NCBI GenBank assembly: GCA_963737905.1
Contig: CAVTUQ010000025.1
Location: 128,001 to 192,000, forward strand
Direction of reading: 5' to 3'
Length of the DNA: 64,000 nucleotides
From: an uncultured delta proteobacterium
GTDB lineage: Bacteria > Desulfobacterota > Binatia > UBA9968
Part shown: piece by piece, positions 1 through 64,000 of the stretch
How positions within the stretch are numbered: position 1 is the first letter of the stretch
How the letters are laid out: the number at the start of each line of letters is the position of its first letter
Program-made: the position numbers and the translations under genes
Notes under the pieces: generated by a model
Told to the model about the DNA's origin: nothing
What the model saw: the letters and a program-made list of their open reading frames with translations, nothing else
Database searches by the model: none

Positions 1-1217
1 CGTTCGGCGAGATTGCCATGGCCGATATCGCGGCGGCTCGGGCCACGAAGAAACTTGACCTCACCGACGCTGAACGGAGGAAAGTTATAATGCAGCATGA
101 ACTTTTTATAGTGTTCGCCGATCAATGCGTCGATCTTTTGTTCGTCCGATGCCGTCCCGAGTGTCGTCACGACCAGCGCCTGGGTCTCCCCGCGGGTAAA
201 CAGCGCCGACCCGTGAGTCCGCGGCAGAATTTCGACCTCACAGGTAATGGGGCGGATATCTTTTAACCCGCGTCCGTCGATGCGGCGCTCCCGCTGAATG
301 ACCAGGCCGCGGAAGCAATTCCGCTTGAGCTCGTCGAATGCCCCTTTAATGTCCTTTTCCTTTTGCGGAAATTCCGCCAGCATCTTTGCGACGACTTCGC
401 CCTTGATTTCGCCTATTTGTTTATAGCGCTCCAATTTCTCTGGAATCTCGATGGCCTGTTGCAGCTTCGACAGTGCCAACTGCTCGACTTGCCGAACCAT
501 CGCCGTGTCCAGCTCTGCCAGTGGCACTTGACGCTTGGCCTTACCAACCTCCCGGCGGATCTCTTCCTGTAACTGCAGAAGCGGTTGGATAGCTTCATGG
601 CCCGTGAATAAGGCTTCGAGAATTTCGTCTTCTGGAATCATTTTGGCGCCGCCCTCGACCATCACGATGGCATCGCGGCTGCCCGACAGAAAAATATCCA
701 TGTCGCTTTCCAGGAGTTGGCTTTGGGTGGGATTCATGACCCATCGGCCGTCGATCCGGCCTATCCGAACTCCCGCAAGGGGTCCGTTAAATGGAATATC
801 CGAAACCTGGAGAGCCATCGAGGCTCCCAGCATCGCGACCATATCGGGATCGTTCTCACGGTCAGCCGACAAAACCGTCGCGATCACTTGGGTTTCACAG
901 CGAAGCCCCTCCGAAAACAGCGGCCGGATGGAGCGGTCAATGAGCCGACAGGTGAGAATCTCTTTCTCCGATGGGCGGCCCTCGCGCTTAAAGAAACCAC
1001 CGGGAATCTTTCCCGCGGCGAAAGTTTTCTCTTGATAATCAACCGTTAACGGGAAGAAATCAGTATCGGTCTTAAGCTCTTTGGCGGCCACTGCCGTTAC
1101 CAACACCACGGTTTCACCGTAGCGGACCAATGCGGCGCCGTCAGCCTGTTTGGCGACTTTGCCGACTTCGATCGACAAAGGACGGCCGTGAAAATCTAAT
1201 TCCACTTTCTTAATCAT
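1..1217 (-). CDS. pnp: Polyribonucleotide nucleotidyltransferase (5' portion; runs off the window edge)
   Basis: Manual minus-strand translation from ATG at 1217: MIKKVELDFHGRPLSIEVGKVAKQADGA...FFPLTVDYQEK...GKIPGGFFKREGRPSEKEIL...RIDGR...LPRTHGSALFTRGETQ...HYNFPPFSVGE. Lies downstream of rpsO. Absent from the ORF track because it has no stop inside the window. Confidence 0.97.
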   Translation of the reverse strand, partial: MIKKVELDFHGRPLSIEVGKVAKQADGAALVRYGETVVLVTAVAAKELKTDTDFFPLTVDYQEKTFAAGKIPGGFFKREGRPSEKEILTCRLIDRSIRPLFSEGLRCETQVIATVLSADRENDPDMVAMLGASMALQVSDIPFNGPLAGVRIGRIDGRWVMNPTQSQLLESDMDIFLSGSRDAIVMVEGGAKMIPEDEILEALFTGHEAIQPLLQLQEEIRREVGKAKRQVPLAELDTAMVRQVEQLALSKLQQAIEIPEKLERYKQIGEIKGEVVAKMLAEFPQKEKDIKGAFDELKRNCFRGLVIQRERRIDGRGLKDIRPITCEVEILPRTHGSALFTRGETQALVVTTLGTASDEQKIDALIGEHYKKFMLHYNFPPFSVGEVKFLRGPSRRDIGHGNLAE

Positions 1218-1284
1218 AGAAGGATCCTCTGAGAGGAGATGGGCTTAACGGAGGCGGTACAGGAGGGCAAATGGTCAGGAATGG

Positions 1285-1554
1285 CTATTTCCTTATTCCT
1301 AGCCGTTGGATCAGGCTCTGATACCTTTCGAAATCGCTTTTCTTAAGATAATCGAGAAGCCTCCTCCTCTGGCCTACTAGTTTCAGCAGGCCCCGACGGG
1401 AATGGTGATCCTTGACGTGAATCTTGAAGTGCCCGGTGAGGTGGTCGATACGCTGACTCAATAAGGCGACTTGCACTTCAGGAGAGCCGGTATCCGTCTG
1501 ATGAACCCTGAACTGCTCGATAACTTCTTGCCTATGCGCTTGAGCAATTCCCAT
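1285..1554 (-). CDS. rpsO: 30S ribosomal protein S15
   Basis: 89 aa with [12 protein letters not shown]...[23 protein letters not shown]. Canonical rpsO-pnp order. Confidence 0.98.
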
Positions 1555-1736
1555 GTGATCTCCGCTCTTTCTCTCTCTTTCTTTCTTTTAAGTTGGACAA
1601 ATTTCTATCATACTGACTCCGCCTTGTAAAGGTGCCTCGACAAGCCCATGTTAGATCATTTCGCCGGCAGCGGACAAACATGTCCGTGAAAGTTAGAGTC
1701 GTCAGGGTCAGTTTTCGTTTTCGTTGGTGATGACTT

Positions 1737-2360
1737 ATGGTAATATTCCTTGTCATGGTACGGATGGTTTTCGGCGCCGTCTTTCTATCCGTTCTTTTGA
1801 GCGGCTCAGCCTCAGTTGTCGCCGCCGAATACTATCGCTGGGTGGATCAAAACGGTGTAGTTCATTTTACAGACAATTTGCATAACATCCCGGAAACACA
1901 GCGAGGTAACGCGGGGCGTATCCAGTCCATAGATCCCCCGAGGGTCCCACCGCCTCCAGCTCCAATCTCGCCGAGCAAGGCCTCGATCCCCTTCGAAAAG
2001 CAAGGACAGGTCGTCATCGTCGAGGCCACGTTGAATAAGAAAACCTCGGTTAAGTTTGTCGTCGACACCGGTGCAAGCTATACGATGATCTCAAGCGCCG
2101 TAGCCAAAGAGCTCGACATCGACACTGAGCAAAATCGTCGGACCGCCCCCTTTCAGACGGCCAATGGGATCATCCAAGCCCCCTTAGTGAGTCTCGACTC
2201 GATTACCGTCGGTGGCATGGAAATCCGCAATCTGACCGCTGCCGTGCATGATGTCCTCGCTGACTCAAGGGTTGCCGGCCTGTTGGGCCTCAACTTCCTG
2301 AGCAATTTTCGCATGGACATCGACACGCAAAAAGGCGTGCTCCATCTGGAGAAGAAGTAG
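1737..2360 (+). CDS. Exported DUF4124-like plus retropepsin-like aspartic protease
   Basis: Signal peptide, YYRWVDQNGVVHFTD (DUF4124-like), Pro-rich linker, FVVDTGAS catalytic motif and GLLGLNFL psi-loop. Confidence 0.85.
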   Translation: MVIFLVMVRMVFGAVFLSVLLSGSASVVAAEYYRWVDQNGVVHFTDNLHNIPETQRGNAGRIQSIDPPRVPPPPAPISPSKASIPFEKQGQVVIVEATLNKKTSVKFVVDTGASYTMISSAVAKELDIDTEQNRRTAPFQTANGIIQAPLVSLDSITVGGMEIRNLTAAVHDVLADSRVAGLLGLNFLSNFRMDIDTQKGVLHLEKK

Positions 2361-2375
2361 CCGGGCGGGGCAGAT

Positions 2376-5153
2376 TTATGAGCAGCCGCTCACCGCGCCG
2401 CAGTTCATACATTTGTAGCAGGCACCGCTCCGAATCATGATGGCGCCGCAGTCGGGACAGGGCGGGGCATCCTGCTGATAGAGACTCGTCACGCTGCTGA
2501 TGCTGGTCACGGGCGCTCCGCCCCGAAGGGCCTGCGACGAAATCGAAATCACTTTTTTACCAGTGTTATTTTCTTTGTTGCTGGTGTCCTCGGGCTCTGG
2601 CCTTACGACACCGACCTCCTGCTGCGCATCCCCATCGAGAAACTTGATCGCCAACCAACGGAAGATGTAGTCCATAATCGACTTTGCCATCGGGATATCG
2701 GGATTTTTGGTAAAGCCGGACGGCTCGAAGCGCATATGACTGAACTTGTCCACCAGAACCCTCAGCGGCACCCCGTACTGAAGCGCCATGGAGATCGCCG
2801 TCGCAAATGAATCCATCAGGCCGGAAATGGTGGAACCTTCCTTGGACATGGTAATGAAAATCTCGCCGGGCTGACCGTCTTCATACATTCCGGCGGTGAT
2901 GTAACCTTCATGGCCGGCGATATCGAACTTATGAGTGAACGATCTTCTTTCATCGGGGAGCTTCCGCCTAAGAGGCCGAGACTCTTTCCCCTCCGCCGCG
3001 GCTGCTTTCTTCTCCTCTTTGTCTTTAGAGGTGTTTAAGGGCTGCGTCCGTTTTGACCCGTCGCGGTAAATTGCCACCGCTTTAAGACCCAGCTTCCAGG
3101 ACTCCATATACGCGTGCACGATCTCATCCACGCTAACATCGGTGGGCATATTGATGGTTTTAGAGATCGCACCGGAAATGAACGGCTGCACCGCGCCCAT
3201 CATTTTGACATGGCCCATGTAGTGGATCGACCGGCTGCCATTGGCCGGCTTGAAGGCACAGTCGAAGACGGCCAGGTCTTCGTCCCGGATATGCGGCGCG
3301 CCTTCGATAGTCTCATGCTCGTCGATGTATTCGACGATCTCTTGAATCTGCTTGACATCATAACCAAGCCTTTTCAGCGCCCGCGGCACGGTATTGTTGA
3401 CAATTTTCAACAGGCCGCCGCCAACGAGTTTCTTATATTTGATGAGCGCGATATCTGGCTCGACCCCGGTGGTATCGCAGTCCATCATGAAAGCGATGGT
3501 CCCGGTCGGAGCCAGCACGGAAATCTGCGAATTTTTTACTCCGTATTTTTCCGCCTCGTCGCAAGCCTGATCCCATGCCTCTCGGGCCGCGGTCAAAAGA
3601 TCCAGCGGCACATGAGATGACGAGATTTTGTAAGCCTGGGAGCGGTGTTTGTTGAGCACCCGCAGCATGGGCTGACGATTGACCTCGAAGCTCGCGAAGG
3701 CTCCGGTGGCCGCCGCGTTCCGGGCCGACTGCAGATAGCCTTGCCCCGACATCAAAGCCGTGACCGCCCCTGCGTAGGCGCGACCTGCATCCGAGTCGTA
3801 GGGCAGCCCCAGAGACATGAGCAAAGCACCCAGGTTGGCGTAACCAAGCCCCAATTCGCGGAAGGCGTGGGCATTGGCGGTAATTTCCGCGGTCGGGTAA
3901 GAGGAATTGTCCACCAGCATGTCCTGCGCCAGGCTGATGATATCCACCGCGTGGCGGAAAGATTCCGTGTCAAACACGCCATCGTCTCGGAGGTACTTGA
4001 GCAGGTTCAGCGATGCCAGGTTACAGGCCGAGTTGTCCAGATGCATATATTCAGAGCACGGGTTTGAAGCATTGATACGAGCCGTATTGGCGCAGGTATG
4101 CCAATCGTTGATCGTTGTATCGTATTGCATTCCCGGATCACCGCAGAAGTAGGTGCTTTCAGCGACCATCCGCAGCAACTCCCGCGCCTTAAAGGTTTCG
4201 CATACCTCACCACTCTTCACATAACGAGTCTTCCATTCCCGGTCTTCCTGAACCGCTTGCATGAACTCATCCGATACCCGCACGGAGTTATTGGCATTCT
4301 GAAAAAAGACGCTGCCGTAGGCCGGGCCGTCTAAGCTGGAATCATAGCCAGCCTCGATGAGAGCCCAGGCCTTCTTCTCTTCCTCGACTTTGCACTTGAT
4401 GAATTCTTCGATGTCCGGGTGATCCATGTTGAGCACCACCATTTTGGCGGCGCGCCGTGTTTTGCCTCCGGATTTGATCACGCCCGCCGAGGCATCGGCC
4501 GCCTTCATGAAGGACACCGGGCCCGAGGCGGTGCCGCCGCCCGCTAATTGTTCTCTAGCTGAACGAATCTTCGACAGATTGACTCCCGAACCGGAGCCAC
4601 CCTTAAAGATAATCCCCTCTTTACGGTACCAATCCAGGATCGACTCCATGGTGTCGTCCACCGCGAGAATGAAACAGGCAGAGCACTGGGGTTTTGGTTC
4701 GATGCCGCAATTGAACCACACCGGGCTGTTGAAGCACGCCTTCTGATGCACCAGGATATGGGTGAGCTCGTCATGGAAGCTTTGCGCATCTTCTTCCGTG
4801 GCGAAATAGCCGTCCTTCCGTCCCCATCCCGTGATCGTATCGACCACCCGCCCAATCATCTGGCGCACGCTGTGTTCTCTCTGCGGGCTTCCCAGGGGGC
4901 CGCGAAAATACTTCGAAACCACGACGTTGGTCGCCATCAACGACCACGCCTTCGGAATCTCGACGTTGGCCTGTTCAAAGACGACCTTGCCCTTTTCGTT
5001 GGTAATGGAGGCAATACGTTGTTCCCACTCGATTTCATCGTAAGGATCTATCCCGGGACGGGTAAAATATCGCCCTATTTTGAGCCCCTTTTGGCTTCCA
5101 TGGTCCCCTCTGGAGACACTAAATTCCGTCACTTGTGACATCGTGCTTGCCAT
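2376..5153 (-). CDS. nrdJ: Adenosylcobalamin-dependent class II ribonucleotide reductase with C-terminal TSCPD domain and Zn ribbon
   Basis: FNSPVWFN, QCSACFI, NPCSEY, CNLASLN, IAPTGT-like VLAPTGT, GAISKTIN, YRDGSK and terminal CPDCG...CYKCMNCG..SGCS. Confidence 0.95.
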   Translation of the reverse strand: MASTMSQVTEFSVSRGDHGSQKGLKIGRYFTRPGIDPYDEIEWEQRIASITNEKGKVVFEQANVEIPKAWSLMATNVVVSKYFRGPLGSPQREHSVRQMIGRVVDTITGWGRKDGYFATEEDAQSFHDELTHILVHQKACFNSPVWFNCGIEPKPQCSACFILAVDDTMESILDWYRKEGIIFKGGSGSGVNLSKIRSAREQLAGGGTASGPVSFMKAADASAGVIKSGGKTRRAAKMVVLNMDHPDIEEFIKCKVEEEKKAWALIEAGYDSSLDGPAYGSVFFQNANNSVRVSDEFMQAVQEDREWKTRYVKSGEVCETFKARELLRMVAESTYFCGDPGMQYDTTINDWHTCANTARINASNPCSEYMHLDNSACNLASLNLLKYLRDDGVFDTESFRHAVDIISLAQDMLVDNSSYPTAEITANAHAFRELGLGYANLGALLMSLGLPYDSDAGRAYAGAVTALMSGQGYLQSARNAAATGAFASFEVNRQPMLRVLNKHRSQAYKISSSHVPLDLLTAAREAWDQACDEAEKYGVKNSQISVLAPTGTIAFMMDCDTTGVEPDIALIKYKKLVGGGLLKIVNNTVPRALKRLGYDVKQIQEIVEYIDEHETIEGAPHIRDEDLAVFDCAFKPANGSRSIHYMGHVKMMGAVQPFISGAISKTINMPTDVSVDEIVHAYMESWKLGLKAVAIYRDGSKRTQPLNTSKDKEEKKAAAAEGKESRPLRRKLPDERRSFTHKFDIAGHEGYITAGMYEDGQPGEIFITMSKEGSTISGLMDSFATAISMALQYGVPLRVLVDKFSHMRFEPSGFTKNPDIPMAKSIMDYIFRWLAIKFLDGDAQQEVGVVRPEPEDTSNKENNTGKKVISISSQALRGGAPVTSISSVTSLYQQDAPPCPDCGAIMIRSGACYKCMNCGAVSGCS

Positions 5154-5181
5154 CGCGCCTACCCCCTTCTACTCTCCGGAT

Positions 5182-5228
5182 TGTCAATATATGGTGTGAA
5201 TCACGCCGGAACGTACTAGATTTTGTAT
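5182..5228 (-). promoter_or_regulatory. Tandem NrdR boxes upstream of nrdJ
   Basis: Minus strand ACACCATATATTGACA (5182-5197) and ATACAAAATCTAGTAC (5213-5228) both fit the consensus acaCwAtATaTwGtgt. Their starts are 31 bp apart, the typical NrdR tandem spacing. Confidence 0.85.
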
Positions 5229-5383
5229 TGGTAAAGCTTTTTAAAAACTTTGTCAAGAAAATTTTTCCTTCCGACAATCATTTTATCTTTTTATCCGCTT
5301 TTAGTTAGACCCGCATCCTTGGATTATGAATTTATCTAGAGTCTCGGCAGCGCGTGTGCTACTTTCTTTTCCGGTTATTTAGC

Positions 5384-5857
5384 ATGGCGAAGCACGACCA
5401 GCAGATAGAACGGCTCGGGCAGGTGCTCGACAAGTCTCTCAAGCGCATGGAGATATCTACCCGGTTGGACGAGTATGGTGTCTGGCCAATCTGGAACGAC
5501 ATCGTCGGGACGACGATCGCCCGAAATGCGCAACCAGAAAAAATCCGCAATGGCACTCTATTCGTCAAAGTAACGAGCTCGGTTTGGATGCAGCAACTTC
5601 AATATATGAAGGAAATGATTGCCGAGAAACTCAATCAACGACTGAAGACAGATGTCGTGAGAAACATTTTTTTCGTTGTTGGGCGAATCAATGCTCAAAG
5701 GATCGAGATGGAGTCACAGTCACCCGCACCGCCTTCCGTTGCGGGACCGGATTCCCGACCCAACGAAGATTTTCTCGAATCAATAGGGGATCCCGAGATT
5801 CGCCAGGCCTTTAAGCGTTTACTGAGAGGCTATTCCAGGCGGCAGCGAAAAGACTAA
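5384..5857 (+). CDS. dciA: DciA/DUF721 family replicative helicase loader
   Basis: W..IVG..IA..AQP..IRNGTLFVKVTSSVWMQQLQYMK..I..KLN pattern with a low-complexity C-terminal tail. ATG at 5384 preferred. Confidence 0.8.
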   Translation: MAKHDQQIERLGQVLDKSLKRMEISTRLDEYGVWPIWNDIVGTTIARNAQPEKIRNGTLFVKVTSSVWMQQLQYMKEMIAEKLNQRLKTDVVRNIFFVVGRINAQRIEMESQSPAPPSVAGPDSRPNEDFLESIGDPEIRQAFKRLLRGYSRRQRKD

Positions 5858-6684
5858 CACAAGGGAGCCCTTCCCGCCAACATAGTTTCGACTTCCGCCG
5901 TGTACTGTTTTCCTTGCTGATAGACAATGAGCGGCGAGAGTACCTCGATTCCGCTTCTGCCACCCTTCACCCCTTCCGTCAGAACCAGAGCGGCCTTCGC
6001 ATCGGCAAAGGAATGGACCATGCGCAGGCGCTTGGGCTCAAGATTCGCGTCGCGCATGGATTGCAGCACGTCGACGATGCGCAGGGCAGGATAAACCAAT
6101 GCTATTCGTCCTTTAATCGGCAACAAATAAGCCCCGGCGCGCAAAAAATCGGCAAGCCCCGCGGCGATTTCGTGCCGGGCTATTTTCCTTTCAGCGTTTG
6201 GGCTTATCCGACCGCTGGTCGTTCGTCGGTACGGCGGATTACAAACCACCGCAGCAAAACTTTCAGGGCTGAAAGCTTTCTGGATATGGGTGACATCGGC
6301 TTGAGCGATCGTTACCCTTTTCTGAAACTCGTTCAGCCGGACATTTCTGCTGGCCCGATCAATCATGCTTGGCTGGGTTTCCACACCCGTAATCGACAGC
6401 GACGAATGGAGATACGCTAGAATCAAAGCAATCACGCCGTTACCCGTGCCAAGATCGATGATCTTCTCGCCGTTCCGGCAAGTCATAAAATGGGCCAGAA
6501 GCAGCGCGTCGAGAGAAAAGCGGTAGCCACTCTGGCCTTGAAAAAGTTTGAGCTTGCCTTCAAACAGCGTGTCTAATGTTTCATCCTCCCTTTTTAGGCT
6601 TTTGGCCCCAGCCCAAACTGGCACACGCTTATCTGAAATCATTGATATCCCTTTTGGGTTTTTTCCGTTCGAGTCTTCACTCAT
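5854..6684 (-). CDS. tRNA1(Val) A37 N6-methyltransferase family SAM-dependent methyltransferase (start uncertain)
   Basis: GYRFSLDALLLA, DLGTGNG, CNPPY, ARHE and EPKRLR motifs of the TrmN6/YfiC family. Confidence 0.85.
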   Translation of the reverse strand: MSEDSNGKNPKGISMISDKRVPVWAGAKSLKREDETLDTLFEGKLKLFQGQSGYRFSLDALLLAHFMTCRNGEKIIDLGTGNGVIALILAYLHSSLSITGVETQPSMIDRASRNVRLNEFQKRVTIAQADVTHIQKAFSPESFAAVVCNPPYRRTTSGRISPNAERKIARHEIAAGLADFLRAGAYLLPIKGRIALVYPALRIVDVLQSMRDANLEPKRLRMVHSFADAKAALVLTEGVKGGRSGIEVLSPLIVYQQGKQYTAEVETMLAGRAPLC

Positions 6685-6778
6685 CGCTTTTAATTGGTTA
6701 ATTTATGAATTTGCTTGAAAACCAGTGAAGTTTTCTATAATAGCCTGACTCAAGTATTACGGCCGCCACAACCAAAAA

Positions 6779-7549
6779 ATGCTTTCCCTACTCGCTCGGA
6801 TTGGACGGTTTACCTTGCAGCAACTCGCAGGGATGGGCCGAATGTTCCTGTTTCTCTTTTCCGCCTTCGCCTGGAGCTTTCGCCCCCCCGCGCGAATTCG
6901 TTTGATCATCTATCATGTCAGAAGCATTGGGGTTGACTCGCTATCGGTGGTGCTTCTTTCCGGCGTATTTACCGGCATGGTTATGGGGCTTCAGGGTTAC
7001 TATAGCCTAAGGAAGTTCAACGCCGAAAGCTTTCTCGGCTCCGCTGTTGCGCTGGGCTTGTTGAGGGAGCTCGGTCCCGTGCTTTCAGCTTTCATGGTTA
7101 CCGGCCGAACCGGCTCAGCGATGGCGGCCGAGATCGGCAGTATGAAGGTTACCGAGCAAATCGATGCACTCTACTCGATGGCGATTAATCCGATCCAATA
7201 TCTGGTCTCTCCCCGCATCATCGCCGGCCTGATCTCGATGCCGCTGCTGACCGCGATCTTTGACGTGGTCGGCATCTACGGCGCTTACCTGATCGGCGTC
7301 GGACTGCTGGGTGTCAGCTCAGGCAGCTATTTTGCCGGAATGGAGAGCAGCGTCGTTTTCCACGACGTCTGGAGCGGTCTCTTAAAATCGGTAAGCTTCG
7401 GTCTGATTATCACTTGGATTTGCTGCTACAAGGGATTTAATGCTCCGCCGATGGCTACCGGCGTCGGTCAGGCAACGACTGAATCGGTCGTCTTGTGCTT
7501 CGTTTTGATCCTAGTCTGGGACTATTTCATGACTTCGATCATGCTCTAA
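6779..7549 (+). CDS. mlaE: MlaE family ABC permease
   Basis: RELGPVL...GRTGSAMAAEIGSMKVTEQIDAL...GVGQATT signature. Confidence 0.93.
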   Translation: MLSLLARIGRFTLQQLAGMGRMFLFLFSAFAWSFRPPARIRLIIYHVRSIGVDSLSVVLLSGVFTGMVMGLQGYYSLRKFNAESFLGSAVALGLLRELGPVLSAFMVTGRTGSAMAAEIGSMKVTEQIDALYSMAINPIQYLVSPRIIAGLISMPLLTAIFDVVGIYGAYLIGVGLLGVSSGSYFAGMESSVVFHDVWSGLLKSVSFGLIITWICCYKGFNAPPMATGVGQATTESVVLCFVLILVWDYFMTSIML

Positions 7550-7574
7550 AGCTTTTTCAGCAACCTGCTAGCTG

Positions 7575-8321
7575 ATGATTAAAGTCGTTGACCTGCACAA
7601 GACCTTCGGTGACCAAGCGGTCCTCAAAGGTATCAACCTGGAGCTCGAAACCGGCAAGGTGACGACGATCATCGGTGGTAGTGGTTCCGGGAAGACGGTG
7701 CTGTTAAAGCATCTCAACGCCCTCCTTCTCCCGGATCGCGGCAGCGTGCGGGTAGACGGAAAAGACATTACGAAGTTGGGCGAGCGCGATCTCAACGAAG
7801 TGCGACAGAAGTTTGGCGTCCTCTTTCAAGGCGCCGCCCTGCTCGACTCCATGACCCTCTACGACAACGTCGCTTTCCCTTTGCGCGAGAAAACCAAGAT
7901 GTCGGAGAGCGACATCCAAAAGAGAGTCGAGGAGCGACTAGCCCAGGTCGGACTTGCGGGTATGGGCTACAAATATCCAGCCGAGGTTAGCGGCGGTATG
8001 AAAAAACGCGCCGGACTAGCCCGCGCCTTAGCCATGGAACCCGAGATTGTGTTATTCGATGAGCCCACCACCGGGTTGGATCCTTTGTTGGGTAAGAGCA
8101 TTCACCGACTCATCGGTAAAATGCATGCCACATTCGGATTCACCGGAGTCATTGTGAGTCATGATATTCCGGAAGTGTTCAAGATCTCGGACCGGGTTGC
8201 TATGTTGGCGAATGGAGTGATCGCGGAGGCGGGTTCGACGCAAGAATTCGTGGCGTCGAAAAATCCGGTGGTCCGGCAGTTCTTGCAAGGAGATCCCGAA
8301 GGTCCACTCACGGTTCTATAG
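7575..8321 (+). CDS. mlaF: MlaF family ABC ATP-binding protein
   Basis: GGSGSGKT, LFQGAALLDS, SGGMKKRAGLARAL, DEPTTGLDP. Located between mlaE and mlaD. Confidence 0.92.
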   Translation: MIKVVDLHKTFGDQAVLKGINLELETGKVTTIIGGSGSGKTVLLKHLNALLLPDRGSVRVDGKDITKLGERDLNEVRQKFGVLFQGAALLDSMTLYDNVAFPLREKTKMSESDIQKRVEERLAQVGLAGMGYKYPAEVSGGMKKRAGLARALAMEPEIVLFDEPTTGLDPLLGKSIHRLIGKMHATFGFTGVIVSHDIPEVFKISDRVAMLANGVIAEAGSTQEFVASKNPVVRQFLQGDPEGPLTVL

Positions 8322-8332
8322 GAGATTGATCA

Positions 8333-8809
8333 GTGACCCAGACGCGCACGGAGATAATTGTCGGCTTGTTTGTTCTGCTGGGAATGGCTTGCCTCGGCTA
8401 TCTAGCCATCAAACTCGGCAAGCTGGAAGTCTTAGGAAGTAGCGGCCACATCGTTTATGCGGATTTCTCGTCCGTAGCCGGACTCAAGATCGGAGACTCA
8501 GTGGAAATTGCCGGGGTGAAAATCGGGCGTGTGGAGGCGATGGGGCTGGCGGATGATCGCGCCCGGCTCCAGCTGCGCATTCAGGACGATGTCAAGCTTC
8601 AGGAGGACGCCATCGCATCGGTAAGAGCCCGCGGGTTGATCGGTGACAAGTTTATCCTGATCACGCCGGGGGCATCCGACAAGATCATTCCAACGGGCGG
8701 TAGGATCCGCGAAACCGAATCACCGCCGGATATTGCGGACTTGATCGGCAAGATCGTCGGCGGAGACTTGACCTCAAAGAGTGAAAAAAAAGAGGAGAGC
8801 CAAAAATAG
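8333..8809 (+). CDS. mlaD: MlaD/MCE domain protein
   Basis: N-terminal TM (EIIVGLFVLLG), GLKIGDSVEIAGVKIGRV, GLIGDKFILITPG. Confidence 0.92.
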   Translation: MTQTRTEIIVGLFVLLGMACLGYLAIKLGKLEVLGSSGHIVYADFSSVAGLKIGDSVEIAGVKIGRVEAMGLADDRARLQLRIQDDVKLQEDAIASVRARGLIGDKFILITPGASDKIIPTGGRIRETESPPDIADLIGKIVGGDLTSKSEKKEESQK

Positions 8810-8904
8810 TTTGGCGCTCCCAGTCAACCGTCACAACTCCACTTGACTCTGCAAGCTCTTCCGCAGTATCGAAAGCTTGAAAGCGGATACGAAAGGAAGG
8901 TCCC

Positions 8905-9840
8905 ATGGCGACCTGGATTGACTGGCACTCTCATCACACCGCCCCCGAAGTTGTGGAAACGTTTGCCGCGTTTACCGGCAAACGGCCGAAGATCGACGAC
9001 TACGATTCCACCAACTTTGCCAAACGGGTACAGGAGATGGACGAGGTCGGTATCGACCTCCAACTGATCTGCCAGGGGGCCGGCCTCTACGCGGACCAGC
9101 TCCCAGCGGACCAGGCGTTGAGCGTGGCTCGGCAATCGAACGCGATGCTCGCGGAACGCATCGCTTCGTACCGTAACCGGCTCATGGGAGTCAGCGCCCT
9201 CTCGCTAAAAAACATCGATGCCTCCGTTGAGGAATTGGAGCGCACTTCGGCGCAAGGCTTTCGCGCCGCTTTGCTGTATCCCACCGTGGACGGCGAAATG
9301 GTTGTAGATCTCCCGGAGATGAATCCGATCTATAGCAAACTATCCGAATTGGGTTGGCCGATATTTCTCCATGGCGCTGGCTTAGCCAAGAGCCCCACCC
9401 TTAAGCGGCTCGAAGATGGCGGGGCTGGCGTCGCCTACGCCGTGCTATCGGACGCCGAAGTATCGGAGTGCGCCCTGCGCATGATCGCCAGCGGCGTTTT
9501 TGATCGTTATCCCAATTTGAGAATTGTCATTCGTAGCTCCGGCGGCGGTCTCCCGCTACTATTGCATCGCTTTTTTTGGAAACACAAAGGACCGAAGGGT
9601 GAGCGGCGCTACTCGGAAATTTTCCTCGAGCACTTCTTGATCGATTGTGCCAGTTCCGATGCCCGAACTCTCTCGTTTTTGATCGACACCATGGGCGAAG
9701 AACACATCGTTTTCGGCTCTGACTATTGCGGCGGCCTCGGCCCCCTGAAGAAAGCCTTTAATGGCGTATCCGGCTTGGCGGATCCGGAACGTTTCAAACG
9801 CCTCACGGACAAGAATTCGCGCGAGCTAATCCACATTTAG
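8905..9840 (+). CDS. Amidohydrolase_2 family protein
   Basis: IDWHSH, MDEVGID, PIFLHG, FDRYPNL, IVFGSDY. GGAAGG RBS upstream. Confidence 0.82.
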   Translation: MATWIDWHSHHTAPEVVETFAAFTGKRPKIDDYDSTNFAKRVQEMDEVGIDLQLICQGAGLYADQLPADQALSVARQSNAMLAERIASYRNRLMGVSALSLKNIDASVEELERTSAQGFRAALLYPTVDGEMVVDLPEMNPIYSKLSELGWPIFLHGAGLAKSPTLKRLEDGGAGVAYAVLSDAEVSECALRMIASGVFDRYPNLRIVIRSSGGGLPLLLHRFFWKHKGPKGERRYSEIFLEHFLIDCASSDARTLSFLIDTMGEEHIVFGSDYCGGLGPLKKAFNGVSGLADPERFKRLTDKNSRELIHI

Positions 9841-9842
9841 TC

Positions 9843-9919
9843 GTTCGAGGTTCAAGGTTCCGGGTTCAACCTGAGAACTCGGTTTCCGACCTTGAACTTT
9901 GAACCTGGAACTTTGAACT
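9843..9919. repeat. Inverted pair of 7-bp tandem arrays (GTTCRRG-like x4, then TTGAACY-like x4)
   Basis: gttcgag gttcaag gttccgg gttcaac, a ~21-nt spacer, then ttgaact ttgaacc tggaact ttgaact. The arms are approximate reverse complements. Confidence 0.8.
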
Positions 9920-9923
9920 TTCT

Positions 9924-11156
9924 ATGGCTTCCCAATACGACCTCACGATTATCGGCGGCGGCATCGTTGGTTTAGCAACGGCTCTAAGAATCCTCGAAGC
10001 CTACCCCCGCACGAAACTATTGATCCTCGAAAAGGAACCCCAACTTGCCCGCCACCAAACCGGCAACAACAGCGGAGTTATTCACTCCGGACTCTATTAC
10101 CGCCCCGGCTCCCTGAAAGCGCGCAGCTGCGTCACCGGGCGCAAAGCGTTGATTGAATTCTGCAACGAACATTCTGTACCCTATGAATTGTGCGGCAAGG
10201 TGGTCGTGGCAACGAGCCAGGAAGAGTTGGCACGTCTTGATGAGCTTCATCGGAGAGGCGTGGCCAATGGGCTGCAAGGCTTGGAAATAATCGGAAAGGA
10301 GCGGCTCAAAGAGCTTGAACCCCATGCCACCGGGATCAAAGGGCTCCGTGTTCCTGAAACCGGTATAATCGACTATAAGAAAGTCGCCGAGGCCTACGCT
10401 AACCAGGTGCGGGCGACGGGCGGTGATATTCGTCTGTCGCAAAGGGTTCTTGGGATTCTCGAAGGTGGCCGAGAAATCGTTTTACAAACCTCTGGCGGCG
10501 ACTATCGGACGAGCTACCTGATCAACTGTTGCGGCCTTCACTCCGATGTCGTCGCTAAGATGATGAAAACTCATGACGCTGCTGGAAACGGCGACGAGCA
10601 CAGAATCATTCCGTTTCGCGGGGAGTATTATAAGATCGCGCCCGAAAGACAGTTTCTGGTTCGCAATCTGATTTACCCAGTGCCGGACCCGACTTTCCCA
10701 TTCTTGGGAGTTCACTTCACCCGTATGGCGAAGGGCGGAGTCGAAGCCGGACCCAACGCGGTCCTCGCCCTCGCGCGCGAAGGCTACCATCATACCGATG
10801 TCAATCTCGGAGATCTGTGGAAGACCGCTTCCTTCAAGGGCTTCTGGGCGATGGCGGGGAAATATTGGCAAACCGGATTCGGCGAGCTTTACCGCTCCCT
10901 CAACAAGCCGGCTTTTGTCCGCGCCCTGCAAAAACTTGTGCCGGAAATCCGCGAAAGCGACCTTGTCCCAGGAGGCGCCGGCGTCCGTGCCCAGGCGGTG
11001 TCAGCCAGCGGCGCGTTGGTGGACGATTTTGTTATCAAAGAAGGCCGCAATGCCATTCACGTGCTCAACGCTCCGTCTCCCGGTGCGACTGCGTCCTTGT
11101 CCATTGGCCTGGCGATCACCCAGATGGCAGCAAAGAATTTTGACTTGAAAAATTGA
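9924..11156 (+). CDS. lhgO: L-2-hydroxyglutarate oxidase
   Basis: IIGGGIVG, HQTGNNSGVIHSGLYY.PGSLKA, IIPFRGEY, PFLGVHFT, AGVRAQA, NAPSPGATASL. Confidence 0.92.
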   Translation: MASQYDLTIIGGGIVGLATALRILEAYPRTKLLILEKEPQLARHQTGNNSGVIHSGLYYRPGSLKARSCVTGRKALIEFCNEHSVPYELCGKVVVATSQEELARLDELHRRGVANGLQGLEIIGKERLKELEPHATGIKGLRVPETGIIDYKKVAEAYANQVRATGGDIRLSQRVLGILEGGREIVLQTSGGDYRTSYLINCCGLHSDVVAKMMKTHDAAGNGDEHRIIPFRGEYYKIAPERQFLVRNLIYPVPDPTFPFLGVHFTRMAKGGVEAGPNAVLALAREGYHHTDVNLGDLWKTASFKGFWAMAGKYWQTGFGELYRSLNKPAFVRALQKLVPEIRESDLVPGGAGVRAQAVSASGALVDDFVIKEGRNAIHVLNAPSPGATASLSIGLAITQMAAKNFDLKN

Positions 11157-11243
11157 TCACGATTCTAAGCCCAGAGAGACAATCTTGATTTCCCCTGCCC
11201 GTCAAATATCGTGATGCACAACTAGAACGGAGGTCGATACTGA

Positions 11244-11771
11244 ATGATTATTGAATACAAAGGGAAAAGACCAAAGATCTCTGCCACGGCTTTCATTGCA
11301 CCCACCGCTGTTTTGATCGGCGACGTTACCATCGGCGACGAAGCAAGCATCTGGTGGGGAGCGGTTTTGAGATCAGATCAAAATGCCAATCCGATCGTCG
11401 TGGGTGACCGCACGAGCGTACAGGACAATTGCGTGATTCACTCCGGCGAAGCCCCAACGATTATTGAAGCGGATTGCACGATCGGCCACGCTGCGATCAT
11501 GGAGGGTCCGCTGGTCAAACGCGGCGCGATTATTGGAATGAATGTGACTCTCCTAGAGAACGTCGAGATCGGCGAAGAGGCTCTTATCGCCGCTGGCAGC
11601 GTCGTCGTTCCCCACACCAAGATTCCACCCCGTGTTCTCGCCGCAGGGAGCCCGGCTAAAGTGAAAAAAGAGCTCACCGGCGAGGCCCTAAACTGGATCA
11701 AAATGGGGTCGTCGACCTATGTAAACCTATGCCGAAGTTATCTCGCCGGCGATTACAAAGTTATTGCCTGA
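11244..11771 (+). CDS. Gamma carbonic anhydrase / PaaY-like hexapeptide-repeat protein
   Basis: FIAPTAVLIGDV, VLRSD, VQDNCVIH, TIGH, AGSPAK. The third Zn-binding His position appears to be Glu (GHAAIMEG). Confidence 0.85.
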   Translation: MIIEYKGKRPKISATAFIAPTAVLIGDVTIGDEASIWWGAVLRSDQNANPIVVGDRTSVQDNCVIHSGEAPTIIEADCTIGHAAIMEGPLVKRGAIIGMNVTLLENVEIGEEALIAAGSVVVPHTKIPPRVLAAGSPAKVKKELTGEALNWIKMGSSTYVNLCRSYLAGDYKVIA

Positions 11772-11851
11772 CTATCCCGGGGAACCATTTCCTGAAAACA
11801 GCCACGTCAACAATTAAGACAAGGCGTTGACAAATAACGACAGAAGCGATA

Positions 11852-11864
11852 CTGGTCAGACCAG
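11852..11864. promoter_or_regulatory. FadR-subfamily operator palindrome overlapping the promoter of the regulator/oxidoreductase operon
   Basis: CTGGTCAGACCAG (TGGT-N3-ACCA core), 17 bp upstream of the regulator ATG and just downstream of TTGACA at 11827-11832. Confidence 0.8.
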
Positions 11865-11881
11865 CAGACAGCTAGACCTAA

Positions 11882-12622
11882 ATGCTCCACGCTATTAAGA
11901 AGACTCGCATTCACGAGGAAGTGGTGACCCAGATTCATGATCTCATCAGAGAGGGTCGACTCAAGGCCGGCGATCAGCTGCCCTCCGAGAGAGAACTTTC
12001 GGAGACATTCAAGGTGAGTCGGACTTCCGTGCGCGAAGCTCTCCGGGCACTGGAAACCAAAGGACTTATTATCAGCCGGACGGGAATGGGAAATTTTGTC
12101 GCCGACTTGCCTATCGAATCTTTAATCGCGCCCCTGGCCAAACTGCTCATCGAAGAAAAGACTGCCCTAGCCGACATTTTTGAACTTCGTAAGCTCATTG
12201 AACCGCACATCGCAGCATTGGCGGCGGAGCGCGCAACCATGAAAGACATTGAGAGAATGAAAAACATCCTGGAAAAGCAGAGTGAAGCGGTCATTCGAGG
12301 GGAAACCGGAGTGGAGGCCGATGCTCAGCTGCATTTTGCTATCGGACAGGCAACTCAAAATCAAGCCCTCGAGAAACTTGTCTCCGGCTTGATGGAGATA
12401 TTAAGCCATAGCCGCGAGGAGTCCCTCCAAACACTCGATCGCAGGAAGGCATCTATAGAATCCCACCGAAAAATTCTCGCTGCCATTGAACAGCACAACG
12501 GGACAAAAGCCCAAGAAGCGATGTTCCACCACATCGAACAGGTCGAAGAAAATGTGCTTTCATCGAGGAAACCACCTACCAATAACAACCATAACCGTTT
12601 AGAAGAGAGGAGTGTTTCATGA
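11882..12622 (+). CDS. FadR/GntR family transcriptional regulator
   Basis: GDQLPSERELSETFKVSRTSVREAL winged HTH plus FCD domain. Stop overlaps the next ATG (ATGA). Confidence 0.93.
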   Translation: MLHAIKKTRIHEEVVTQIHDLIREGRLKAGDQLPSERELSETFKVSRTSVREALRALETKGLIISRTGMGNFVADLPIESLIAPLAKLLIEEKTALADIFELRKLIEPHIAALAAERATMKDIERMKNILEKQSEAVIRGETGVEADAQLHFAIGQATQNQALEKLVSGLMEILSHSREESLQTLDRRKASIESHRKILAAIEQHNGTKAQEAMFHHIEQVEENVLSSRKPPTNNNHNRLEERSVS

Positions 12623-13818
12623 TCAAACGCGTAGAGGTCAACTATCGAGGTATATTTCAGAAGAACCTGGGAAAGAAGATCGGCAGCGACATTGTTATGA
12701 TCGCGAGCCGAATGGGGCAGAGGGCATTCTCCAACGGTCGTTACAGTGACTCGCCGGAGAGAAACGGGATTCCCTGTAAGTACTTCGCCTTCGTTTCTCC
12801 GGATCTTTCAGAGGAGGAACTGGAAGCAGAATGCGGCGCCAAGCTGGAGATCGACGACGCCAACATCTCCGTCGTGCTCGACGATACGATGTGCAAGGGC
12901 GTCGAACCCTGGGGTTGGCACGGCGTGCGGCCGATCAATGAGAGGGTGGTCAAGGACGGCTGTCTGCTCGTGGTCTCCAACAAAAAGCCGGAAGAGCTGC
13001 TAAAATTCATCGGCAAAAAACCTTACAATTACCGGCTGGCGATCCTTAGCGGGGACGCCAGTCTCGCGGGTCTGTGGGTCAATAAGGACGACTTGACCCA
13101 CGAGCGGATCTTGGGCGGAATTGCCGCTGTCGATCCGGCAGTGATCAGCATCGAAGCCGTAGAATCCTACCTTTTGGAAAAGACCAAACAAAAACATCGT
13201 GCAGAGGCGGCGCGGGCGGCTTACGAGTCGCTCAGGCAGGAGGCCAAACCTCCACGGGTGAAGACGGTCACGCCGAACGACGGAATCGTGTGGACGCATG
13301 AGATACCCGTGCTGCCCAAGTGGTTCGAGATGCAAGAGGGCGCCGCGGTTCCGGCGGTCAAGCGTGGATTCGAAATCGGCCCGCGGGGACAATCGAGAAA
13401 TGCCATGTTCAAGCGCGGCACCACCAAGACCCAAAGGCCTGCGGTCCGATTCGATCTCTGCACCAAGTGCACGCTTTGCTGGGTTGAGTGTCCGGATGAA
13501 TGCTTCGATCCGACCAGCGACGGCTACTACGACATCGAGTACCAGTACTGCGTTGGTTGCGGCAAATGCGCCGAGATCTGTCCGGTGAAAGAGTGCATCG
13601 TGATGGTGGATGAGCTGCAATTCGAGGACGACCACAGTCCGTGGGAGCATTGGAAGAAAGATTCCAAAGAATACATTCAATGGGTCGAGGGGAAAAAGGG
13701 CAAAGACCGGGTTTCCTATCCCGTCGTAACCGGCAAGGGCATCACCGTGACCCAGGGAGTAGTGATGCCTGAGGGAAAGATCGTACCCGTCAGAAAGACG
13801 GAGGAGGTTGAAGTATGA
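12619..13818 (+). CDS. 2-oxoacid:ferredoxin oxidoreductase fused gamma/delta subunit (oxalate oxidoreductase delta-like)
   Basis: Gamma-like N-terminal domain plus 2x[4Fe-4S] motifs CTKCTLCWVECP and CVGCGKCAEICP. Lacks the GxGG CoA loop (YRGIFQK). Confidence 0.85.
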   Translation: MIKRVEVNYRGIFQKNLGKKIGSDIVMIASRMGQRAFSNGRYSDSPERNGIPCKYFAFVSPDLSEEELEAECGAKLEIDDANISVVLDDTMCKGVEPWGWHGVRPINERVVKDGCLLVVSNKKPEELLKFIGKKPYNYRLAILSGDASLAGLWVNKDDLTHERILGGIAAVDPAVISIEAVESYLLEKTKQKHRAEAARAAYESLRQEAKPPRVKTVTPNDGIVWTHEIPVLPKWFEMQEGAAVPAVKRGFEIGPRGQSRNAMFKRGTTKTQRPAVRFDLCTKCTLCWVECPDECFDPTSDGYYDIEYQYCVGCGKCAEICPVKECIVMVDELQFEDDHSPWEHWKKDSKEYIQWVEGKKGKDRVSYPVVTGKGITVTQGVVMPEGKIVPVRKTEEVEV

Positions 13819-15056
13819 GTGTCGCAGTCGCACAAACAAAATCAGATCAATCAGGTGTCTACGAGCGTGAAGACCTTCTGAACGGTTGCCAGGCCGTCGC
13901 GCATGGCGTGCGCCTGGCGGACGTGGACGTGATCGCCGCTTATCCGATCCGTCCTTATACCGAGGTGATGGACGCGCTCTCTAAACTGATCGCCGACGGT
14001 CAATTCGACGCCGAGTACATCATCGCGGACAGCGAGCACTCGCAGTTCGAGATCGTCAAGCACGCCAGTTCCGTAAACGCGCGCGCCTTCGGCGGATCGA
14101 GCGGCACAGGTTGGATGTACGGTATGGAAGCGCTGGTCGTTACGGCGACCGACCGTCTCCCGCCTCTTTTCGTAGTGGGCAATCGCGCGCTTGACGATCC
14201 GGGCGCTTTCGGCGTCGAGCACAACGACGCAATGGCGGTCCGGGACATGGGCTGGCTTCTCTGCTGGGTGACCACCCCGCAGGAAGCGCTGGAGCACGTG
14301 CTGATCGGCTACCGTATCGCCGAAGACAAGAAAGTCAGGATGCCGATGGGATTGGCAATGGACGGCGCCTTTCTCACCCACTCGCAGCACATGGTCAAGA
14401 TCCCATCGCCGGAAGCGGCGAAGAGATTTCTCCCGCAGTACGACCTCGCCGAGCGGCGCCTCCATCCCGACAATCCGATCTCCATCGCGCCGCAGGTCAA
14501 CGAGGATTGGGTTATGGAGCTCAGACGCCAGAACTGGGAGGCCGCCAAACGGGCGCGCAGCGTGATCAAGGAAGCCTATAAAGAATTCAACGACATCTTC
14601 GGCGATCGCTACGCTGCGCCCTACTATTTCGACGAGTTCATGACCGACGACGCGGAAGTGGTCCTGATCGGCATCGGCACGGTGGCGGCGCCGGCACGCA
14701 CAGCGGTGCGCCGCATGCGCGAGAAGGGACAAAAAGTAGGTTACGTGAACCTGCGCTGGTTCCGGCCTTTCCCGACAGTTGAGCTGCGGGAGTGCTTGAG
14801 CCGCTTCAAAGCGGTCGGCGTGGTCGATAGGGATTTCGCCCATGGTTCGCCGGACAACGGCGGCATCCTGATGCAAGAGGTCCGTTCTTGCCTCTACCCG
14901 GCCAAGAATCGGCCGGCGATCGTCAATTTCATGGGCGGCCTGGGCGGGCGCGATCTCTCCATCGCAGACGCGCAGAAGATGTACGATATAACGCAACAGG
15001 CGGCCAAGAAGGATTCGATGGACGAATTCGTAACGTGGATCGGTCTCAGGGAGTAA
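13815..15056 (+). CDS. 2-oxoacid:ferredoxin oxidoreductase alpha subunit (oxalate oxidoreductase alpha-like)
   Basis: AVAHGVRLADVDVIAAYPIRPYT, SEHSQ, NRALDDPG, FRPFP, GLGGRD. Confidence 0.9.
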   Translation: MSVAVAQTKSDQSGVYEREDLLNGCQAVAHGVRLADVDVIAAYPIRPYTEVMDALSKLIADGQFDAEYIIADSEHSQFEIVKHASSVNARAFGGSSGTGWMYGMEALVVTATDRLPPLFVVGNRALDDPGAFGVEHNDAMAVRDMGWLLCWVTTPQEALEHVLIGYRIAEDKKVRMPMGLAMDGAFLTHSQHMVKIPSPEAAKRFLPQYDLAERRLHPDNPISIAPQVNEDWVMELRRQNWEAAKRARSVIKEAYKEFNDIFGDRYAAPYYFDEFMTDDAEVVLIGIGTVAAPARTAVRRMREKGQKVGYVNLRWFRPFPTVELRECLSRFKAVGVVDRDFAHGSPDNGGILMQEVRSCLYPAKNRPAIVNFMGGLGGRDLSIADAQKMYDITQQAAKKDSMDEFVTWIGLRE

Positions 15057-15073
15057 AATAGGAGGGAAGGATT

Positions 15074-16069
15074 ATGTCAACTGCACCACAAATCGATTAC
15101 GAGAAGATCAAAGGCGTTCACAAAATTCCGCTGGAAGAGCTTTACACCTCCGGCCACCGCACCTGTCAGGGATGCGAGTCCGCGACGACGATGCGCGGCT
15201 TTATCAAGGTGGCGGGTTCGCGCACGGTCGTCACGGGAGCGACCGGCTGCATGTATGTAGCCAACACCTCGTACCTGACCACGCCCTGGATCGTGCCCTG
15301 GATGCACACCCAGCTCGGCGCCGGTGGCTCGTCCGCCGTGGGCATGGCCGCGGGGCTGCGCGCGCTCAAGCGCAAGGGGAAGATCAAAGACGAGAAGATC
15401 AATGTCATCAACTTCTCCGGCGATCTCGGCGCCGGCGATATGGGAATCGGCGGCATCTCCGGCGCCCTGCAAAGCGATTACGACTTGCTGATCATCATGT
15501 ACGACAACGAATCGGCCGCGAATACCGATATTCAAGCGACGGGTTTGACCACCTATGGGGCGCAGACGACGTTCACGCCTCCAGGCACCAAGCACTCCAT
15601 CATGCAGCGGCGCTGGAAGAAAAATGTTGCCGGCATGCTGGCCGTCGGCCATCCGACCTGCCGCTACGTGGCCACCGCCTGCGCCACCTTTCCGCCCACG
15701 GACTATTTGAACAAGGTCCAAAAGGCGCTCGCTATCGGCGGCCCGACCTTCATCCACACCTACGATCCCTGTCCCAAAGGTTGGGACTATCACCCTCGCT
15801 TCTCAAACGAGCTTGGCGAGTTGGGAATCAAATGCGGCATCTATCCGCTCTACGAAATAGTCGACGGGAACATCATTTACACCTGGGACGCGCGCAAGAC
15901 GGGCAAGGGACGAATTCCGGTGAAAGAATTCCTCACCAAACAGGGCCGCTTCGATCACCTTCAAGAAGAGCACTTCACCCATATCCAGAAGATGGTGGAC
16001 GAGATGTGGGAGGAATGGGAGTTTCCCGGTGTCGCGCCGATAAAGGGCACCTTGAAGGCCAGAATTTAA
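15074..16069 (+). CDS. 2-oxoacid:ferredoxin oxidoreductase beta (TPP-binding) subunit
   Basis: GHRTCQGC, TGCMYVANTSY, GDLG...DNE..ANT TPP motif variant, PCPKGW. Confidence 0.9.
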   Translation: MSTAPQIDYEKIKGVHKIPLEELYTSGHRTCQGCESATTMRGFIKVAGSRTVVTGATGCMYVANTSYLTTPWIVPWMHTQLGAGGSSAVGMAAGLRALKRKGKIKDEKINVINFSGDLGAGDMGIGGISGALQSDYDLLIIMYDNESAANTDIQATGLTTYGAQTTFTPPGTKHSIMQRRWKKNVAGMLAVGHPTCRYVATACATFPPTDYLNKVQKALAIGGPTFIHTYDPCPKGWDYHPRFSNELGELGIKCGIYPLYEIVDGNIIYTWDARKTGKGRIPVKEFLTKQGRFDHLQEEHFTHIQKMVDEMWEEWEFPGVAPIKGTLKARI

Positions 16070-16087
16070 ACGCCACGTTCCCCTGCC

Positions 16088-16117
16088 AAAAGGCCCCAAA
16101 AATGGGGCCTTTTTTTT
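16088..16117 (+). terminator. Rho-independent terminator after the oxidoreductase operon
   Basis: AAAAGGCCCCA-aaaa-TGGGGCC followed by a T run. Confidence 0.88.
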
Positions 16118-16327
16118 GCCGCGAAGAAGAGGTCTATTCGCAGCGACTTGTAACTTGGCCGTCGTTCCAAGTAAAAGGCAACTATCAGCATTCCGCGCCG
16201 AGAGAAGGTCGCATGGCAACGTAATGATTCGGCTGTCATCCGGCCGCGCCTCGCCAGCTGACCTTTTACAGTTTATTCGCTGCCCGCCTGATTGTTTTTT
16301 CTATTACGATCCAATAGCCTACCGGTC

Positions 16328-17173
16328 ATGGGTGCAGTGACCTTCCCCAAAGCAGCGCAACACTCTCAGCGAAGCAGAGCCTCCATTGCTTTTCTCAGTG
16401 CGTCAGTTCTGTTGACCGCGCTGGTATTTCTCTCGTCTTCCGCCCATTCCTCTTGCCGTGACCCCGAGGTAGCGCAGGGCTTTGGATCTCTTGCCTACGC
16501 GGCGAATGTCGATGCGACAATTCAATATTTCGGTCACAATTTTTTTCTCATCACCACCAGCAAGGGAACCCGCATCGTCACCGACCCATTGGGGCCGGGA
16601 TGGTATCCAAACCCGAACGTGGTCGGGGACGTGGTCACCGTCGGGAAAGAGATGTTCAATCACAATGCGGTCCAGATCGTCCGGGGCAATCCGCTGATTC
16701 TCCGCGGGCTCAAGGACTATGGCGCCAACTGGAACACCGTTAGCATGAGTTTCAAAGATACTTTCATCTATAACGTCCCGATTCATCAAAACGCCGAATT
16801 CACCGAGGGCATTCATGGCTCTGCATTCGTTTTCGATCTCGGACCGTTGTGCATCGCCCACTTGGGCGACTTGAGCCAAAAGCTGAACGAGCAACAGATC
16901 AAAGCGTTTGGCAAGGTGGACGTTGCCCTCACACCCATCGGGGGAGGTCGCACGATGGGGCCGGACTTGGCGCGGGAAGTCCTGGCGCAGCTCAAGCCCA
17001 AGATTGCAATTCCCATGCATCACCGCGACAACCCTTATCTGGTCAGACAGTTCACAGCAGGTCTCAAGACAGAGATCATGAAGACCGACACACTAGGGGT
17101 GAGCAAAGGCGCTCTCCCGTCCTCGTTGGAGATCAGAGTTCTTCAGCCTCGCGGTGCGATGCGTTACGAGTGA
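16328..17173 (+). CDS. Exported metallo-beta-lactamase-fold protein with degenerate metal motif
   Basis: Hydrophobic signal, YFGHNFFLI...IVTDP, IAHLGDL, VDVALTPIGG, PKIAIPMH. The HxHxDH position reads KEMFNH. Start uncertain. Confidence 0.75.
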   Translation: MGAVTFPKAAQHSQRSRASIAFLSASVLLTALVFLSSSAHSSCRDPEVAQGFGSLAYAANVDATIQYFGHNFFLITTSKGTRIVTDPLGPGWYPNPNVVGDVVTVGKEMFNHNAVQIVRGNPLILRGLKDYGANWNTVSMSFKDTFIYNVPIHQNAEFTEGIHGSAFVFDLGPLCIAHLGDLSQKLNEQQIKAFGKVDVALTPIGGGRTMGPDLAREVLAQLKPKIAIPMHHRDNPYLVRQFTAGLKTEIMKTDTLGVSKGALPSSLEIRVLQPRGAMRYE

Positions 17174-17323
17174 CGGCGTTAATCCCGCGGGAAGGGACGA
17201 GCCCCTCGTCACCTCATCATCGAAGAGGATGAATCCGAGCCCGCTTTCGGGGGACAGCGGAACAGAGTCCTCCACTTCAAACGATTCCTGCGCCGCGTTA
17301 TAATCGAAGCGGCTTTGGCAATC

Positions 17324-18070
17324 ATGAAAAAGCTTCTCGTCTGCCAGCATGTCCCGCATGAAATTCTTGGCACTCTAGATCCGTTATTGAAAAGCGCGGG
17401 ATTTCGCATACGGTACGTGAATTTTGGCCGCTATCCCGACGCGGGACCCAGCTTGGACGGTTATCACGGGTTGGTCGTTCTGGGCGGGCCCATGAGCGTG
17501 AACGATACGCATCGACTGTCCCATCTGATCACGGAAATGAAGTTGATCGAAATAGCGATGCGCAGGAATCTTCCCGTGTTAGGGATTTGCCTCGGCGCTC
17601 AATTGATCGCGAAAACACTGGGCGCCGCCGTTTACCCAAACAAGGAAAAGGAAATCGGTTGGCACGACGTTTCTCCGACGGCCGAGGCGGAAAGCGATCC
17701 GCTACTCGCTGAATTCCAAAGAACGGAGAAAATTTTTCACTGGCACGGCGATACATTCGACATTCCCAAGAGCACCATTCACCTCGCCTTCTCTGCCCTG
17801 TGCGTCAATCAGGCTTTTCGCTATGGCGCCAATGTTTATGGTTTTCAGTTTCACCTCGAAGTCAACGAGCCGATGATTCATCGGTGGCTTCGGGTCGCCG
17901 AAAACAAAAAAGAAATCACCGCCCTCGGCGGGAAAATTGATCCCGAGCGCATCGATCTGGAAACACCGGACAACATGAGGAGACTCCAATCGCTGAGTGA
18001 ACGCGTTTTCGGTGAATTCATCCAGCTGTTCGACATCCAAAAGAAAATCGTCAGACTTCCTTCACTCTAA
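17324..18070 (+). CDS. Class I glutamine amidotransferase-like protein
   Basis: VLGGPMS, LGICLGAQL nucleophile elbow, WHGDTF, FQFHLE. Confidence 0.9.
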   Translation: MKKLLVCQHVPHEILGTLDPLLKSAGFRIRYVNFGRYPDAGPSLDGYHGLVVLGGPMSVNDTHRLSHLITEMKLIEIAMRRNLPVLGICLGAQLIAKTLGAAVYPNKEKEIGWHDVSPTAEAESDPLLAEFQRTEKIFHWHGDTFDIPKSTIHLAFSALCVNQAFRYGANVYGFQFHLEVNEPMIHRWLRVAENKKEITALGGKIDPERIDLETPDNMRRLQSLSERVFGEFIQLFDIQKKIVRLPSL

Positions 18071-18137
18071 GGCGCGCAAAACCGACATGGGGGGCGGCCC
18101 GATTTGTGGCCTACGCAAAGTCGCCGACCCCTTGAGG

Positions 18138-18959
18138 TCATGCTTGGCACGAAGGACAATAGAAGGCGCTGCGATTACCGATCGGAACTCTTTTAATCCG
18201 GGTTCGGCAAAAGCGGCACTTTTCTCCGCCGCGATCGTAAACCCTGAGGTGGTTCTGAAACTCGCCAAACTTGTCGTCGGCATCGCGATAGTCCGAAAAC
18301 GACGTCCCGCACCAGCGGATCGCCTCATTTAAGACCTCTGGAATCGCTGCCGCAATCTCATCCACCTTTGATCGTTTGAGCTTCCAAGAGCGAGTCGTCG
18401 GTCGAACACCGACACGGGCGAGAATCTCGTTCGCATAGATATTGCCGATGCCCGCCACGATCTGCTGGTCGAGGAGAAGGTCCCGGATGCGGCGCTCTGA
18501 ACGCTTGGTGAACGAGTGCAGATAGGAGCCGGCGAATCGTGGATCAAACGGATCGAGCCCAAGATATTTCAATTGCGGCAAATCGTGAAGCCTGTCTACC
18601 GCGACCACCAGAGATAAACCAAAGCGCCGGGGATCGTGGTAACGCAGTTCCTGCCTGCTATCGAGACTGACGAGGATGTGATCATGCTTTTGTCTCGGTG
18701 TCTTTGGATCGACATGAACGAGCTTCCCCGACATCCCCAGATGAACCATCCAGACGATGTTAGCGCTGAGCGAAATCAAGATGTATTTCGCTATGCGTTC
18801 AACCCGTAGGATGGTTTTACCTTCCAAGGACTGAGCAAATTTCCGATCCACGAGGCAACGTAGGCGCCGCTCCATCACATGGACGCCCAGGATACGCCGC
18901 CCCGCCAGGTGGAGCTGCAGCCCACGGCAGATGGTCTCGATTTCAGGTAACTCGGGCAT
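18138..18959 (-). CDS. mutM: Formamidopyrimidine-DNA glycosylase
   Basis: MPELPE N-terminus, HLGMSG, DPRRFG, GIGNIYANE and C-terminal Zn finger. Confidence 0.97.
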   Translation of the reverse strand: MPELPEIETICRGLQLHLAGRRILGVHVMERRLRCLVDRKFAQSLEGKTILRVERIAKYILISLSANIVWMVHLGMSGKLVHVDPKTPRQKHDHILVSLDSRQELRYHDPRRFGLSLVVAVDRLHDLPQLKYLGLDPFDPRFAGSYLHSFTKRSERRIRDLLLDQQIVAGIGNIYANEILARVGVRPTTRSWKLKRSKVDEIAAAIPEVLNEAIRWCGTSFSDYRDADDKFGEFQNHLRVYDRGGEKCRFCRTRIKRVPIGNRSAFYCPSCQA

Positions 18960-18972
18960 AGGATTCCGGAAA

Positions 18973-19836
18973 TTATTTATCAGCCGCTAACAACGGGGAC
19001 GCTTGCAAAGCCTCGGTCAAGGCAAGAAACTCTTCGGTCTTTAGGGTCTCTCCCCGGCGCATGGGATCAACTCCTGTGAGGCGGAGGAGGCCTTCGATTT
19101 CGTTTCGATCTCGCTGTAACCCATTCGCCAGCGCGTTACCCAAGGTCTTGCGCCGCTGGCCGAAAGCTGAACGGACAACCCCCCGCAGCAAAGGAAGCTC
19201 CTTTACAGGAACCAGCGGCTCTTGATAAAGATCGATCTTTAGCACGGTCGATCTCACTTTGGGTTTGGGGAAGAATGCCTCCGGGGAGACGGTTATCTTT
19301 TCGACGATGCGTCCATGCACCTGGCACCAAACGGATAGTGTCCCGTACGCTTTCGTGCCCGGAACGCTGGCCATTCTATCGGCCACTTCTTTCTGCACCA
19401 TTAAAACCAAAGACGAAAAATGTTCTCGCCAATCGAACAAACGAAACAAAACAGGTGTGGAGATGTTGTAGGGTAAATTGCCCACCAATTTAACTTTATG
19501 TGGCGGCAGAAAATCCTCCGGTGACACATTGAGAATGTCATCGTGGATCAGTTGAAAAGCCGGGTGGGAGCCTAAGGAACTACCCTTCAAACGATTGACC
19601 AAGGCAGAATCGATTTCGACGGCCCACACCCTCTTTGCCGTGTTGACTAACCGGCGGGTCAAAAAACCCAACCCCGGCCCGATCTCGACGACCTCATCCT
19701 GGGGAGTAAGGTCGAGGAGTTGAACAATGGACGCGATGATGTTTTCGTGAATAAGAAAGTTTTGGCCCAGCTGTTTTCTGGGCTTAAATTCAGATTCCCT
19801 CAGCGTAGCACGCACTTCTTCATAGAGGGTCGTCAT
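18973..19836 (-). CDS. rsmA: 16S rRNA dimethyladenosine transferase
   Basis: LGQNFL, EIGPGLG, GNLPYNIS, MVQKEVA, F.P.PKV.S, FGQRRKTL. Confidence 0.97.
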   Translation of the reverse strand: MTTLYEEVRATLRESEFKPRKQLGQNFLIHENIIASIVQLLDLTPQDEVVEIGPGLGFLTRRLVNTAKRVWAVEIDSALVNRLKGSSLGSHPAFQLIHDDILNVSPEDFLPPHKVKLVGNLPYNISTPVLFRLFDWREHFSSLVLMVQKEVADRMASVPGTKAYGTLSVWCQVHGRIVEKITVSPEAFFPKPKVRSTVLKIDLYQEPLVPVKELPLLRGVVRSAFGQRRKTLGNALANGLQRDRNEIEGLLRLTGVDPMRRGETLKTEEFLALTEALQASPLLAADK

Positions 19837-19876
19837 TTTGTGTCAACCCTACCATTCACAAATTCCGGACTTTTGC

Positions 19877-20875
19877 TTATAACGTAAGAGCGGCGTCGGC
19901 GTTGAGACAGAAATCGTCTCGGCGTCCGCGTTTGAGCCAGTGATAACCGGTCAAGGCGATCATCGCGCCATTGTCCGTGCAAAACTTGGGCGAAGGAAAG
20001 TAAACTTTTAACCCTTCCGCATCCGCCCTCTCCGTCATCTTCTCCCGCAATCGACTATTCGCGGCGACTCCGCCGGCAAGCACGATGCGGCTCACGCGGC
20101 AGGCGACGGCCGCTTTCACCGTAGGCTGGACGAGCATATCGACGACGGCTTCTTGAAAACTCGCGGCGATATCTGCTAGGTGATTTTGCCACGGTTCTCT
20201 GCTCTGGGACTTTAGATACTGCCACACGGAAGTCTTGATACCGCTAAAACTGAACTGGTAAGAACCTTTCTTGATCTGGGCGCGCGGAAAGCGGACCGCC
20301 TTGGGATTGCCGCGTTTAGCGAGATCGTCGATGATTCGTCCCCCCGGATACCCCAACCCCATCATCTTGGCAACTTTGTCATAAGCCTCACCCGCCGCAT
20401 CGTCGCGGGTGCCACCGAGGTGGATATACTCACCGATATCCTTAACGCAGTAGAGGAGTGTATGTCCGCCGGAAGCGAGCAACGCAATATACGGAAACCC
20501 AACTTCATGTTCCAGTTGAATCGCTAGCAAATGGGCCTCCAGATGGTTAACGCCGACATAAGGGATGTTCCAGCGGAACGAAATGCCTTTTATCATCGAC
20601 AATCCCACCAGCAACGACCCGACAAGCCCCGGGCCATAAGTCACCGCCATACCATCAAGATCATGGAGCGTGACGCCGGCTTTCTCTAAGGCTCCATCGA
20701 CGATCGGGAGAATGTTTTGGACATGCTGGCGCGATGCCAACTCCGGGACCACCCCGCCGTAGGGACTGTGAACCTGGTCTTGAGACGAAACGACATTCGC
20801 TAAAACCGTGTTCCCATCGCGCACCACCGCAGCTGCCGTATCGTCACAGGACGTTTCAACGCCTAGGGTCAACAT
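19877..20875 (-). CDS. tsaD: tRNA N6-adenosine threonylcarbamoyltransferase
   Basis: GVETSCDDT, GGVVPELASR, HLEAH, SGGHT, DDAAGEAYDK, CTDNGAMI. Confidence 0.97.
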   Translation of the reverse strand: MLTLGVETSCDDTAAAVVRDGNTVLANVVSSQDQVHSPYGGVVPELASRQHVQNILPIVDGALEKAGVTLHDLDGMAVTYGPGLVGSLLVGLSMIKGISFRWNIPYVGVNHLEAHLLAIQLEHEVGFPYIALLASGGHTLLYCVKDIGEYIHLGGTRDDAAGEAYDKVAKMMGLGYPGGRIIDDLAKRGNPKAVRFPRAQIKKGSYQFSFSGIKTSVWQYLKSQSREPWQNHLADIAASFQEAVVDMLVQPTVKAAVACRVSRIVLAGGVAANSRLREKMTERADAEGLKVYFPSPKFCTDNGAMIALTGYHWLKRGRRDDFCLNADAALTL

Positions 20876-20887
20876 ACTTGTAAATCC

Positions 20888-21658
20888 TCAGTGAGAAATT
20901 GCCTGACTCTGCCCTTGGAGCCGCGCTAGAGCATCGTTGGCAGTACGGTTACCTGAATTCAGGCGCAATGCTTGGGCATAGCTGGCTTCCGCCTTGTCGA
21001 CCATCCCGAGAGCGCGAAAATTTTCACCGCGAAGGGCGTGCACTTCGGCGAGCCAGAAGGGTTCTGCGTTGAGACGAGATTCGGCCACCTCAAGAAAACT
21101 CAGAGATTCTTTGTAACGTCCAAGACGGTAATGTGTTTTGGCCAAATAAAAGTAACCGTAGGGATTCGTCGAATCGATAACGATGGTCTTTTCCAAGCGA
21201 GACAGAGCTTTCGAAGCATCCCCCGCTTCGAGGAGTTTCTTACCCTCCTCTGTAAGCCGAAGCGACGCAGCGCGTTGCGGAGAGGTTCCCGGAGTGATTT
21301 TGGAGAGCAACGAGCTGTCATCCGGCAACGGAGCGGTAGTGGACTCCGGGGTAACAAGCGAAGGTTTAGCCGTCTCCTTCGCGGCTGGGGGGGGGATAGC
21401 GATCGCGGGGGGGATCGGGCTTCTGCTTTTTAGGTCCTGTTCCCTGATCTTTGATTCCTGAGGCAAAGGTTTTCTCGGCAGTTCCTCCACTGGCGACGGG
21501 GTTGGAGCTGGCGGAACCTTCGCAGATGAATACGGCGAACTACTGGACGTCAGAGGTGTCCGATGCAGTGGCCGCGGCGCGCAGCTTTGCGTTACCCCCA
21601 TGATCCCTGCAAAGCTGAGGATGAGAAACCACCCCTTCGGGAGGCCGTTTGTTTTCAT
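20888..21658 (-). CDS. Putative TPR lipoprotein with Pro-rich linker
   Basis: From ATG 21658: MKTNG...FLILSFAGIMGVTQS-C, a Pro/Ser-rich segment, then about 3 TPR-like repeats (e.g. NPYGYFYLAK, YAQALRLNSGN). Confidence 0.75.
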   Translation of the reverse strand: MKTNGLPKGWFLILSFAGIMGVTQSCAPRPLHRTPLTSSSSPYSSAKVPPAPTPSPVEELPRKPLPQESKIREQDLKSRSPIPPAIAIPPPAAKETAKPSLVTPESTTAPLPDDSSLLSKITPGTSPQRAASLRLTEEGKKLLEAGDASKALSRLEKTIVIDSTNPYGYFYLAKTHYRLGRYKESLSFLEVAESRLNAEPFWLAEVHALRGENFRALGMVDKAEASYAQALRLNSGNRTANDALARLQGQSQAISH

Positions 21659-21672
21659 GACAAAAAATCGCC

Positions 21673-24003
21673 TCAGTCGAATTTTGAGACTTGCCGCGAC
21701 GTCCCCGGATGCAATGGGCAAGTCGTTGTCGGTTCGTCACCTTCGAGAAATGCCTCTCGCAAGACATACGAGCAGTTCGCTGTCGCCAGCTGACCGCTCA
21801 ACGGATCAATTTCAACAATCTTGATACCGGGTGGCGGGACGAAATCAGTTATCGGGGCGCCGGCGGTTGCAAGCTTCATAAATTCAGTCCAGATGGGAAG
21901 CGCCGCTTGAGCGCCCGAAAGACCCAGTTTCGCCTTGTTGTCAAAGCCTACCCAAACCACGGCCAGCAAATCTGGGGTATAACCAACGAACCAAGCATCC
22001 TTATAATCGTTCGTGGTTCCCGTTTTGCCGGCAGCCGGACGTGTGAAGCCCCATCGTCGGGCCGCATCCGCCGTGCCGCGGTCGAAGACTCCCTTCAAAA
22101 GGTAGTTCATGATGAAAGCTATTTGCGGTGTTAGCACTTTCTCAACTCTTACGTCACGCTTTTCACGCACTCCACCATTCGTATCTATAACCTGTTTCAC
22201 AGCGAGGGGACGGGTGCGCACGCCATTATTCGCCAAGGTTGAAAACGCAACGGCGACTTCCAGTGGTGTCACCTCTGCGGCACCCAGTGCCAATGACGGC
22301 ACCGCCGGGAGGGAACTCTGAATGCCAAGGCGGTGAGCGATATTACCTACCCGTTTGATCCCCACATCCCGGGCGATTCGCGCAGTGGCTGAGTTCAAAG
22401 ACTTCTCGAGCGCGCGGCGAAAGGTAACTGTACCAAAATACTGGTCGTTGTAGTTGCCGGGCTCCCACTCCTGACCGTCGTAGCTCCACGTAAAGGGAGA
22501 ATCCTCCACCATGGTCGCCGGTGTAAACTTCTTCCCGCCTTCGCCACCCGACAGGAGGGCCGCCAAGTAGACAAACGGTTTAAAGATCGATCCCGGTTGT
22601 CGTTTCGCTTGGAAAACGCGGTTGAATTGTGACTTTTGATAGCTCCGGCCGCCTACCATCGCCTTAATCTCGCCTGTCTGAGGCCGGAGCACGACGATAG
22701 CGCCCTCCAGGTTATCTTCCTCTCCTTGTCGTCGCAGAGCCGGATAGGACGCCTCTAGCTTCTTGAGTCCCTCAGCGAGGGACCTTTCCGCCATCTTTTG
22801 TAGCTGCAGGTCCATGCTGGTGAAGATATTAAGCCCCTCAGCAGTGAGCACATTGTTGGAATAATTCTCCGCCAATTCGCGTCGGAGATAGTCAACATAG
22901 TAAGGGGCATCATTGGTGACTTTTACTAACTCCCGACGCGGCAGACTCTCCCCCATCGCCGCCTCGTATTGCTTGTGGGTAATAATCTTGTCGTCCAATA
23001 ACTTTGCCAGGACGACGTTTCTCCGTTTGGTCGCTGCATCCTGACTGCGATAGGGTGAAAGTCTATTCGGCGCTCGGACCAAGCCTGCCAACAGAGCCAC
23101 CTCGCCCACCGTAAGCTCGGATAACGGCTTGGAGAAATAGAACTGTGATGCCTCCCAGATGCCGAAAATCCCTTGAGACCCTCTCTGGCCAAGGTATATT
23201 TCGTTTAGATAATTTTCCAAAATTTCATCTTTGGTATATTTGCGTTCCGCGATCAGCGCCATGATCGCCTCTTTCATCTTGCGACTGAATTTGCGCTCGT
23301 CGCTGAGGAAAAAATTCTTCATCAATTGCTGGGTAAGTGTACTGCCGCCCTGGACCACGCCTCCGCTGCGAAGATTGACCCACGTGGCACGCACGATCGA
23401 AACCGGATCAATACCGTGGTGATGGTAAAACCGCTCGTCCTCGACTGCCAAAATGGCCTTGACAATCAAGGGGGGCACTTCAGACAGTGAAACAACTCTT
23501 CGCTCCTCCCAGACCCGCTCATAAAGACCGGTGATTAGCTCCGGCTCCAGCTCGAGGGAAAACAATTCTTCCCCTGTCGTACTGTTTTCAATCTTGGTGA
23601 TGGTGGTACCCTGCAGTGAGAGGCGAACCGGAAAGCCCCTAAACTGGTCCGCAGGATAAGCAAAATCGTGGAGATAAATTTCTAATAGTCCACGGGAAGA
23701 TTGCAAACGATATTCCCCCCGCGCTTTGGGCGCAGACTGTATTTCGTGATAGCCGAGGCGGCGGAGTTTCTCCACCAAATCCTGGGAACGAAGATTGATT
23801 CCGACATAGAGCAAATAGGAGTCAGAGTAGATCTTGGACGGGAAGCGCCACTTTTGCCCTTCAAATTTAGCTGCGACGGTTTCCTCAAGCCGTCTGAGAT
23901 ACCAACCGCCAAAAACAAGCCCGGTGGAAGTGACGATGAGAAGCGAAACGAGGAGGATACCAAAAATTCGAAGTTTGGGCCTTTTCAAAACCTGACACTC
24001 CAA
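21673..24003 (-). CDS. mrcB: Class A penicillin-binding protein 1B
   Basis: TM anchor, UB2H-like insert (LRRLGY...GEY), glycosyltransferase motifs EDERF/QGGSTLTQQ/RKMKE, transpeptidase motifs SIFK, SLN, KTG. Confidence 0.9.
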   Translation of the reverse strand: MECQVLKRPKLRIFGILLVSLLIVTSTGLVFGGWYLRRLEETVAAKFEGQKWRFPSKIYSDSYLLYVGINLRSQDLVEKLRRLGYHEIQSAPKARGEYRLQSSRGLLEIYLHDFAYPADQFRGFPVRLSLQGTTITKIENSTTGEELFSLELEPELITGLYERVWEERRVVSLSEVPPLIVKAILAVEDERFYHHHGIDPVSIVRATWVNLRSGGVVQGGSTLTQQLMKNFFLSDERKFSRKMKEAIMALIAERKYTKDEILENYLNEIYLGQRGSQGIFGIWEASQFYFSKPLSELTVGEVALLAGLVRAPNRLSPYRSQDAATKRRNVVLAKLLDDKIITHKQYEAAMGESLPRRELVKVTNDAPYYVDYLRRELAENYSNNVLTAEGLNIFTSMDLQLQKMAERSLAEGLKKLEASYPALRRQGEEDNLEGAIVVLRPQTGEIKAMVGGRSYQKSQFNRVFQAKRQPGSIFKPFVYLAALLSGGEGGKKFTPATMVEDSPFTWSYDGQEWEPGNYNDQYFGTVTFRRALEKSLNSATARIARDVGIKRVGNIAHRLGIQSSLPAVPSLALGAAEVTPLEVAVAFSTLANNGVRTRPLAVKQVIDTNGGVREKRDVRVEKVLTPQIAFIMNYLLKGVFDRGTADAARRWGFTRPAAGKTGTTNDYKDAWFVGYTPDLLAVVWVGFDNKAKLGLSGAQAALPIWTEFMKLATAGAPITDFVPPPGIKIVEIDPLSGQLATANCSYVLREAFLEGDEPTTTCPLHPGTSRQVSKFD

Positions 24004-24044
24004 ATATGAAATTTATTGTTACCCAGTTCCTACGCAAAAGCAAC

Positions 24045-24078
24045 AAAAAGAGGGCCGTGTGTGATCACCCGGCCCTCT
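24045..24078 (-). terminator. Rho-independent terminator after degP
   Basis: AGAGGGCCG...CGGCCCTCT stem, giving a U-tail on the minus strand. Confidence 0.75.
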
Positions 24079-24104
24079 GATAAACGGGGGATAACGGGGA
24101 GGAA

Positions 24105-25598
24105 TTAGTTTTGCGGCTTGAGTGCCAGGAAAAGCGTGCTCTCACCGCGGCGCACCAATAGAAGAACCCCTTTCCCTTTACGAATCCCGGCGAGGGATTT
24201 CTTGTATTCGTCGATACTACGTATGGGCTTTCTATCGACTTCAAGGATTACGTCTCCCCGTCGAATTCCCGCCTCATCGGCCGCGCTCCCCGGATCTACG
24301 GCTGACACAACGACACCGTCTGCCTTGTCCAGTCCCAAACTTTCCGCGATCTGGGGCGTCAGCTTCTGCACCGTCATCCCTAATTCGCCCTTTTCGGGAG
24401 CAGAGGCGACCACTTCTTCGTCCTTCAGTTCACCAACACTCACCGTCAGTTGCAGTTCTTTCTTGTCGCGCAACACCTTCATGCGCACCCTGCGATCCAC
24501 AGGAGTCCGCGCAACAATGATGGGCAGGTCTCCGGAGTCTCTAATCTCCTTACCGTCGAATTCGATGATAACGTCGCCGACTTTGACGCCTGCTTTCTCC
24601 GCCGGCCCATCTTTTGAGACATTGGCGACCAGAGCGCCATGGCCTTTATCCATACCCAAGCTCTCAGCGATTTCCGGGGTAACCTTCTGAATCAGCACCC
24701 CCAAGTAACCGCGCGTAACTTTGCCCTTGCCTCTGAGCTGCGGGAGAAGTTCTTTGACAAGATTGATCGGGATAGCAAAGCCGATTCCGATATTGCCGCC
24801 CGAACGGCTGAAGATGGCGGTGTTGATGCCGATCACTTCGCCGCTCAGATTGATCAGGGGACCGCCAGAGTTTCCGGGATTAATCGAGGCATCGGTCTGG
24901 ATAAAATTGTCATAGGGGCCCTGGCCGATATGACGACCTTTGGCACTCACAATCCCCGAGGTCACGGTGCTGTCCAAGCCGAAGGGATTGCCAATAGCCA
25001 TGACCCATTCTCCGACCTCGAGGTTGTCCGAATCTCCCAGGCTCGCGGCGGTCATGCCGCCTTTAATATCGATCTTGATCACGGCGATATCGGTCTTTGG
25101 ATCCCGTCCCACGACCTTGGCCTCATATTCTTGTTCGTCCGAGAGTTTCACGACGATCTTCTGCGCATTCTCGACCACATGGTTGTTCGTCAGAATCGAT
25201 CCATCGCCATCGATGATAAACCCAGAGCCCAGACTTCTTTGCCGTTGCGGACCTCGGGGCACGGGTCCGCCGAAGAACCGCTTCCAAAAATCATTGAACG
25301 GGTCGTCTTCGCCAAACGGATTGCCGAACTCTTGTTGGCCCCGTCCTTCACTGACCTGAGTCGTAGAAATATTAACGACCACGGGTCTCATCTTCTTGGC
25401 CAGATCGACAAAGTCCGGCAATTGACCGGGCGACCGCGGTTCGGGTTTTCCACTTTCACTCATCATGTTTACGGCGCGGCTGGGCGATAGCCAATCGAGG
25501 CTGCCGCTGATTCCGAGACCGACCACCAGCGAAACCAAAGCGACTAGCATGACCCCTTTAAACCCTACGTTTCCGCTCCAGATGCTTTTCAAGTTCAT
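24105..25598 (-). CDS. Do/DegP-DegQ family serine protease with two PDZ domains
   Basis: GSGFII, TNNHVV, DIAV, IQTDASINPGNSGGPL and two PDZ domains. Confidence 0.95.
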   Translation of the reverse strand: MNLKSIWSGNVGFKGVMLVALVSLVVGLGISGSLDWLSPSRAVNMMSESGKPEPRSPGQLPDFVDLAKKMRPVVVNISTTQVSEGRGQQEFGNPFGEDDPFNDFWKRFFGGPVPRGPQRQRSLGSGFIIDGDGSILTNNHVVENAQKIVVKLSDEQEYEAKVVGRDPKTDIAVIKIDIKGGMTAASLGDSDNLEVGEWVMAIGNPFGLDSTVTSGIVSAKGRHIGQGPYDNFIQTDASINPGNSGGPLINLSGEVIGINTAIFSRSGGNIGIGFAIPINLVKELLPQLRGKGKVTRGYLGVLIQKVTPEIAESLGMDKGHGALVANVSKDGPAEKAGVKVGDVIIEFDGKEIRDSGDLPIIVARTPVDRRVRMKVLRDKKELQLTVSVGELKDEEVVASAPEKGELGMTVQKLTPQIAESLGLDKADGVVVSAVDPGSAADEAGIRRGDVILEVDRKPIRSIDEYKKSLAGIRKGKGVLLLVRRGESTLFLALKPQN

Positions 25599-25607
25599 CG
25601 CACGCTC

Positions 25608-26045
25608 CTATTTCTTCTTCACCGCCTCCACATATTTCATTCTCAAGTCGAACAGAATATCCTCGATAAGTCTTTCTTCACCCGCATCTAAATTGCCGCG
25701 GCTCTTTTCTTGCAACATGCCGAGAATATCGATCATCTGTTTAGCCACTGGAATATCGGCTTCGTTTTTGCCGCTCAGGGGGTTCGCGATCTCACCCAAG
25801 TGCATAAGCGCCTGGGTGCTGAGACTGATGATAAAAGTCGAAAAGTTGATTTCGGGGAGGGATTCATGAACCGGCTCGGTTTTGTTTTGCGATTCGCCAA
25901 CGCTTTCACTTCCACCAGGCATGGTAAACCCTTTGGATTCTTCAGAAGCTTCACGAGCTTCGCCGGTCTCCGGTGAAAATCGGCGCCGATCTTGAACCGT
26001 GAATCCTTTGCCTTCTTGCTTTTCTTCCTCTCCAGCCATATCCAC
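25608..26045 (-). CDS. DUF1844 domain protein
   Basis: FSTFIISLSTQALMHLG...AKQMIDILGMLQEKSRGNL...LRMKYV. AAGGAGG RBS. Confidence 0.85.
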   Translation of the reverse strand: MDMAGEEEKQEGKGFTVQDRRRFSPETGEAREASEESKGFTMPGGSESVGESQNKTEPVHESLPEINFSTFIISLSTQALMHLGEIANPLSGKNEADIPVAKQMIDILGMLQEKSRGNLDAGEERLIEDILFDLRMKYVEAVKKK

Positions 26046-26059
26046 CCTCCTTTAGAGAG

Positions 26060-26111
26060 AAAAAAAGCCTGGAAACGACTTCCGCCATCTTGCCAGCGGG
26101 TCTCTCCAGGC
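26060..26111 (-). terminator. Long hairpin plus U7 directly upstream of the DUF1844 RBS
   Basis: Minus strand GCCTGGAGAGACCCGC-loop-GCGGAAGTCGTTTCCAGGC-TTTTTTT. Confidence 0.7.
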
Positions 26112-26207
26112 ACTCGTTTGAAGATTTATGCTAATTGCTATTCCACGCTTGTTACAGCGTAAACGACACGCCCATCCCGTCTCGGTAAACAGCTGTTATC
26201 TCTCAAT

Positions 26208-27230
26208 TTACTTAATAATTTCAGCATTCACTGTAATCCCTACCCCCCCCCTTGTCAAGGTGAGCTTCTCCGCCAAACCGGCCAATCTTTGGATTACATA
26301 TTCAGGCTCTAGCGTGGTTAGGCATTTCCGATGCGGACAAGTTTTCATCGTCGAGACCGTGCATGGTGCACATTCGATGTTCTGGGTCAGTACGGTGACA
26401 TTCTTGCCGCGGGGTGCCCATCGTAGAACATTCGAAGGACCAAACAACACCGCGGTTACAACACCCAGCGCCGCAGCTAAATGACTCACACCACTATCAT
26501 TCCCAAGGTACAAGTCACTGCGTGCTAGTAGCGCCGCCAGCTTTCCCAAATTCAAGTTACGAGCAACTACAGCCTGCCGACACAAAGCCGTGTAGTCTCC
26601 TTTTTCTTCTTCGACAGGCCCAAGAACGACGACTACCGCGCCACCGGTTTGCCGGCGCCACCAACGAGCGACCGCTCGGAAAAAAGCACCCGGCCAGCTT
26701 TTCTCCCGGGCACCACTGCCTGGGGCAAGTGTCAAAACGAGCTTGCCATCGAGACCGCGCTGCCGCCAATACCCCTCGCCCCATGCCACCGCCTCCGACT
26801 GCAAAGGGATTTCCGGTTTGTCAGTCTCGAGGGAAGGATACCCAAGACATCCAAGATAATAATCAGACTGATGCAGCCGCATTTCAGCCGGATGAAACGG
26901 AAAAACCCGTGCCCGCCCTGAAGACAGCCCATTGAGCTCTTGGACAAACGTCCCTTCCCCGGCGCCCATCCACGAAAAGATAGACGAGTAGGAACTAAAA
27001 AAGTCACGCAGTCGTTCTTCCTGGGAAGACTCAGGAATGAAAAGTCTACGGATCTCATAGCGCTCCAGAGAACCAACCTGGACGGTCGGGGGAACCAAGT
27101 CGGCAAACTCACTACGCGCCAAGAGATCGACTTCCCTATCTCGGCTCAAAACCCGCAACGCAGGCAGAAAGCAAAGGAAATCCCCCAGAGCTCCAGGAAA
27201 AATAACAAGCGCTCGCTGTGCCATCGGCAT
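26208..27230 (-). CDS. Glycosyltransferase family 9 (LPS heptosyltransferase-like)
   Basis: [34 protein letters not shown] and C-terminal Cys cluster. Confidence 0.9.
26230..26258 (-). promoter_or_regulatory. Sigma70-type promoter with a G9 tract in the spacer
   Basis: TTGACA-AGGGGGGGGGTAGGGAT (17 nt)-TACAGT, inside the 3' end of the GT9 gene. Confidence 0.65.
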
Positions 27231-27330
27231 TATCGAAAAGTCAGTTTCGTTGACTTTGAAATGTCAAAAATATAGCATCTATCTTGAACCGGTTCAGACC
27301 GCATTTCAAATCAGATACCTGAGCATATTT

Positions 27331-28275
27331 GTGGCAAGCATAAATGGCGCCCGATCCATTCTGGATCTCATCGGCTCCACTCCCGTCGTGAAACTGAGAA
27401 CACTTCCCGGAAAAGACGACGCGGAAATATGGGCTAAGATGGAATCTTTCAACCCCGGCGGCTCGGTGAAGGACCGTATCTGTCTAAACATGATCGCAGT
27501 CGCCGAAAACGAGGGGAAACTTAAGCCCGGAGCCACAATCGTTGAACCCACTAGCGGCAATACCGGGATAGGCCTGGCGTTGATCGCCGCAGTAAAGGGT
27601 TACAGGCTCATTCTGACCATGCCGGATACCATGAGCGAAGAGCGACGCAGCCTCCTGTCGGCGTACGGCGCTCACTTAATCCTTACTCCCGACACCAAGG
27701 GCATGGGCGGTGCGATTCACAAGGCCGAGGAGTTGTTGCAAGAACATAGCGAGTATTTCATGCCGCAGCAATTCAACAATCCTGCCAATCCGGACATGCA
27801 CCGAAAGACGACTGCCGTTGAGTTACTAAAACAGTTCAAGCGAATTGATGCTTTCGTAGCAGGTGTCGGTACCGGTGGCACGATTACCGGTGTCGGAGAA
27901 GTTCTTAAAGATAAGATGAAAAATGTTCGTGTCTGCGCCGTGGAACCGGCTGCTTCCCCGGTCATTTCCGGCGGTGAACCGGGCTATCACAAAATTCAGG
28001 GTATTGGTGCCGGCTTTATTCCGGCGGTTCTCAATCGAGACATTCTGGATGAAGTCATTGCGGTCAGTGATGAGGACGCGACCCTGTGTGCAAGACGCCT
28101 CGCGGCGCAGGAAGGCCTTCTCGTAGGCATTTCGTCCGGGGCCGCTTGCTCTGCTGCCCTAAGAGTTGCAAAGGCTTTAGGCAAGGGGCATGTCGTCGTG
28201 ACCGTCTTCGCCGACAAGGGAGAGCATTATTTGAGCACCGACCTATTCAGCGAAAAACGATGGACGCAAAGCTAG
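27331..28275 (+). CDS. cysK: Cysteine synthase A
   Basis: [14 protein letters not shown] (PLP Lys), [33 protein letters not shown] start at 27331 preferred. Confidence 0.95.
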
Positions 28276-29072
28276 AACGCCTGGAGGAAGGGCTGCGAAA
28301 AACCGAGGGAGTCATGGTGGCTTTCTCCGCCGGCGTAGATTCCACATTCCTACTCAAGATTGCGCATATGGTTTTGGGTGACCGCGCCGTCGCCCTAACG
28401 GCATCGTCCGCCACGATACCGCCTGGAGAACTGACAGCGGCACAAGAGTTCGCCGCGAGCCTCGGCGTCCGGCATATTGTCTTGGACTCTCACGAACTTG
28501 CCAACCCGTCATTTACCCAGAATCCCGCTAACCGATGTTTTTTCTGCAAAGACGAGCTCTACAAGATTTGTCGAGAACAGGCTGATCAATTGGGAATCGC
28601 GACCATCATAGACGGCACCAACCTGGATGATTTGCGGGATCACCGTCCGGGTCTCAAGGCCGCCAAAGAATGGGGTGTTCGTCATCCCTTGGTGGAAGCC
28701 GATATGACCAAGGAAGATATTCGCGGTTACAGTCGGGATCTCAATCTTCCGACCTGGGACAAGCCGTCCAGCCCCTGTCTCTCCTCCCGTTTTCCCTTCG
28801 GAACCGAGATCAACCTCGAACGGCTAAAAAAAATCGCTGCTTGCGAGCTATTGATGAAGGAACTCGGCTTTCGGGAGTTTCGTGTCCGCTACCACGGCGA
28901 TCTGGCCCGGATCGAAGTAGCCCAGGAGGAATTCCACCGGTGGTTCGAAAAAACTACGCGAGACGCCGTGGTGCAAAAATTCAAACAGATTGGGTTTCAC
29001 TATGTAAGTCTCGATTTGCAGGGTTATCGGACCGGGAGTATGAACGAGACCTTGCACAAAACACCGGGTTAG
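28260..29072 (+). CDS. larE: LarE family ATP-dependent sulfur transferase
   Basis: PP-loop [51 protein letters not shown]. Confidence 0.92.
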
Positions 29073-29767
29073 GACAACCGACCTTTCCCCAGTAGTGTTT
29101 CGGCCAATAAAACATCCTCGGCCACGGTAATCTTAATGTTTGTTCTCTCTCCTTCGAGGAGAAACACCGGCTTCCCGATGCCCTCCACCAGCATCGCGTC
29201 ATCGGTTGCTTCGATCGCTTGACGCATCCCCCAATCGTGAGCTTCCATGATGACTTCTTTGCGGAAAACCTGGGGCGTTTGTATTTCCCACAAAGTATTT
29301 CTGGCCGGCGTTGCTTGAACCCAATGTTGGTCCGAAACGACTTTGATTGTGTCTTTTACCGGCACACCGACGACCACGGCGCCTGTTCGATACGCTTCAC
29401 CGACACAGCGGTCGATGAGCGAGGAAGAGACAAAGGGCCGAGCCCCGTCATGAATCACCACGATTTCGCAATTCGAATCCAGCTTCTCGAGCCCGAACCT
29501 AACCGATTCTTGTCGGCTGGCTCCCCCGGCTTGCAGAATCCATGGTCGATGCCGGAGATTAGGGTCGCTTTGAATCAACGTTTGGGTCTGTCCAAGTTCT
29601 TTGCCGGCAACCACTAGAATCACTTTTTCTATACTTCCAGTCGAGAAGAATCGGTCGAGGGTGCGCAAGACCAACGGACGACCCGCGATCGGGAGAAAGC
29701 TTTTGGAAATCGGTCCTCCGATCCGTTTCCCTTCCCCTGCAGCGACTATGATGGTGGTTACATGCAT
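29069..29767 (-). CDS. ispD: 2-C-methyl-D-erythritol 4-phosphate cytidylyltransferase
   Basis: AAGEGKR, GG..RQES, IHDGARP, QTPQ, TDD, NIKIT. Lies downstream of carD. Confidence 0.95.
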   Translation of the reverse strand: MHVTTIIVAAGEGKRIGGPISKSFLPIAGRPLVLRTLDRFFSTGSIEKVILVVAGKELGQTQTLIQSDPNLRHRPWILQAGGASRQESVRFGLEKLDSNCEIVVIHDGARPFVSSSLIDRCVGEAYRTGAVVVGVPVKDTIKVVSDQHWVQATPARNTLWEIQTPQVFRKEVIMEAHDWGMRQAIEATDDAMLVEGIGKPVFLLEGERTNIKITVAEDVLLAETLLGKGRLS

Positions 29768-29848
29768 GTTGGTGTGCGAGAAAACGAAAGAGCCGAGAGG
29801 TGGCTCTCGGCTCCGATCGATCAACTGACTTGTAATTGGATCAATAAC

Positions 29849-30331
29849 TCAATGGGTGAAAATATGGCGCAGCTCTTCCATGATTTTCTCTTCGGAGTGG
29901 GAGCGCGCGATGGAAAGTTCCTTGACCAGCAGATTTCGGGCCGTATCCAACATCTTTCTCTCGCCGAAAGAGAGTTCTTTATCGCCCTTCAACACAAAAA
30001 GGTCGCGCAGCACCTTGGCGATCTCCAGTATCGAGCCCGTTTTGATTTTCTCCGTATATTCTCTATAGCGCCGATTCCAGGTTTGCTGATCCGTTTCGAC
30101 CTTCTTTTGACGTAAAACTTTGTAAACTTTCGAAACCATCGCGCGGTCAATAACCTTACGCAAACCCACGGATTCCACGTTATCAATAGGAATCATGATC
30201 TTCATATCGGTTTCGAGAATCCTCAACATATAGAACTTTCTCTCGGTCCCGGAGATGACGTGGCTCCTGATGGCCTCGATTTCACCCACGCCATGGGCGG
30301 GATAGACGACTTTTTCACCAACCTTGAACAT
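29849..30331 (-). CDS. carD: CarD/CdnL family transcription factor
   Basis: FKVGEKVVYPAHGVG, WNRRYREY, LSFGERKM. Conserved carD-ispD linkage. Confidence 0.95.
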   Translation of the reverse strand: MFKVGEKVVYPAHGVGEIEAIRSHVISGTERKFYMLRILETDMKIMIPIDNVESVGLRKVIDRAMVSKVYKVLRQKKVETDQQTWNRRYREYTEKIKTGSILEIAKVLRDLFVLKGDKELSFGERKMLDTARNLLVKELSIARSHSEEKIMEELRHIFTH

Positions 30332-30568
30332 GGTAACCTCCTAGCGGCGGATCGCTTTCGCGTTGCTTGTCGAACTGCGGCCGATATTGAACTGGCAACT
30401 GGCTAACAAAAGTGTGGAGTTGATCTCTTAAGGTCGATGGGAAGAATATCCGAGAACTGAGCTGGAGCCGGGTACAGAGTCTATTGGACATTCCTTGTTC
30501 CGTTCCACTGGCATGGGGTCCAAAAAAAATCAGCGGCCAAGTATTTCAGACCGCCAGAGGATAAAATC

Positions 30569-30598
30569 ACTATACAACAGGGCAATTTGTTACGTCAA
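30569..30598 (-). promoter_or_regulatory. Candidate sigma70 promoter for carD
   Basis: TTGACG-18 nt-TATAGT, about 235 nt upstream of the carD start. Confidence 0.55.
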
Positions 30599-30711
30599 GA
30601 GGCCCAAGAGCAGCGAGCGGAAACAAAAACAAGTATATTTTCAATAGTTTAGGTATGAAATATCTAATGCTTATATACTTCAGTTGCTACCGGCTATGTG
30701 ACAATAAGGGG

Positions 30712-31155
30712 TCACCGAGGAGCCAGTTCAAGCACCATGATTACGGCATCTTCTCCGTCGTCTGAGTAATAACCCTTTCGCAGGCCCTTGTTCGCGAATC
30801 CAACGGATTCGTACAGTTTTTGCGCGGCGATGTTTGAAACCCTTACTTCAAGTGTTACTCGACATGAGTCGCGGCCGCGCGCCACCGCCACCACCTGCTC
30901 CAGAAGGGTTTGCCCAATGTGTTGACGACGGAACCCGGTATGCACGGCTATGTTGTGGATATCAACTTCCTCGGGCAGGAGCCAAAAAAGAACATAGCCG
31001 ACGATTTTGTCGTTAACCTGTGCCAGGATCGATCGGGCACAGGCGACTTGAAGCTCTTCCAGAAAAAAATTCGAACTCCACGGATGACGGAAGGAAGTCC
31101 TTTCAATGGCCATGACCTCGTCCAGATCGGCTGGGACCATCGACCTGAATGACAC
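30712..31155 (-). CDS. rimI: Ribosomal protein S18-alanine N-acetyltransferase (GNAT)
   Basis: IE..SF..PWS, NIAV, LEVRVSN..A..LY, RKGYY...EDA..M. Confidence 0.92.
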   Translation of the reverse strand: MSFRSMVPADLDEVMAIERTSFRHPWSSNFFLEELQVACARSILAQVNDKIVGYVLFWLLPEEVDIHNIAVHTGFRRQHIGQTLLEQVVAVARGRDSCRVTLEVRVSNIAAQKLYESVGFANKGLRKGYYSDDGEDAVIMVLELAPR

Positions 31156-31170
31156 CCTAAGTCCGGAAAC

Positions 31171-31204
31171 AAAAAAACCACAGGACGTTCTAGATTCCTG
31201 TGGC
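31171..31204 (-). terminator. Terminator-like hairpin after the ferredoxin fusion gene
   Basis: CCACAGGA...TCCTGTGG stem followed by a U-run on the minus strand. Confidence 0.65.
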
Positions 31205-31237
31205 TCGGCCGTGGAGACTATTCCGCAATTGGTTTTG

Positions 31238-32629
<1,392 letters not shown>

Positions 32630-32720
32630 TTAAGAATTAATTACTTGTTTGGTTCTGGGTTGTCAATGATTTCGGCCGTTGTTGCAACTCTCGGAAAGTT
32701 CATGTTACCTATCCATTCAG

Positions 32721-32796
32721 GGCGGCGTACCCAAGTGGTTAAGGGAGAGGTCTGCAAAACCTCGATGCAGCGGTTCGAATCCGCTCGCCGCCTCCA
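32721..32796 (+). tRNA. tRNA-Cys(GCA)
   Basis: GGCGGCG/CGCCGCC acceptor stem, anticodon arm GAGGT-CTGCAAA-ACCTC, GGTTCGAATCC T arm, U discriminator and encoded CCA. Confidence 0.97.
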
Positions 32797-32828
32797 AACT
32801 TGCCAAGGAACACTTGGCCCTTCCAATC

Positions 32829-33087
32829 TCAGCTAATTTCGAGCAAGCGATCCAGTTCCCCGGTGGAGTCAAGTCGCTGGGCTTTCGTCGTAGCCGCCAA
32901 TAGACTGGTCATTGATAAAGATCTGCGGCACGGTTCTCCGGCCGGACAAGCGCTCCATTTCGGCTCTGCGTTCTGGATCATCGGTGACGTCGATTTCTTC
33001 GAACTCAACGGTCTTTGAACGCAGTAGGGCCTTGGCGCGAAAACAGTAAGGACAATAATTTGTCGTATAGATAACGACTCTGGGCAT
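32829..33087 (-). CDS. grxC: Glutaredoxin 3 (apparent +1 frameshift near the 3' end)
   Basis: CPYC, RTVPQIFI, GGYDE. Removing one base at 32883-32885 restores ...EAQRLDSTGELDRLLEIS*. Confidence 0.88.
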
Positions 33088-33180
33088 TCCCGTTGAAGCC
33101 TTGTTAATCTAATAATCGGATATCTTTGCCATTGGCTTTAAATCTTTCTTGAAACAAAAGTCCTTTTTTGCCATTAGTGG

Positions 33181-33780
33181 ATGGTGAAATTGATGGGCTT
33201 GACCGGCGGAATCGCATCCGGCAAGAGTACGGTCGCCGCGATCTTGCGCCGCCTTGGCGCGGCGATTATCAACGCCGATGAATTATCCCGCGAGGTCGTA
33301 CAACCGGAACAAGACGCATGGAAGGAAATCGTCGCAGCGTTTGGTCCTAACATTCTGCAAGAAGACAAGACGCTAGACCGAAGAAAACTAAGACAGCTTG
33401 TCTTCGAGAATTCCGCAGCGCGAAAGAAACTCGAAGCGATCATCCATCCGCGAGTCCGTGCTCTGGCGGAGAGAAGAATCAGCGAGCTAGCGGCGGCCGG
33501 CAGTTCCATTGTTGTCTACGAAGTCCCGCTTCTTTTCGAAGCTCAAATCCATCTTTGGCTTCGCCCCGTGATCTTGGTCGCCTGTGACATTGAGACGCAA
33601 AAGAAAAGGCTGCTCGAAAGAGATCATTTGACGGAGCGCCAAGCTCAACAGCACCTCGATGCGCAGATGAGCTTGGAGGAAAAACGCAAGCTAGCCGACT
33701 ATATCATCGAGAACAACGGCAACCTGGAAGAACTCGAACATCAGGCCCGCGCGGTGTTGCAAAAGATTCAGGCTACTTGA
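33181..33780 (+). CDS. coaE: Dephospho-CoA kinase
   Basis: GLTGGIASGKS, LDRRKL, LEAIIHP, VPLLFE, ADYIIEN. Confidence 0.96.
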   Translation: MVKLMGLTGGIASGKSTVAAILRRLGAAIINADELSREVVQPEQDAWKEIVAAFGPNILQEDKTLDRRKLRQLVFENSAARKKLEAIIHPRVRALAERRISELAAAGSSIVVYEVPLLFEAQIHLWLRPVILVACDIETQKKRLLERDHLTERQAQQHLDAQMSLEEKRKLADYIIENNGNLEELEHQARAVLQKIQAT

Positions 33781-34336
33781 CCCGCTCCAGATACGTCCCT
33801 TCGGAAGGATCCACTCTCACCTTATCCCCCACCTGGACAAATGGCGGGACTTGAATCGTCACTCCCGTCTCTAACTTCGCCGGTTTATAAGACGCGCTCG
33901 CCGTCGCCCCTTTCATCGAGGGTTCCGTATCGACCACCTGAAGGTCAACCGTCGAGGGTGGGCTGACGCCGATGGGCTTGCTGTCGTACAATTCCACTTC
34001 GACCACTTCGTTGGGCAAGAGAAAAGACAATAACTTACCTATATCTTCCGCCGTCAAGGTAATCTGCTCGTAGTCCTCCGTGTCCATAAACGTGTGAAGA
34101 TCGCCTTCGGCGTAGAGATACTGCATCTTTCGGGTCTCTAGCGTAGCTTGTTCGACGCGATCCTCCGAACGGAACTTATACTCGGTCCCAACCCCGGACT
34201 TGAGATTCTTCATCTTCGTCTGCATGAAGCCGCGCTTGTTGCCGGGGGTCAAATGGTGAACGGCAAACACCCGATAGAGTTGACCTTCATGAATAATAAT
34301 CATGCCCGGCCTGAGCTGTGTCGCCTGGATCAACAT
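33773..34336 (-). CDS. efp: Elongation factor P
   Basis: QYLY, FMDTEDYEQ, KGATA...KPAKLETG..IQVP.F, YLER. Tip loop reads TPGNKR. Confidence 0.95.
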   Translation of the reverse strand: MLIQATQLRPGMIIIHEGQLYRVFAVHHLTPGNKRGFMQTKMKNLKSGVGTEYKFRSEDRVEQATLETRKMQYLYAEGDLHTFMDTEDYEQITLTAEDIGKLLSFLLPNEVVEVELYDSKPIGVSPPSTVDLQVVDTEPSMKGATASASYKPAKLETGVTIQVPPFVQVGDKVRVDPSEGTYLERVK

Positions 34337-34429
34337 CTAGATTCTTTCCTTACCAATCTCCACCCTTGTTGTTAACAGTTTATCCCAGCTGCTTCAACGC
34401 GCTTCCATTGACATTCGCGCGTTCTCACT

Positions 34430-35689
34430 TCAGGCGTAAAGACCGCGCCAAAGCATAGCCCGCGCGACGCGATCGATACCGATCATCAATGCAGCTAATC
34501 GCATATCGACCTTTTCTCGCTGGCTCATATGAAGCACCTCGTGGAAGGCCCGAACTAGGATGTCTCGCAGTTTCTGATTCACTTCTTCCTCAGTCCAGAA
34601 AAAATTCTGTAGGTCCTGGACCCATTCAAAATAGGACACCACTACACCACCCGCATTGGCCAAAATATCGGGAATGAGGAAAACCCTCTTCTCCTTGAGA
34701 ACGGCATCGGCCTCCAAGGTTGTTGGGCCATTAGCCCCCTCAGCGAGAATTCGACACTGCAGCCGTCCCACATTTTCCTTCGTGATCTGCATTTCCATAG
34801 CAGCGGGTACTAGGATGTCGCACCCGAGCTCCAGGAGCGCAGCGTTGCTGATTTTTTCGCCGTAGGGACAGCCCTCCAAACTGTGATTTTTGTCGGCCAC
34901 CTCGAGCAACTTTGCGACCGGCAATCCCTTCGGGTCGAAAAAGCCGCCCGTTCGATCGGATACTCCGATCACTTTCACTCCGATGTTGGCAAGTTCTTTG
35001 ACCACTACGGAGCCGACATTGCCAAACCCCTGGACTACCGCGGTGCACTGGATCAGATCGATGCCCAAGTGTTTTGCCGCTTCGATGATCGTGTAGACGA
35101 CACCCCGACCGGTTGCTTCGCGCCTCCCTAGCGTGCCGCCAATGGCCACCGGCTTTCCGGTGACAACCTCGGGAACGGCGTGCCCCTTGTGCTGAGAGTA
35201 GGTATCCATGATCCAGGCCATCACCTGCTCGTTGGTGCCCATATCCGGTGCAGGCACATCCACTTCCGGACCGATGAAATTCAGAATTTCCGCTGTATAG
35301 CGCCGCGTCATGGACTGGAGTTCGTGACGTGAGAGTTCGGCAGGATCACACGAAACACCCCCCTTCCCCCCACCCAACGGCAAGCCTACAAGCGAGCATT
35401 TCCACGTCATCCACATCGCCAGTGCGGACACTTCTCCGAGATTAACTGCGGGATGATAACGAACCCCCCCCTTAAACGGACCCAATACGTCGTTGTGCTG
35501 CACCCGATAACCGGTAAATACGTGGACTCTGCCGTCATCCATCCGAGTTGGCACGCTGACAACTAAGGCCCGCTCCGGCCTCCGCAACCTGGCCGCCACG
35601 TTGGGGTCAAGAGCGAGCTTCGCTGCAGCGATATCGAACTGCTGGACCGCCATCTCGCTCGTCGGGCTTCGCCATTCAACGGTTGCCAT
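34430..35689 (-). CDS. Glu/Leu/Phe/Val dehydrogenase (glutamate dehydrogenase)
   Basis: GYRVQH, GPFKGGVRYHP, GGGKGG, PAPD, VTGKP, QGFGNVG, EGANGP, NAGGVVVSYFEW. GGAGG RBS. Confidence 0.93.
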   Translation of the reverse strand: MATVEWRSPTSEMAVQQFDIAAAKLALDPNVAARLRRPERALVVSVPTRMDDGRVHVFTGYRVQHNDVLGPFKGGVRYHPAVNLGEVSALAMWMTWKCSLVGLPLGGGKGGVSCDPAELSRHELQSMTRRYTAEILNFIGPEVDVPAPDMGTNEQVMAWIMDTYSQHKGHAVPEVVTGKPVAIGGTLGRREATGRGVVYTIIEAAKHLGIDLIQCTAVVQGFGNVGSVVVKELANIGVKVIGVSDRTGGFFDPKGLPVAKLLEVADKNHSLEGCPYGEKISNAALLELGCDILVPAAMEMQITKENVGRLQCRILAEGANGPTTLEADAVLKEKRVFLIPDILANAGGVVVSYFEWVQDLQNFFWTEEEVNQKLRDILVRAFHEVLHMSQREKVDMRLAALMIGIDRVARAMLWRGLYA

Positions 35690-35733
35690 CAAACCTCCGA
35701 TTTCTATCTGGACTGCGAATCTATGCTCCGTCT

Positions 35734-36079
35734 TTACCCCGGCGGCCAACGAAAGTGACGTCCGCCCAACAGATGAAAATGCAGATGAAAAACGGTCTGG
35801 CCCGCGTCAGCGCCTGAATTGACAACCACCCGAAAACCGCTATCGGCAATACCCTGATCGCGCGCCAGTTTCGCGATAACAAGAAAAATCTGACCAACAA
35901 CGGCTTGGTCATTCGCTTCCAGATCCAAAATCGTGGCGACATGCTTGCGCGGCACGATCAAGATATGAACCGGCGCTTGGGGACGGATATCTCTGAAGGC
36001 GACCACGGATTCGTCTCGGTAAACGACATCGCCCTTAACTCGGCCTTCAACAATGCCGCAAAAAAGCACAATCACTCAT
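35734..36079 (-). CDS. HIT family nucleotide-binding protein (apparent frameshift at the 5' end)
   Basis: AFRDIRPQAPVHIL, GQTVFHLHFHLLGGR. Removing one T from the T6 run (36060-36065) gives the canonical MSDCAFCGIV start. Confidence 0.9.
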
Positions 36080-36120
36080 CGAATCATCTCCCTCGACGCA
36101 CTTTAGGCTTTCAATTCGGG

Positions 36121-36498
36121 TCATTCCAATGAGGGGTAGTGGACAAAAATCTTTTCACCCTCCATCTCGAGGGGCACGCTCTGGAGCGAGGCGCCTACGC
36201 ACGGCCCCCAGATACATTCCCCCGTTGCCGGCTCGAAGGTCGCACCGTGGTTGGCGCACATAAGGTAACGGCCATCGAGAGTAAAAAACTGGTTGTCCAC
36301 CCAATCCAACGAAATGCCAATATGGGGACACCGGTTCAGATAGGCGTACAGAGACCCTTGGTAATTGAGGAGCATGCCTTCGACGGTATGTTTCCCGTTG
36401 CCCAAAATAAACTTCTTGCTCATGCCGGGCGCAAGCTCGCCGACTTTGCCGACGAGCTTGCCTCTGACTTGTGCTTTGGCTCGGTTCCTATTTTCCAT
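36121..36498 (-). CDS. Rieske [2Fe-2S] protein
   Basis: CPH...CANHGA.F...G.C..GPC. Confidence 0.9.
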   Translation of the reverse strand: MENRNRAKAQVRGKLVGKVGELAPGMSKKFILGNGKHTVEGMLLNYQGSLYAYLNRCPHIGISLDWVDNQFFTLDGRYLMCANHGATFEPATGECIWGPCVGASLQSVPLEMEGEKIFVHYPSLE

Positions 36499-36977
36499 TA
36501 ATCAGCCAGGTGTGAGATATTTCCTTCCGGGCAGCTCACCAAGATGTCGCCTTGGTCTACGCAAACCGGCAGCCGATAAAGAGACTCGCCTTTACACGGG
36601 CCAGAGATACAGCGCCCGGTTTCACGCTCGTAGAGCGCCCCGTGCGTGTAGCACATGAGATACTGCCCGTCCTCGCTGACAAACTGATCCCGTATAAAAT
36701 CCAAGGGCGTCGCCATATGCCGACAGCGATTCACATAGGCATGAAAGCATCCGCCATCATTCACCAGGAGGCCGGCCACGCGGTATTTCTGACAAATGAT
36801 CCAGAATTTCTTTACTGCGCCCGGCTCCACGTCGGCTACGTGGCCGACGATCCTACCCCCGGCACGGCTCTCCTGCTCCATGCGCCGTTTGTCGCGTAAA
36901 AAAAGGCTCCAATGAATCGCCAGCCCGACGAGATAGGCGACAAGAAAAAAAATGGAAAGATAAATCGTGATCGTCAT
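36498..36977 (-). CDS. Rieske [2Fe-2S] protein with N-terminal membrane anchor
   Basis: Hydrophobic N-terminus, CRH...CYTHGA, GPC. Confidence 0.88.
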   Translation of the reverse strand: MTITIYLSIFFLVAYLVGLAIHWSLFLRDKRRMEQESRAGGRIVGHVADVEPGAVKKFWIICQKYRVAGLLVNDGGCFHAYVNRCRHMATPLDFIRDQFVSEDGQYLMCYTHGALYERETGRCISGPCKGESLYRLPVCVDQGDILVSCPEGNISHLAD

Positions 36978-36997
36978 TTTTGACCAGATTCCGGTCT

Positions 36998-37321
36998 CTA
37001 CTTAGAATCCTTTGTCACCGTATCCCGAATCCGCTTCACTCCCTCTGTCGTTTGCTGGCCGGCGATTCCCATGACTTTCATCAGCTCGGTGGTCATCTCA
37101 GCGGTGACCTGATCCTGAATACTGCCGCTTCCGTCGGGATCAGCCTTGAGAAACGCCATGATCTTTTCTTTGGCAACCCCCGTGCGCTCTAAACCATCGA
37201 GGAACTGTCCATAACCGACTCGGCCCCGTAGTTCTTGAACACACGCCATTAACTTCTTACAGTCGCCACACATGCGGGCCCAAAACGCAGCCCGAGCACC
37301 ACAATAAGCACAGCGTGACAT
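36998..37321 (-). CDS. Hypothetical protein with N-terminal CxxC-x10-CxxC Zn-finger-like motif
   Basis: CAYC...CGDC. Fits the operon between the IMPase-like gene and the Rieske genes. Confidence 0.7.
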   Translation of the reverse strand: MSRCAYCGARAAFWARMCGDCKKLMACVQELRGRVGYGQFLDGLERTGVAKEKIMAFLKADPDGSGSIQDQVTAEMTTELMKVMGIAGQQTTEGVKRIRDTVTKDSK

Positions 37322-37350
37322 CGTAACATTCCCCGGGCAACAACGTTTCT

Positions 37351-38145
37351 CTATTTCTGGACCAGCACCTTGGCCACCAAACCCTGTATTTCGTCAGTCA
37401 GCTTTTCGTTCGCGGCGACGATGCCATGGTGCCGGGTCTCCCGCCGATTGAACAAGAGTGTCTTTCCATTACCATCGACCACCTTGCCCCCCGCCTCCTC
37501 CACCATCAGCGCACCGGCGCAGACGTCCCACTCGTGAATCGACCGGAACGTTAACGTGCCGTCGCCCTCTCCACCGGCGACTTTCGCCAGTCGAAAGGCA
37601 ATGCTGCCAACCGATTGGATTTGACAAAGGTCCACGAAAACTTGAAATTTCCGCAGCGGCTCCGAACGGCTCACCAGCAACAACGCCCCGTGTATTTCTC
37701 GTCGGGGAGTCACGCGTATGCGTTCTTCATTGAGCTCCACCCCTTGTCCCGCGGCGGCTCGGTACAGCCGGTCCTCAATCGGATTATAGATCACCGCCAC
37801 TTTCGGTCGTCCCTCCACAACGAAGCCAATCGAGACGGCAAACTGGGGCACTCCTTCAATAAACTCTTTGGTACCGTCGATGGGGTCGATGATCCAAACC
37901 CGTGATGCAGTCAATCTGCTAGCATCGTCGCTGTCCTCTTCAGAAAGCCAGCCATCCTCAGGGAACCGCCCCTGAATAATTTCACGGATCCTTCGGTTGG
38001 CTTCGAGATCTGCCGTGGTCACGGGGTTGTTTTTGCTTTTCTCGTGGACGTCAAACTTTCCCTTAAAGAGCTTGCTAATGATCAATCCCGCTTCCCGAGC
38101 TGCTCGTTCGGCGGTGTTTAGTTCTTCATCGTATTGGGACATCAT
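37351..38145 (-). CDS. Inositol monophosphatase / CysQ family phosphatase
   Basis: PVTTAD, LSEE, WIIDPIDGT, EWDVCAG...EAGG. Confidence 0.9.
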   Translation of the reverse strand: MMSQYDEELNTAERAAREAGLIISKLFKGKFDVHEKSKNNPVTTADLEANRRIREIIQGRFPEDGWLSEEDSDDASRLTASRVWIIDPIDGTKEFIEGVPQFAVSIGFVVEGRPKVAVIYNPIEDRLYRAAAGQGVELNEERIRVTPRREIHGALLLVSRSEPLRKFQVFVDLCQIQSVGSIAFRLAKVAGGEGDGTLTFRSIHEWDVCAGALMVEEAGGKVVDGNGKTLLFNRRETRHHGIVAANEKLTDEIQGLVAKVLVQK

Positions 38146-38283
38146 AGGGATCCTTATCTTCGCGTATCAGACCGATGGGATCAAATGGATGCCGGATTGT
38201 GCTATTTCGACAGCCAGCCTGACCGAAGGTTGAGCAAGAGGCGAAACGGGTAAAGGTAAAAGTTGGTCGGGATGCTCATGAGT

Positions 38284-38883
38284 CTACGTAGGCTTTTCGA
38301 CAACTTCTGGTAAGTCCGCCGCAATCTCTGCGCCCGCATGAAGCATTTGTCCGATGGCGCGCTCCGAATCTCCAGGCTGCAGATTCACGCCGCGAACAGA
38401 GTCCGTGAGCAAGACAACCTTGAATTTTTCTCTGAGACCGTCGAGCACGGTATGTTTAACGCAATAGTCCGTTGCCAATCCGCCGACAAAAATGCGCTCG
38501 ATACCTCGCTGTCGCAACAGATCAACTAGTTTTGTTCCGCTGTCATTGATTCCGAGAAAGCCTGAATAGCCGTCTTCATCCGCGCCCATTCCGGCTGATA
38601 CGATCACCGTGTCTGGCGGTAGTTGCAAGTCCGGATGAAATTGGGCTCCCTTGCTCCCTTGGATACAGTGCGGCGGCCAAGGACCGCCATACGTGTTGAA
38701 ATGAGTCGTCTTCTCCGGATGCCAGTCGCGAGTGGCAAAGATCGGCAAGCCGGCTTTAGCGAATTGATCCATGTAGCGGTTAAGCACAGGGACAACCTGG
38801 TCGCCGTCCTTCACCGCCAGTGCCCCCCCCGGGCAAAAATCGTTTTGGACATCGACCACAATCAACGCGTCTTTGCTTGGCAT
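38284..38883 (-). CDS. pncA: Nicotinamidase/pyrazinamidase
   Basis: VDVQNDFCPGGAL, DWH, WPPHC, GLATDYCV. Confidence 0.92.
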   Translation of the reverse strand: MPSKDALIVVDVQNDFCPGGALAVKDGDQVVPVLNRYMDQFAKAGLPIFATRDWHPEKTTHFNTYGGPWPPHCIQGSKGAQFHPDLQLPPDTVIVSAGMGADEDGYSGFLGINDSGTKLVDLLRQRGIERIFVGGLATDYCVKHTVLDGLREKFKVVLLTDSVRGVNLQPGDSERAIGQMLHAGAEIAADLPEVVEKPT

Positions 38884-38930
38884 CGATTTCCATTATAGAG
38901 AATGATACTTTGGTTGCAATCGTGAAAGAC

Positions 38931-39638
38931 ATGGCCATCAAGGCAATCTTCTTTGATGCCGCTGGGACACTTATCAGACCCGCTCGAAGGGTTGGGGAAA
39001 GCTACGCCGTCTTTGCGCGAAAATACGGCATCGATGTTTCGGCCGGGGAAATCGCGGAGAGATTTCGTGTTTGCTTTCATTCCGCGCCTCCCCTGGCCTT
39101 TCCCGGTGTCGCCGCAGCACGTATCGAAGATCTAGAGCGCGCCTGGTGGAAACAGCTGGTGCGCCGCGTCTTTGAACCTTGGAACGGGTTTCAGCGATTT
39201 GACGACTATTTTGCCGAGCTTTTTGCTTACTTCGCCCAACCCCAAGCCTGGCTTCTCTATCCGGAGGTCGCAGAAACCCTGTCGGCCTTAGAAAGACGCG
39301 GCATGATCCTCAGTGTAATCTCCAACTTTGACTCGCGTCTGATCGGCATCCTCGAAGGCCTCGGTACAGCGCCTCGGTTCGAGCATATTTTTGTCTCGAG
39401 CCGGGTTGGCTATGCGAAACCCGATCAAGAAATTTTTCACACAGCGCTGAAATGGCACAGTTTGAAAGCCAGTGACGCGCTCCACGTCGGCGATAGTGAA
39501 GATAAGGATCTTCACGGCGCCAACAAGGCCGGCCTGAAGGGAGTGTTGGTCCAACGTAACGGCGAAAGCGATTCGAGTCTTTCGCCACGAATCACGACTT
39601 TGAGCGGCATTTTTTCTCTTTTGGATGACTTAGCTTGA
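38931..39638 (+). CDS. HAD-superfamily hydrolase
   Basis: FFDAAGTL, ISNFD, KPD, HVGDS..D. Confidence 0.9.
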   Translation: MAIKAIFFDAAGTLIRPARRVGESYAVFARKYGIDVSAGEIAERFRVCFHSAPPLAFPGVAAARIEDLERAWWKQLVRRVFEPWNGFQRFDDYFAELFAYFAQPQAWLLYPEVAETLSALERRGMILSVISNFDSRLIGILEGLGTAPRFEHIFVSSRVGYAKPDQEIFHTALKWHSLKASDALHVGDSEDKDLHGANKAGLKGVLVQRNGESDSSLSPRITTLSGIFSLLDDLA

Positions 39639-39905
39639 CGTTAAAAAGCAACTTGACAGGTCGAGACGGCTGCGGTACACGGCTGCTAGCTCTGGAGTTA
39701 AGGGTTAGCGTCCGGTTGGTGACAGGTCGCACAGGGGCCTGATCGACGGAGAAATCCGCCTTGACAGCTACAGCTTGATATTACCCATGACCAGGCGTGG
39801 GCAACGACCTTTTCGGTGAGCAATCTCTCTCACTCTGAGCGGTCTCGGGGCATGGGGGTCGAGAAATTCGGTTGACCGACTCTGTAACCGTAGTATTGGA
39901 AACCC

Positions 39906-40589
39906 TTGAAGAACAGACGGAATAGCAGGGCCAGCCTTCAAAGCGCAGTTGCCGCGGCAGCCGTTCAGGAGGAGCGGCGGCGCATCTCCCGGGAGCTGCA
40001 CGACCGTGTACTCCAGCTGCTGACCACCATTCAGTTGCGCTCCGAGATTTGCCTGAACGAACTGATAGGCAAACCCGAGCAGCTTGAGCGGGAGCTTAAA
40101 ACGATCGCGGAAGCCTCCTACAAAGCCGCGACGGAGATTCGGAGCCTTTTGCTGGAGAAACAGGTCGTCCATTTGACTGCCGGCACTCTGGAGCGAAGAC
40201 TCAAAGATGAAATGGAGATCTTCCGTGCACGGACCGGATTGAAGCTCAAGTTCGAATGCACCATTGACGCGCATAGTCTTCCCTATGCAGTGGAGCAAGA
40301 GCTGTACTTTGCGTTACGAGAGGGAATCATCAATGCCATACGCCACTCCCGCGCAACCGAATTGAATTTGTCCCTGACGCAGAACCAGAGCACTTGTTCT
40401 GTCGCCCTGAGGGACAATGGAGTTGGATTCGATAAAAGCTCGGTCGCAGGAGGGGGCGGTTTTGGTCTTAAGGGAATGAGAGAAAGAATCGAGAAGGTCG
40501 ACGGTCATCTTGCCATTGAAACGGCCCCAGGCAAAGGGACTTGTCTCTCCATTGAAGTGCCTCTCCGTGGCCGGACCAACACGAAGTGA
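39906..40589 (+). CDS. NarX/DesK-type (HisKA_3) histidine kinase without a sensor domain
   Basis: EERRRISRELHD, EGIINAIRH, DNGVGF, GFGL.GM.ER, GKGT. An in-frame TAG lies 5 codons upstream of the TTG start. Confidence 0.85.
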   Translation: MKNRRNSRASLQSAVAAAAVQEERRRISRELHDRVLQLLTTIQLRSEICLNELIGKPEQLERELKTIAEASYKAATEIRSLLLEKQVVHLTAGTLERRLKDEMEIFRARTGLKLKFECTIDAHSLPYAVEQELYFALREGIINAIRHSRATELNLSLTQNQSTCSVALRDNGVGFDKSSVAGGGGFGLKGMRERIEKVDGHLAIETAPGKGTCLSIEVPLRGRTNTK

Positions 40590-40616
40590 TTGCACCTACC
40601 AGGACCGCATCTCCGG

Positions 40617-41117
40617 TTACTGAGCGGCCAGTTCATCCAGGCTCTTACCTGTGATTCGAAAGACCGTCCACTCGCTCATCGGCAAAGCGCCTACCTTCGT
40701 GTAAAAGTCGATGGCCGGCTGATTCCAGTCGAGCACCGCCCATTCGAGCCGGCCGCAATCCCGTTCCTTCGCCAGTCGCGCTACATGCAGCAATAACGCG
40801 CGACCGTAGCCGCGCCTGCGGTAGTCTTCATCCACGAAGAGATCCTCGATGTAGAGGCCCGGTTTCCCTAAGAACGTGGAATAGTTGTGGAAGAATAGAA
40901 CAAACCCCACAGGCTTCGTTTCGAAGTATCCAATGGCGACTTCCGCTGTTCGCTGTTCACCGAACAGAGTTCCCCGAAGCAGCTCTTCTGTGGCGACGAC
41001 TTCATGCGACAGCCGCTCGTAGCGGGCAAGCTTTTTGATAAAAGAAAGAATGACTGGAACATCAGATTCGGCCGCCGATTTGATTTGGAATCCTGGAGTA
41101 TCCGTCACAATCATCAT
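40617..41117 (-). CDS. GNAT N-acetyltransferase (diamine/SSAT-like)
   Basis: LARYE, YSTF.G..GLYIEDLFV, RRRGYG, VLDWN.PAI.FY. Confidence 0.9.
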   Translation of the reverse strand: MMIVTDTPGFQIKSAAESDVPVILSFIKKLARYERLSHEVVATEELLRGTLFGEQRTAEVAIGYFETKPVGFVLFFHNYSTFLGKPGLYIEDLFVDEDYRRRGYGRALLLHVARLAKERDCGRLEWAVLDWNQPAIDFYTKVGALPMSEWTVFRITGKSLDELAAQ

Positions 41118-41150
41118 TGGCTTTCCCCTATGTTCGACGTGGGTCGTTGA

Positions 41151-43373
41151 TCAGGTTGATGATTTCTGTTGCTTCAATGCCCGCCACACCCGCTCCGGAG
41201 TGAGCGGGAGATCCCTTATGCGGACACCCGTGGCTCGGGCAAAGGCGTTCGTCACCGACGGGGCTACCGAAAGAAGTCCTCCCTCACCCATACCTCGGAC
41301 GCCGTAGGGACCAGGCCCGTCGTGGTTTTCCACGAGGACCGTGTGAAATTCTTCCGGTATATCGCTGAAGCTGGGCACTCGATAGTCCACAAGATTCGGA
41401 TTAAGTAACTGCCCGTTCTGATCGTACACCATCTGCTCAAAAAACGTGTGGCCAATCCCCATCATCACCGCACCCTCTTCCTGGCCTACGCAACCTTCGG
41501 GGTGAATGGCCCTTCCGACATCGGCCACCGAGACAAGCCGCTTGATCCGTACTTCTCCGGTCTCCTCGTCAACGTCCAACTCCACCATTCCCATACCTAC
41601 TTCCCAAAACACGGGTAACTTGTTGTCCGTGATATCGGGGCCCGTCTCTCCCGTCCCGATGAGCTCGCCTCCCCCCCCCTTACCGAAGCGCCGCTCCAAC
41701 ACCTCCTTGAAATCCAAGCGGGCTTCGCCGCAAACCAGCGCGCCATCCTGTAGCTTCACTTGGCCTTGGGGCGCGCGAAATGCCTCGGCGGCGATTTTGA
41801 TGAGCTGCTTCTTCAGATCCCGTGTCGCGGCCTGCACCGCGTTGCCCATACAAGTCGTCGAACGGCTGGAACCGGTGGAGCTATCATAGGGGGTGACTTT
41901 TGTATCCGTGCCTAGGATGCGAATCTGATCCAAAGGGACCGTAAGCTCTTCAGCCGCGATCTGCGAAAGAACCGTTCGCACGCCTTGACCCATTTCGGTG
42001 CTGCCGGCCAGGATATTCACGACTCCGTCTGATTGCATGCGGGCCATCGCAACTGAGACCGGCGTTGCACCCGCATTCGTCACAGCGCAGGCGAGGCCCA
42101 CGGGAGCGCGTTTTTTCTTCGCCGACCTTTTCCACTGGCTCGCGTTGATGAGCTTTTTTATTCCTGAAGCCAAATTGGCATCGATGCCTTTCAATCCCGG
42201 ACGCAGCTCTTGACCCGTTTTTAATAAATTCTTGAGTCGGAGCTCCGCCGGGTCCATTCCCAAACCAGCCGCCGCGATGTCGATCTGAGATTCGCCGGCG
42301 AAGATCACCTGAGGTGCCCCGATAGCGCGAAAAGATCCTGCGGAGCCGGAATTGGTGTAAACGGAGTAGGCGTTGGTCAGGATATTGGGAATCCGATAAG
42401 GGCCCAAAATGCGCGTCGCCGCGCGAATCGTCACCTGTGGCCCATTGTCGTCGTAGGCACCCGTATCCAGATAAATCTCGGCCTCCCGTGCCATGAGGGT
42501 ACCGTCTTGTTTGAAACCAGTTTTAACCCTGACCCTGGCCGAGTGGCGCCGCACCGTCAGCATCGAATCAGAAACGGAATTGCACACGCGTACCGGCGCG
42601 CGAGCCTTGCGCGCGAGCGCCACCACCAGCGGTTCAAATTTCGTGTAGGACTTGCTGCCGTAGCCGCCTCCTAAATAGGAAATCACCATCCGAACTCGAG
42701 ATGGCGCAATGTGAAATAGTTTGGCAATGTCGTTACGTACCTGGAACGGATGTTGCGCCGAAGACCAGACCGTCACACCCTCATCGTTCCAATGGGCGAT
42801 CACAGAGTGAGGCTCCATGGCGTAGTGATAGACCATGGGGAACGTAAATTGATCCTCGACGACCAGATCGGACTGAGCGAACCCTTCCTGTATGTTGCCT
42901 CGTTCGACCCGTTCATGGCTACAGATGTTGTCACTGTGATCTTCATGTATCAGCGGTGCGCCGCTGGCGCGGGCGAGGTCGATCCCGATGACCGGGGGCA
43001 GCTCTTCGTATTTCACGTCGATGAGCGATATCGCCTCGTCAGCCGTTGCCAAATCGGCTGCCGCCACCGCCGCCACTGGCTCGCCGACGTAACGCACTTT
43101 ATTCACACCAATGACCGGCCGACCATTGTAAGCGGGAACAACGTCACCAAGATCGACGGCCGTGAGCACCGCTGCGACCCCGGGTAAAGCCTCTGCCTTC
43201 GAGGTGTCAATGGAAAGAATCCGCGCATGGGGATAGACGCTCCGCAGAATCTTGCCATGAAGCATACCCGGAACGATCAAGTCCCCGAGGAACTTCGCTT
43301 GGCCCGTAACCTTTTCAATTCCGTCGACCCGCGGGACGCTGTGACCTACGTACTTCAATCGTCGCGTTGACAT
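41151..43373 (-). CDS. Xanthine dehydrogenase family molybdopterin-binding large subunit (stand-alone)
   Basis: RVDG..KVTG, RS..PHA, MEPH, GGGYGSK, GSFRAIG, EMGQG, DVG.AI.P, GPYG.RGMGE. Confidence 0.92.
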   Translation of the reverse strand: MSTRRLKYVGHSVPRVDGIEKVTGQAKFLGDLIVPGMLHGKILRSVYPHARILSIDTSKAEALPGVAAVLTAVDLGDVVPAYNGRPVIGVNKVRYVGEPVAAVAAADLATADEAISLIDVKYEELPPVIGIDLARASGAPLIHEDHSDNICSHERVERGNIQEGFAQSDLVVEDQFTFPMVYHYAMEPHSVIAHWNDEGVTVWSSAQHPFQVRNDIAKLFHIAPSRVRMVISYLGGGYGSKSYTKFEPLVVALARKARAPVRVCNSVSDSMLTVRRHSARVRVKTGFKQDGTLMAREAEIYLDTGAYDDNGPQVTIRAATRILGPYRIPNILTNAYSVYTNSGSAGSFRAIGAPQVIFAGESQIDIAAAGLGMDPAELRLKNLLKTGQELRPGLKGIDANLASGIKKLINASQWKRSAKKKRAPVGLACAVTNAGATPVSVAMARMQSDGVVNILAGSTEMGQGVRTVLSQIAAEELTVPLDQIRILGTDTKVTPYDSSTGSSRSTTCMGNAVQAATRDLKKQLIKIAAEAFRAPQGQVKLQDGALVCGEARLDFKEVLERRFGKGGGGELIGTGETGPDITDNKLPVFWEVGMGMVELDVDEETGEVRIKRLVSVADVGRAIHPEGCVGQEEGAVMMGIGHTFFEQMVYDQNGQLLNPNLVDYRVPSFSDIPEEFHTVLVENHDGPGPYGVRGMGEGGLLSVAPSVTNAFARATGVRIRDLPLTPERVWRALKQQKSST

Positions 43374-43487
43374 CAACACTCCAAATTTAAGCCATCACCC
43401 ATCGAAACTAACAAAGCGCTATTGCCAGTGCAACAAAACCTACCTCCCGGTAGGATTTTTCTCGCGTTTGATCTATATTTTCCGATC

Positions 43488-44183
43488 ATGCGCTTCCCGT
43501 CCCGTTTGATCCGCGGAACCTTGATCCAACGCTACCAACGTTTTCTAGCTGACGTTCGCCTGGCCAGCGGCGAGATTGTCACGGCTCATTGCACCAATAC
43601 AGGTAGTATGACGGGCTGCAAGGAGCCCGGCAGCGTGGTGTATATCTCACGGAGCGACAAAGAAAGCCGGCGGCTCCTTTACACCTGGGAAATCATCGGA
43701 GTCGGCCGAACTTGGGTGGGCATCAACACGATGCATCCGAATCGGCTTGTGGCAGAAGCCGTCGCAAGCGGCGAGATTCGGGAGCTAAAAGGCTACGACG
43801 CTATCCGCCGTGAAGTCGTCACCCGTCAAGGGACACGGCTGGATCTTTGCCTGGAAGGAAGTAACGGTCTCTGTTTCGTGGAAGTAAAGAACGTCACCCT
43901 TACGGTCGACGGGGCGGCAGCGTTTCCCGATGCGGTCAGCGAGCGCGGGAAAAAACACCTGAAGGAACTTATGTGGCTTCGGCGCAAAGGCCATCGTGCT
44001 GCGGTAGTGTTTGTAATCCAGCGCAATGATTGCAGCGTGTTCAGGCCCGCCGACGAAATTGACGAGGAGTATGGCCGCTGGTTACGCAGAGCGGTCAAGG
44101 CCGGAGTGGAGGTATTGCCGTACCGCGCGCACGTGACACCCAAAGAAATTGTTCTTACCGAACGTCTTCCAGTTAGACTCTAA
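43488..44183 (+). CDS. sfsA: SfsA DNA/RNA nuclease
   Basis: RY.RFLADV, AHCTNTGSM, FVEVKNVTL, FPDAVSERG.KHL.EL. Confidence 0.95.
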   Translation: MRFPSRLIRGTLIQRYQRFLADVRLASGEIVTAHCTNTGSMTGCKEPGSVVYISRSDKESRRLLYTWEIIGVGRTWVGINTMHPNRLVAEAVASGEIRELKGYDAIRREVVTRQGTRLDLCLEGSNGLCFVEVKNVTLTVDGAAAFPDAVSERGKKHLKELMWLRRKGHRAAVVFVIQRNDCSVFRPADEIDEEYGRWLRRAVKAGVEVLPYRAHVTPKEIVLTERLPVRL

Positions 44184-44227
44184 CCGCCACGTGTGGAAAT
44201 AGGTATCTCAAGCCAGCATCGTTCGCC

Positions 44228-45025
44228 TTACTCGCCTCCGTTCACGTCAATAATGGCTCCATTAACAAAGCTGGCGGCGTCCGACGCCAGAAATAGAGCC
44301 ACGCTGGCTACTTCATCAGCATTGCCGGCCCGTCCGAGTGCAATCTTTTTTACCGCTTCGGCTGCCAGTTCCTGTCGATTAGTACCCTGCGGTCGAGGCG
44401 TGTCGATAATGCCTGGAGCAATGCAGTTGACGCGTACTTCCGGCCCCCATTGGTGAGCCATGTGAACGGTCAAGTTCATTACAGCAGCCTTGGCACAACC
44501 ATAGGCAGCCATGTCCGCTCTTTCCTTTTTGGTTCCGCGCCCGGAGATCGATCCAATATTGATGACGCTCCCTTTTCCGGAAGCTTTCATAGCGGGCACA
44601 ACGGCCTTGGCACAAAGAAAAGCGCTCTTGGTGTTGACTTCATAAGCCATCACAAAATCTTCAGGAGACAGTTCGAGCAAAGGAGCGCGTTTGAATGAGG
44701 GCATGTACGGGTTTCGGCTATAAGAGCCTCCGGCTACATTAACTAGAACATCTACACGGCCAAACTTTGAAAGAGTTTGGTCAACCATGGACCTTACCTG
44801 CCCGGCATTTGAAACGTCGATCGACAACCCGAAGCCTTCGACCCCCATCGCTTCCGCTTCCTGCACCACGGGAGGCACCGAGTCGGGGGGAAGAGATGCG
44901 ATGACAATGTTGGCGCCGGCTTTTGCAAACGCGCGGGCGCAAGCCCTTCCTATGCCACCACTGCCACCGGTAATAATGGCCGTCCGACCTTCCAGGGAAA
45001 ATCGCGATAGATCGATCTTATGCAC
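44228..45025 (-). CDS. Short-chain dehydrogenase/reductase
   Basis: TGGSGGIG, YGCAK, VRVNCIAPG, VNGG. Confidence 0.92.
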   Translation of the reverse strand: MHKIDLSRFSLEGRTAIITGGSGGIGRACARAFAKAGANIVIASLPPDSVPPVVQEAEAMGVEGFGLSIDVSNAGQVRSMVDQTLSKFGRVDVLVNVAGGSYSRNPYMPSFKRAPLLELSPEDFVMAYEVNTKSAFLCAKAVVPAMKASGKGSVINIGSISGRGTKKERADMAAYGCAKAAVMNLTVHMAHQWGPEVRVNCIAPGIIDTPRPQGTNRQELAAEAVKKIALGRAGNADEVASVALFLASDAASFVNGAIIDVNGGE

Positions 45026-45130
45026 GGCAGTCTCCTTCTAGCGCAGTTCCTGCTTTAAACAGTGTCACACTGAATCTTGTGAGGTCTGTCTTGCAAGCTT
45101 TTATACTAGGACCTATCAAGTAAAGGTAGG

Positions 45131-45306
45131 CGTTATGTTATCAACAAAGCCGGCAACGATTGGGTGGTTACGGCCACGGACTTCTCGCACGGCGATGCTT
45201 TCCCCCAGGACCAGCTCGCCAATGGCCTGAAAGCTCGCGGCGATTTGAGCGACCAAACGATAGAAAAATTCTTTGTGCCAATCCGCAACGGTTTTATCAC
45301 TTCTAG
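45131..45306 (+). pseudogene. 3' remnant of an amidohydrolase_2 gene
   Basis: Manual translation gives YVINKAGNDWVVTATDFSHGDAFPQ...DLSDQTIEK, then after a 1-nt shift in an A run ILCANPQRFYHF*. No start codon or N-terminal part. Confidence 0.6.
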
Positions 45307-45323
45307 CAGACAATTTGCCGCCC

Positions 45324-47386
45324 CTACTCGCCCCATAGCTCTTGGATTAAGAAGGTATAGCCTAACGCAGACATGGTGGCGGCCTGCTGGTTGTCGGCTG
45401 CGCCGCTGTGCCCGCCTTCGATGTTCTCGAAATAAAGAACATCGTGGCCCTGCTCCTTCATTTTCGCGAACATCTTTCTGGCATGTCCAGGGTGGACCCG
45501 GTCGTCTCGGGTCGAGGTCATAAAAAGAACGCGGGGATATTTCCGATCCTTCCCAACCTTTTGATATGGGGAATACTGGCTGATGTAAGACCAATCTTCC
45601 GCCTTTTCCGGATCGCCGTATTCATCCACCCAACTCGCTCCCGCCAACAGTTTGTGAAAACGTTTCATGTCAAGGAGCGGCATCTGGCAAACCACCGCTT
45701 TGAAAAGGTCGGGACGTTGCGTGAGCATGACTCCCATCAGCAACCCGCCGTTCGAGCCGCCTTGAATAGCCAAATGCCGTGGCGAGGTCACTTTGCGGGC
45801 GATCAAATCCTCGGCCACCGCGATGAAGTCGTCGTACGCGCGTTGGCGATTCTCTTTCCGAGCCGCGTAGTGCCAGTTCGGTCCAAACTCATGACCACCG
45901 CGTATATTGGCCACAACGTAAATGCCGCCGGGCTCCAACCAAGCGGCGCCGACTGACGGAGTATAATTCGGAAGCAACGAAACTCCAAAGCCCCCATAGC
46001 CGTACAGCAACGCAGGATTTTTTCCATCTAGACGCAGGCTCTTTCGGCTGACTTCAAAATAAGGGATTTTGGTTCCGTCTTTCGATACCGCCTCGTGCTG
46101 GCTTACCTGCAAACTATCCACAGCAAAAAAAGCTGGAAGGCTTTTTAGCTTTTCCTGCCGTGGCCGGCCGATCATGCCAAAATAAAGACTCGACGGCGTG
46201 AGGAAATCTGTCACGGTCAGAAAGTAGTCATCGGATTCGTCGGGATCGATACCGTGCATGCCGATTGAGCCGAAACCCGGGGCTTGCAGCGATTCCCGTA
46301 TCCATTGCCCGGCATCGTGCTTCATCACAAACAATTTGTTCCGGACGTTTTCCAGTTCATTTAAAATCAAATAACTCTTTGTTGCGCCCAGGCTCGCCAG
46401 AAACTTGCGCTCGGTGGGTTCAAACAGCACGGCAAAACAGCGGTCGCCTTTCAGATAGGCCTCGAAATCGGCAGCGAGCAGAGCACCCGCCGGGTACATC
46501 CTTTCGCCGATCGACCAATCAGAGCGTAGACGTAGAAGTATCTGGTCACCGAAGGTGTCGAGCTGTGCGTCATCCGGCTTATCGATCTTTGCCCATTCAT
46601 CGCCGAGGCGGATATACACTTTATTCGTAAAAAACGTTATCCGGCGCCAAACGAATTCATAGATGCGGCCGTGGTCGTGCGCCACCACTGCGCTCACGCT
46701 GACGTCTTCAGGTTGTCCTTCCAAAATGGTTATCGCGTCTTTTAATTCAGACTGAGCGCTTCCATTCCTTGACGATGCGCGGATATCCGGAGCGAGTGAG
46801 TGACCCCGGACCGAAGTCGGTTCCCACGTAAAGCGCGTCACGGTTTCGCCAGCGTCGCGCCGGTCTTGGCTTCCGGTAAAAGGAATCCGTCGGAGATAAA
46901 TTCTTTTGTGTTCAGGTCAAATTCCCGCACGACAGCCGCGTCCGCTCCGCCGCGGGAAAGAAAAATAAGCGCACGATCGTAAGTCGGTCGCAGTACATCA
47001 GAGCCCTTCCAAACCCAGTTCTCGTCTTCGGCCTTCCCCAGCTGGTCGAGGTCAAGCACGGTCTCCCATGCCGGATCGGCCTTCCTGTACTCCTCGAGTG
47101 TCGTTCGCCGCCACAATCCCCGCACATGGGCGGCGTCCCGCCAGAAATTGTAGTAGCGAGCGCCGTGTTTGTCGACATGGGGAATACGCTCTTTCGAATC
47201 AAAGATCGCCACCAGACGTCGGCGCAGGGTTTCGAAATCACTCGACACTCCCAGCTGCCGCACAGTTGCGGCGTTTTGTTCCCTGACCCAAGCCAACGAT
47301 CGCTCACTGGTAATATCCTCCAACCACAGGTATGGATCATCGCCAGTCTTTAGATCGATGGCTGAAGTCTGCGGCGTCGGCTTCAT
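45324..47386 (-). pseudogene. Prolyl oligopeptidase (S9A) interrupted by two frameshifts
   Basis: N-part DDPYLWLE...RGLWRR. A third frame carries WRNRDALYVGTDFGPGSLTRSGYPRIVKEWKR (about 46756-46851). C-part has YGYGGF, GGSNGG, DDRV and GGH. Confidence 0.8.
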
Positions 47387-47431
47387 GAGTGCATGTTCTC
47401 TTGATCTCGATAGGGCGATTGCCCCCCTGGG

Positions 47432-47458
47432 ATCGTTCAAACGGTTCAAACTGTTTAA
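47432..47458 (-). repeat. Three 9-bp TTRAAC-core tandem units
   Basis: Minus strand ttaaacagt ttgaaccgt ttgaacgat. Confidence 0.55.
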
Positions 47459-47510
47459 GTCGGCTTCCTGCTTCGCATCGCCCTTACAACTCATCTTACC
47501 GCGTGAAAAA

Positions 47511-47543
47511 GAAAAGGGTAGCTGCTGAGCAGCTACCCTTTTC
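47511..47543 (-). terminator. Perfect-palindrome terminator after the UbiD gene
   Basis: GAAAAGGGTAGCTGCT-G-AGCAGCTACCCTTTTC, followed by a further U-rich tail on the minus strand. Confidence 0.88.
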
Positions 47544-47565
47544 AACTAGCAAACTACGAAGCGCC

Positions 47566-49053
47566 TTAGCCTTCGATCACTTTCTTCCACTTCGCGCGAA
47601 TCTTCTCCTTCAGTTCCGGAGTGGATTCCGCGACCGGCGGGAAATCCTTCATCCATTCAAACGGACGGCAGGCATCGATGACAGCGCGGGAGTTGAAGCC
47701 CTTCTTGCCCGGTTGAATTCGCGGATCCAGCGGGCCGCTCCAGCAGCGGCGCAAGATCTCGATGGACTCAACGGGATCCGAGCGGCTGGCCAACGCCCAA
47801 ATAACGTCGAACGTATTGGTCGGATCAATATCCTCGTCAACGACGATGACATAGCGGCCCAAATAGGCACCCGCGTGGACCTGTGAAGCAGCGAGCATCG
47901 CCTGTCGCGCATGGCCTGGATATCGCTGTTTGATGGAGATGATGTTGAACAAGCGGCCCCCGCCCGCCTCGTGGCACCATACGCCCTTAACATCGGGCAC
48001 GCCGCATTTCTCAACCTGCTCCCAGATGAGCGCCGATTTCACCATGCATTTGGCAATGGAATAATCCGATGGCGGGCGGCCGGGTCGAGCACACGTGAGG
48101 ATTGGATCGTTGCGATAATAGATGTTTTGCACACGAACCACAGGCTCCGGCCGGCTGGAGCTCGCGTAGTATCCCGTCCATTCACCAAACGGACCCTCGG
48201 TCTTGCGATCACTAGGGTCCATGAATCCTTCGATGACGATTTCGGCATGGGCCGGGAAGGGTAGCCCGGTGGCTTTGCCTTCGATCACCTCGATAGGCGA
48301 TCCCTTCAACCCACCGGCGTAGTCGAATTCCGAAACGCCGTAGTCAATCTCGTTACCTGAGACCATAAAAAGGACCGGGTCTTGACCGACCGAGATGATA
48401 ACCGGGCACGGTTTACCCTTCTCGAAGTATTTCGACCGCTGGATGGTGCCATGTTTACCGGGGGATATGTAGCAGCTCATGCTCTTTTCGTCTTGCACCA
48501 TCCCGCGGTAGGCGCCGAAGTTGACCCAGCCCTCTTCCGGATCGCGGGTAATAACAAGACAAGCCGTGCCGATAAAGCGTCCGCCATCCAGTTCGTGAAT
48601 TAGTGGAACCGGGAATTTGAGAAGGTTGACGTCGTCACCCGACATCACGTTCTCCAGGATCGGGCCCTTCGTGACGGTCTTGGCCGGAATTGGCTGGTGA
48701 GTTACCAGCTTCTGGCGCAGCGCCCGAACTAAATCCAAGTTGGCAAGATCCATCGGCAAACCCAGATTCAAAGCCATCCGCTTAAACGAAGCGTTCTGAG
48801 CGAAAAGAGTCCGGTAACCTTTGGGATAACCCTTGATGTTATCGAACAAAACCGCTGCAACCGGCCCTTTGCTTTCGCGGGCAATCAGCTCCGACAACGT
48901 CCCCATCTCCAGATTCCAATCGACACCATCAACCTTTTTGAGCTCACCAAAGCTATCGACTATTTCCAGCCACTCGCGCAGGTCTGTGTAGCTCGGAGTT
49001 TTTCCGGCTCTTATATCTTCTTCGGCGAGCTTTCGCGCTTCCAATGCAGTCAT
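47566..49053 (-). CDS. UbiD family prFMN-dependent decarboxylase
   Basis: DLREWL, LFDNIKG, DGGRF, N.G.YR, AEIVIEG, EGPFGEWTGYY, VDEDID, IDAC.P. Confidence 0.93.
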   Translation of the reverse strand: MTALEARKLAEEDIRAGKTPSYTDLREWLEIVDSFGELKKVDGVDWNLEMGTLSELIARESKGPVAAVLFDNIKGYPKGYRTLFAQNASFKRMALNLGLPMDLANLDLVRALRQKLVTHQPIPAKTVTKGPILENVMSGDDVNLLKFPVPLIHELDGGRFIGTACLVITRDPEEGWVNFGAYRGMVQDEKSMSCYISPGKHGTIQRSKYFEKGKPCPVIISVGQDPVLFMVSGNEIDYGVSEFDYAGGLKGSPIEVIEGKATGLPFPAHAEIVIEGFMDPSDRKTEGPFGEWTGYYASSSRPEPVVRVQNIYYRNDPILTCARPGRPPSDYSIAKCMVKSALIWEQVEKCGVPDVKGVWCHEAGGGRLFNIISIKQRYPGHARQAMLAASQVHAGAYLGRYVIVVDEDIDPTNTFDVIWALASRSDPVESIEILRRCWSGPLDPRIQPGKKGFNSRAVIDACRPFEWMKDFPPVAESTPELKEKIRAKWKKVIEG

Positions 49054-49091
49054 AGATTTGAATCTCCTTTCACGAAAACCGATCGTGTATT

Positions 49092-50240
49092 TTAGTCGCC
49101 CAATATACTTTCATCAATACCTTCCGTATCATCCGCAGGTAGACCATTGCAACTCTTGGGATCCAAGTGGAGATAGACCTTCTCTCCCGGGCTGATGCTG
49201 TGAAAGGGATGGGTATGGACAGCCAAAACGTCATCCCCTACAGCGATCTTGCAATGATAAGCGTCGCCCATGAAAATCGCCTCTTTGACCGTTCCTTCGA
49301 CCACGTTTTCTAGCGAGTGCGGCTTTTCTTTATGCACCGGGATATTTTCCGGCCGGATCGAAATGACCGCAGCTTGGTCCTTTTTCAGGCCCGGTGCCGG
49401 GATGAAGCTTAGGACGCCTTTTTTTGTCTCCATTTTGCCGGGCATGGAATCCCCGTCCACCTCCAGCACTTTGCCTGCGATCAAGTTCGTAAGCCCCAAA
49501 AAGGTCGCCGTAAACCTTCGCTTCGGACGACTGTAAAGCTGATGCGGCGAGCCTATTTCAATGAGTTTCCCGCCGTGCATGACGGCGATCTGGTCCGAAA
49601 TGGCCAAGGCTTCTGCCTGATCGTGGGTCACGAAGATCGTCGTAATGCTGGTTCTTCGTTGCAATGCCTTAATTTCAGACCTCATCTGGACACGCAACTT
49701 CGCATCGAGGTTACTCAACGGTTCATCCAACAACATGACCTTGGGCTCGTTTACCAGGGCTCGGGCAAAGGCGACCCGCTGCTGCTGACCACCGGAGAGC
49801 TTCGGAGCAGGCCGATCTTCCAGCCCGTCGAGACCGACAATCTTTAGCACATCAATCACCCTCTTTTTGATCTCGGCCTTTGGCCGGCGTTGAATCGTCA
49901 AGGGATAAGCAACGTTCTCGGCCACGGTCATATGCGGCCAGATCGCATAGGATTGGAAAACCATGCCAATGGGTCTCTTGTTCGTGGGAACGTAAACCCG
50001 CTCACCAGAGGCGAAAACGGTTTGACTTCCTATGTTTATCTTACCCCCGTCCGGTCGTTCCAAACCCGCAACACAACGAAGAGTTGTGGTCTTGCCGCAT
50101 CCGCTCGGACCCAAGAACGTATAGAGAGAACCCTCGGGAATGTTAAGCGAAACACCCTTGAGGACATGCACTCGCTCCTTGTCTTCGCCAAAGTATTTTT
50201 CCAAGGAATCGATCTGCACCATATCTCTTTTCTCTGCCAT
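49092..50240 (-). CDS. ABC transporter ATPase (Fe3+/polyamine family, TOBE domain)
   Basis: GPSGCGKT, VFQSYAIWPHMTV, LSGGQQQR, DEPLSNLDAKLR, VTHDQ.EA. Confidence 0.93.
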   Translation of the reverse strand: MAEKRDMVQIDSLEKYFGEDKERVHVLKGVSLNIPEGSLYTFLGPSGCGKTTTLRCVAGLERPDGGKINIGSQTVFASGERVYVPTNKRPIGMVFQSYAIWPHMTVAENVAYPLTIQRRPKAEIKKRVIDVLKIVGLDGLEDRPAPKLSGGQQQRVAFARALVNEPKVMLLDEPLSNLDAKLRVQMRSEIKALQRRTSITTIFVTHDQAEALAISDQIAVMHGGKLIEIGSPHQLYSRPKRRFTATFLGLTNLIAGKVLEVDGDSMPGKMETKKGVLSFIPAPGLKKDQAAVISIRPENIPVHKEKPHSLENVVEGTVKEAIFMGDAYHCKIAVGDDVLAVHTHPFHSISPGEKVYLHLDPKSCNGLPADDTEGIDESILGD

Positions 50241-50301
50241 TGCGCCTCCCGAATTCGTCAACTGTCATGAGCCGCCAAACCATCACGTTTTGAATGATTC
50301 T

Positions 50302-51993
50302 CTATTCCGCGATCCCTATTTTGGCGCCTAGCCTACGCGCGGTAAATGCCATCACGAGGAGCAATAAGACCATCAACACTCCTAACGCACACACATAGGT
50401 GTATTGACCGCCCTCCCATAAGTCAAATGCCATGATAGAAAGCACCGTGCTGTTGTACGAGTAAAGTAAGATCGAGGTTGAAAGTTCCCGCAGTGCAATG
50501 ATGCTGATATAGATCCAGCCCGCGGTGAAACCTGGCATCAAAAGCGGCAGAATGACTTTTCTGAAAGTTTGAAACCAGGTGCCGCCCGCAGTCAGTGAAG
50601 CCTCCTCGAGTTCCTTGTTAATTTGGATCATCGAAGCCGATGCGGCCCGAATACCGTAGGGCATGAACTTGGTGATGTAGGCCAAAAGCAAAACCCAAAT
50701 AGTTCCGTAGATCGGAATCGGCAAGGTCAAATAGACCCAGATGAGACTCACCCCCAGGACGATTCCCGGCATGGCGATTGGGATAAATGTCATGTTATCC
50801 AGCAGTGCCCGCCCCGGTAATTTTGTTTTGACCGTGATCCAGGCGATGACCGAGGTCAGCAGCATCACCACGGTGGCCGAGCCCACGGATAGATAAAAGC
50901 TATTCTTAAACGCGGTTAACGCCAGCGGATAGTTCAAAATATAGTGAAAGTTTGCCCAGGTCATTTTTCCCATGAGCTCGCGAGACGGTACGCCGTAATA
51001 GGGAATGAACGAAGACCACAAAAGAACAAAGACCGGAAAAATCACTGCGAGGAAAAATATCAGGAAAGAAATCCCGCAAGTCAGGTATTTCCATCCACCC
51101 AGGTCTATGACTCGCGGCCGATAGCCTTTGCCGGTCACTGTGGCGTAGCGATCCTCCCTACGCGTGATTCTTCCGTAAATCAGCACGCCGGTGGTGCTAA
51201 TCAGCAGCAGCGTCACCGCATAAGCACCTGCCAAACCGAAATCCGACGGGAATTGGTGAATGGCGAGAAAAATCTTGGTGGTAAACACCGAGATCTTGGC
51301 CGGCACGCCGACCAAGGCCGGGACTTCGAAAGCTTCGATGCCACGGATGAAGATGACCAAAAGCACACTGAACATAGCGGGTCGCATGAGCGGCAGGGTA
51401 ACCTTTCTGAAGGTCGTAAACGTGCTCGAACCTGCGGTCAGAGCCGCCTCTTCCAAGGAGGTATCCATGTTACGGAAAGCGGCAGACATGAGAAGAAAAA
51501 CCAGCGGATAGAGATGAATAGACTCAGCCCAGATCATCCCCCACATGGAATAGATGTTGAAGGGTGCAGACTCCAGGCCTAACAATCCTTTAATGACGAG
51601 GTTAATCAACCCGATTTTCGGGCTGAGCAAAAGGATCCAGGAGATCGTGCTGAGAATTCCAGGAATGATGAACGGGATCAGCGCCATCACCACGAAGAGT
51701 TTTTTGAATGGTGTGTTAGTTCGTTCGCTAACCCAAGCTAGAAACGTTCCGATCAAAGAAGTGACGATGCAGGTGCCCAAGCCATAGTAGATGGAGTTCA
51801 GAAAAAGTAAGTAAAACTCCTTATCGAAGTAGGCCTTGACGTAGTTCTGTATAGTAAAGGTTGCTCCGGGCTCCCCGATCGGCGCGCTCCGGATGCTACC
51901 GTAGAGGAGCATGAGGAGCGGCACGCCTGCCAGATAAAGAACAAAAAGCGTCGCCCCTATGAGAATGAGGGTCTGGGAGTTAAACCTCCGCAC
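50302..51993 (-). CDS. ABC transporter permease (FbpB-like, duplicated)
   Basis: 563 aa, about 12 TM segments, two LEEA motifs. Confidence 0.92.
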   Translation of the reverse strand: MRRFNSQTLILIGATLFVLYLAGVPLLMLLYGSIRSAPIGEPGATFTIQNYVKAYFDKEFYLLFLNSIYYGLGTCIVTSLIGTFLAWVSERTNTPFKKLFVVMALIPFIIPGILSTISWILLLSPKIGLINLVIKGLLGLESAPFNIYSMWGMIWAESIHLYPLVFLLMSAAFRNMDTSLEEAALTAGSSTFTTFRKVTLPLMRPAMFSVLLVIFIRGIEAFEVPALVGVPAKISVFTTKIFLAIHQFPSDFGLAGAYAVTLLLISTTGVLIYGRITRREDRYATVTGKGYRPRVIDLGGWKYLTCGISFLIFFLAVIFPVFVLLWSSFIPYYGVPSRELMGKMTWANFHYILNYPLALTAFKNSFYLSVGSATVVMLLTSVIAWITVKTKLPGRALLDNMTFIPIAMPGIVLGVSLIWVYLTLPIPIYGTIWVLLLAYITKFMPYGIRAASASMIQINKELEEASLTAGGTWFQTFRKVILPLLMPGFTAGWIYISIIALRELSTSILLYSYNSTVLSIMAFDLWEGGQYTYVCALGVLMVLLLLVMAFTARRLGAKIGIAE

Positions 51994-52016
51994 CCACTTG
52001 TTCCTCCCGGAGATCG

Positions 52017-52832
52017 TTAGTTGTTAATATTATGCACAACCTGATCCGCGACCATGGTCTTCTTCACTTCTTCCTCAATGAGGGTCCAGAGGTGATCCTC
52101 ATACTCGAGAAACTTTTTCTCTCGCTTGACCGCAAGGACTCGCGGGCGCTGGATATCGATCTTTATCGTTTCCTTCACCTTCCCAGGCCGCGCGCCGAAG
52201 ACGATGACGCGGTCTGCCAGGTAGATTGCTTCGTTAATTTGGTGGGTAATAAACAACACTGTTTTGCCTGCTTCGCGCCAGATACGCAGCAACTCTAACT
52301 GCATGATTTCGCGGGTTTGAGCGTCCAGAGCGGCGAATGGCTCATCCATGATCAGAATCTGCGGATCCACGGTCAGTGCCCGCGCTAGGTTACAGCGCTG
52401 CTGCATACCGCCAGATAGCTCGTGGGGGTAATGATCTTCGAACCCTTCGAGGCCCACCAGCTTAATAAACTTGCGCGCGCGCGAGTGCCCATCCCCGTTG
52501 TCTAATCCTTGGCACTCCAGCCCGAAGATCACGTTCTTGAAAACGGTCCGCCAAGGCATCAGACAGGAATCCTGAAAGACCATCCCCCGGTCTGTGCCGG
52601 GTCCGGTCACCGCTTTACCATCGATCGCTATTTGCCCCGCGGTAGGTTTGAGTAACCCGTCGCAGAGGTTGATAAAAGTGGTTTTGCCGCAACCGCTGGG
52701 ACCAACGATGGTGACGAATTCCCCGTCTTCAACTTGCAGGTTGATATTATCCAGGGCTAAGAGCCTGCCGCCAGTTCGTGGTTGATAGTACTCATGCCGT
52801 AATCCTGTCGCCTGTAACTTGGTCTGTGCCAC
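52017..52832 (-). CDS. ABC transporter ATPase (NitT/TauT family)
   Basis: GPSGCGKT, L.PWRTV, LSGGMQQR, DEPFAALDAQTR, RPGKV. Confidence 0.92.
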   Translation of the reverse strand: MAQTKLQATGLRHEYYQPRTGGRLLALDNINLQVEDGEFVTIVGPSGCGKTTFINLCDGLLKPTAGQIAIDGKAVTGPGTDRGMVFQDSCLMPWRTVFKNVIFGLECQGLDNGDGHSRARKFIKLVGLEGFEDHYPHELSGGMQQRCNLARALTVDPQILIMDEPFAALDAQTREIMQLELLRIWREAGKTVLFITHQINEAIYLADRVIVFGARPGKVKETIKIDIQRPRVLAVKREKKFLEYEDHLWTLIEEEVKKTMVADQVVHNINN

Positions 52833-52859
52833 ATTGCCTCCTTAAGAATTGGTTTTGGG

Positions 52860-53028
52860 TTGCGTCATTTCACGCAAGACGGGCTGCTTCATCGATCGTC
52901 CGCTACTAGAGAACGCACTACGGATTATCATTTTCCTGTCTTTTTTCAAGCTCGCTTGAGGATTTATTGACAACCAAGAATGGATCGGATAGGTTCGCGA
53001 CAAACTTTGCATAAACTTTTTCATGCAA
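52860..53028. promoter_or_regulatory. Divergent promoter region with two TTGC...GCAA inverted repeats
   Basis: TTGCGTCATTTCACGCAA (52860-52877) and TTGCATAAACTTTTTCATGCAA (53007-53028). Candidate GntR operators. Confidence 0.5.
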
Positions 53029-53038
53029 TTCGATGTTC

Positions 53039-53761
53039 ATGGCCTCCCTGTTAGAAAAATCTAAGCCTAGAGCGAAGCGAACCGAGAATCTCTCTGGACA
53101 AGTTTACAGTCAAATCAAAACCCTAATTCTTTGCAATGAAATTTTGCCGGGTCAAAAACTTCACCACCAAGAACTAAGTGAGCGCCTCGGTGTGAGTAGA
53201 ACTCCCGTGCGTGAAGCGTTGACCCGTTTGGTTCAGGAAGGCTACGTCTCCCTCCTGCCGAATCGGGGTTTTACCTGTAAAGAAATTAGATTGCAAGAGG
53301 CGGATGAGCTCTATCAACTGCGCGAAGCCTTGGAAGCCTTCGCCGTAGAAAAGGCGATAGAGAATCTGACCGAGGCGGCCTTCACCGAGCTGTCGGCGAA
53401 GATCAATCTTTACGGTAAAGATGTCCAAAAGCGATTTACTCGCGACCGGTTGGTCTACGATCAAGAAGTTCATCTCGAGATTGCCCGCCTTTCCGGCAAC
53501 GAGATGCTCACCAAGACGCTCGCGCAGGTTATCGAGCGGATCATTTTGAAGCGAAGAACAGACGGCCTCTATGATCCCGCCCGCGGCATCACGGCCCATC
53601 AGGAACACCTCAGGCTCTTGCAAGCCATGAAGAAGCGCAATACTCAAGACGCCGTGAAAATCGTTCGCGCGCATATTCGAGCGGGCAAAGAGAACGTTCT
53701 CTCCGATCTTAAGCAAAGACAGGAGATTCGTGAATTTCGTTACACCGGAACCGTGAGCTAG
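53039..53761 (+). CDS. GntR family regulator with FCD domain
   Basis: PGQKL...LSERLGVSRTPVREAL, LREALE, EH..L. Confidence 0.92.
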   Translation: MASLLEKSKPRAKRTENLSGQVYSQIKTLILCNEILPGQKLHHQELSERLGVSRTPVREALTRLVQEGYVSLLPNRGFTCKEIRLQEADELYQLREALEAFAVEKAIENLTEAAFTELSAKINLYGKDVQKRFTRDRLVYDQEVHLEIARLSGNEMLTKTLAQVIERIILKRRTDGLYDPARGITAHQEHLRLLQAMKKRNTQDAVKIVRAHIRAGKENVLSDLKQRQEIREFRYTGTVS

Positions 53762-53795
53762 TTGGAAAACACAAACAAGAGAGAAAGGAAAAAAA

Positions 53796-55166
53796 ATGGC
53801 AGCAGACCTGATTATTAAAAACGGCTGGGTGGTGACACCCACAGAAATCTTTCAGGGCGGCGTCGCGATCAGCAATGAAAAGATCGTGGCCATCGGTTCA
53901 AACGATCAATTGCCTCAGGGCAAAGAGGAAATCGACGCTAAAGGCAAGCACATTCTTCCGGGCATCATCGATGGGCACGTTCACTTCAGAGAGCCCGGTA
54001 TGACCCACAAAGAAGATTTCACAACGGGTTCCACCGCTGCGGTCTGCGGCGGCATTACCAGCGTCGTTGACATGCCCAATACCGTACCCCCGACCGCAGA
54101 TGCCGAGCAAGTAAAGGTCAAACAGCAACTGGGAGAGGCAAAATCGCTCGTCGATTTCGGCGTTACCGGCGTTGTTGTGCAGACCAACACGAAAGATATT
54201 TTGCCCATGGCCGCGGCCGGCGCCATCGGCTTCAAAATCTTCTTCGGAGAAACGATCGGCAATCTGCCCTTCCCCGACGACGGGATGTGCATGGAGGCGT
54301 TCGACTATATCGCTCAATCCAAATTGCCTTTAGGCATCCACGCCGAGAACCGCCAGATCATGGCCTATTGCACCAACAAGCTAAAGACTGAGGGTAAGAA
54401 TGAATCGCGCTATTGGGAAGCTTCCCGTCCCGATATTTGCGAAGCCGAGTCCGTCCACCACGCTCTATTCTTTGCCGAAACTTTCGGAACCAAGCTTCAC
54501 GTCTTCCATATGAGCTCCAAGCAGGCGGCTTACATGGTCCGCGATGCGAAGGCACGCGGACTAAGAGTCACCGCGGAAACCGGACCGCACTATCTCCTGC
54601 GCGAGCCCAACGATATGGATCAAGTCGGCTCTTTGTTAAAAATGAACCCACCGGTTCGCACCAAGGATCACGCGGAGGTGCTGTGGCAAGGTCTCCGCGA
54701 GGGTTTCGTCGATACGCTGGCCACCGATCACTCTCCGCACACGCTGGATGAAAAAGGTTCGGATATCTACGGCAAACTGACGAAGCCGGCAATCTGGGAC
54801 TGCATCTCCGGTTTTTGCGGGGTGGAGACCGGGGTTCCGCTGATTCTGACCGAAGTTAATAAAGGTAGATTAACGCTGAATCAATACGTCAAAGTCGCCT
54901 GTGAAAATCCGGCGAAGGTTTGGCAGTTCTATCCGAAAAAGGGCGCGATTCGCCTGGGATCCGACGGCGATATCACGATCATCGACATGGACAAAGAAGG
55001 AACCATCGACGTCAACAAACTCCATAGCAAGAACAAACCTTCCCCGTGGCATGGTTGGAAGGTCAAAGGGATGCCGGTTTGCACCGTCGTGCGCGGCCAT
55101 GTGCAGATGCGCGACGGTGAGCCTTGCGGCAAACCTATAGGTCGAATGGTGAAACCGCTCCTGTAG
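53796..55166 (+). CDS. Dihydroorotase/allantoinase family cyclic amidohydrolase
   Basis: DGHVHFREPG, DMPNT.P, GFKIF, HAE, H..HMS, KMNPP.R, ATDHSPH, NPAK. Confidence 0.88.
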   Translation: MAADLIIKNGWVVTPTEIFQGGVAISNEKIVAIGSNDQLPQGKEEIDAKGKHILPGIIDGHVHFREPGMTHKEDFTTGSTAAVCGGITSVVDMPNTVPPTADAEQVKVKQQLGEAKSLVDFGVTGVVVQTNTKDILPMAAAGAIGFKIFFGETIGNLPFPDDGMCMEAFDYIAQSKLPLGIHAENRQIMAYCTNKLKTEGKNESRYWEASRPDICEAESVHHALFFAETFGTKLHVFHMSSKQAAYMVRDAKARGLRVTAETGPHYLLREPNDMDQVGSLLKMNPPVRTKDHAEVLWQGLREGFVDTLATDHSPHTLDEKGSDIYGKLTKPAIWDCISGFCGVETGVPLILTEVNKGRLTLNQYVKVACENPAKVWQFYPKKGAIRLGSDGDITIIDMDKEGTIDVNKLHSKNKPSPWHGWKVKGMPVCTVVRGHVQMRDGEPCGKPIGRMVKPLL

Positions 55167-55196
55167 TGGTAAGTTGAGTCGCATGTACTTAGATTC

Positions 55197-56111
55197 ATGA
55201 AGCGTCCCGAACCATTAGAGATGTATCAACCGAGCTCGCTGCTGGAAGCGAGTCGCCTGTTGAGGGACAAAGGTGCGGGCGGCCGGTTTCTTGCCGGCGG
55301 CACCGATCTGGTGATCGCCATCAAGGAAAAAGGGTTGGTCCCGAAGTACCTGGTGGACCTCAAAAAGGTCCCGGGTCTTTCAGGAATTCAGGAAAATGGC
55401 GACGGGAGTATCACCATCGGCGCGCTGACAACGATGCGCGAGATCGAGACGGATCCCCTTCTCAACAATAAATATCCGTTTCTCTGCCAGAGCGCAGCCG
55501 AGGTGGGTTCTATTCAAATCAGAAACCGGGCAACCGTCGGTGGAAACATGGCCAACGCCACACCGTCGGCCGATGTAGCGCCGAGTCTGATTGCGCTCAA
55601 CGCAACGGCAAAAATTGTGAGCGGCGCGGACGCGAGAATCGTGCCGCTCGAAGAGTTTTTTCGCGGTCCCGGTCAATCCGTCATGAACACCGATGAGATA
55701 TTAGCGGAGATCACCATCCCGAAAACGAGCCCGCAACTCGTCGGTGAGTATATCAAATTCTCCCCCCGCGACATGATGGATCTGGCTTACGTCGGGGTTG
55801 CCGTTGCTTATACTATCGACTCTCACAAGCGCTGCAGGGGTGTCGGGATCGTTCTCGGAGCCGTCGCACCGACGCCGTTTCGCGCGCGCAATGCCGAAGC
55901 ATTGCTCGAAAGCCAGCCTCTCACTGAAGAATTGGCCGCGAAAGTAGGCGCTGAGGCGGCCCAGGAAAGTAGACCGATCAGTGATGTCCGGTCGTCTGCC
56001 GACTATCGTCGCGCGATGGTTGGAGCGATGACCAAGCGCGCTCTGCTGAACGCCGCGGTGCCGCGTACGGGAAAAGTCTCCTGGTGTGACAGACGAGACA
56101 GGAGATATTGA
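55197..56111 (+). CDS. Xanthine dehydrogenase family FAD-binding subunit
   Basis: LAGGTDL, IGALTT, QIRNRATVGGN, PISDVRSSADYR. Confidence 0.93.
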   Translation: MKRPEPLEMYQPSSLLEASRLLRDKGAGGRFLAGGTDLVIAIKEKGLVPKYLVDLKKVPGLSGIQENGDGSITIGALTTMREIETDPLLNNKYPFLCQSAAEVGSIQIRNRATVGGNMANATPSADVAPSLIALNATAKIVSGADARIVPLEEFFRGPGQSVMNTDEILAEITIPKTSPQLVGEYIKFSPRDMMDLAYVGVAVAYTIDSHKRCRGVGIVLGAVAPTPFRARNAEALLESQPLTEELAAKVGAEAAQESRPISDVRSSADYRRAMVGAMTKRALLNAAVPRTGKVSWCDRRDRRY

Positions 56112-56179
56112 GTGGAGGAGTGGAGTGATGGAGTATGGGTATGGCACTCCGACCATTACTCCGACACCAACACTCCAAC
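56110..56179. repeat. Inverted pair of degenerate ~8-bp GGAGT/ACTCC tandem arrays
   Basis: gagtggag gagtggag tgatggag ... cactcc gaccattactcc gacaccaacactcc, between the FAD and Fe-S subunit genes. Confidence 0.65.
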
Positions 56180-56197
56180 TTTTTATCTGAGGTAGTC

Positions 56198-56677
56198 ATG
56201 AAGACCAAGATCCAAATTACTCTGAATGGACAGAGCATGACCCTTGAAACGCCCAATCATCGTCTCTTGCTGGATTTGCTGCGCGACGAGATCGGCCTCA
56301 CCGGAACTAAAGAGGGTTGCGGTACCGGCGATTGCGGCGCCTGTACCGTTTACTTGAACGGCAAACCGGTGAACTCCTGCCTGGTGCTATCCGGCGAACT
56401 GAACGGCGCCGATATCGTTACCATCGAGGGACTCAAGATCGGCCCGGAGCTGCATCCGATCCAAAAGGCTTTCATCCAAGACGGCGGCGCCCAGTGCGGC
56501 TACTGCACGCCGGGTATGCTGATGATGTCAAAAGCGTTGCTGGATGAGAATCCGAATCCGACGGAAGAAGAAATCCGTTACGCGCTTTCAGGTAACCTCT
56601 GTCGTTGCACCGGCTATGCGAAAATCGTCCAGGCGGTGCAAGACGCCGCCGCCGAGATTCGCGCCAAACGCGCGTAA
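56198..56677 (+). CDS. Xanthine dehydrogenase family (2Fe-2S)-binding subunit
   Basis: GC..GDCGACT, QCGYCTPG, GNLCRCTGY. GAGG RBS before ATG 56198. Confidence 0.95.
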   Translation: MKTKIQITLNGQSMTLETPNHRLLLDLLRDEIGLTGTKEGCGTGDCGACTVYLNGKPVNSCLVLSGELNGADIVTIEGLKIGPELHPIQKAFIQDGGAQCGYCTPGMLMMSKALLDENPNPTEEEIRYALSGNLCRCTGYAKIVQAVQDAAAEIRAKRA

Positions 56678-56690
56678 TCCGGACAACGGC

Positions 56691-56726
56691 TTGAACGTTT
56701 TGAACTACTTGAACGACTTGAACACG
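56691..56726 (+). repeat. Four 9-bp tandem units TTGAACnnn
   Basis: ttgaacgtt ttgaactac ttgaacgac ttgaacacg, just before the AGGAG RBS. Confidence 0.8.
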
Positions 56727-56741
56727 TTTTAGGAGAAAAGG

Positions 56742-59057
56742 ATGGCGGAACTTACGGTCATCGGCAAACCTGTGACTCGTGTCGATGTTAACGAGAAGGT
56801 GACGGGCGAAGCGATCTACGGCTACGATCTCGTCCTGCCCAACATGCTCTATGGCAAGACGCTGTTCAGCCCCAAAGCCCACGCCAAAATCAAGAGAATC
56901 AACACGGAGAAAGCCAAGAAATTGCCCGGCGTCGTGACGGTGGTGACCGGCGAGGATGCGCCGTGGAGTCACGGCGAGTCCATCAAGGACAAGCCATTCT
57001 TGGCCCAAGGCAAGGTTCGCTACATCGGCGAGCCGGTCGCCGCTGTCGCCGCGGAAGATGAAGACATCGCCCAGGCCGCGGTGAAGTTAATTGAAGTCGA
57101 GTATGAAGAGCTGCCGGTTTATACCGAGCCTGAAGAAGCTTGCAAACCTGGCTGCGTAGCGATTCACGAGGATTTCGCCAAATATCGCAAAGTCGATTTC
57201 ATCGTCGGCTCTCATCTGCCGAACGTCGCCGAACATTTCAAATTGCGAACCGGCGATGTTGAGATTGGATTCAAGCAATCTGACCTAGTCGTCGAAGAGA
57301 GGTATTTCGTTCCCATTATTCAACACGCCGCGATGGAGCCCCATTCTGCCCACGCGCAATTCGATAAGGAAAGCGGCCGGCTGACCATCTGGGTCGCCAA
57401 TGACGCTCCGTTCCGCGCGCTTCATGAGATCACGGAAGCGCTCAACATGCCCAAAGAGAAGATCCGCTTCATCAACCCGCTCCAGGGAGGCGGATTCGGG
57501 TCCAAAGGCGGCCTCAAAGTCGAACCCATCGCAGTGGCACTTGCTTTCCACACCAACGGCCGTCCCGTGCGCGTGAAGTTCAACCGCGAAGAGACCTTCA
57601 TCTCGACCTTGACGCGTCACGAGGCGGTGGTTTATTGCAAGAGCGGCGTGAAGCAAGACGGCACCCTTATGGCGCGCGAGATGACGATCTACTGGGGCGC
57701 CGGCGCCTACGCAGAGAAGAGCCCGACGGTGTGCATACGCGGCAGTCTGCCTGCCCCCGGCCCCTATCGCATCCCTCACGTTAAAGTTGACGGCTACGCC
57801 GTGTACACCAACAAACCGGTCGCTGGCTCGTATCGCGGTTATGGCATTCCTCAAGGCGCCTGGGCTTGCGAGCAGCAGATGGACGAAATCGCCAAGCGCT
57901 TAGGCATGGATCCCGTCAAGATTCGCCTGAAGAACATCTTCGTCGAAGGCGACGTCTCGTACTGGGGCGAGCGACTTCATGCGGTGGGCCTCAAAGAAAC
58001 CCTCATCAAAGCCACCGGGGCCATTGACTGGGGGGAGGCAACGGAGCCGCCGAAGCCCGGTATAAAGATCGGCAAGGGCTTCGCCTGCATACAAAAGCCG
58101 ACCCGCTCGCCGACGACTTCCAACGCGGGAGTGCTGGTGAACGCAAAAGGCGAGGTAACGGTGCTTGCGGGCACCGTAGAGATCGGCCAGGGTTGCAGCA
58201 CGATCCTATCGCAAGTCGCCGCCGAAGAACTCAAAGTTCCCATGGAGAAAGTGTTCATGCACTCACTGGATACCGACATCATTCCGTACGACGCCTCCAC
58301 AACGTCGAGCCGGAGTACTTATCACATGGGCAACGCGGTCCGGCGAGCCGCGATTCATGCGCGCGAGCAGATCATCGAGGCGGCCGGCCCTATGCTCGAA
58401 GCCAACGTCCGGGATCTCGACTGTGTCGACGGCAAAGTTTTTCTCAAAGACCAGCCACAGATGGCGTTGCCCATTGGCGAGGTCGTCAAGCGCAAGCTCG
58501 GCATCAATGGAATTGTGCGCGGCGACGGTTCCTATACCTACGAAATCGGCAAAGACCTCGACCTGGAAACCGGCCACAGCGATCACGCCTCCGCCTTCTA
58601 CATGTATGCGACCCAGGCTGCGGAAGTAGCCGTCGATGAGGAAAGCGGCAGGGTCCGTTTGTTGCGCATGTCGGCCGCCCACGACGTGGGCAAGGCGATC
58701 AACCCGCTCAATTGCGTCGCGCAGATCGAAGGCGGGGTGGCCATGGGTATCGGCTCCGCGCTGCACGAAGAAATGGTCGTCGACAAAACCGGCAAGGTGC
58801 GAAATCCGTCTTTTCTTGACTATCACCTCGTTACATCCTTGGATGTGCCGAAGATGATTCCCATCATCGTCGAGTGTCCAGAGCCCGAAGGTCCGTACGG
58901 CGCTAAAGGATTAGGCGAGCCTGGCTTGGCGCCCACCCCGGCGGCGATAGGCAATGCAGTCGCCGACGCGCTAGGGGTCAGGGTCTACGATTTGCCGCTC
59001 AAGCCGGAAAATGTCTACTGGGCCATCCAGAACAAGAAGAAAAAAGACGCCGCCTAA
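56742..59057 (+). CDS. Xanthine dehydrogenase family molybdopterin-binding subunit
   Basis: KVTG, MEPH, GGGFGSK, AGSYRGYG, EIGQG, HDVGKAINP, GPYGAKGLGE. Confidence 0.93.
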   Translation: MAELTVIGKPVTRVDVNEKVTGEAIYGYDLVLPNMLYGKTLFSPKAHAKIKRINTEKAKKLPGVVTVVTGEDAPWSHGESIKDKPFLAQGKVRYIGEPVAAVAAEDEDIAQAAVKLIEVEYEELPVYTEPEEACKPGCVAIHEDFAKYRKVDFIVGSHLPNVAEHFKLRTGDVEIGFKQSDLVVEERYFVPIIQHAAMEPHSAHAQFDKESGRLTIWVANDAPFRALHEITEALNMPKEKIRFINPLQGGGFGSKGGLKVEPIAVALAFHTNGRPVRVKFNREETFISTLTRHEAVVYCKSGVKQDGTLMAREMTIYWGAGAYAEKSPTVCIRGSLPAPGPYRIPHVKVDGYAVYTNKPVAGSYRGYGIPQGAWACEQQMDEIAKRLGMDPVKIRLKNIFVEGDVSYWGERLHAVGLKETLIKATGAIDWGEATEPPKPGIKIGKGFACIQKPTRSPTTSNAGVLVNAKGEVTVLAGTVEIGQGCSTILSQVAAEELKVPMEKVFMHSLDTDIIPYDASTTSSRSTYHMGNAVRRAAIHAREQIIEAAGPMLEANVRDLDCVDGKVFLKDQPQMALPIGEVVKRKLGINGIVRGDGSYTYEIGKDLDLETGHSDHASAFYMYATQAAEVAVDEESGRVRLLRMSAAHDVGKAINPLNCVAQIEGGVAMGIGSALHEEMVVDKTGKVRNPSFLDYHLVTSLDVPKMIPIIVECPEPEGPYGAKGLGEPGLAPTPAAIGNAVADALGVRVYDLPLKPENVYWAIQNKKKKDAA

Positions 59058-59157
59058 TAGCTACATTCGAATATCTCGCCGTTTTCGTTTAAAATTCAAG
59101 ATACTGAAAAGAGACGTGGGCGTCGGTCAGTAAAACTACGTCTGGCGGAGGTCACCG

Positions 59158-60354
59158 GTGACTAAGCGTTATCAAAGGTTCTATCTCAACCTGGCTGTGG
59201 CTATCGCCATTGCGGCTTTTGCCACATCGAGCCCCCTTGCGCTGGCAGCCGAACAAGCGGGTAGCTCGGCGTCACGAACCGTCCAACCTCTCCCCGGTAT
59301 GCCTCCAGTGGTGGACCCCAACAATCTCTACAGCGAAATCCGGTCAGATAAGCTCAGCTCTATTGTCGCGAAACACCTCCCGCGTGTCTACGTGCCTAAT
59401 CGTAGCTCCAATGACGTTTGGGTGATCGACCCGGCTACATTCAAAGTCATCGACAAATTCCGTGTGGGCGTTCATCCCCAGCATGTGGTGCCTTCATGGG
59501 ATCTAAGAACACTTTGGGTCAATAACAACGCGGAAGGGCGCAACGACGGCAGTGTGACACCGATTGATCCATTGACCGGTAAGCCGGGTAAATCTATTAC
59601 CGTCGACGATCCCTACAACATGTACTTTACCCCCGACGGCAACGCGGCCATCATCGTGGCCGAAGCGCGCAAGCGGCTCGATTTCCGCGACCCGCATACG
59701 ATGGCGATGAAGTATACCGTCGATACTCCGAATTGCTCCGGCATCAATCACGCCGATTTTTCCATCGATGGGCGCTATGCCATTTTCACCTGCGAGTACG
59801 GGGGAAGTGTCGCCAAGATTGACATGGTCGAGAAGAAAGTAGTCGGCTATTTGAAACTCTCAAAAGGCGGCATGCCCCAGGATGTTCGCATCTCACCCGA
59901 CGGCAAAGTTTTCTACGTAGCCGACATGAAAGCCGAAGGGGTATTCGTGGTCGACGGTGACAAATTCGTGGAGATCGGCCACATCAAAACCGGTCCCGGT
60001 GCCCACGGACTCTACCCGAGCCGGGATGGCACGCATCTCTATGTGGCCAACCGAGGGGTCGCTCGCGTGTATGGGCCGCCCAAGGGCAAAGGAAGCGTTT
60101 CCGTCATCGACTTCGCAACCCGCAAGGTCGTCACCAACTGGCCCATCCCCGGTGGCGGCAGTCCGGATATGGGCAATATCAGTGTCGATGGAAAACTGCT
60201 TTGGCTATCGGGTCGCTACGACGACGCGGTTTACGTCATTGATACGACCACAGGAGGAGTGAAAAGCATCCCGGTAAAGAAAGAGCCCCACGGCCTTACG
60301 GTTTGGCCACAACCCGGCCGGTATTCGCTCGGTCATACCGGCAATTTGCGCTAA
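59158..60354 (+). CDS. Exported YncE/YVTN-like beta-propeller protein
   Basis: Signal peptide ending ALA, and repeated blades (VYVPN..SNDVWVID, SPDGKVFYVA, LYVAN, VSVID). Confidence 0.82.
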   Translation: MTKRYQRFYLNLAVAIAIAAFATSSPLALAAEQAGSSASRTVQPLPGMPPVVDPNNLYSEIRSDKLSSIVAKHLPRVYVPNRSSNDVWVIDPATFKVIDKFRVGVHPQHVVPSWDLRTLWVNNNAEGRNDGSVTPIDPLTGKPGKSITVDDPYNMYFTPDGNAAIIVAEARKRLDFRDPHTMAMKYTVDTPNCSGINHADFSIDGRYAIFTCEYGGSVAKIDMVEKKVVGYLKLSKGGMPQDVRISPDGKVFYVADMKAEGVFVVDGDKFVEIGHIKTGPGAHGLYPSRDGTHLYVANRGVARVYGPPKGKGSVSVIDFATRKVVTNWPIPGGGSPDMGNISVDGKLLWLSGRYDDAVYVIDTTTGGVKSIPVKKEPHGLTVWPQPGRYSLGHTGNLR

Positions 60355-60369
60355 GCTTTAGGGGTTTCA

Positions 60370-62595
60370 TTATTTCCAGTTAATGACTCGAAGTATATTG
60401 GAGTAGTCATCGGTCCACAAGTCACCGGTGGAGCGGCCGGTGAGAGGCTTCCAGCGAGGATCAGAGAGGAACTCCGTGAGAATCGCTTGGCGGCGTGCCA
60501 TGACAACCCAACGGGATGGGAACTTGCCATCTTCGCGCTCCGCCTGTGTGGGCTGATCGTCGTGGCGCACCAAGGCCAGCAAACTGAGGTTCGAAGCCAA
60601 GCGATCCAAAACCGGCACCAGGTTCATGTAACGGTTTGAGATATGAAAAAAGAGAATGCCGTCTTCATCGAGTTTGGACAGATAAAGCTGGAGAGCCTCG
60701 CGCGTCAAGAGGTGAACGGGTATCACATCCGAGCTGAACGCGTCCAACACGAACAGCCGATATTGGCGATCGGACGCCAGGGCCAACGAGATTCTCGCGT
60801 CGCCTATAACCACGTTGATCTGCGGCGGACAGTCTCGTAGGAAGGTAAACAGATTCGCATCGCGAGCGATTCGCTCCACCAGGGGATCGATTTCGTAAAA
60901 CGTAAATTTCTGGCTCCGCGTTCCCTCACATGCGAGAGCGCCGGTCCCAAGCCCCACGATGGCGACGCTGCCGCTTCGGTAAGTCTTGGAAAACACCGAG
61001 AATACCTGCCCCACCGGTCCAGTTGGGTAATAATAGCCGCTCGGCTCAAGCCGTCTTTTCGGATCCGTTCTTTGGGTTCCATGAATCGTCGTGCCTTGAA
61101 ACAACAGATGGAACCTCTCCTCCTTGTCGACCATTGCCCGATAAACCCCGAAGAAGCTGCGATCGGCATACAGAAGCTCCCCATAAGGTCGAGTATAAAT
61201 GGTCGAAACCAAAAACAGCGCGACCATACCGAGTCCGAACCGTAAAGGTCGACAGGCGAAACTCAAGCACATTACACCGGAACCTCCGAATGCCAGAAGA
61301 TGGGCGGTTCGCGGCGCCAAGAGGGAATTGTCTCTTGACCATAAAATAATAGCCGCAACCACCAGCCCAAGTCCCGCGGGCAGCGCGACATCCAGCCAGC
61401 GGTCGGACTGAGTTTTCGGGTTCTGGCCGATGTAGGGTCGAGCGATCGCGGCGCCAATCATGGCCAACGGATACTCTTCGACTCCTTTGAAGATCAGAGG
61501 CGCCAGCAAAGCATTGAAAAAGCCACCGCAAACTCCACCGATGGAAATCCAAAGATAGAACTCCGTCAAATGGCGCGCCGGAGGTCGATCCTTCGCCAAT
61601 TCGCCGTGACAGACCAGCGCCGTCGCGAAGAAGGCGATCAGGTGCAGCGGCACGAGAATCCAAACGGGAGTCGTGGCTTGGACGAAAACCGTGAGCGCAG
61701 CAGCCAGCAACAAAAAGCCTTGCCTACGAACGATAAAAGAATGAGAGATCCAATTCCGCCGAGAAAAAGTCAGAACAAAAGACAACAGATACAGAGCGAG
61801 GGGAATAATCCAAAACAATGGAGCCGATGCAACGTCAGTGGTCACATAGGTTGTCACGCCCAAGAGCAAACTCGATGGTACCAAAGCGAGCACGACCCAG
61901 CGCATTCGCCGCTCAAAGGTCAAATCGCTGGAGTTCATCCGCAGTGACTCCCCACCATTCGTCTCTGCAGTATGATTTGGCAAATCTTCATCCGCGGGGG
62001 CGAAGAAAGATCGCCACAAGACCAAAACACAAGTCGATATGAACGCTACGAGAGCAAGGTAGCCATAAAACCAACTGCGGCTTTGTTCGGCGAGGCTAAA
62101 ATAGGGTTCTAAGACCGCAGGGTATGCAAGTAAGCCAACCATGCTCCCGAGGTTGCTGGCGGCGTAGAGAAAGTAAGGATCGCGCGCCACGGGATGGGCC
62201 GTGCTCGCAAACCACTTTTGGAGCAGGGGCGAGCCCGCAGAAAGCACAAAAAATGGGAAACCCACTGCCGCGAACAACACGGATAGAACCAGCTTCGCCG
62301 GTTGATCGACGGAAACGGAAAACCACTGATGGGGAATGAAGACGGGCAGGAACGAGACGGCAAAGAGCACCATTGTTAGATGCACAATCGCGTGTCGCTT
62401 GGTTCCAAGCCAGGTACTTCCCAAATGGGCATAGAGATAACCCGCCAGCAACAATGCCTGAAAGAAAAAAAGGCTCATGTTCCACACCGCCGGTGATCCG
62501 CCCAAGAAGGGCAAGATCATCTTGGCGATCATCGGCTGAATCAAAAACAGGAGAGCCGCGTTGACGAAGATCGTTATGGAGTAAACCAGAAACAC
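60370..62595 (-). CDS. Membrane-fused spermidine synthase-like SAM-fold protein
   Basis: Many TM helices (LLP.LGG...W-like, PY.LYA.SN.GS), then RSFFG, VGLGTG, YEIDP, GDAR, LDAFS, HLLT.EA, WTDD. Confidence 0.88.
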   Translation of the reverse strand: MFLVYSITIFVNAALLFLIQPMIAKMILPFLGGSPAVWNMSLFFFQALLLAGYLYAHLGSTWLGTKRHAIVHLTMVLFAVSFLPVFIPHQWFSVSVDQPAKLVLSVLFAAVGFPFFVLSAGSPLLQKWFASTAHPVARDPYFLYAASNLGSMVGLLAYPAVLEPYFSLAEQSRSWFYGYLALVAFISTCVLVLWRSFFAPADEDLPNHTAETNGGESLRMNSSDLTFERRMRWVVLALVPSSLLLGVTTYVTTDVASAPLFWIIPLALYLLSFVLTFSRRNWISHSFIVRRQGFLLLAAALTVFVQATTPVWILVPLHLIAFFATALVCHGELAKDRPPARHLTEFYLWISIGGVCGGFFNALLAPLIFKGVEEYPLAMIGAAIARPYIGQNPKTQSDRWLDVALPAGLGLVVAAIILWSRDNSLLAPRTAHLLAFGGSGVMCLSFACRPLRFGLGMVALFLVSTIYTRPYGELLYADRSFFGVYRAMVDKEERFHLLFQGTTIHGTQRTDPKRRLEPSGYYYPTGPVGQVFSVFSKTYRSGSVAIVGLGTGALACEGTRSQKFTFYEIDPLVERIARDANLFTFLRDCPPQINVVIGDARISLALASDRQYRLFVLDAFSSDVIPVHLLTREALQLYLSKLDEDGILFFHISNRYMNLVPVLDRLASNLSLLALVRHDDQPTQAEREDGKFPSRWVVMARRQAILTEFLSDPRWKPLTGRSTGDLWTDDYSNILRVINWK

Positions 62596-63022
62596 GTGTA
62601 AACCAACCTAGACCGGGCGGTGCTTGCTGCTGCGCTGGATCGCTAGGGCATTTTGAAGGAACACGTCAAGATCGGATTTTTGAGCAATGAATGTGCCAAT
62701 TTTTAGCCTCGATGGAGCAAAAGGTTTTCAAACTCGAAAGAAACACGAGAGACTAGCGGTAACCGGGGAAACTGGCTGAGCGATGGGATGCCAGAAGAAA
62801 CTGCCGAGCATCCCTGGCAAGACTTGTTCGGACCGGATACAAAAAATGTACGTCCGGCTTGCTTGCTATGTTCATTTCTGTGCTGCATCCGCCCTTATGA
62901 ATCCCGCAGGCTAAAATGTTTTATCAGCCATCTTGTTGCGTTATTGCATTGACAATCAGCGTGACACTTGGCTAAAGATGGGCCTGTCCTAAGTGCGATC
63001 ATTCTGGATGTTGGGAGAGAAC

Positions 63023-63220
63023 ATGGCACAAGAAATTACGCTGGCGGAATTGAAGGCGATGGCACAGCGGTCGGAATTGCCATTGGCCGACCAAGAACTA
63101 GAAAGGCTGCTTCCAGGGGTCAATCATACCTACCATCAGACACGGGAACTTCGCAGACTCATCACGGATCGCACCGAGCCGGCAGCCGCTTTTGTCGCTT
63201 GGCAAATTGAAAACAGGTAG
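63023..63220 (+). CDS. Small AtzG/GatC-like amidase accessory protein
   Basis: 65 aa helical protein ending ...TEPAAAF, GGAG RBS, directly upstream of an amidase gene. Confidence 0.65.
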   Translation: MAQEITLAELKAMAQRSELPLADQELERLLPGVNHTYHQTRELRRLITDRTEPAAAFVAWQIENR

Positions 63221-63227
63221 TTGACCC

Positions 63228-63857
63228 ATGATACCAACCGAGCTGTCTTATCTTGATATAATAGAAGCTTCGATGAAAACAGGGGGACTGAACCAGAAAC
63301 TGAAAGGCTTTTCGACGACGCCTTGAAGACATTGGAAAGCCTTGGTGTCACTGTCGTTGAAATTGACGGACGACCCTTTTCATTGGCCCGTAAAGCGAAC
63401 CAGACAATTCTTGTCGCGGAAGCCTATGCCTATCACGAAAAGCGATTTCAAGAAGCGCCGCAGAAATTCGGCAGTTCCGTTCGAAGACGAATGCTCGAAG
63501 GCGCCTTTCTGAGTGCGGCGGATTACATAAGCGCTCTGCGAGCCCGAACCGCCTTGAATGAGCAAATTCGTGCAAACTTCTCCCGGGTGGATGTTTTCGC
63601 CACGCCGACTGCGCCGCGTCCACCTGAGGCCTTTGAAGCCATAGACCCAAATGAACAGAACCTGCGCCCGAGCTTTACCAATCCCTTTTAATCTGACGGG
63701 ACTGCCGGCCATTTCCCTCCCCTGCGGCTTTACCAAGGACAACCTGCCAGTCGGCCTGCAGATCGTTGCACAGCCCTTTAGGGAAAGTACCGCGTTTCGG
63801 GTCGCCTACGCATACGAGCAGGGAACAGAGTGGCATAGGCACAGACCGAAACTATGA
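63228..63857 (+). pseudogene. Amidase (AS family) with a large internal deletion and a frameshift
   Basis: MIPTELSYLDIIEAS is joined out of frame to FDENRG...ALKTLESLG. The Lys/GGSS/TDTGGS signature is absent. An extra T at 63686-63689 precedes NLTGLPAISLPCGF...LPVGLQ. Confidence 0.85.
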
Positions 63858-63892
63858 GCAGCACCCATAGAAATTTGAAATTGCCATTCTAG

Positions 63893-64000
63893 TTAAGTAT
63901 CGTTGAAAATCTGGAAATACATTTCCGCCAACGCTGGCTCCATGGTTTTCGCAGCCGCCATTTCTCGCTCAATCGCAGGATTGAGCCGCTCGCGGGCTTT
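63893..64000 (-). CDS. 3' end of a gene entering from beyond the window
   Basis: Open frame KARERLNPAIEREMAAAKTMEPALAEMYFQIFNDT*. Too short to assign. Confidence 0.45.
   Translation of the reverse strand, partial: KARERLNPAIEREMAAAKTMEPALAEMYFQIFNDT

Follow-up and report, generated by a model that had tools for sequence, protein, structure and literature searches.

Positions 11827-16117 of the window (the whole 64-kb stretch of DNA that was analyzed) hold four genes among its open reading frames, all on the + strand, for a regulator, a gamma/delta subunit, an alpha subunit and a beta subunit. The first gene (11882-12622, +, 246 aa) encodes, by its ORF and Pfam domains, a GntR/FCD regulator of the FadR subfamily; it is followed by genes for a fused gamma (domain III)/delta (two [4Fe-4S]) subunit (12619-13818, +, 399 aa), an alpha subunit with domains I-II (13815-15056, +, 413 aa) and a beta subunit with the TPP site and the proximal cluster (15074-16069, +, 331 aa). 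The regulator and gamma/delta genes share a 4-base start-stop overlap at 12619-12622, the gamma/delta and alpha genes share another at 13815-13818, and a gap of 17 bases separates alpha from beta. Pfam assigned GntR and FCD to the regulator, Fer4_21 to gamma/delta, POR_N and PFOR_II to alpha, and TPP_enzyme_C to beta. The genes of the window that flank the operon are housekeeping genes; the upstream genes for an L-2-hydroxyglutarate oxidase (LhgO) and a gamma-carbonic anhydrase (gCA) were considered as operon members and rejected, LhgO being present in 2 and gCA in 3 of 80 loci.

The operon opens with a −35-like hexamer, TTGACA (11827-11832, +, read from the sequence), which recurs in close relatives with its spacing to the downstream palindrome unchanged. 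Two candidate −10 boxes, both weak, follow it (GATACT with a 15-nt spacer and TACTGG with a 17-nt spacer), and a consensus scan reported no sigma-70 promoter near 11827. The operator-like palindrome TGGTCAGACCA, of the form TGGT-N3-ACCA, lies at 11853-11863 (no strand assigned), 19 nt 5' of the regulator start codon. At the other end, folding of 16070-16125 gave an intrinsic-terminator-like hairpin and U run (16088-16117, +) with a stem of 11 pairs (16088-16113, centroid −18.3 kcal/mol) and a U run that then extends to 16117; its z-score against shuffled sequences was just −1.86, and the consensus scan did not list it, likely because part of the T run pairs within the stem. Rfam, at its E-value threshold, had no match across 11000-17000, and no riboswitch was seen there. 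Thus every part of the operon that had been claimed from the sequence in an earlier note (operator palindrome, FadR regulator, three subunits, terminator) was located within 11827-16117, and the four motifs it had picked out (YPIRP, RALDDPGAFGVEH, GDLG and YRGIFQK) could each be read in the translations.

For all three subunits, both the closest solved structure and the best NCBIfam family are those of the oxalate oxidoreductase (OOR) of Moorella, which bears out the proposed likeness to that enzyme. The chains of 5c4i (395, 315 and 314 aa) account for all three subunits: alpha best matched 5c4i_A (3.7e-102), beta best matched 5c4i_C (6.8e-76), and gamma/delta matched 5c4i_B (1.7e-14, residues 3-337). 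Alpha and beta also matched 9bt4_B (1e-62) and 9bt4_C (3.6e-50). All three scores against the NCBIfam OOR models fell below the cut-offs (OxalOxredalpha, 387.6 bits against 500; OxalOxredbeta, 327.3 against 590; OOR delta, 83.5 against 230), whereas Moorella-type alphas from Acidobacteriota scored 589.7 and 584.9 against the cut-off of 500. The phylogeny that had been proposed as a check was run on alpha as a quick IQ-TREE analysis of 44 sequences, with SH-aLRT support only and with P0128 (511.7 bits to 5c4i_A) standing in for the Moorella type. In this tree the YPIRP enzymes form one clade (98), apart from the YPITP enzymes, and within it the Moorella type (100) has as its sister group (90) the query family (100) joined by P0121 and P0125; the query thus falls in a sister clade, outside the Moorella-type clade.

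The active site combines conserved and rebuilt elements. The alpha motif A42-YPIRP-Y48 contributes Arg46, the equivalent of Moorella Arg31 and the arginine to which attention had been drawn, and Arg124 corresponds to Moorella Arg109, so that both arginines are kept. The segment R124-ALDDPGAFGVEH136 aligns with R109-TLDPPGDFGEEH121 of the Moorella enzyme, placing Ala131 at the position of Moorella Asp116, as had been read from the switch loop, and an aspartate (Asp128-alpha, query numbering) at that of Moorella Pro113. The loop, RALDDPGAFGVEH, does not vary among the 120 close homologues, and all 120 clade members combine Ala at 116 with Asp at 113; in turn, all 113 Moorella-type sequences in which the loop is present have Asp116. 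The literature on the Moorella enzyme gives roles for Arg31, Arg109 and Asp116, and describes Asp116 as important for the bait-and-switch mechanism (PMC5020499).

Changes in beta accompany those in alpha. The TPP motif reads G116-DLG119 where Moorella has GDGG, as had been noticed, and GD[LI]G together with DNESAANTDIQ occurs in 68 of 68 related loci, with NTDIQ also in all four loci of a deeper subclade. Moorella Gly145 is replaced by Asp throughout the query clade (Asp152-beta, query numbering) and Tyr141 by Ala in the query, and Asn143-beta is kept; Asp is found at alpha-113 and beta-145 wherever Asp116 is missing. Six beta cysteines (31, 34, 59, 196, 233 and 254) are also Cys in both Moorella-type betas, in which Cys203 is Ser. 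Cys31, 34, 59 and 233, which we take to be the four cluster ligands, each align to a Cys of 5c4i_C. Delta has two CxxCxxCxxxCP motifs, invariant in 19 of 19 relatives, so that with the beta cysteines the ligands for three predicted [4Fe-4S] clusters would be present. Delta also carries a C-terminal tail of about 60 aa that is not in the Moorella OOR delta; its conservation extends to about residue 375.

The gamma domain bears on the use of CoA. It contains Y9-RGIFQK15 and lacks the glycine-rich GRGGQG motif of canonical gamma subunits, and it gave no Pfam POR match even at E ≤ 10 (a canonical PorC scores 4e-41), in agreement with the earlier claim that the Gly-rich CoA loop is missing. For the AlphaFold model of gamma/delta, the best matches were the delta chains of 5c4i, 5exd and 5exe (E 3e-13) and the PorC subunits 2raa and 9bt4_E (TMt 0.75-0.76); the delta half of the model is unreliable (pLDDT ~30). 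Domain III is described as binding CoA in PFORs (PMC13768988). The sequence of the gamma domain suggests that the present enzyme is CoA-independent.

The regulator pairs an N-terminal GntR wHTH domain (PF00392, 6.2e-22) with a C-terminal FCD domain (PF07729, 2.3e-27). Its best PDB match was 2di3 (5.6e-25), with PdhR 9jpj matching too, and its best NCBIfam matches were NanR, LldR, PdhR and GlcC, all below the equivalog cut-offs; this is the type of small-acid regulator that had been predicted. LldR and PdhR use operators of the TGGT-N3-ACCA type. The motif occurs only once in the 64-kb window, at 11853-11863. Among 48 related loci, drawn from several phyla, 35 have it no more than 160 nt before the regulator gene, against a chance expectation (by our own arithmetic) of ~0.0025 matches per locus. 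At two loci, L071 and L077, frc and gntR point away from each other and the palindrome sits between them.

Genes of oxalate metabolism recur around the relatives of this operon. Neighbors were counted in 64 related loci whose flanks span 4 kb or more, the genes being located by tblastn: Frc was found in 10, an Oxc/HACL-family TPP enzyme in 11 and an OxlT-like transporter in 7, with at least one of the three in 18; in the other 46, and in the window itself, oxalate genes are absent nearby. The Frc-bearing loci represent only about three independent arrangements, because many of the loci come from close relatives. Frc exceeded the TIGR03253 cut-off (504.2) in all three cases tested (693, 683.5 and 675 bits), and OxlT exceeded that of TIGR04259 in four of five tested from related loci (a set that left out L053, and in which the L069 ORF scored, without a match, was the wrong ORF). 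In two loci of the deeper subclade the order gntR-gd-alpha-beta-oxlT runs along one strand, with OxlT at 514.5 and 468.2 against a cut-off of 335. The TPP enzyme 3' of beta in Binatia-type loci matches both 2-hydroxyacyl-CoA lyases and Oxc (236.9 against 557 for Oxc). OxlT is found at Moorella-type loci of Acidobacteriota too, together with a GntR regulator 39% identical to that of the window. No glyoxylate- or oxamate-specific genes recurred in the flanks of related loci. In the window genome (87% complete), Frc, OxlT and an Oxc-like enzyme had no match above cut-off or close match, and therefore no oxalate uptake route was identified there. A point against the oxalate reading is that OxlT exchanges oxalate for formate, and an enzyme yielding CO2 alone gives no formate.

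The family is widespread and common in soil bacteria. The sister family comprises more than 120 clusters at ≥79% identity. Its confirmed stretches in species genomes number 205 and span Binatia, Acidobacteriota, Chloroflexota, Gemmatimonadota and further phyla, and the operon family is found in 10 of the 13 genomes that belong to the same family as the window. As far as the 87% complete genome shows, the host is not an acetogen, as had been supposed, because it has no CdhC match and carries two COX1 genes. In soil RNA libraries, contigs 90-100% alike and covering ~11.9-16.07 kb were found in all four runs examined, from four studies; these are no proof of transcription, because DNA can occur in such libraries. 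In the same four runs there was no cover past ~16107, and contigs cannot show transcript ends. Among the literature matches listed for "oxalate oxidoreductase" (titles and the starts of abstracts), only the Moorella enzyme had been studied, and we found no paper joining "oxalate oxidoreductase" with "switch loop" or Binatia with oxalate.

Taken together, we consider it likely (a probability of about 0.65) that this is an autoregulated, four-gene operon encoding a second type of CoA-independent oxalate:acceptor oxidoreductase. An uncharacterized variant of OOR with a rebuilt switch loop, in a family sister to the Moorella type, fits the evidence, and the genomic context points to oxalate as the substrate. 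The FadR-type regulator would act as a repressor, binding the TGGTCAGACCA palindrome where it overlaps the promoter and dissociating in the presence of oxalate or a small acid closely related to it. In the enzyme, oxalate would be held between Arg46 (Moorella Arg31) and Arg124 (Moorella Arg109); an oxalyl-TPP adduct would form and two CO2 would be released, with the two electrons passing over three [4Fe-4S] clusters to a ferredoxin-like acceptor. Judged from sequence position, acidic residues may take over the part of Asp116, one at alpha-113, across the Pro-Gly turn from it, and one at beta-145, beside the active-site Asn; the electrostatic switch is probably built differently, not missing, because acidic residues stand at these two positions instead. 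A more far-reaching version, which we put forward only tentatively and regard as doubtful, is that of a mechanistically distinct OOR: the switch Asp would have moved from alpha-116 to alpha-113 and/or beta-145, and the delta tail might be protective, like domain VII of the Desulfovibrio enzyme, allowing low-potential TPP/Fe-S oxidation of oxalate in oxygen-respiring soil bacteria and making this a major uncounted soil oxalate sink; or else the rebuilt pocket may favor another small 2-oxoacid.

The earlier note had taken the altered loop as a sign of a non-oxalate substrate. A CoA-independent oxidoreductase that acts on an oxalate relative (glyoxylate, oxamate, mesoxalate or another small 2-oxoacid), in which the rebuilt loop means a different substrate or chemistry, would account for a loop difference that is both invariant and clade-specific (120/120 against 113/113), for the other invariant changes next to the TPP site (GD[LI]G and SAANTD) and for scores that do not reach the OOR equivalog cut-offs. 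The families closest to the regulator respond to lactate, glycolate, pyruvate or sialic acid, and the enzyme encoded 3' of beta in Binatia-type loci matches not only Oxc but also 2-hydroxyacyl-CoA lyases, so that formyl-CoA chemistry on non-oxalate C2 acids is conceivable. Yet both arginines that hold the dicarboxylate are kept, the Frc and OxlT equivalogs adjoining clade relatives are oxalate-specific and above their cut-offs, Moorella-type loci have the same kinds of neighbors, and genes specific to glyoxylate or oxamate are not recurrent in the flanks; we judge this reading rather unlikely. The description of the locus as the best candidate for new chemistry was likewise too strong, because of the oxalate-gene neighbors, the palindrome between divergent frc and gntR in two loci, and an acidic residue kept in the region, with Asp at alpha-113 and beta-145.

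Two other explanations have far less in their favor. Homologues everywhere carry the source name "pyruvate ferredoxin oxidoreductase", and PorA and PorB are the second-best models (327.6 and 262.6 bits), as would suit an ordinary CoA-dependent pyruvate or 2-oxoisovalerate:ferredoxin oxidoreductase, the label that databases give; these scores, however, are below the cut-offs of 550 and 405, Arg replaces the Thr of YPITP, the gamma domain is without GRGGQG and without a Pfam POR match, and the YPIRP clade stands apart from the YPITP enzymes with a support of 98, leaving this a very improbable reading. It is also hardly credible that the enzyme works mainly in reverse, making oxalate from reduced ferredoxin and CO2, or serves redox balancing as an electron sink and not catabolism. 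OxlT-type carriers can export, and some OFORs are described as reversible (PMC13768988), but the operon family is linked to catabolic frc and an oxc-like gene, the repressor-type operon layout would be typical of substrate-induced catabolism, and the analyses run gave no evidence toward synthesis.

This sister family is far more widespread than the one oxalate oxidoreductase studied in the literature listed, that of an anaerobic acetogen. If it does oxidize oxalate, it escapes surveys of turnover in which nothing but frc/oxc or KEGG's OOR is counted. For enzymologists, the family offers a natural experiment on the bait-and-switch mechanism, in which the residue credited with driving the second decarboxylation has been replaced and two other acidic residues appear.

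Compared with the Moorella thermoacetica OOR (5C4I, 5EXD, 5EXE; NF045790-NF045792), the enzyme has the same three subunits with a fused gamma/delta, the YPIRP Arg31, Arg109, the Phe after the switch position, Asn143-beta, the eight delta Cys of the two CxxCxxCxxxCP motifs, beta Cys31, 34, 59 and 233, and a gamma domain without GRGGQG. It differs in alpha (Asp116 to Ala, Pro113 to Asp), in beta (Gly145 to Asp, Tyr141 to Ala, GDGG to GDLG), in its delta tail of ~60 aa, in NCBIfam scores below the cut-offs and in its separate clade, and its hosts differ in having terminal oxidases and no CdhC match. With PorABDG/VorABDG (9BT4) it shares the alpha and beta folds, the TPP and cluster motifs and the delta ferredoxin domain, but Arg takes the place of the Thr of YPITP, its gamma, which is fused to delta, has no glycine-rich motif, and the enzyme falls outside the YPITP clade. 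The regulator resembles LldR, PdhR, GlcC and NanR in its GntR wHTH and FCD domains and its TGGT-N3-ACCA palindrome; unlike them, it scores below the equivalog cut-offs and is tied to an OOR-type operon.

Four closely packed ORFs on the forward strand, encoding a regulator of 246 aa (11882-12622), a gamma/delta protein of 399 aa (12619-13818), an alpha protein of 413 aa (13815-15056) and a beta protein of 331 aa (15074-16069), have the layout of a single transcription unit: each of the first two junctions is a four-base overlap, and 17 bases separate alpha from beta. Pfam places GntR and FCD domains in the regulator, a dicluster ferredoxin domain at residues 278-329 of gamma/delta, POR_N and PFOR_II in alpha and a TPP-binding C-terminal domain in beta. 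Upstream of the regulator are TTGACA (11827-11832, forward strand) and the palindrome TGGTCAGACCA (11853-11863), the sole TGGT-N3-ACCA within the 64-kb window; downstream of beta is a terminator-like hairpin of 11 pairs (16088-16113, forward strand; centroid -18.3 kcal/mol, z only -1.86) with a U run after it, up to 16117. A consensus scan called neither a full sigma-70 promoter nor the 16088-16113 terminator at the operon, so that both rest on reading and folding. The ORFs, domains, motifs, palindrome and hairpin confirm the earlier note's observation of an operon like that of oxalate oxidoreductase (OOR), and every motif it quoted (YPIRP, RALDDPGAFGVEH, GDLG and YRGIFQK) is found where it was placed.

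The best PDB match of all three subunits is the OOR of Moorella thermoacetica (alpha, 3.7e-102; beta, 6.8e-76; gamma/delta to the delta chain, 1.7e-14 over residues 3-337), with the four-subunit PFOR of Methanosarcina as runner-up. OOR models also rank first in NCBIfam for alpha, beta and delta, all below the curated cut-offs (387.6/500, 327.3/590 and 83.5/230, respectively). The N-terminal half of gamma/delta gave no match to Pfam POR even at E <= 10, compared with 4e-41 for a canonical PorC from another genome. An AlphaFold model of gamma/delta built from 19 relatives (mean pLDDT 57.6) has pLDDT mostly 60-96 over the first ~225 residues, with three short low stretches, and is poor in the ferredoxin half and tail; its best structural matches, OOR delta chains (E 3e-13) and the PorC subunits 2raa and 9bt4_E (TMt 0.75-0.76), confirm the fused gamma/delta subunit that had been proposed. 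The reported absence of the Gly-rich motif from the gamma domain held up as well: in an alignment with three canonical gamma subunits, GRGGQG, which we, like the earlier note, take to be the CoA loop itself, is absent from gamma/delta and two relatives. In PFORs, domain III is the CoA-binding domain, according to an excerpt of PMC13768988. A C-terminal tail of ~60 aa on gamma/delta (residues 338-399, window 13633-13818; SPWE..W..D...Y..W.E.KKG..R...P.VTG.G), in a region where the structure model is unreliable, is kept to about residue 375 in 19/19 relatives; Moorella OOR delta lacks it, its chain ending where residue 337 aligns.

The phylogeny of alpha (a quick IQ-TREE of 44 sequences, with SH-aLRT support only) separates the YPIRP enzymes as one clade from the YPITP enzymes (support 98). 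Within it the Moorella type, represented by P0128 (511.7 bits to 5c4i_A, the Moorella alpha chain), is one clade (support 100), and so is the window's family (support 100), which together with the alphas P0121 and P0125 forms the sister group of the Moorella type (support 90) and lies outside it. A PFOR identity was rejected because the threonine of YPITP is missing, as is a canonical gamma subunit.

Pairing of residues by HMMER alignment of the window alpha to 5c4i_A sets Arg46 opposite Moorella Arg31, Arg124 opposite Arg109, Phe132 opposite Phe117, Ala131 opposite Asp116 and Asp128 opposite Pro113. In excerpts of PMC5020499, Arg31 provides the oxalate binding site, Arg109 is the conserved Arg that binds carboxylate, and the bait-and-switch mechanism involves Arg31 together with Asp116. 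The window beta reads GDLG and ESAANTDIQ against GDGG and ESYANTGIQ in Moorella. The Ala in the switch loop and the GDLG noted earlier proved real and clade-wide: the alpha loop RALDDPGAFGVEHND is identical in 120/120 among the homologues listed, and beta GD[LI]G with DNESAANTDIQ occurs in 68/68 related loci. Asp116 is found in 113/113 loop-bearing Moorella-type sequences among 119 listed (the six left out being fragments without the loop), and two Moorella-type betas carry GDGS and DNEQYANTGIQ. In a deeper subclade, also of the window's class (alpha 53-59% identical), RALDDPGAFG occurs with beta DNESYANTDIQ in 4/4. Three replacements are therefore linked throughout the sister clade (Asp116 to Ala, Pro113 to Asp and, in beta, Gly145 to Asp); only the crown group has Tyr141 to Ala and GDLG for GDGG. 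Alpha positions 113 and 116 lie either side of one Pro-Gly turn, with beta-145 two residues past the active-site Asn, which suggests, from the alignments, that the acidic function was probably relocated rather than lost.

The 80 fetched loci retain the gamma/delta-alpha-beta core as far as their contigs extend. The window genes around the operon are housekeeping ones: B12-dependent ribonucleotide reductase, Mla, LhgO and gamma-carbonic anhydrase upstream, and an MBL-fold protein, amidotransferase, Fpg, RsmA and TsaD downstream. The L-2-hydroxyglutarate oxidase LhgO (539.7 bits, cut-off 299) and the gamma-carbonic-anhydrase-like hexapeptide protein, together at 9924-11771, stand shortly before the operon; they were rejected as members since they recur in only 2/80 and 3/80 loci, which marks them as neighbours by descent.

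A tblastn census of 64 loci with flanks of 4 kb or more found Frc in 10, a TPP enzyme of the Oxc/HACL family in 11, an ADP-forming acyl-CoA ligase in 6, an OxlT-like carrier in 7 and TctA in 17; 18 have at least one of Frc, Oxc-like and OxlT. Frc exceeded the TIGR03253 equivalog cut-off in 3/3 tested and OxlT that of TIGR04259 in 4/5, the OxlT of locus L037, on a short ORF, scoring 321.5 against 335. Two Acidobacteria loci have the palindrome between divergently oriented frc and gntR, two deeper-subclade loci carry gntR-gd-alpha-beta-oxlT on a single strand (OxlT 514.5 and 468.2 bits, cut-off 335), and two Acidobacteriota Moorella-type loci with alphas above the OOR cut-off have OxlT together with a GntR that shares 39% identity with the window's. 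Given these links, oxalate is the most economical substrate, and with Frc and OxlT equivalogs adjoining loci of the clade, oxalate handled by a rebuilt switch ranks above the new substrate that the earlier note had proposed, which is the less likely reading. Against oxalate, 46/64 loci have no oxalate gene nearby, the Frc loci amount to about three independent arrangements only, neither Frc nor OxlT exceeds its cut-off in the window's genome (87% complete), and an oxalate/formate exchanger matches a CO2-only enzyme poorly.

The neighboring TPP enzyme itself could be either an oxalyl-CoA decarboxylase or a 2-hydroxyacyl-CoA lyase. In eight Binatia-type loci (L002, L007, L014, L017, L022, L041, L046 and L074) it follows beta and is followed by Frc on the same strand, with the ADP-forming ligase next in all except L017 and L074; it falls under the Oxc cut-offs, and its best PDB matches are 2-hydroxyacyl-CoA lyases. 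The window's genome is rich in family III CoA-transferases and TPP enzymes (the formyl-CoA transferase model gives 39 matches, of which none exceeds the cut-off, and the Oxc-like enzyme gives 29), with one such pair adjacent on contig C12 at about 98.6-102.1 kb. In the Vicinamibacterales locus L055, a molybdopterin oxidoreductase (10737-12818, reverse strand) adjoins beta; among NCBIfam models it matches formate dehydrogenase alpha best (234 bits, far under the 666 cut-off).

A GntR gene precedes the core in 55/80 loci, and in none of the Vicinamibacterales loci with full flanks. Of the 48 loci where the region was available, 35 have TGGT-N3-ACCA no more than 160 nt upstream of the regulator gene, in Binatia-type, Chloroflexota, Acidobacteriota and Gemmatimonadota genomes. 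In close relatives TTGACA is followed, after about 15 nt, by a GATA-like box and then by the palindrome. The regulator's nearest NCBIfam families are NanR, LldR, PdhR and GlcC, all below cut-off, and in the PDB it matches 2di3 and a PdhR best. The standard reading of such a layout is an autoregulated repressor freed by substrate; here, the substrate would release the regulator from the palindrome.

The host is not an acetogen, as had been stated, as far as the 87% complete genome shows (no CdhC match, two COX1 genes). The enzyme's gene, at E <= 1e-120, occurs in 15/201 sampled genomes of the host's class, among them 10 of the 13 other genomes of its family. Homologues 75-97% identical are spread over MAGs labelled as many different phyla; on short contigs (L009, L013, L016 and others) in MAGs labelled Nitrospira, Udaeobacter and Pseudolabrys there are copies with 94-96% identity to the window alpha, which may be recent transfers or binning errors. 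Parts of the operon stretch appear in 20 public runs (12 studies), of which six are RNA libraries; in 4/4 of the soil RNA runs examined, contigs 90-100% alike, in themselves no proof of transcription, span about 11.9-16.07 kb.

Of 401 Acidobacteriota sampled, 2 have the Moorella type and about 9 the window's type. Two Acidobacteriota loci, L135 (G161:C17) and L136 (G211:C236), pair a Moorella-type alpha (589.7 and 584.9 bits, cut-off 500) and beta with a preceding GltD-like NAD(P)-binding Fe-S protein of 610-614 aa (PRK12771, 504 and 494 bits) in place of gamma/delta, and may encode an NAD(P)-linked OOR. L135 also has a CDC48-type AAA ATPase, GntR, PanE-like reductase, FadD7-like ligase and OxlT nearby; of these, only the AAA ATPase is annotated in L136.

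By titles and abstract openings, 30 of 34 papers that contain "oxalate oxidoreductase" point to the Moorella enzyme only; the primary OOR papers may already mention the sister clade. By its sequence, the window enzyme resembles Moorella OOR in every feature readable here, but it departs from it at Asp116, in its scores against the equivalog cut-offs and in clade placement, and would be a variant of OOR outside the Moorella-type clade.
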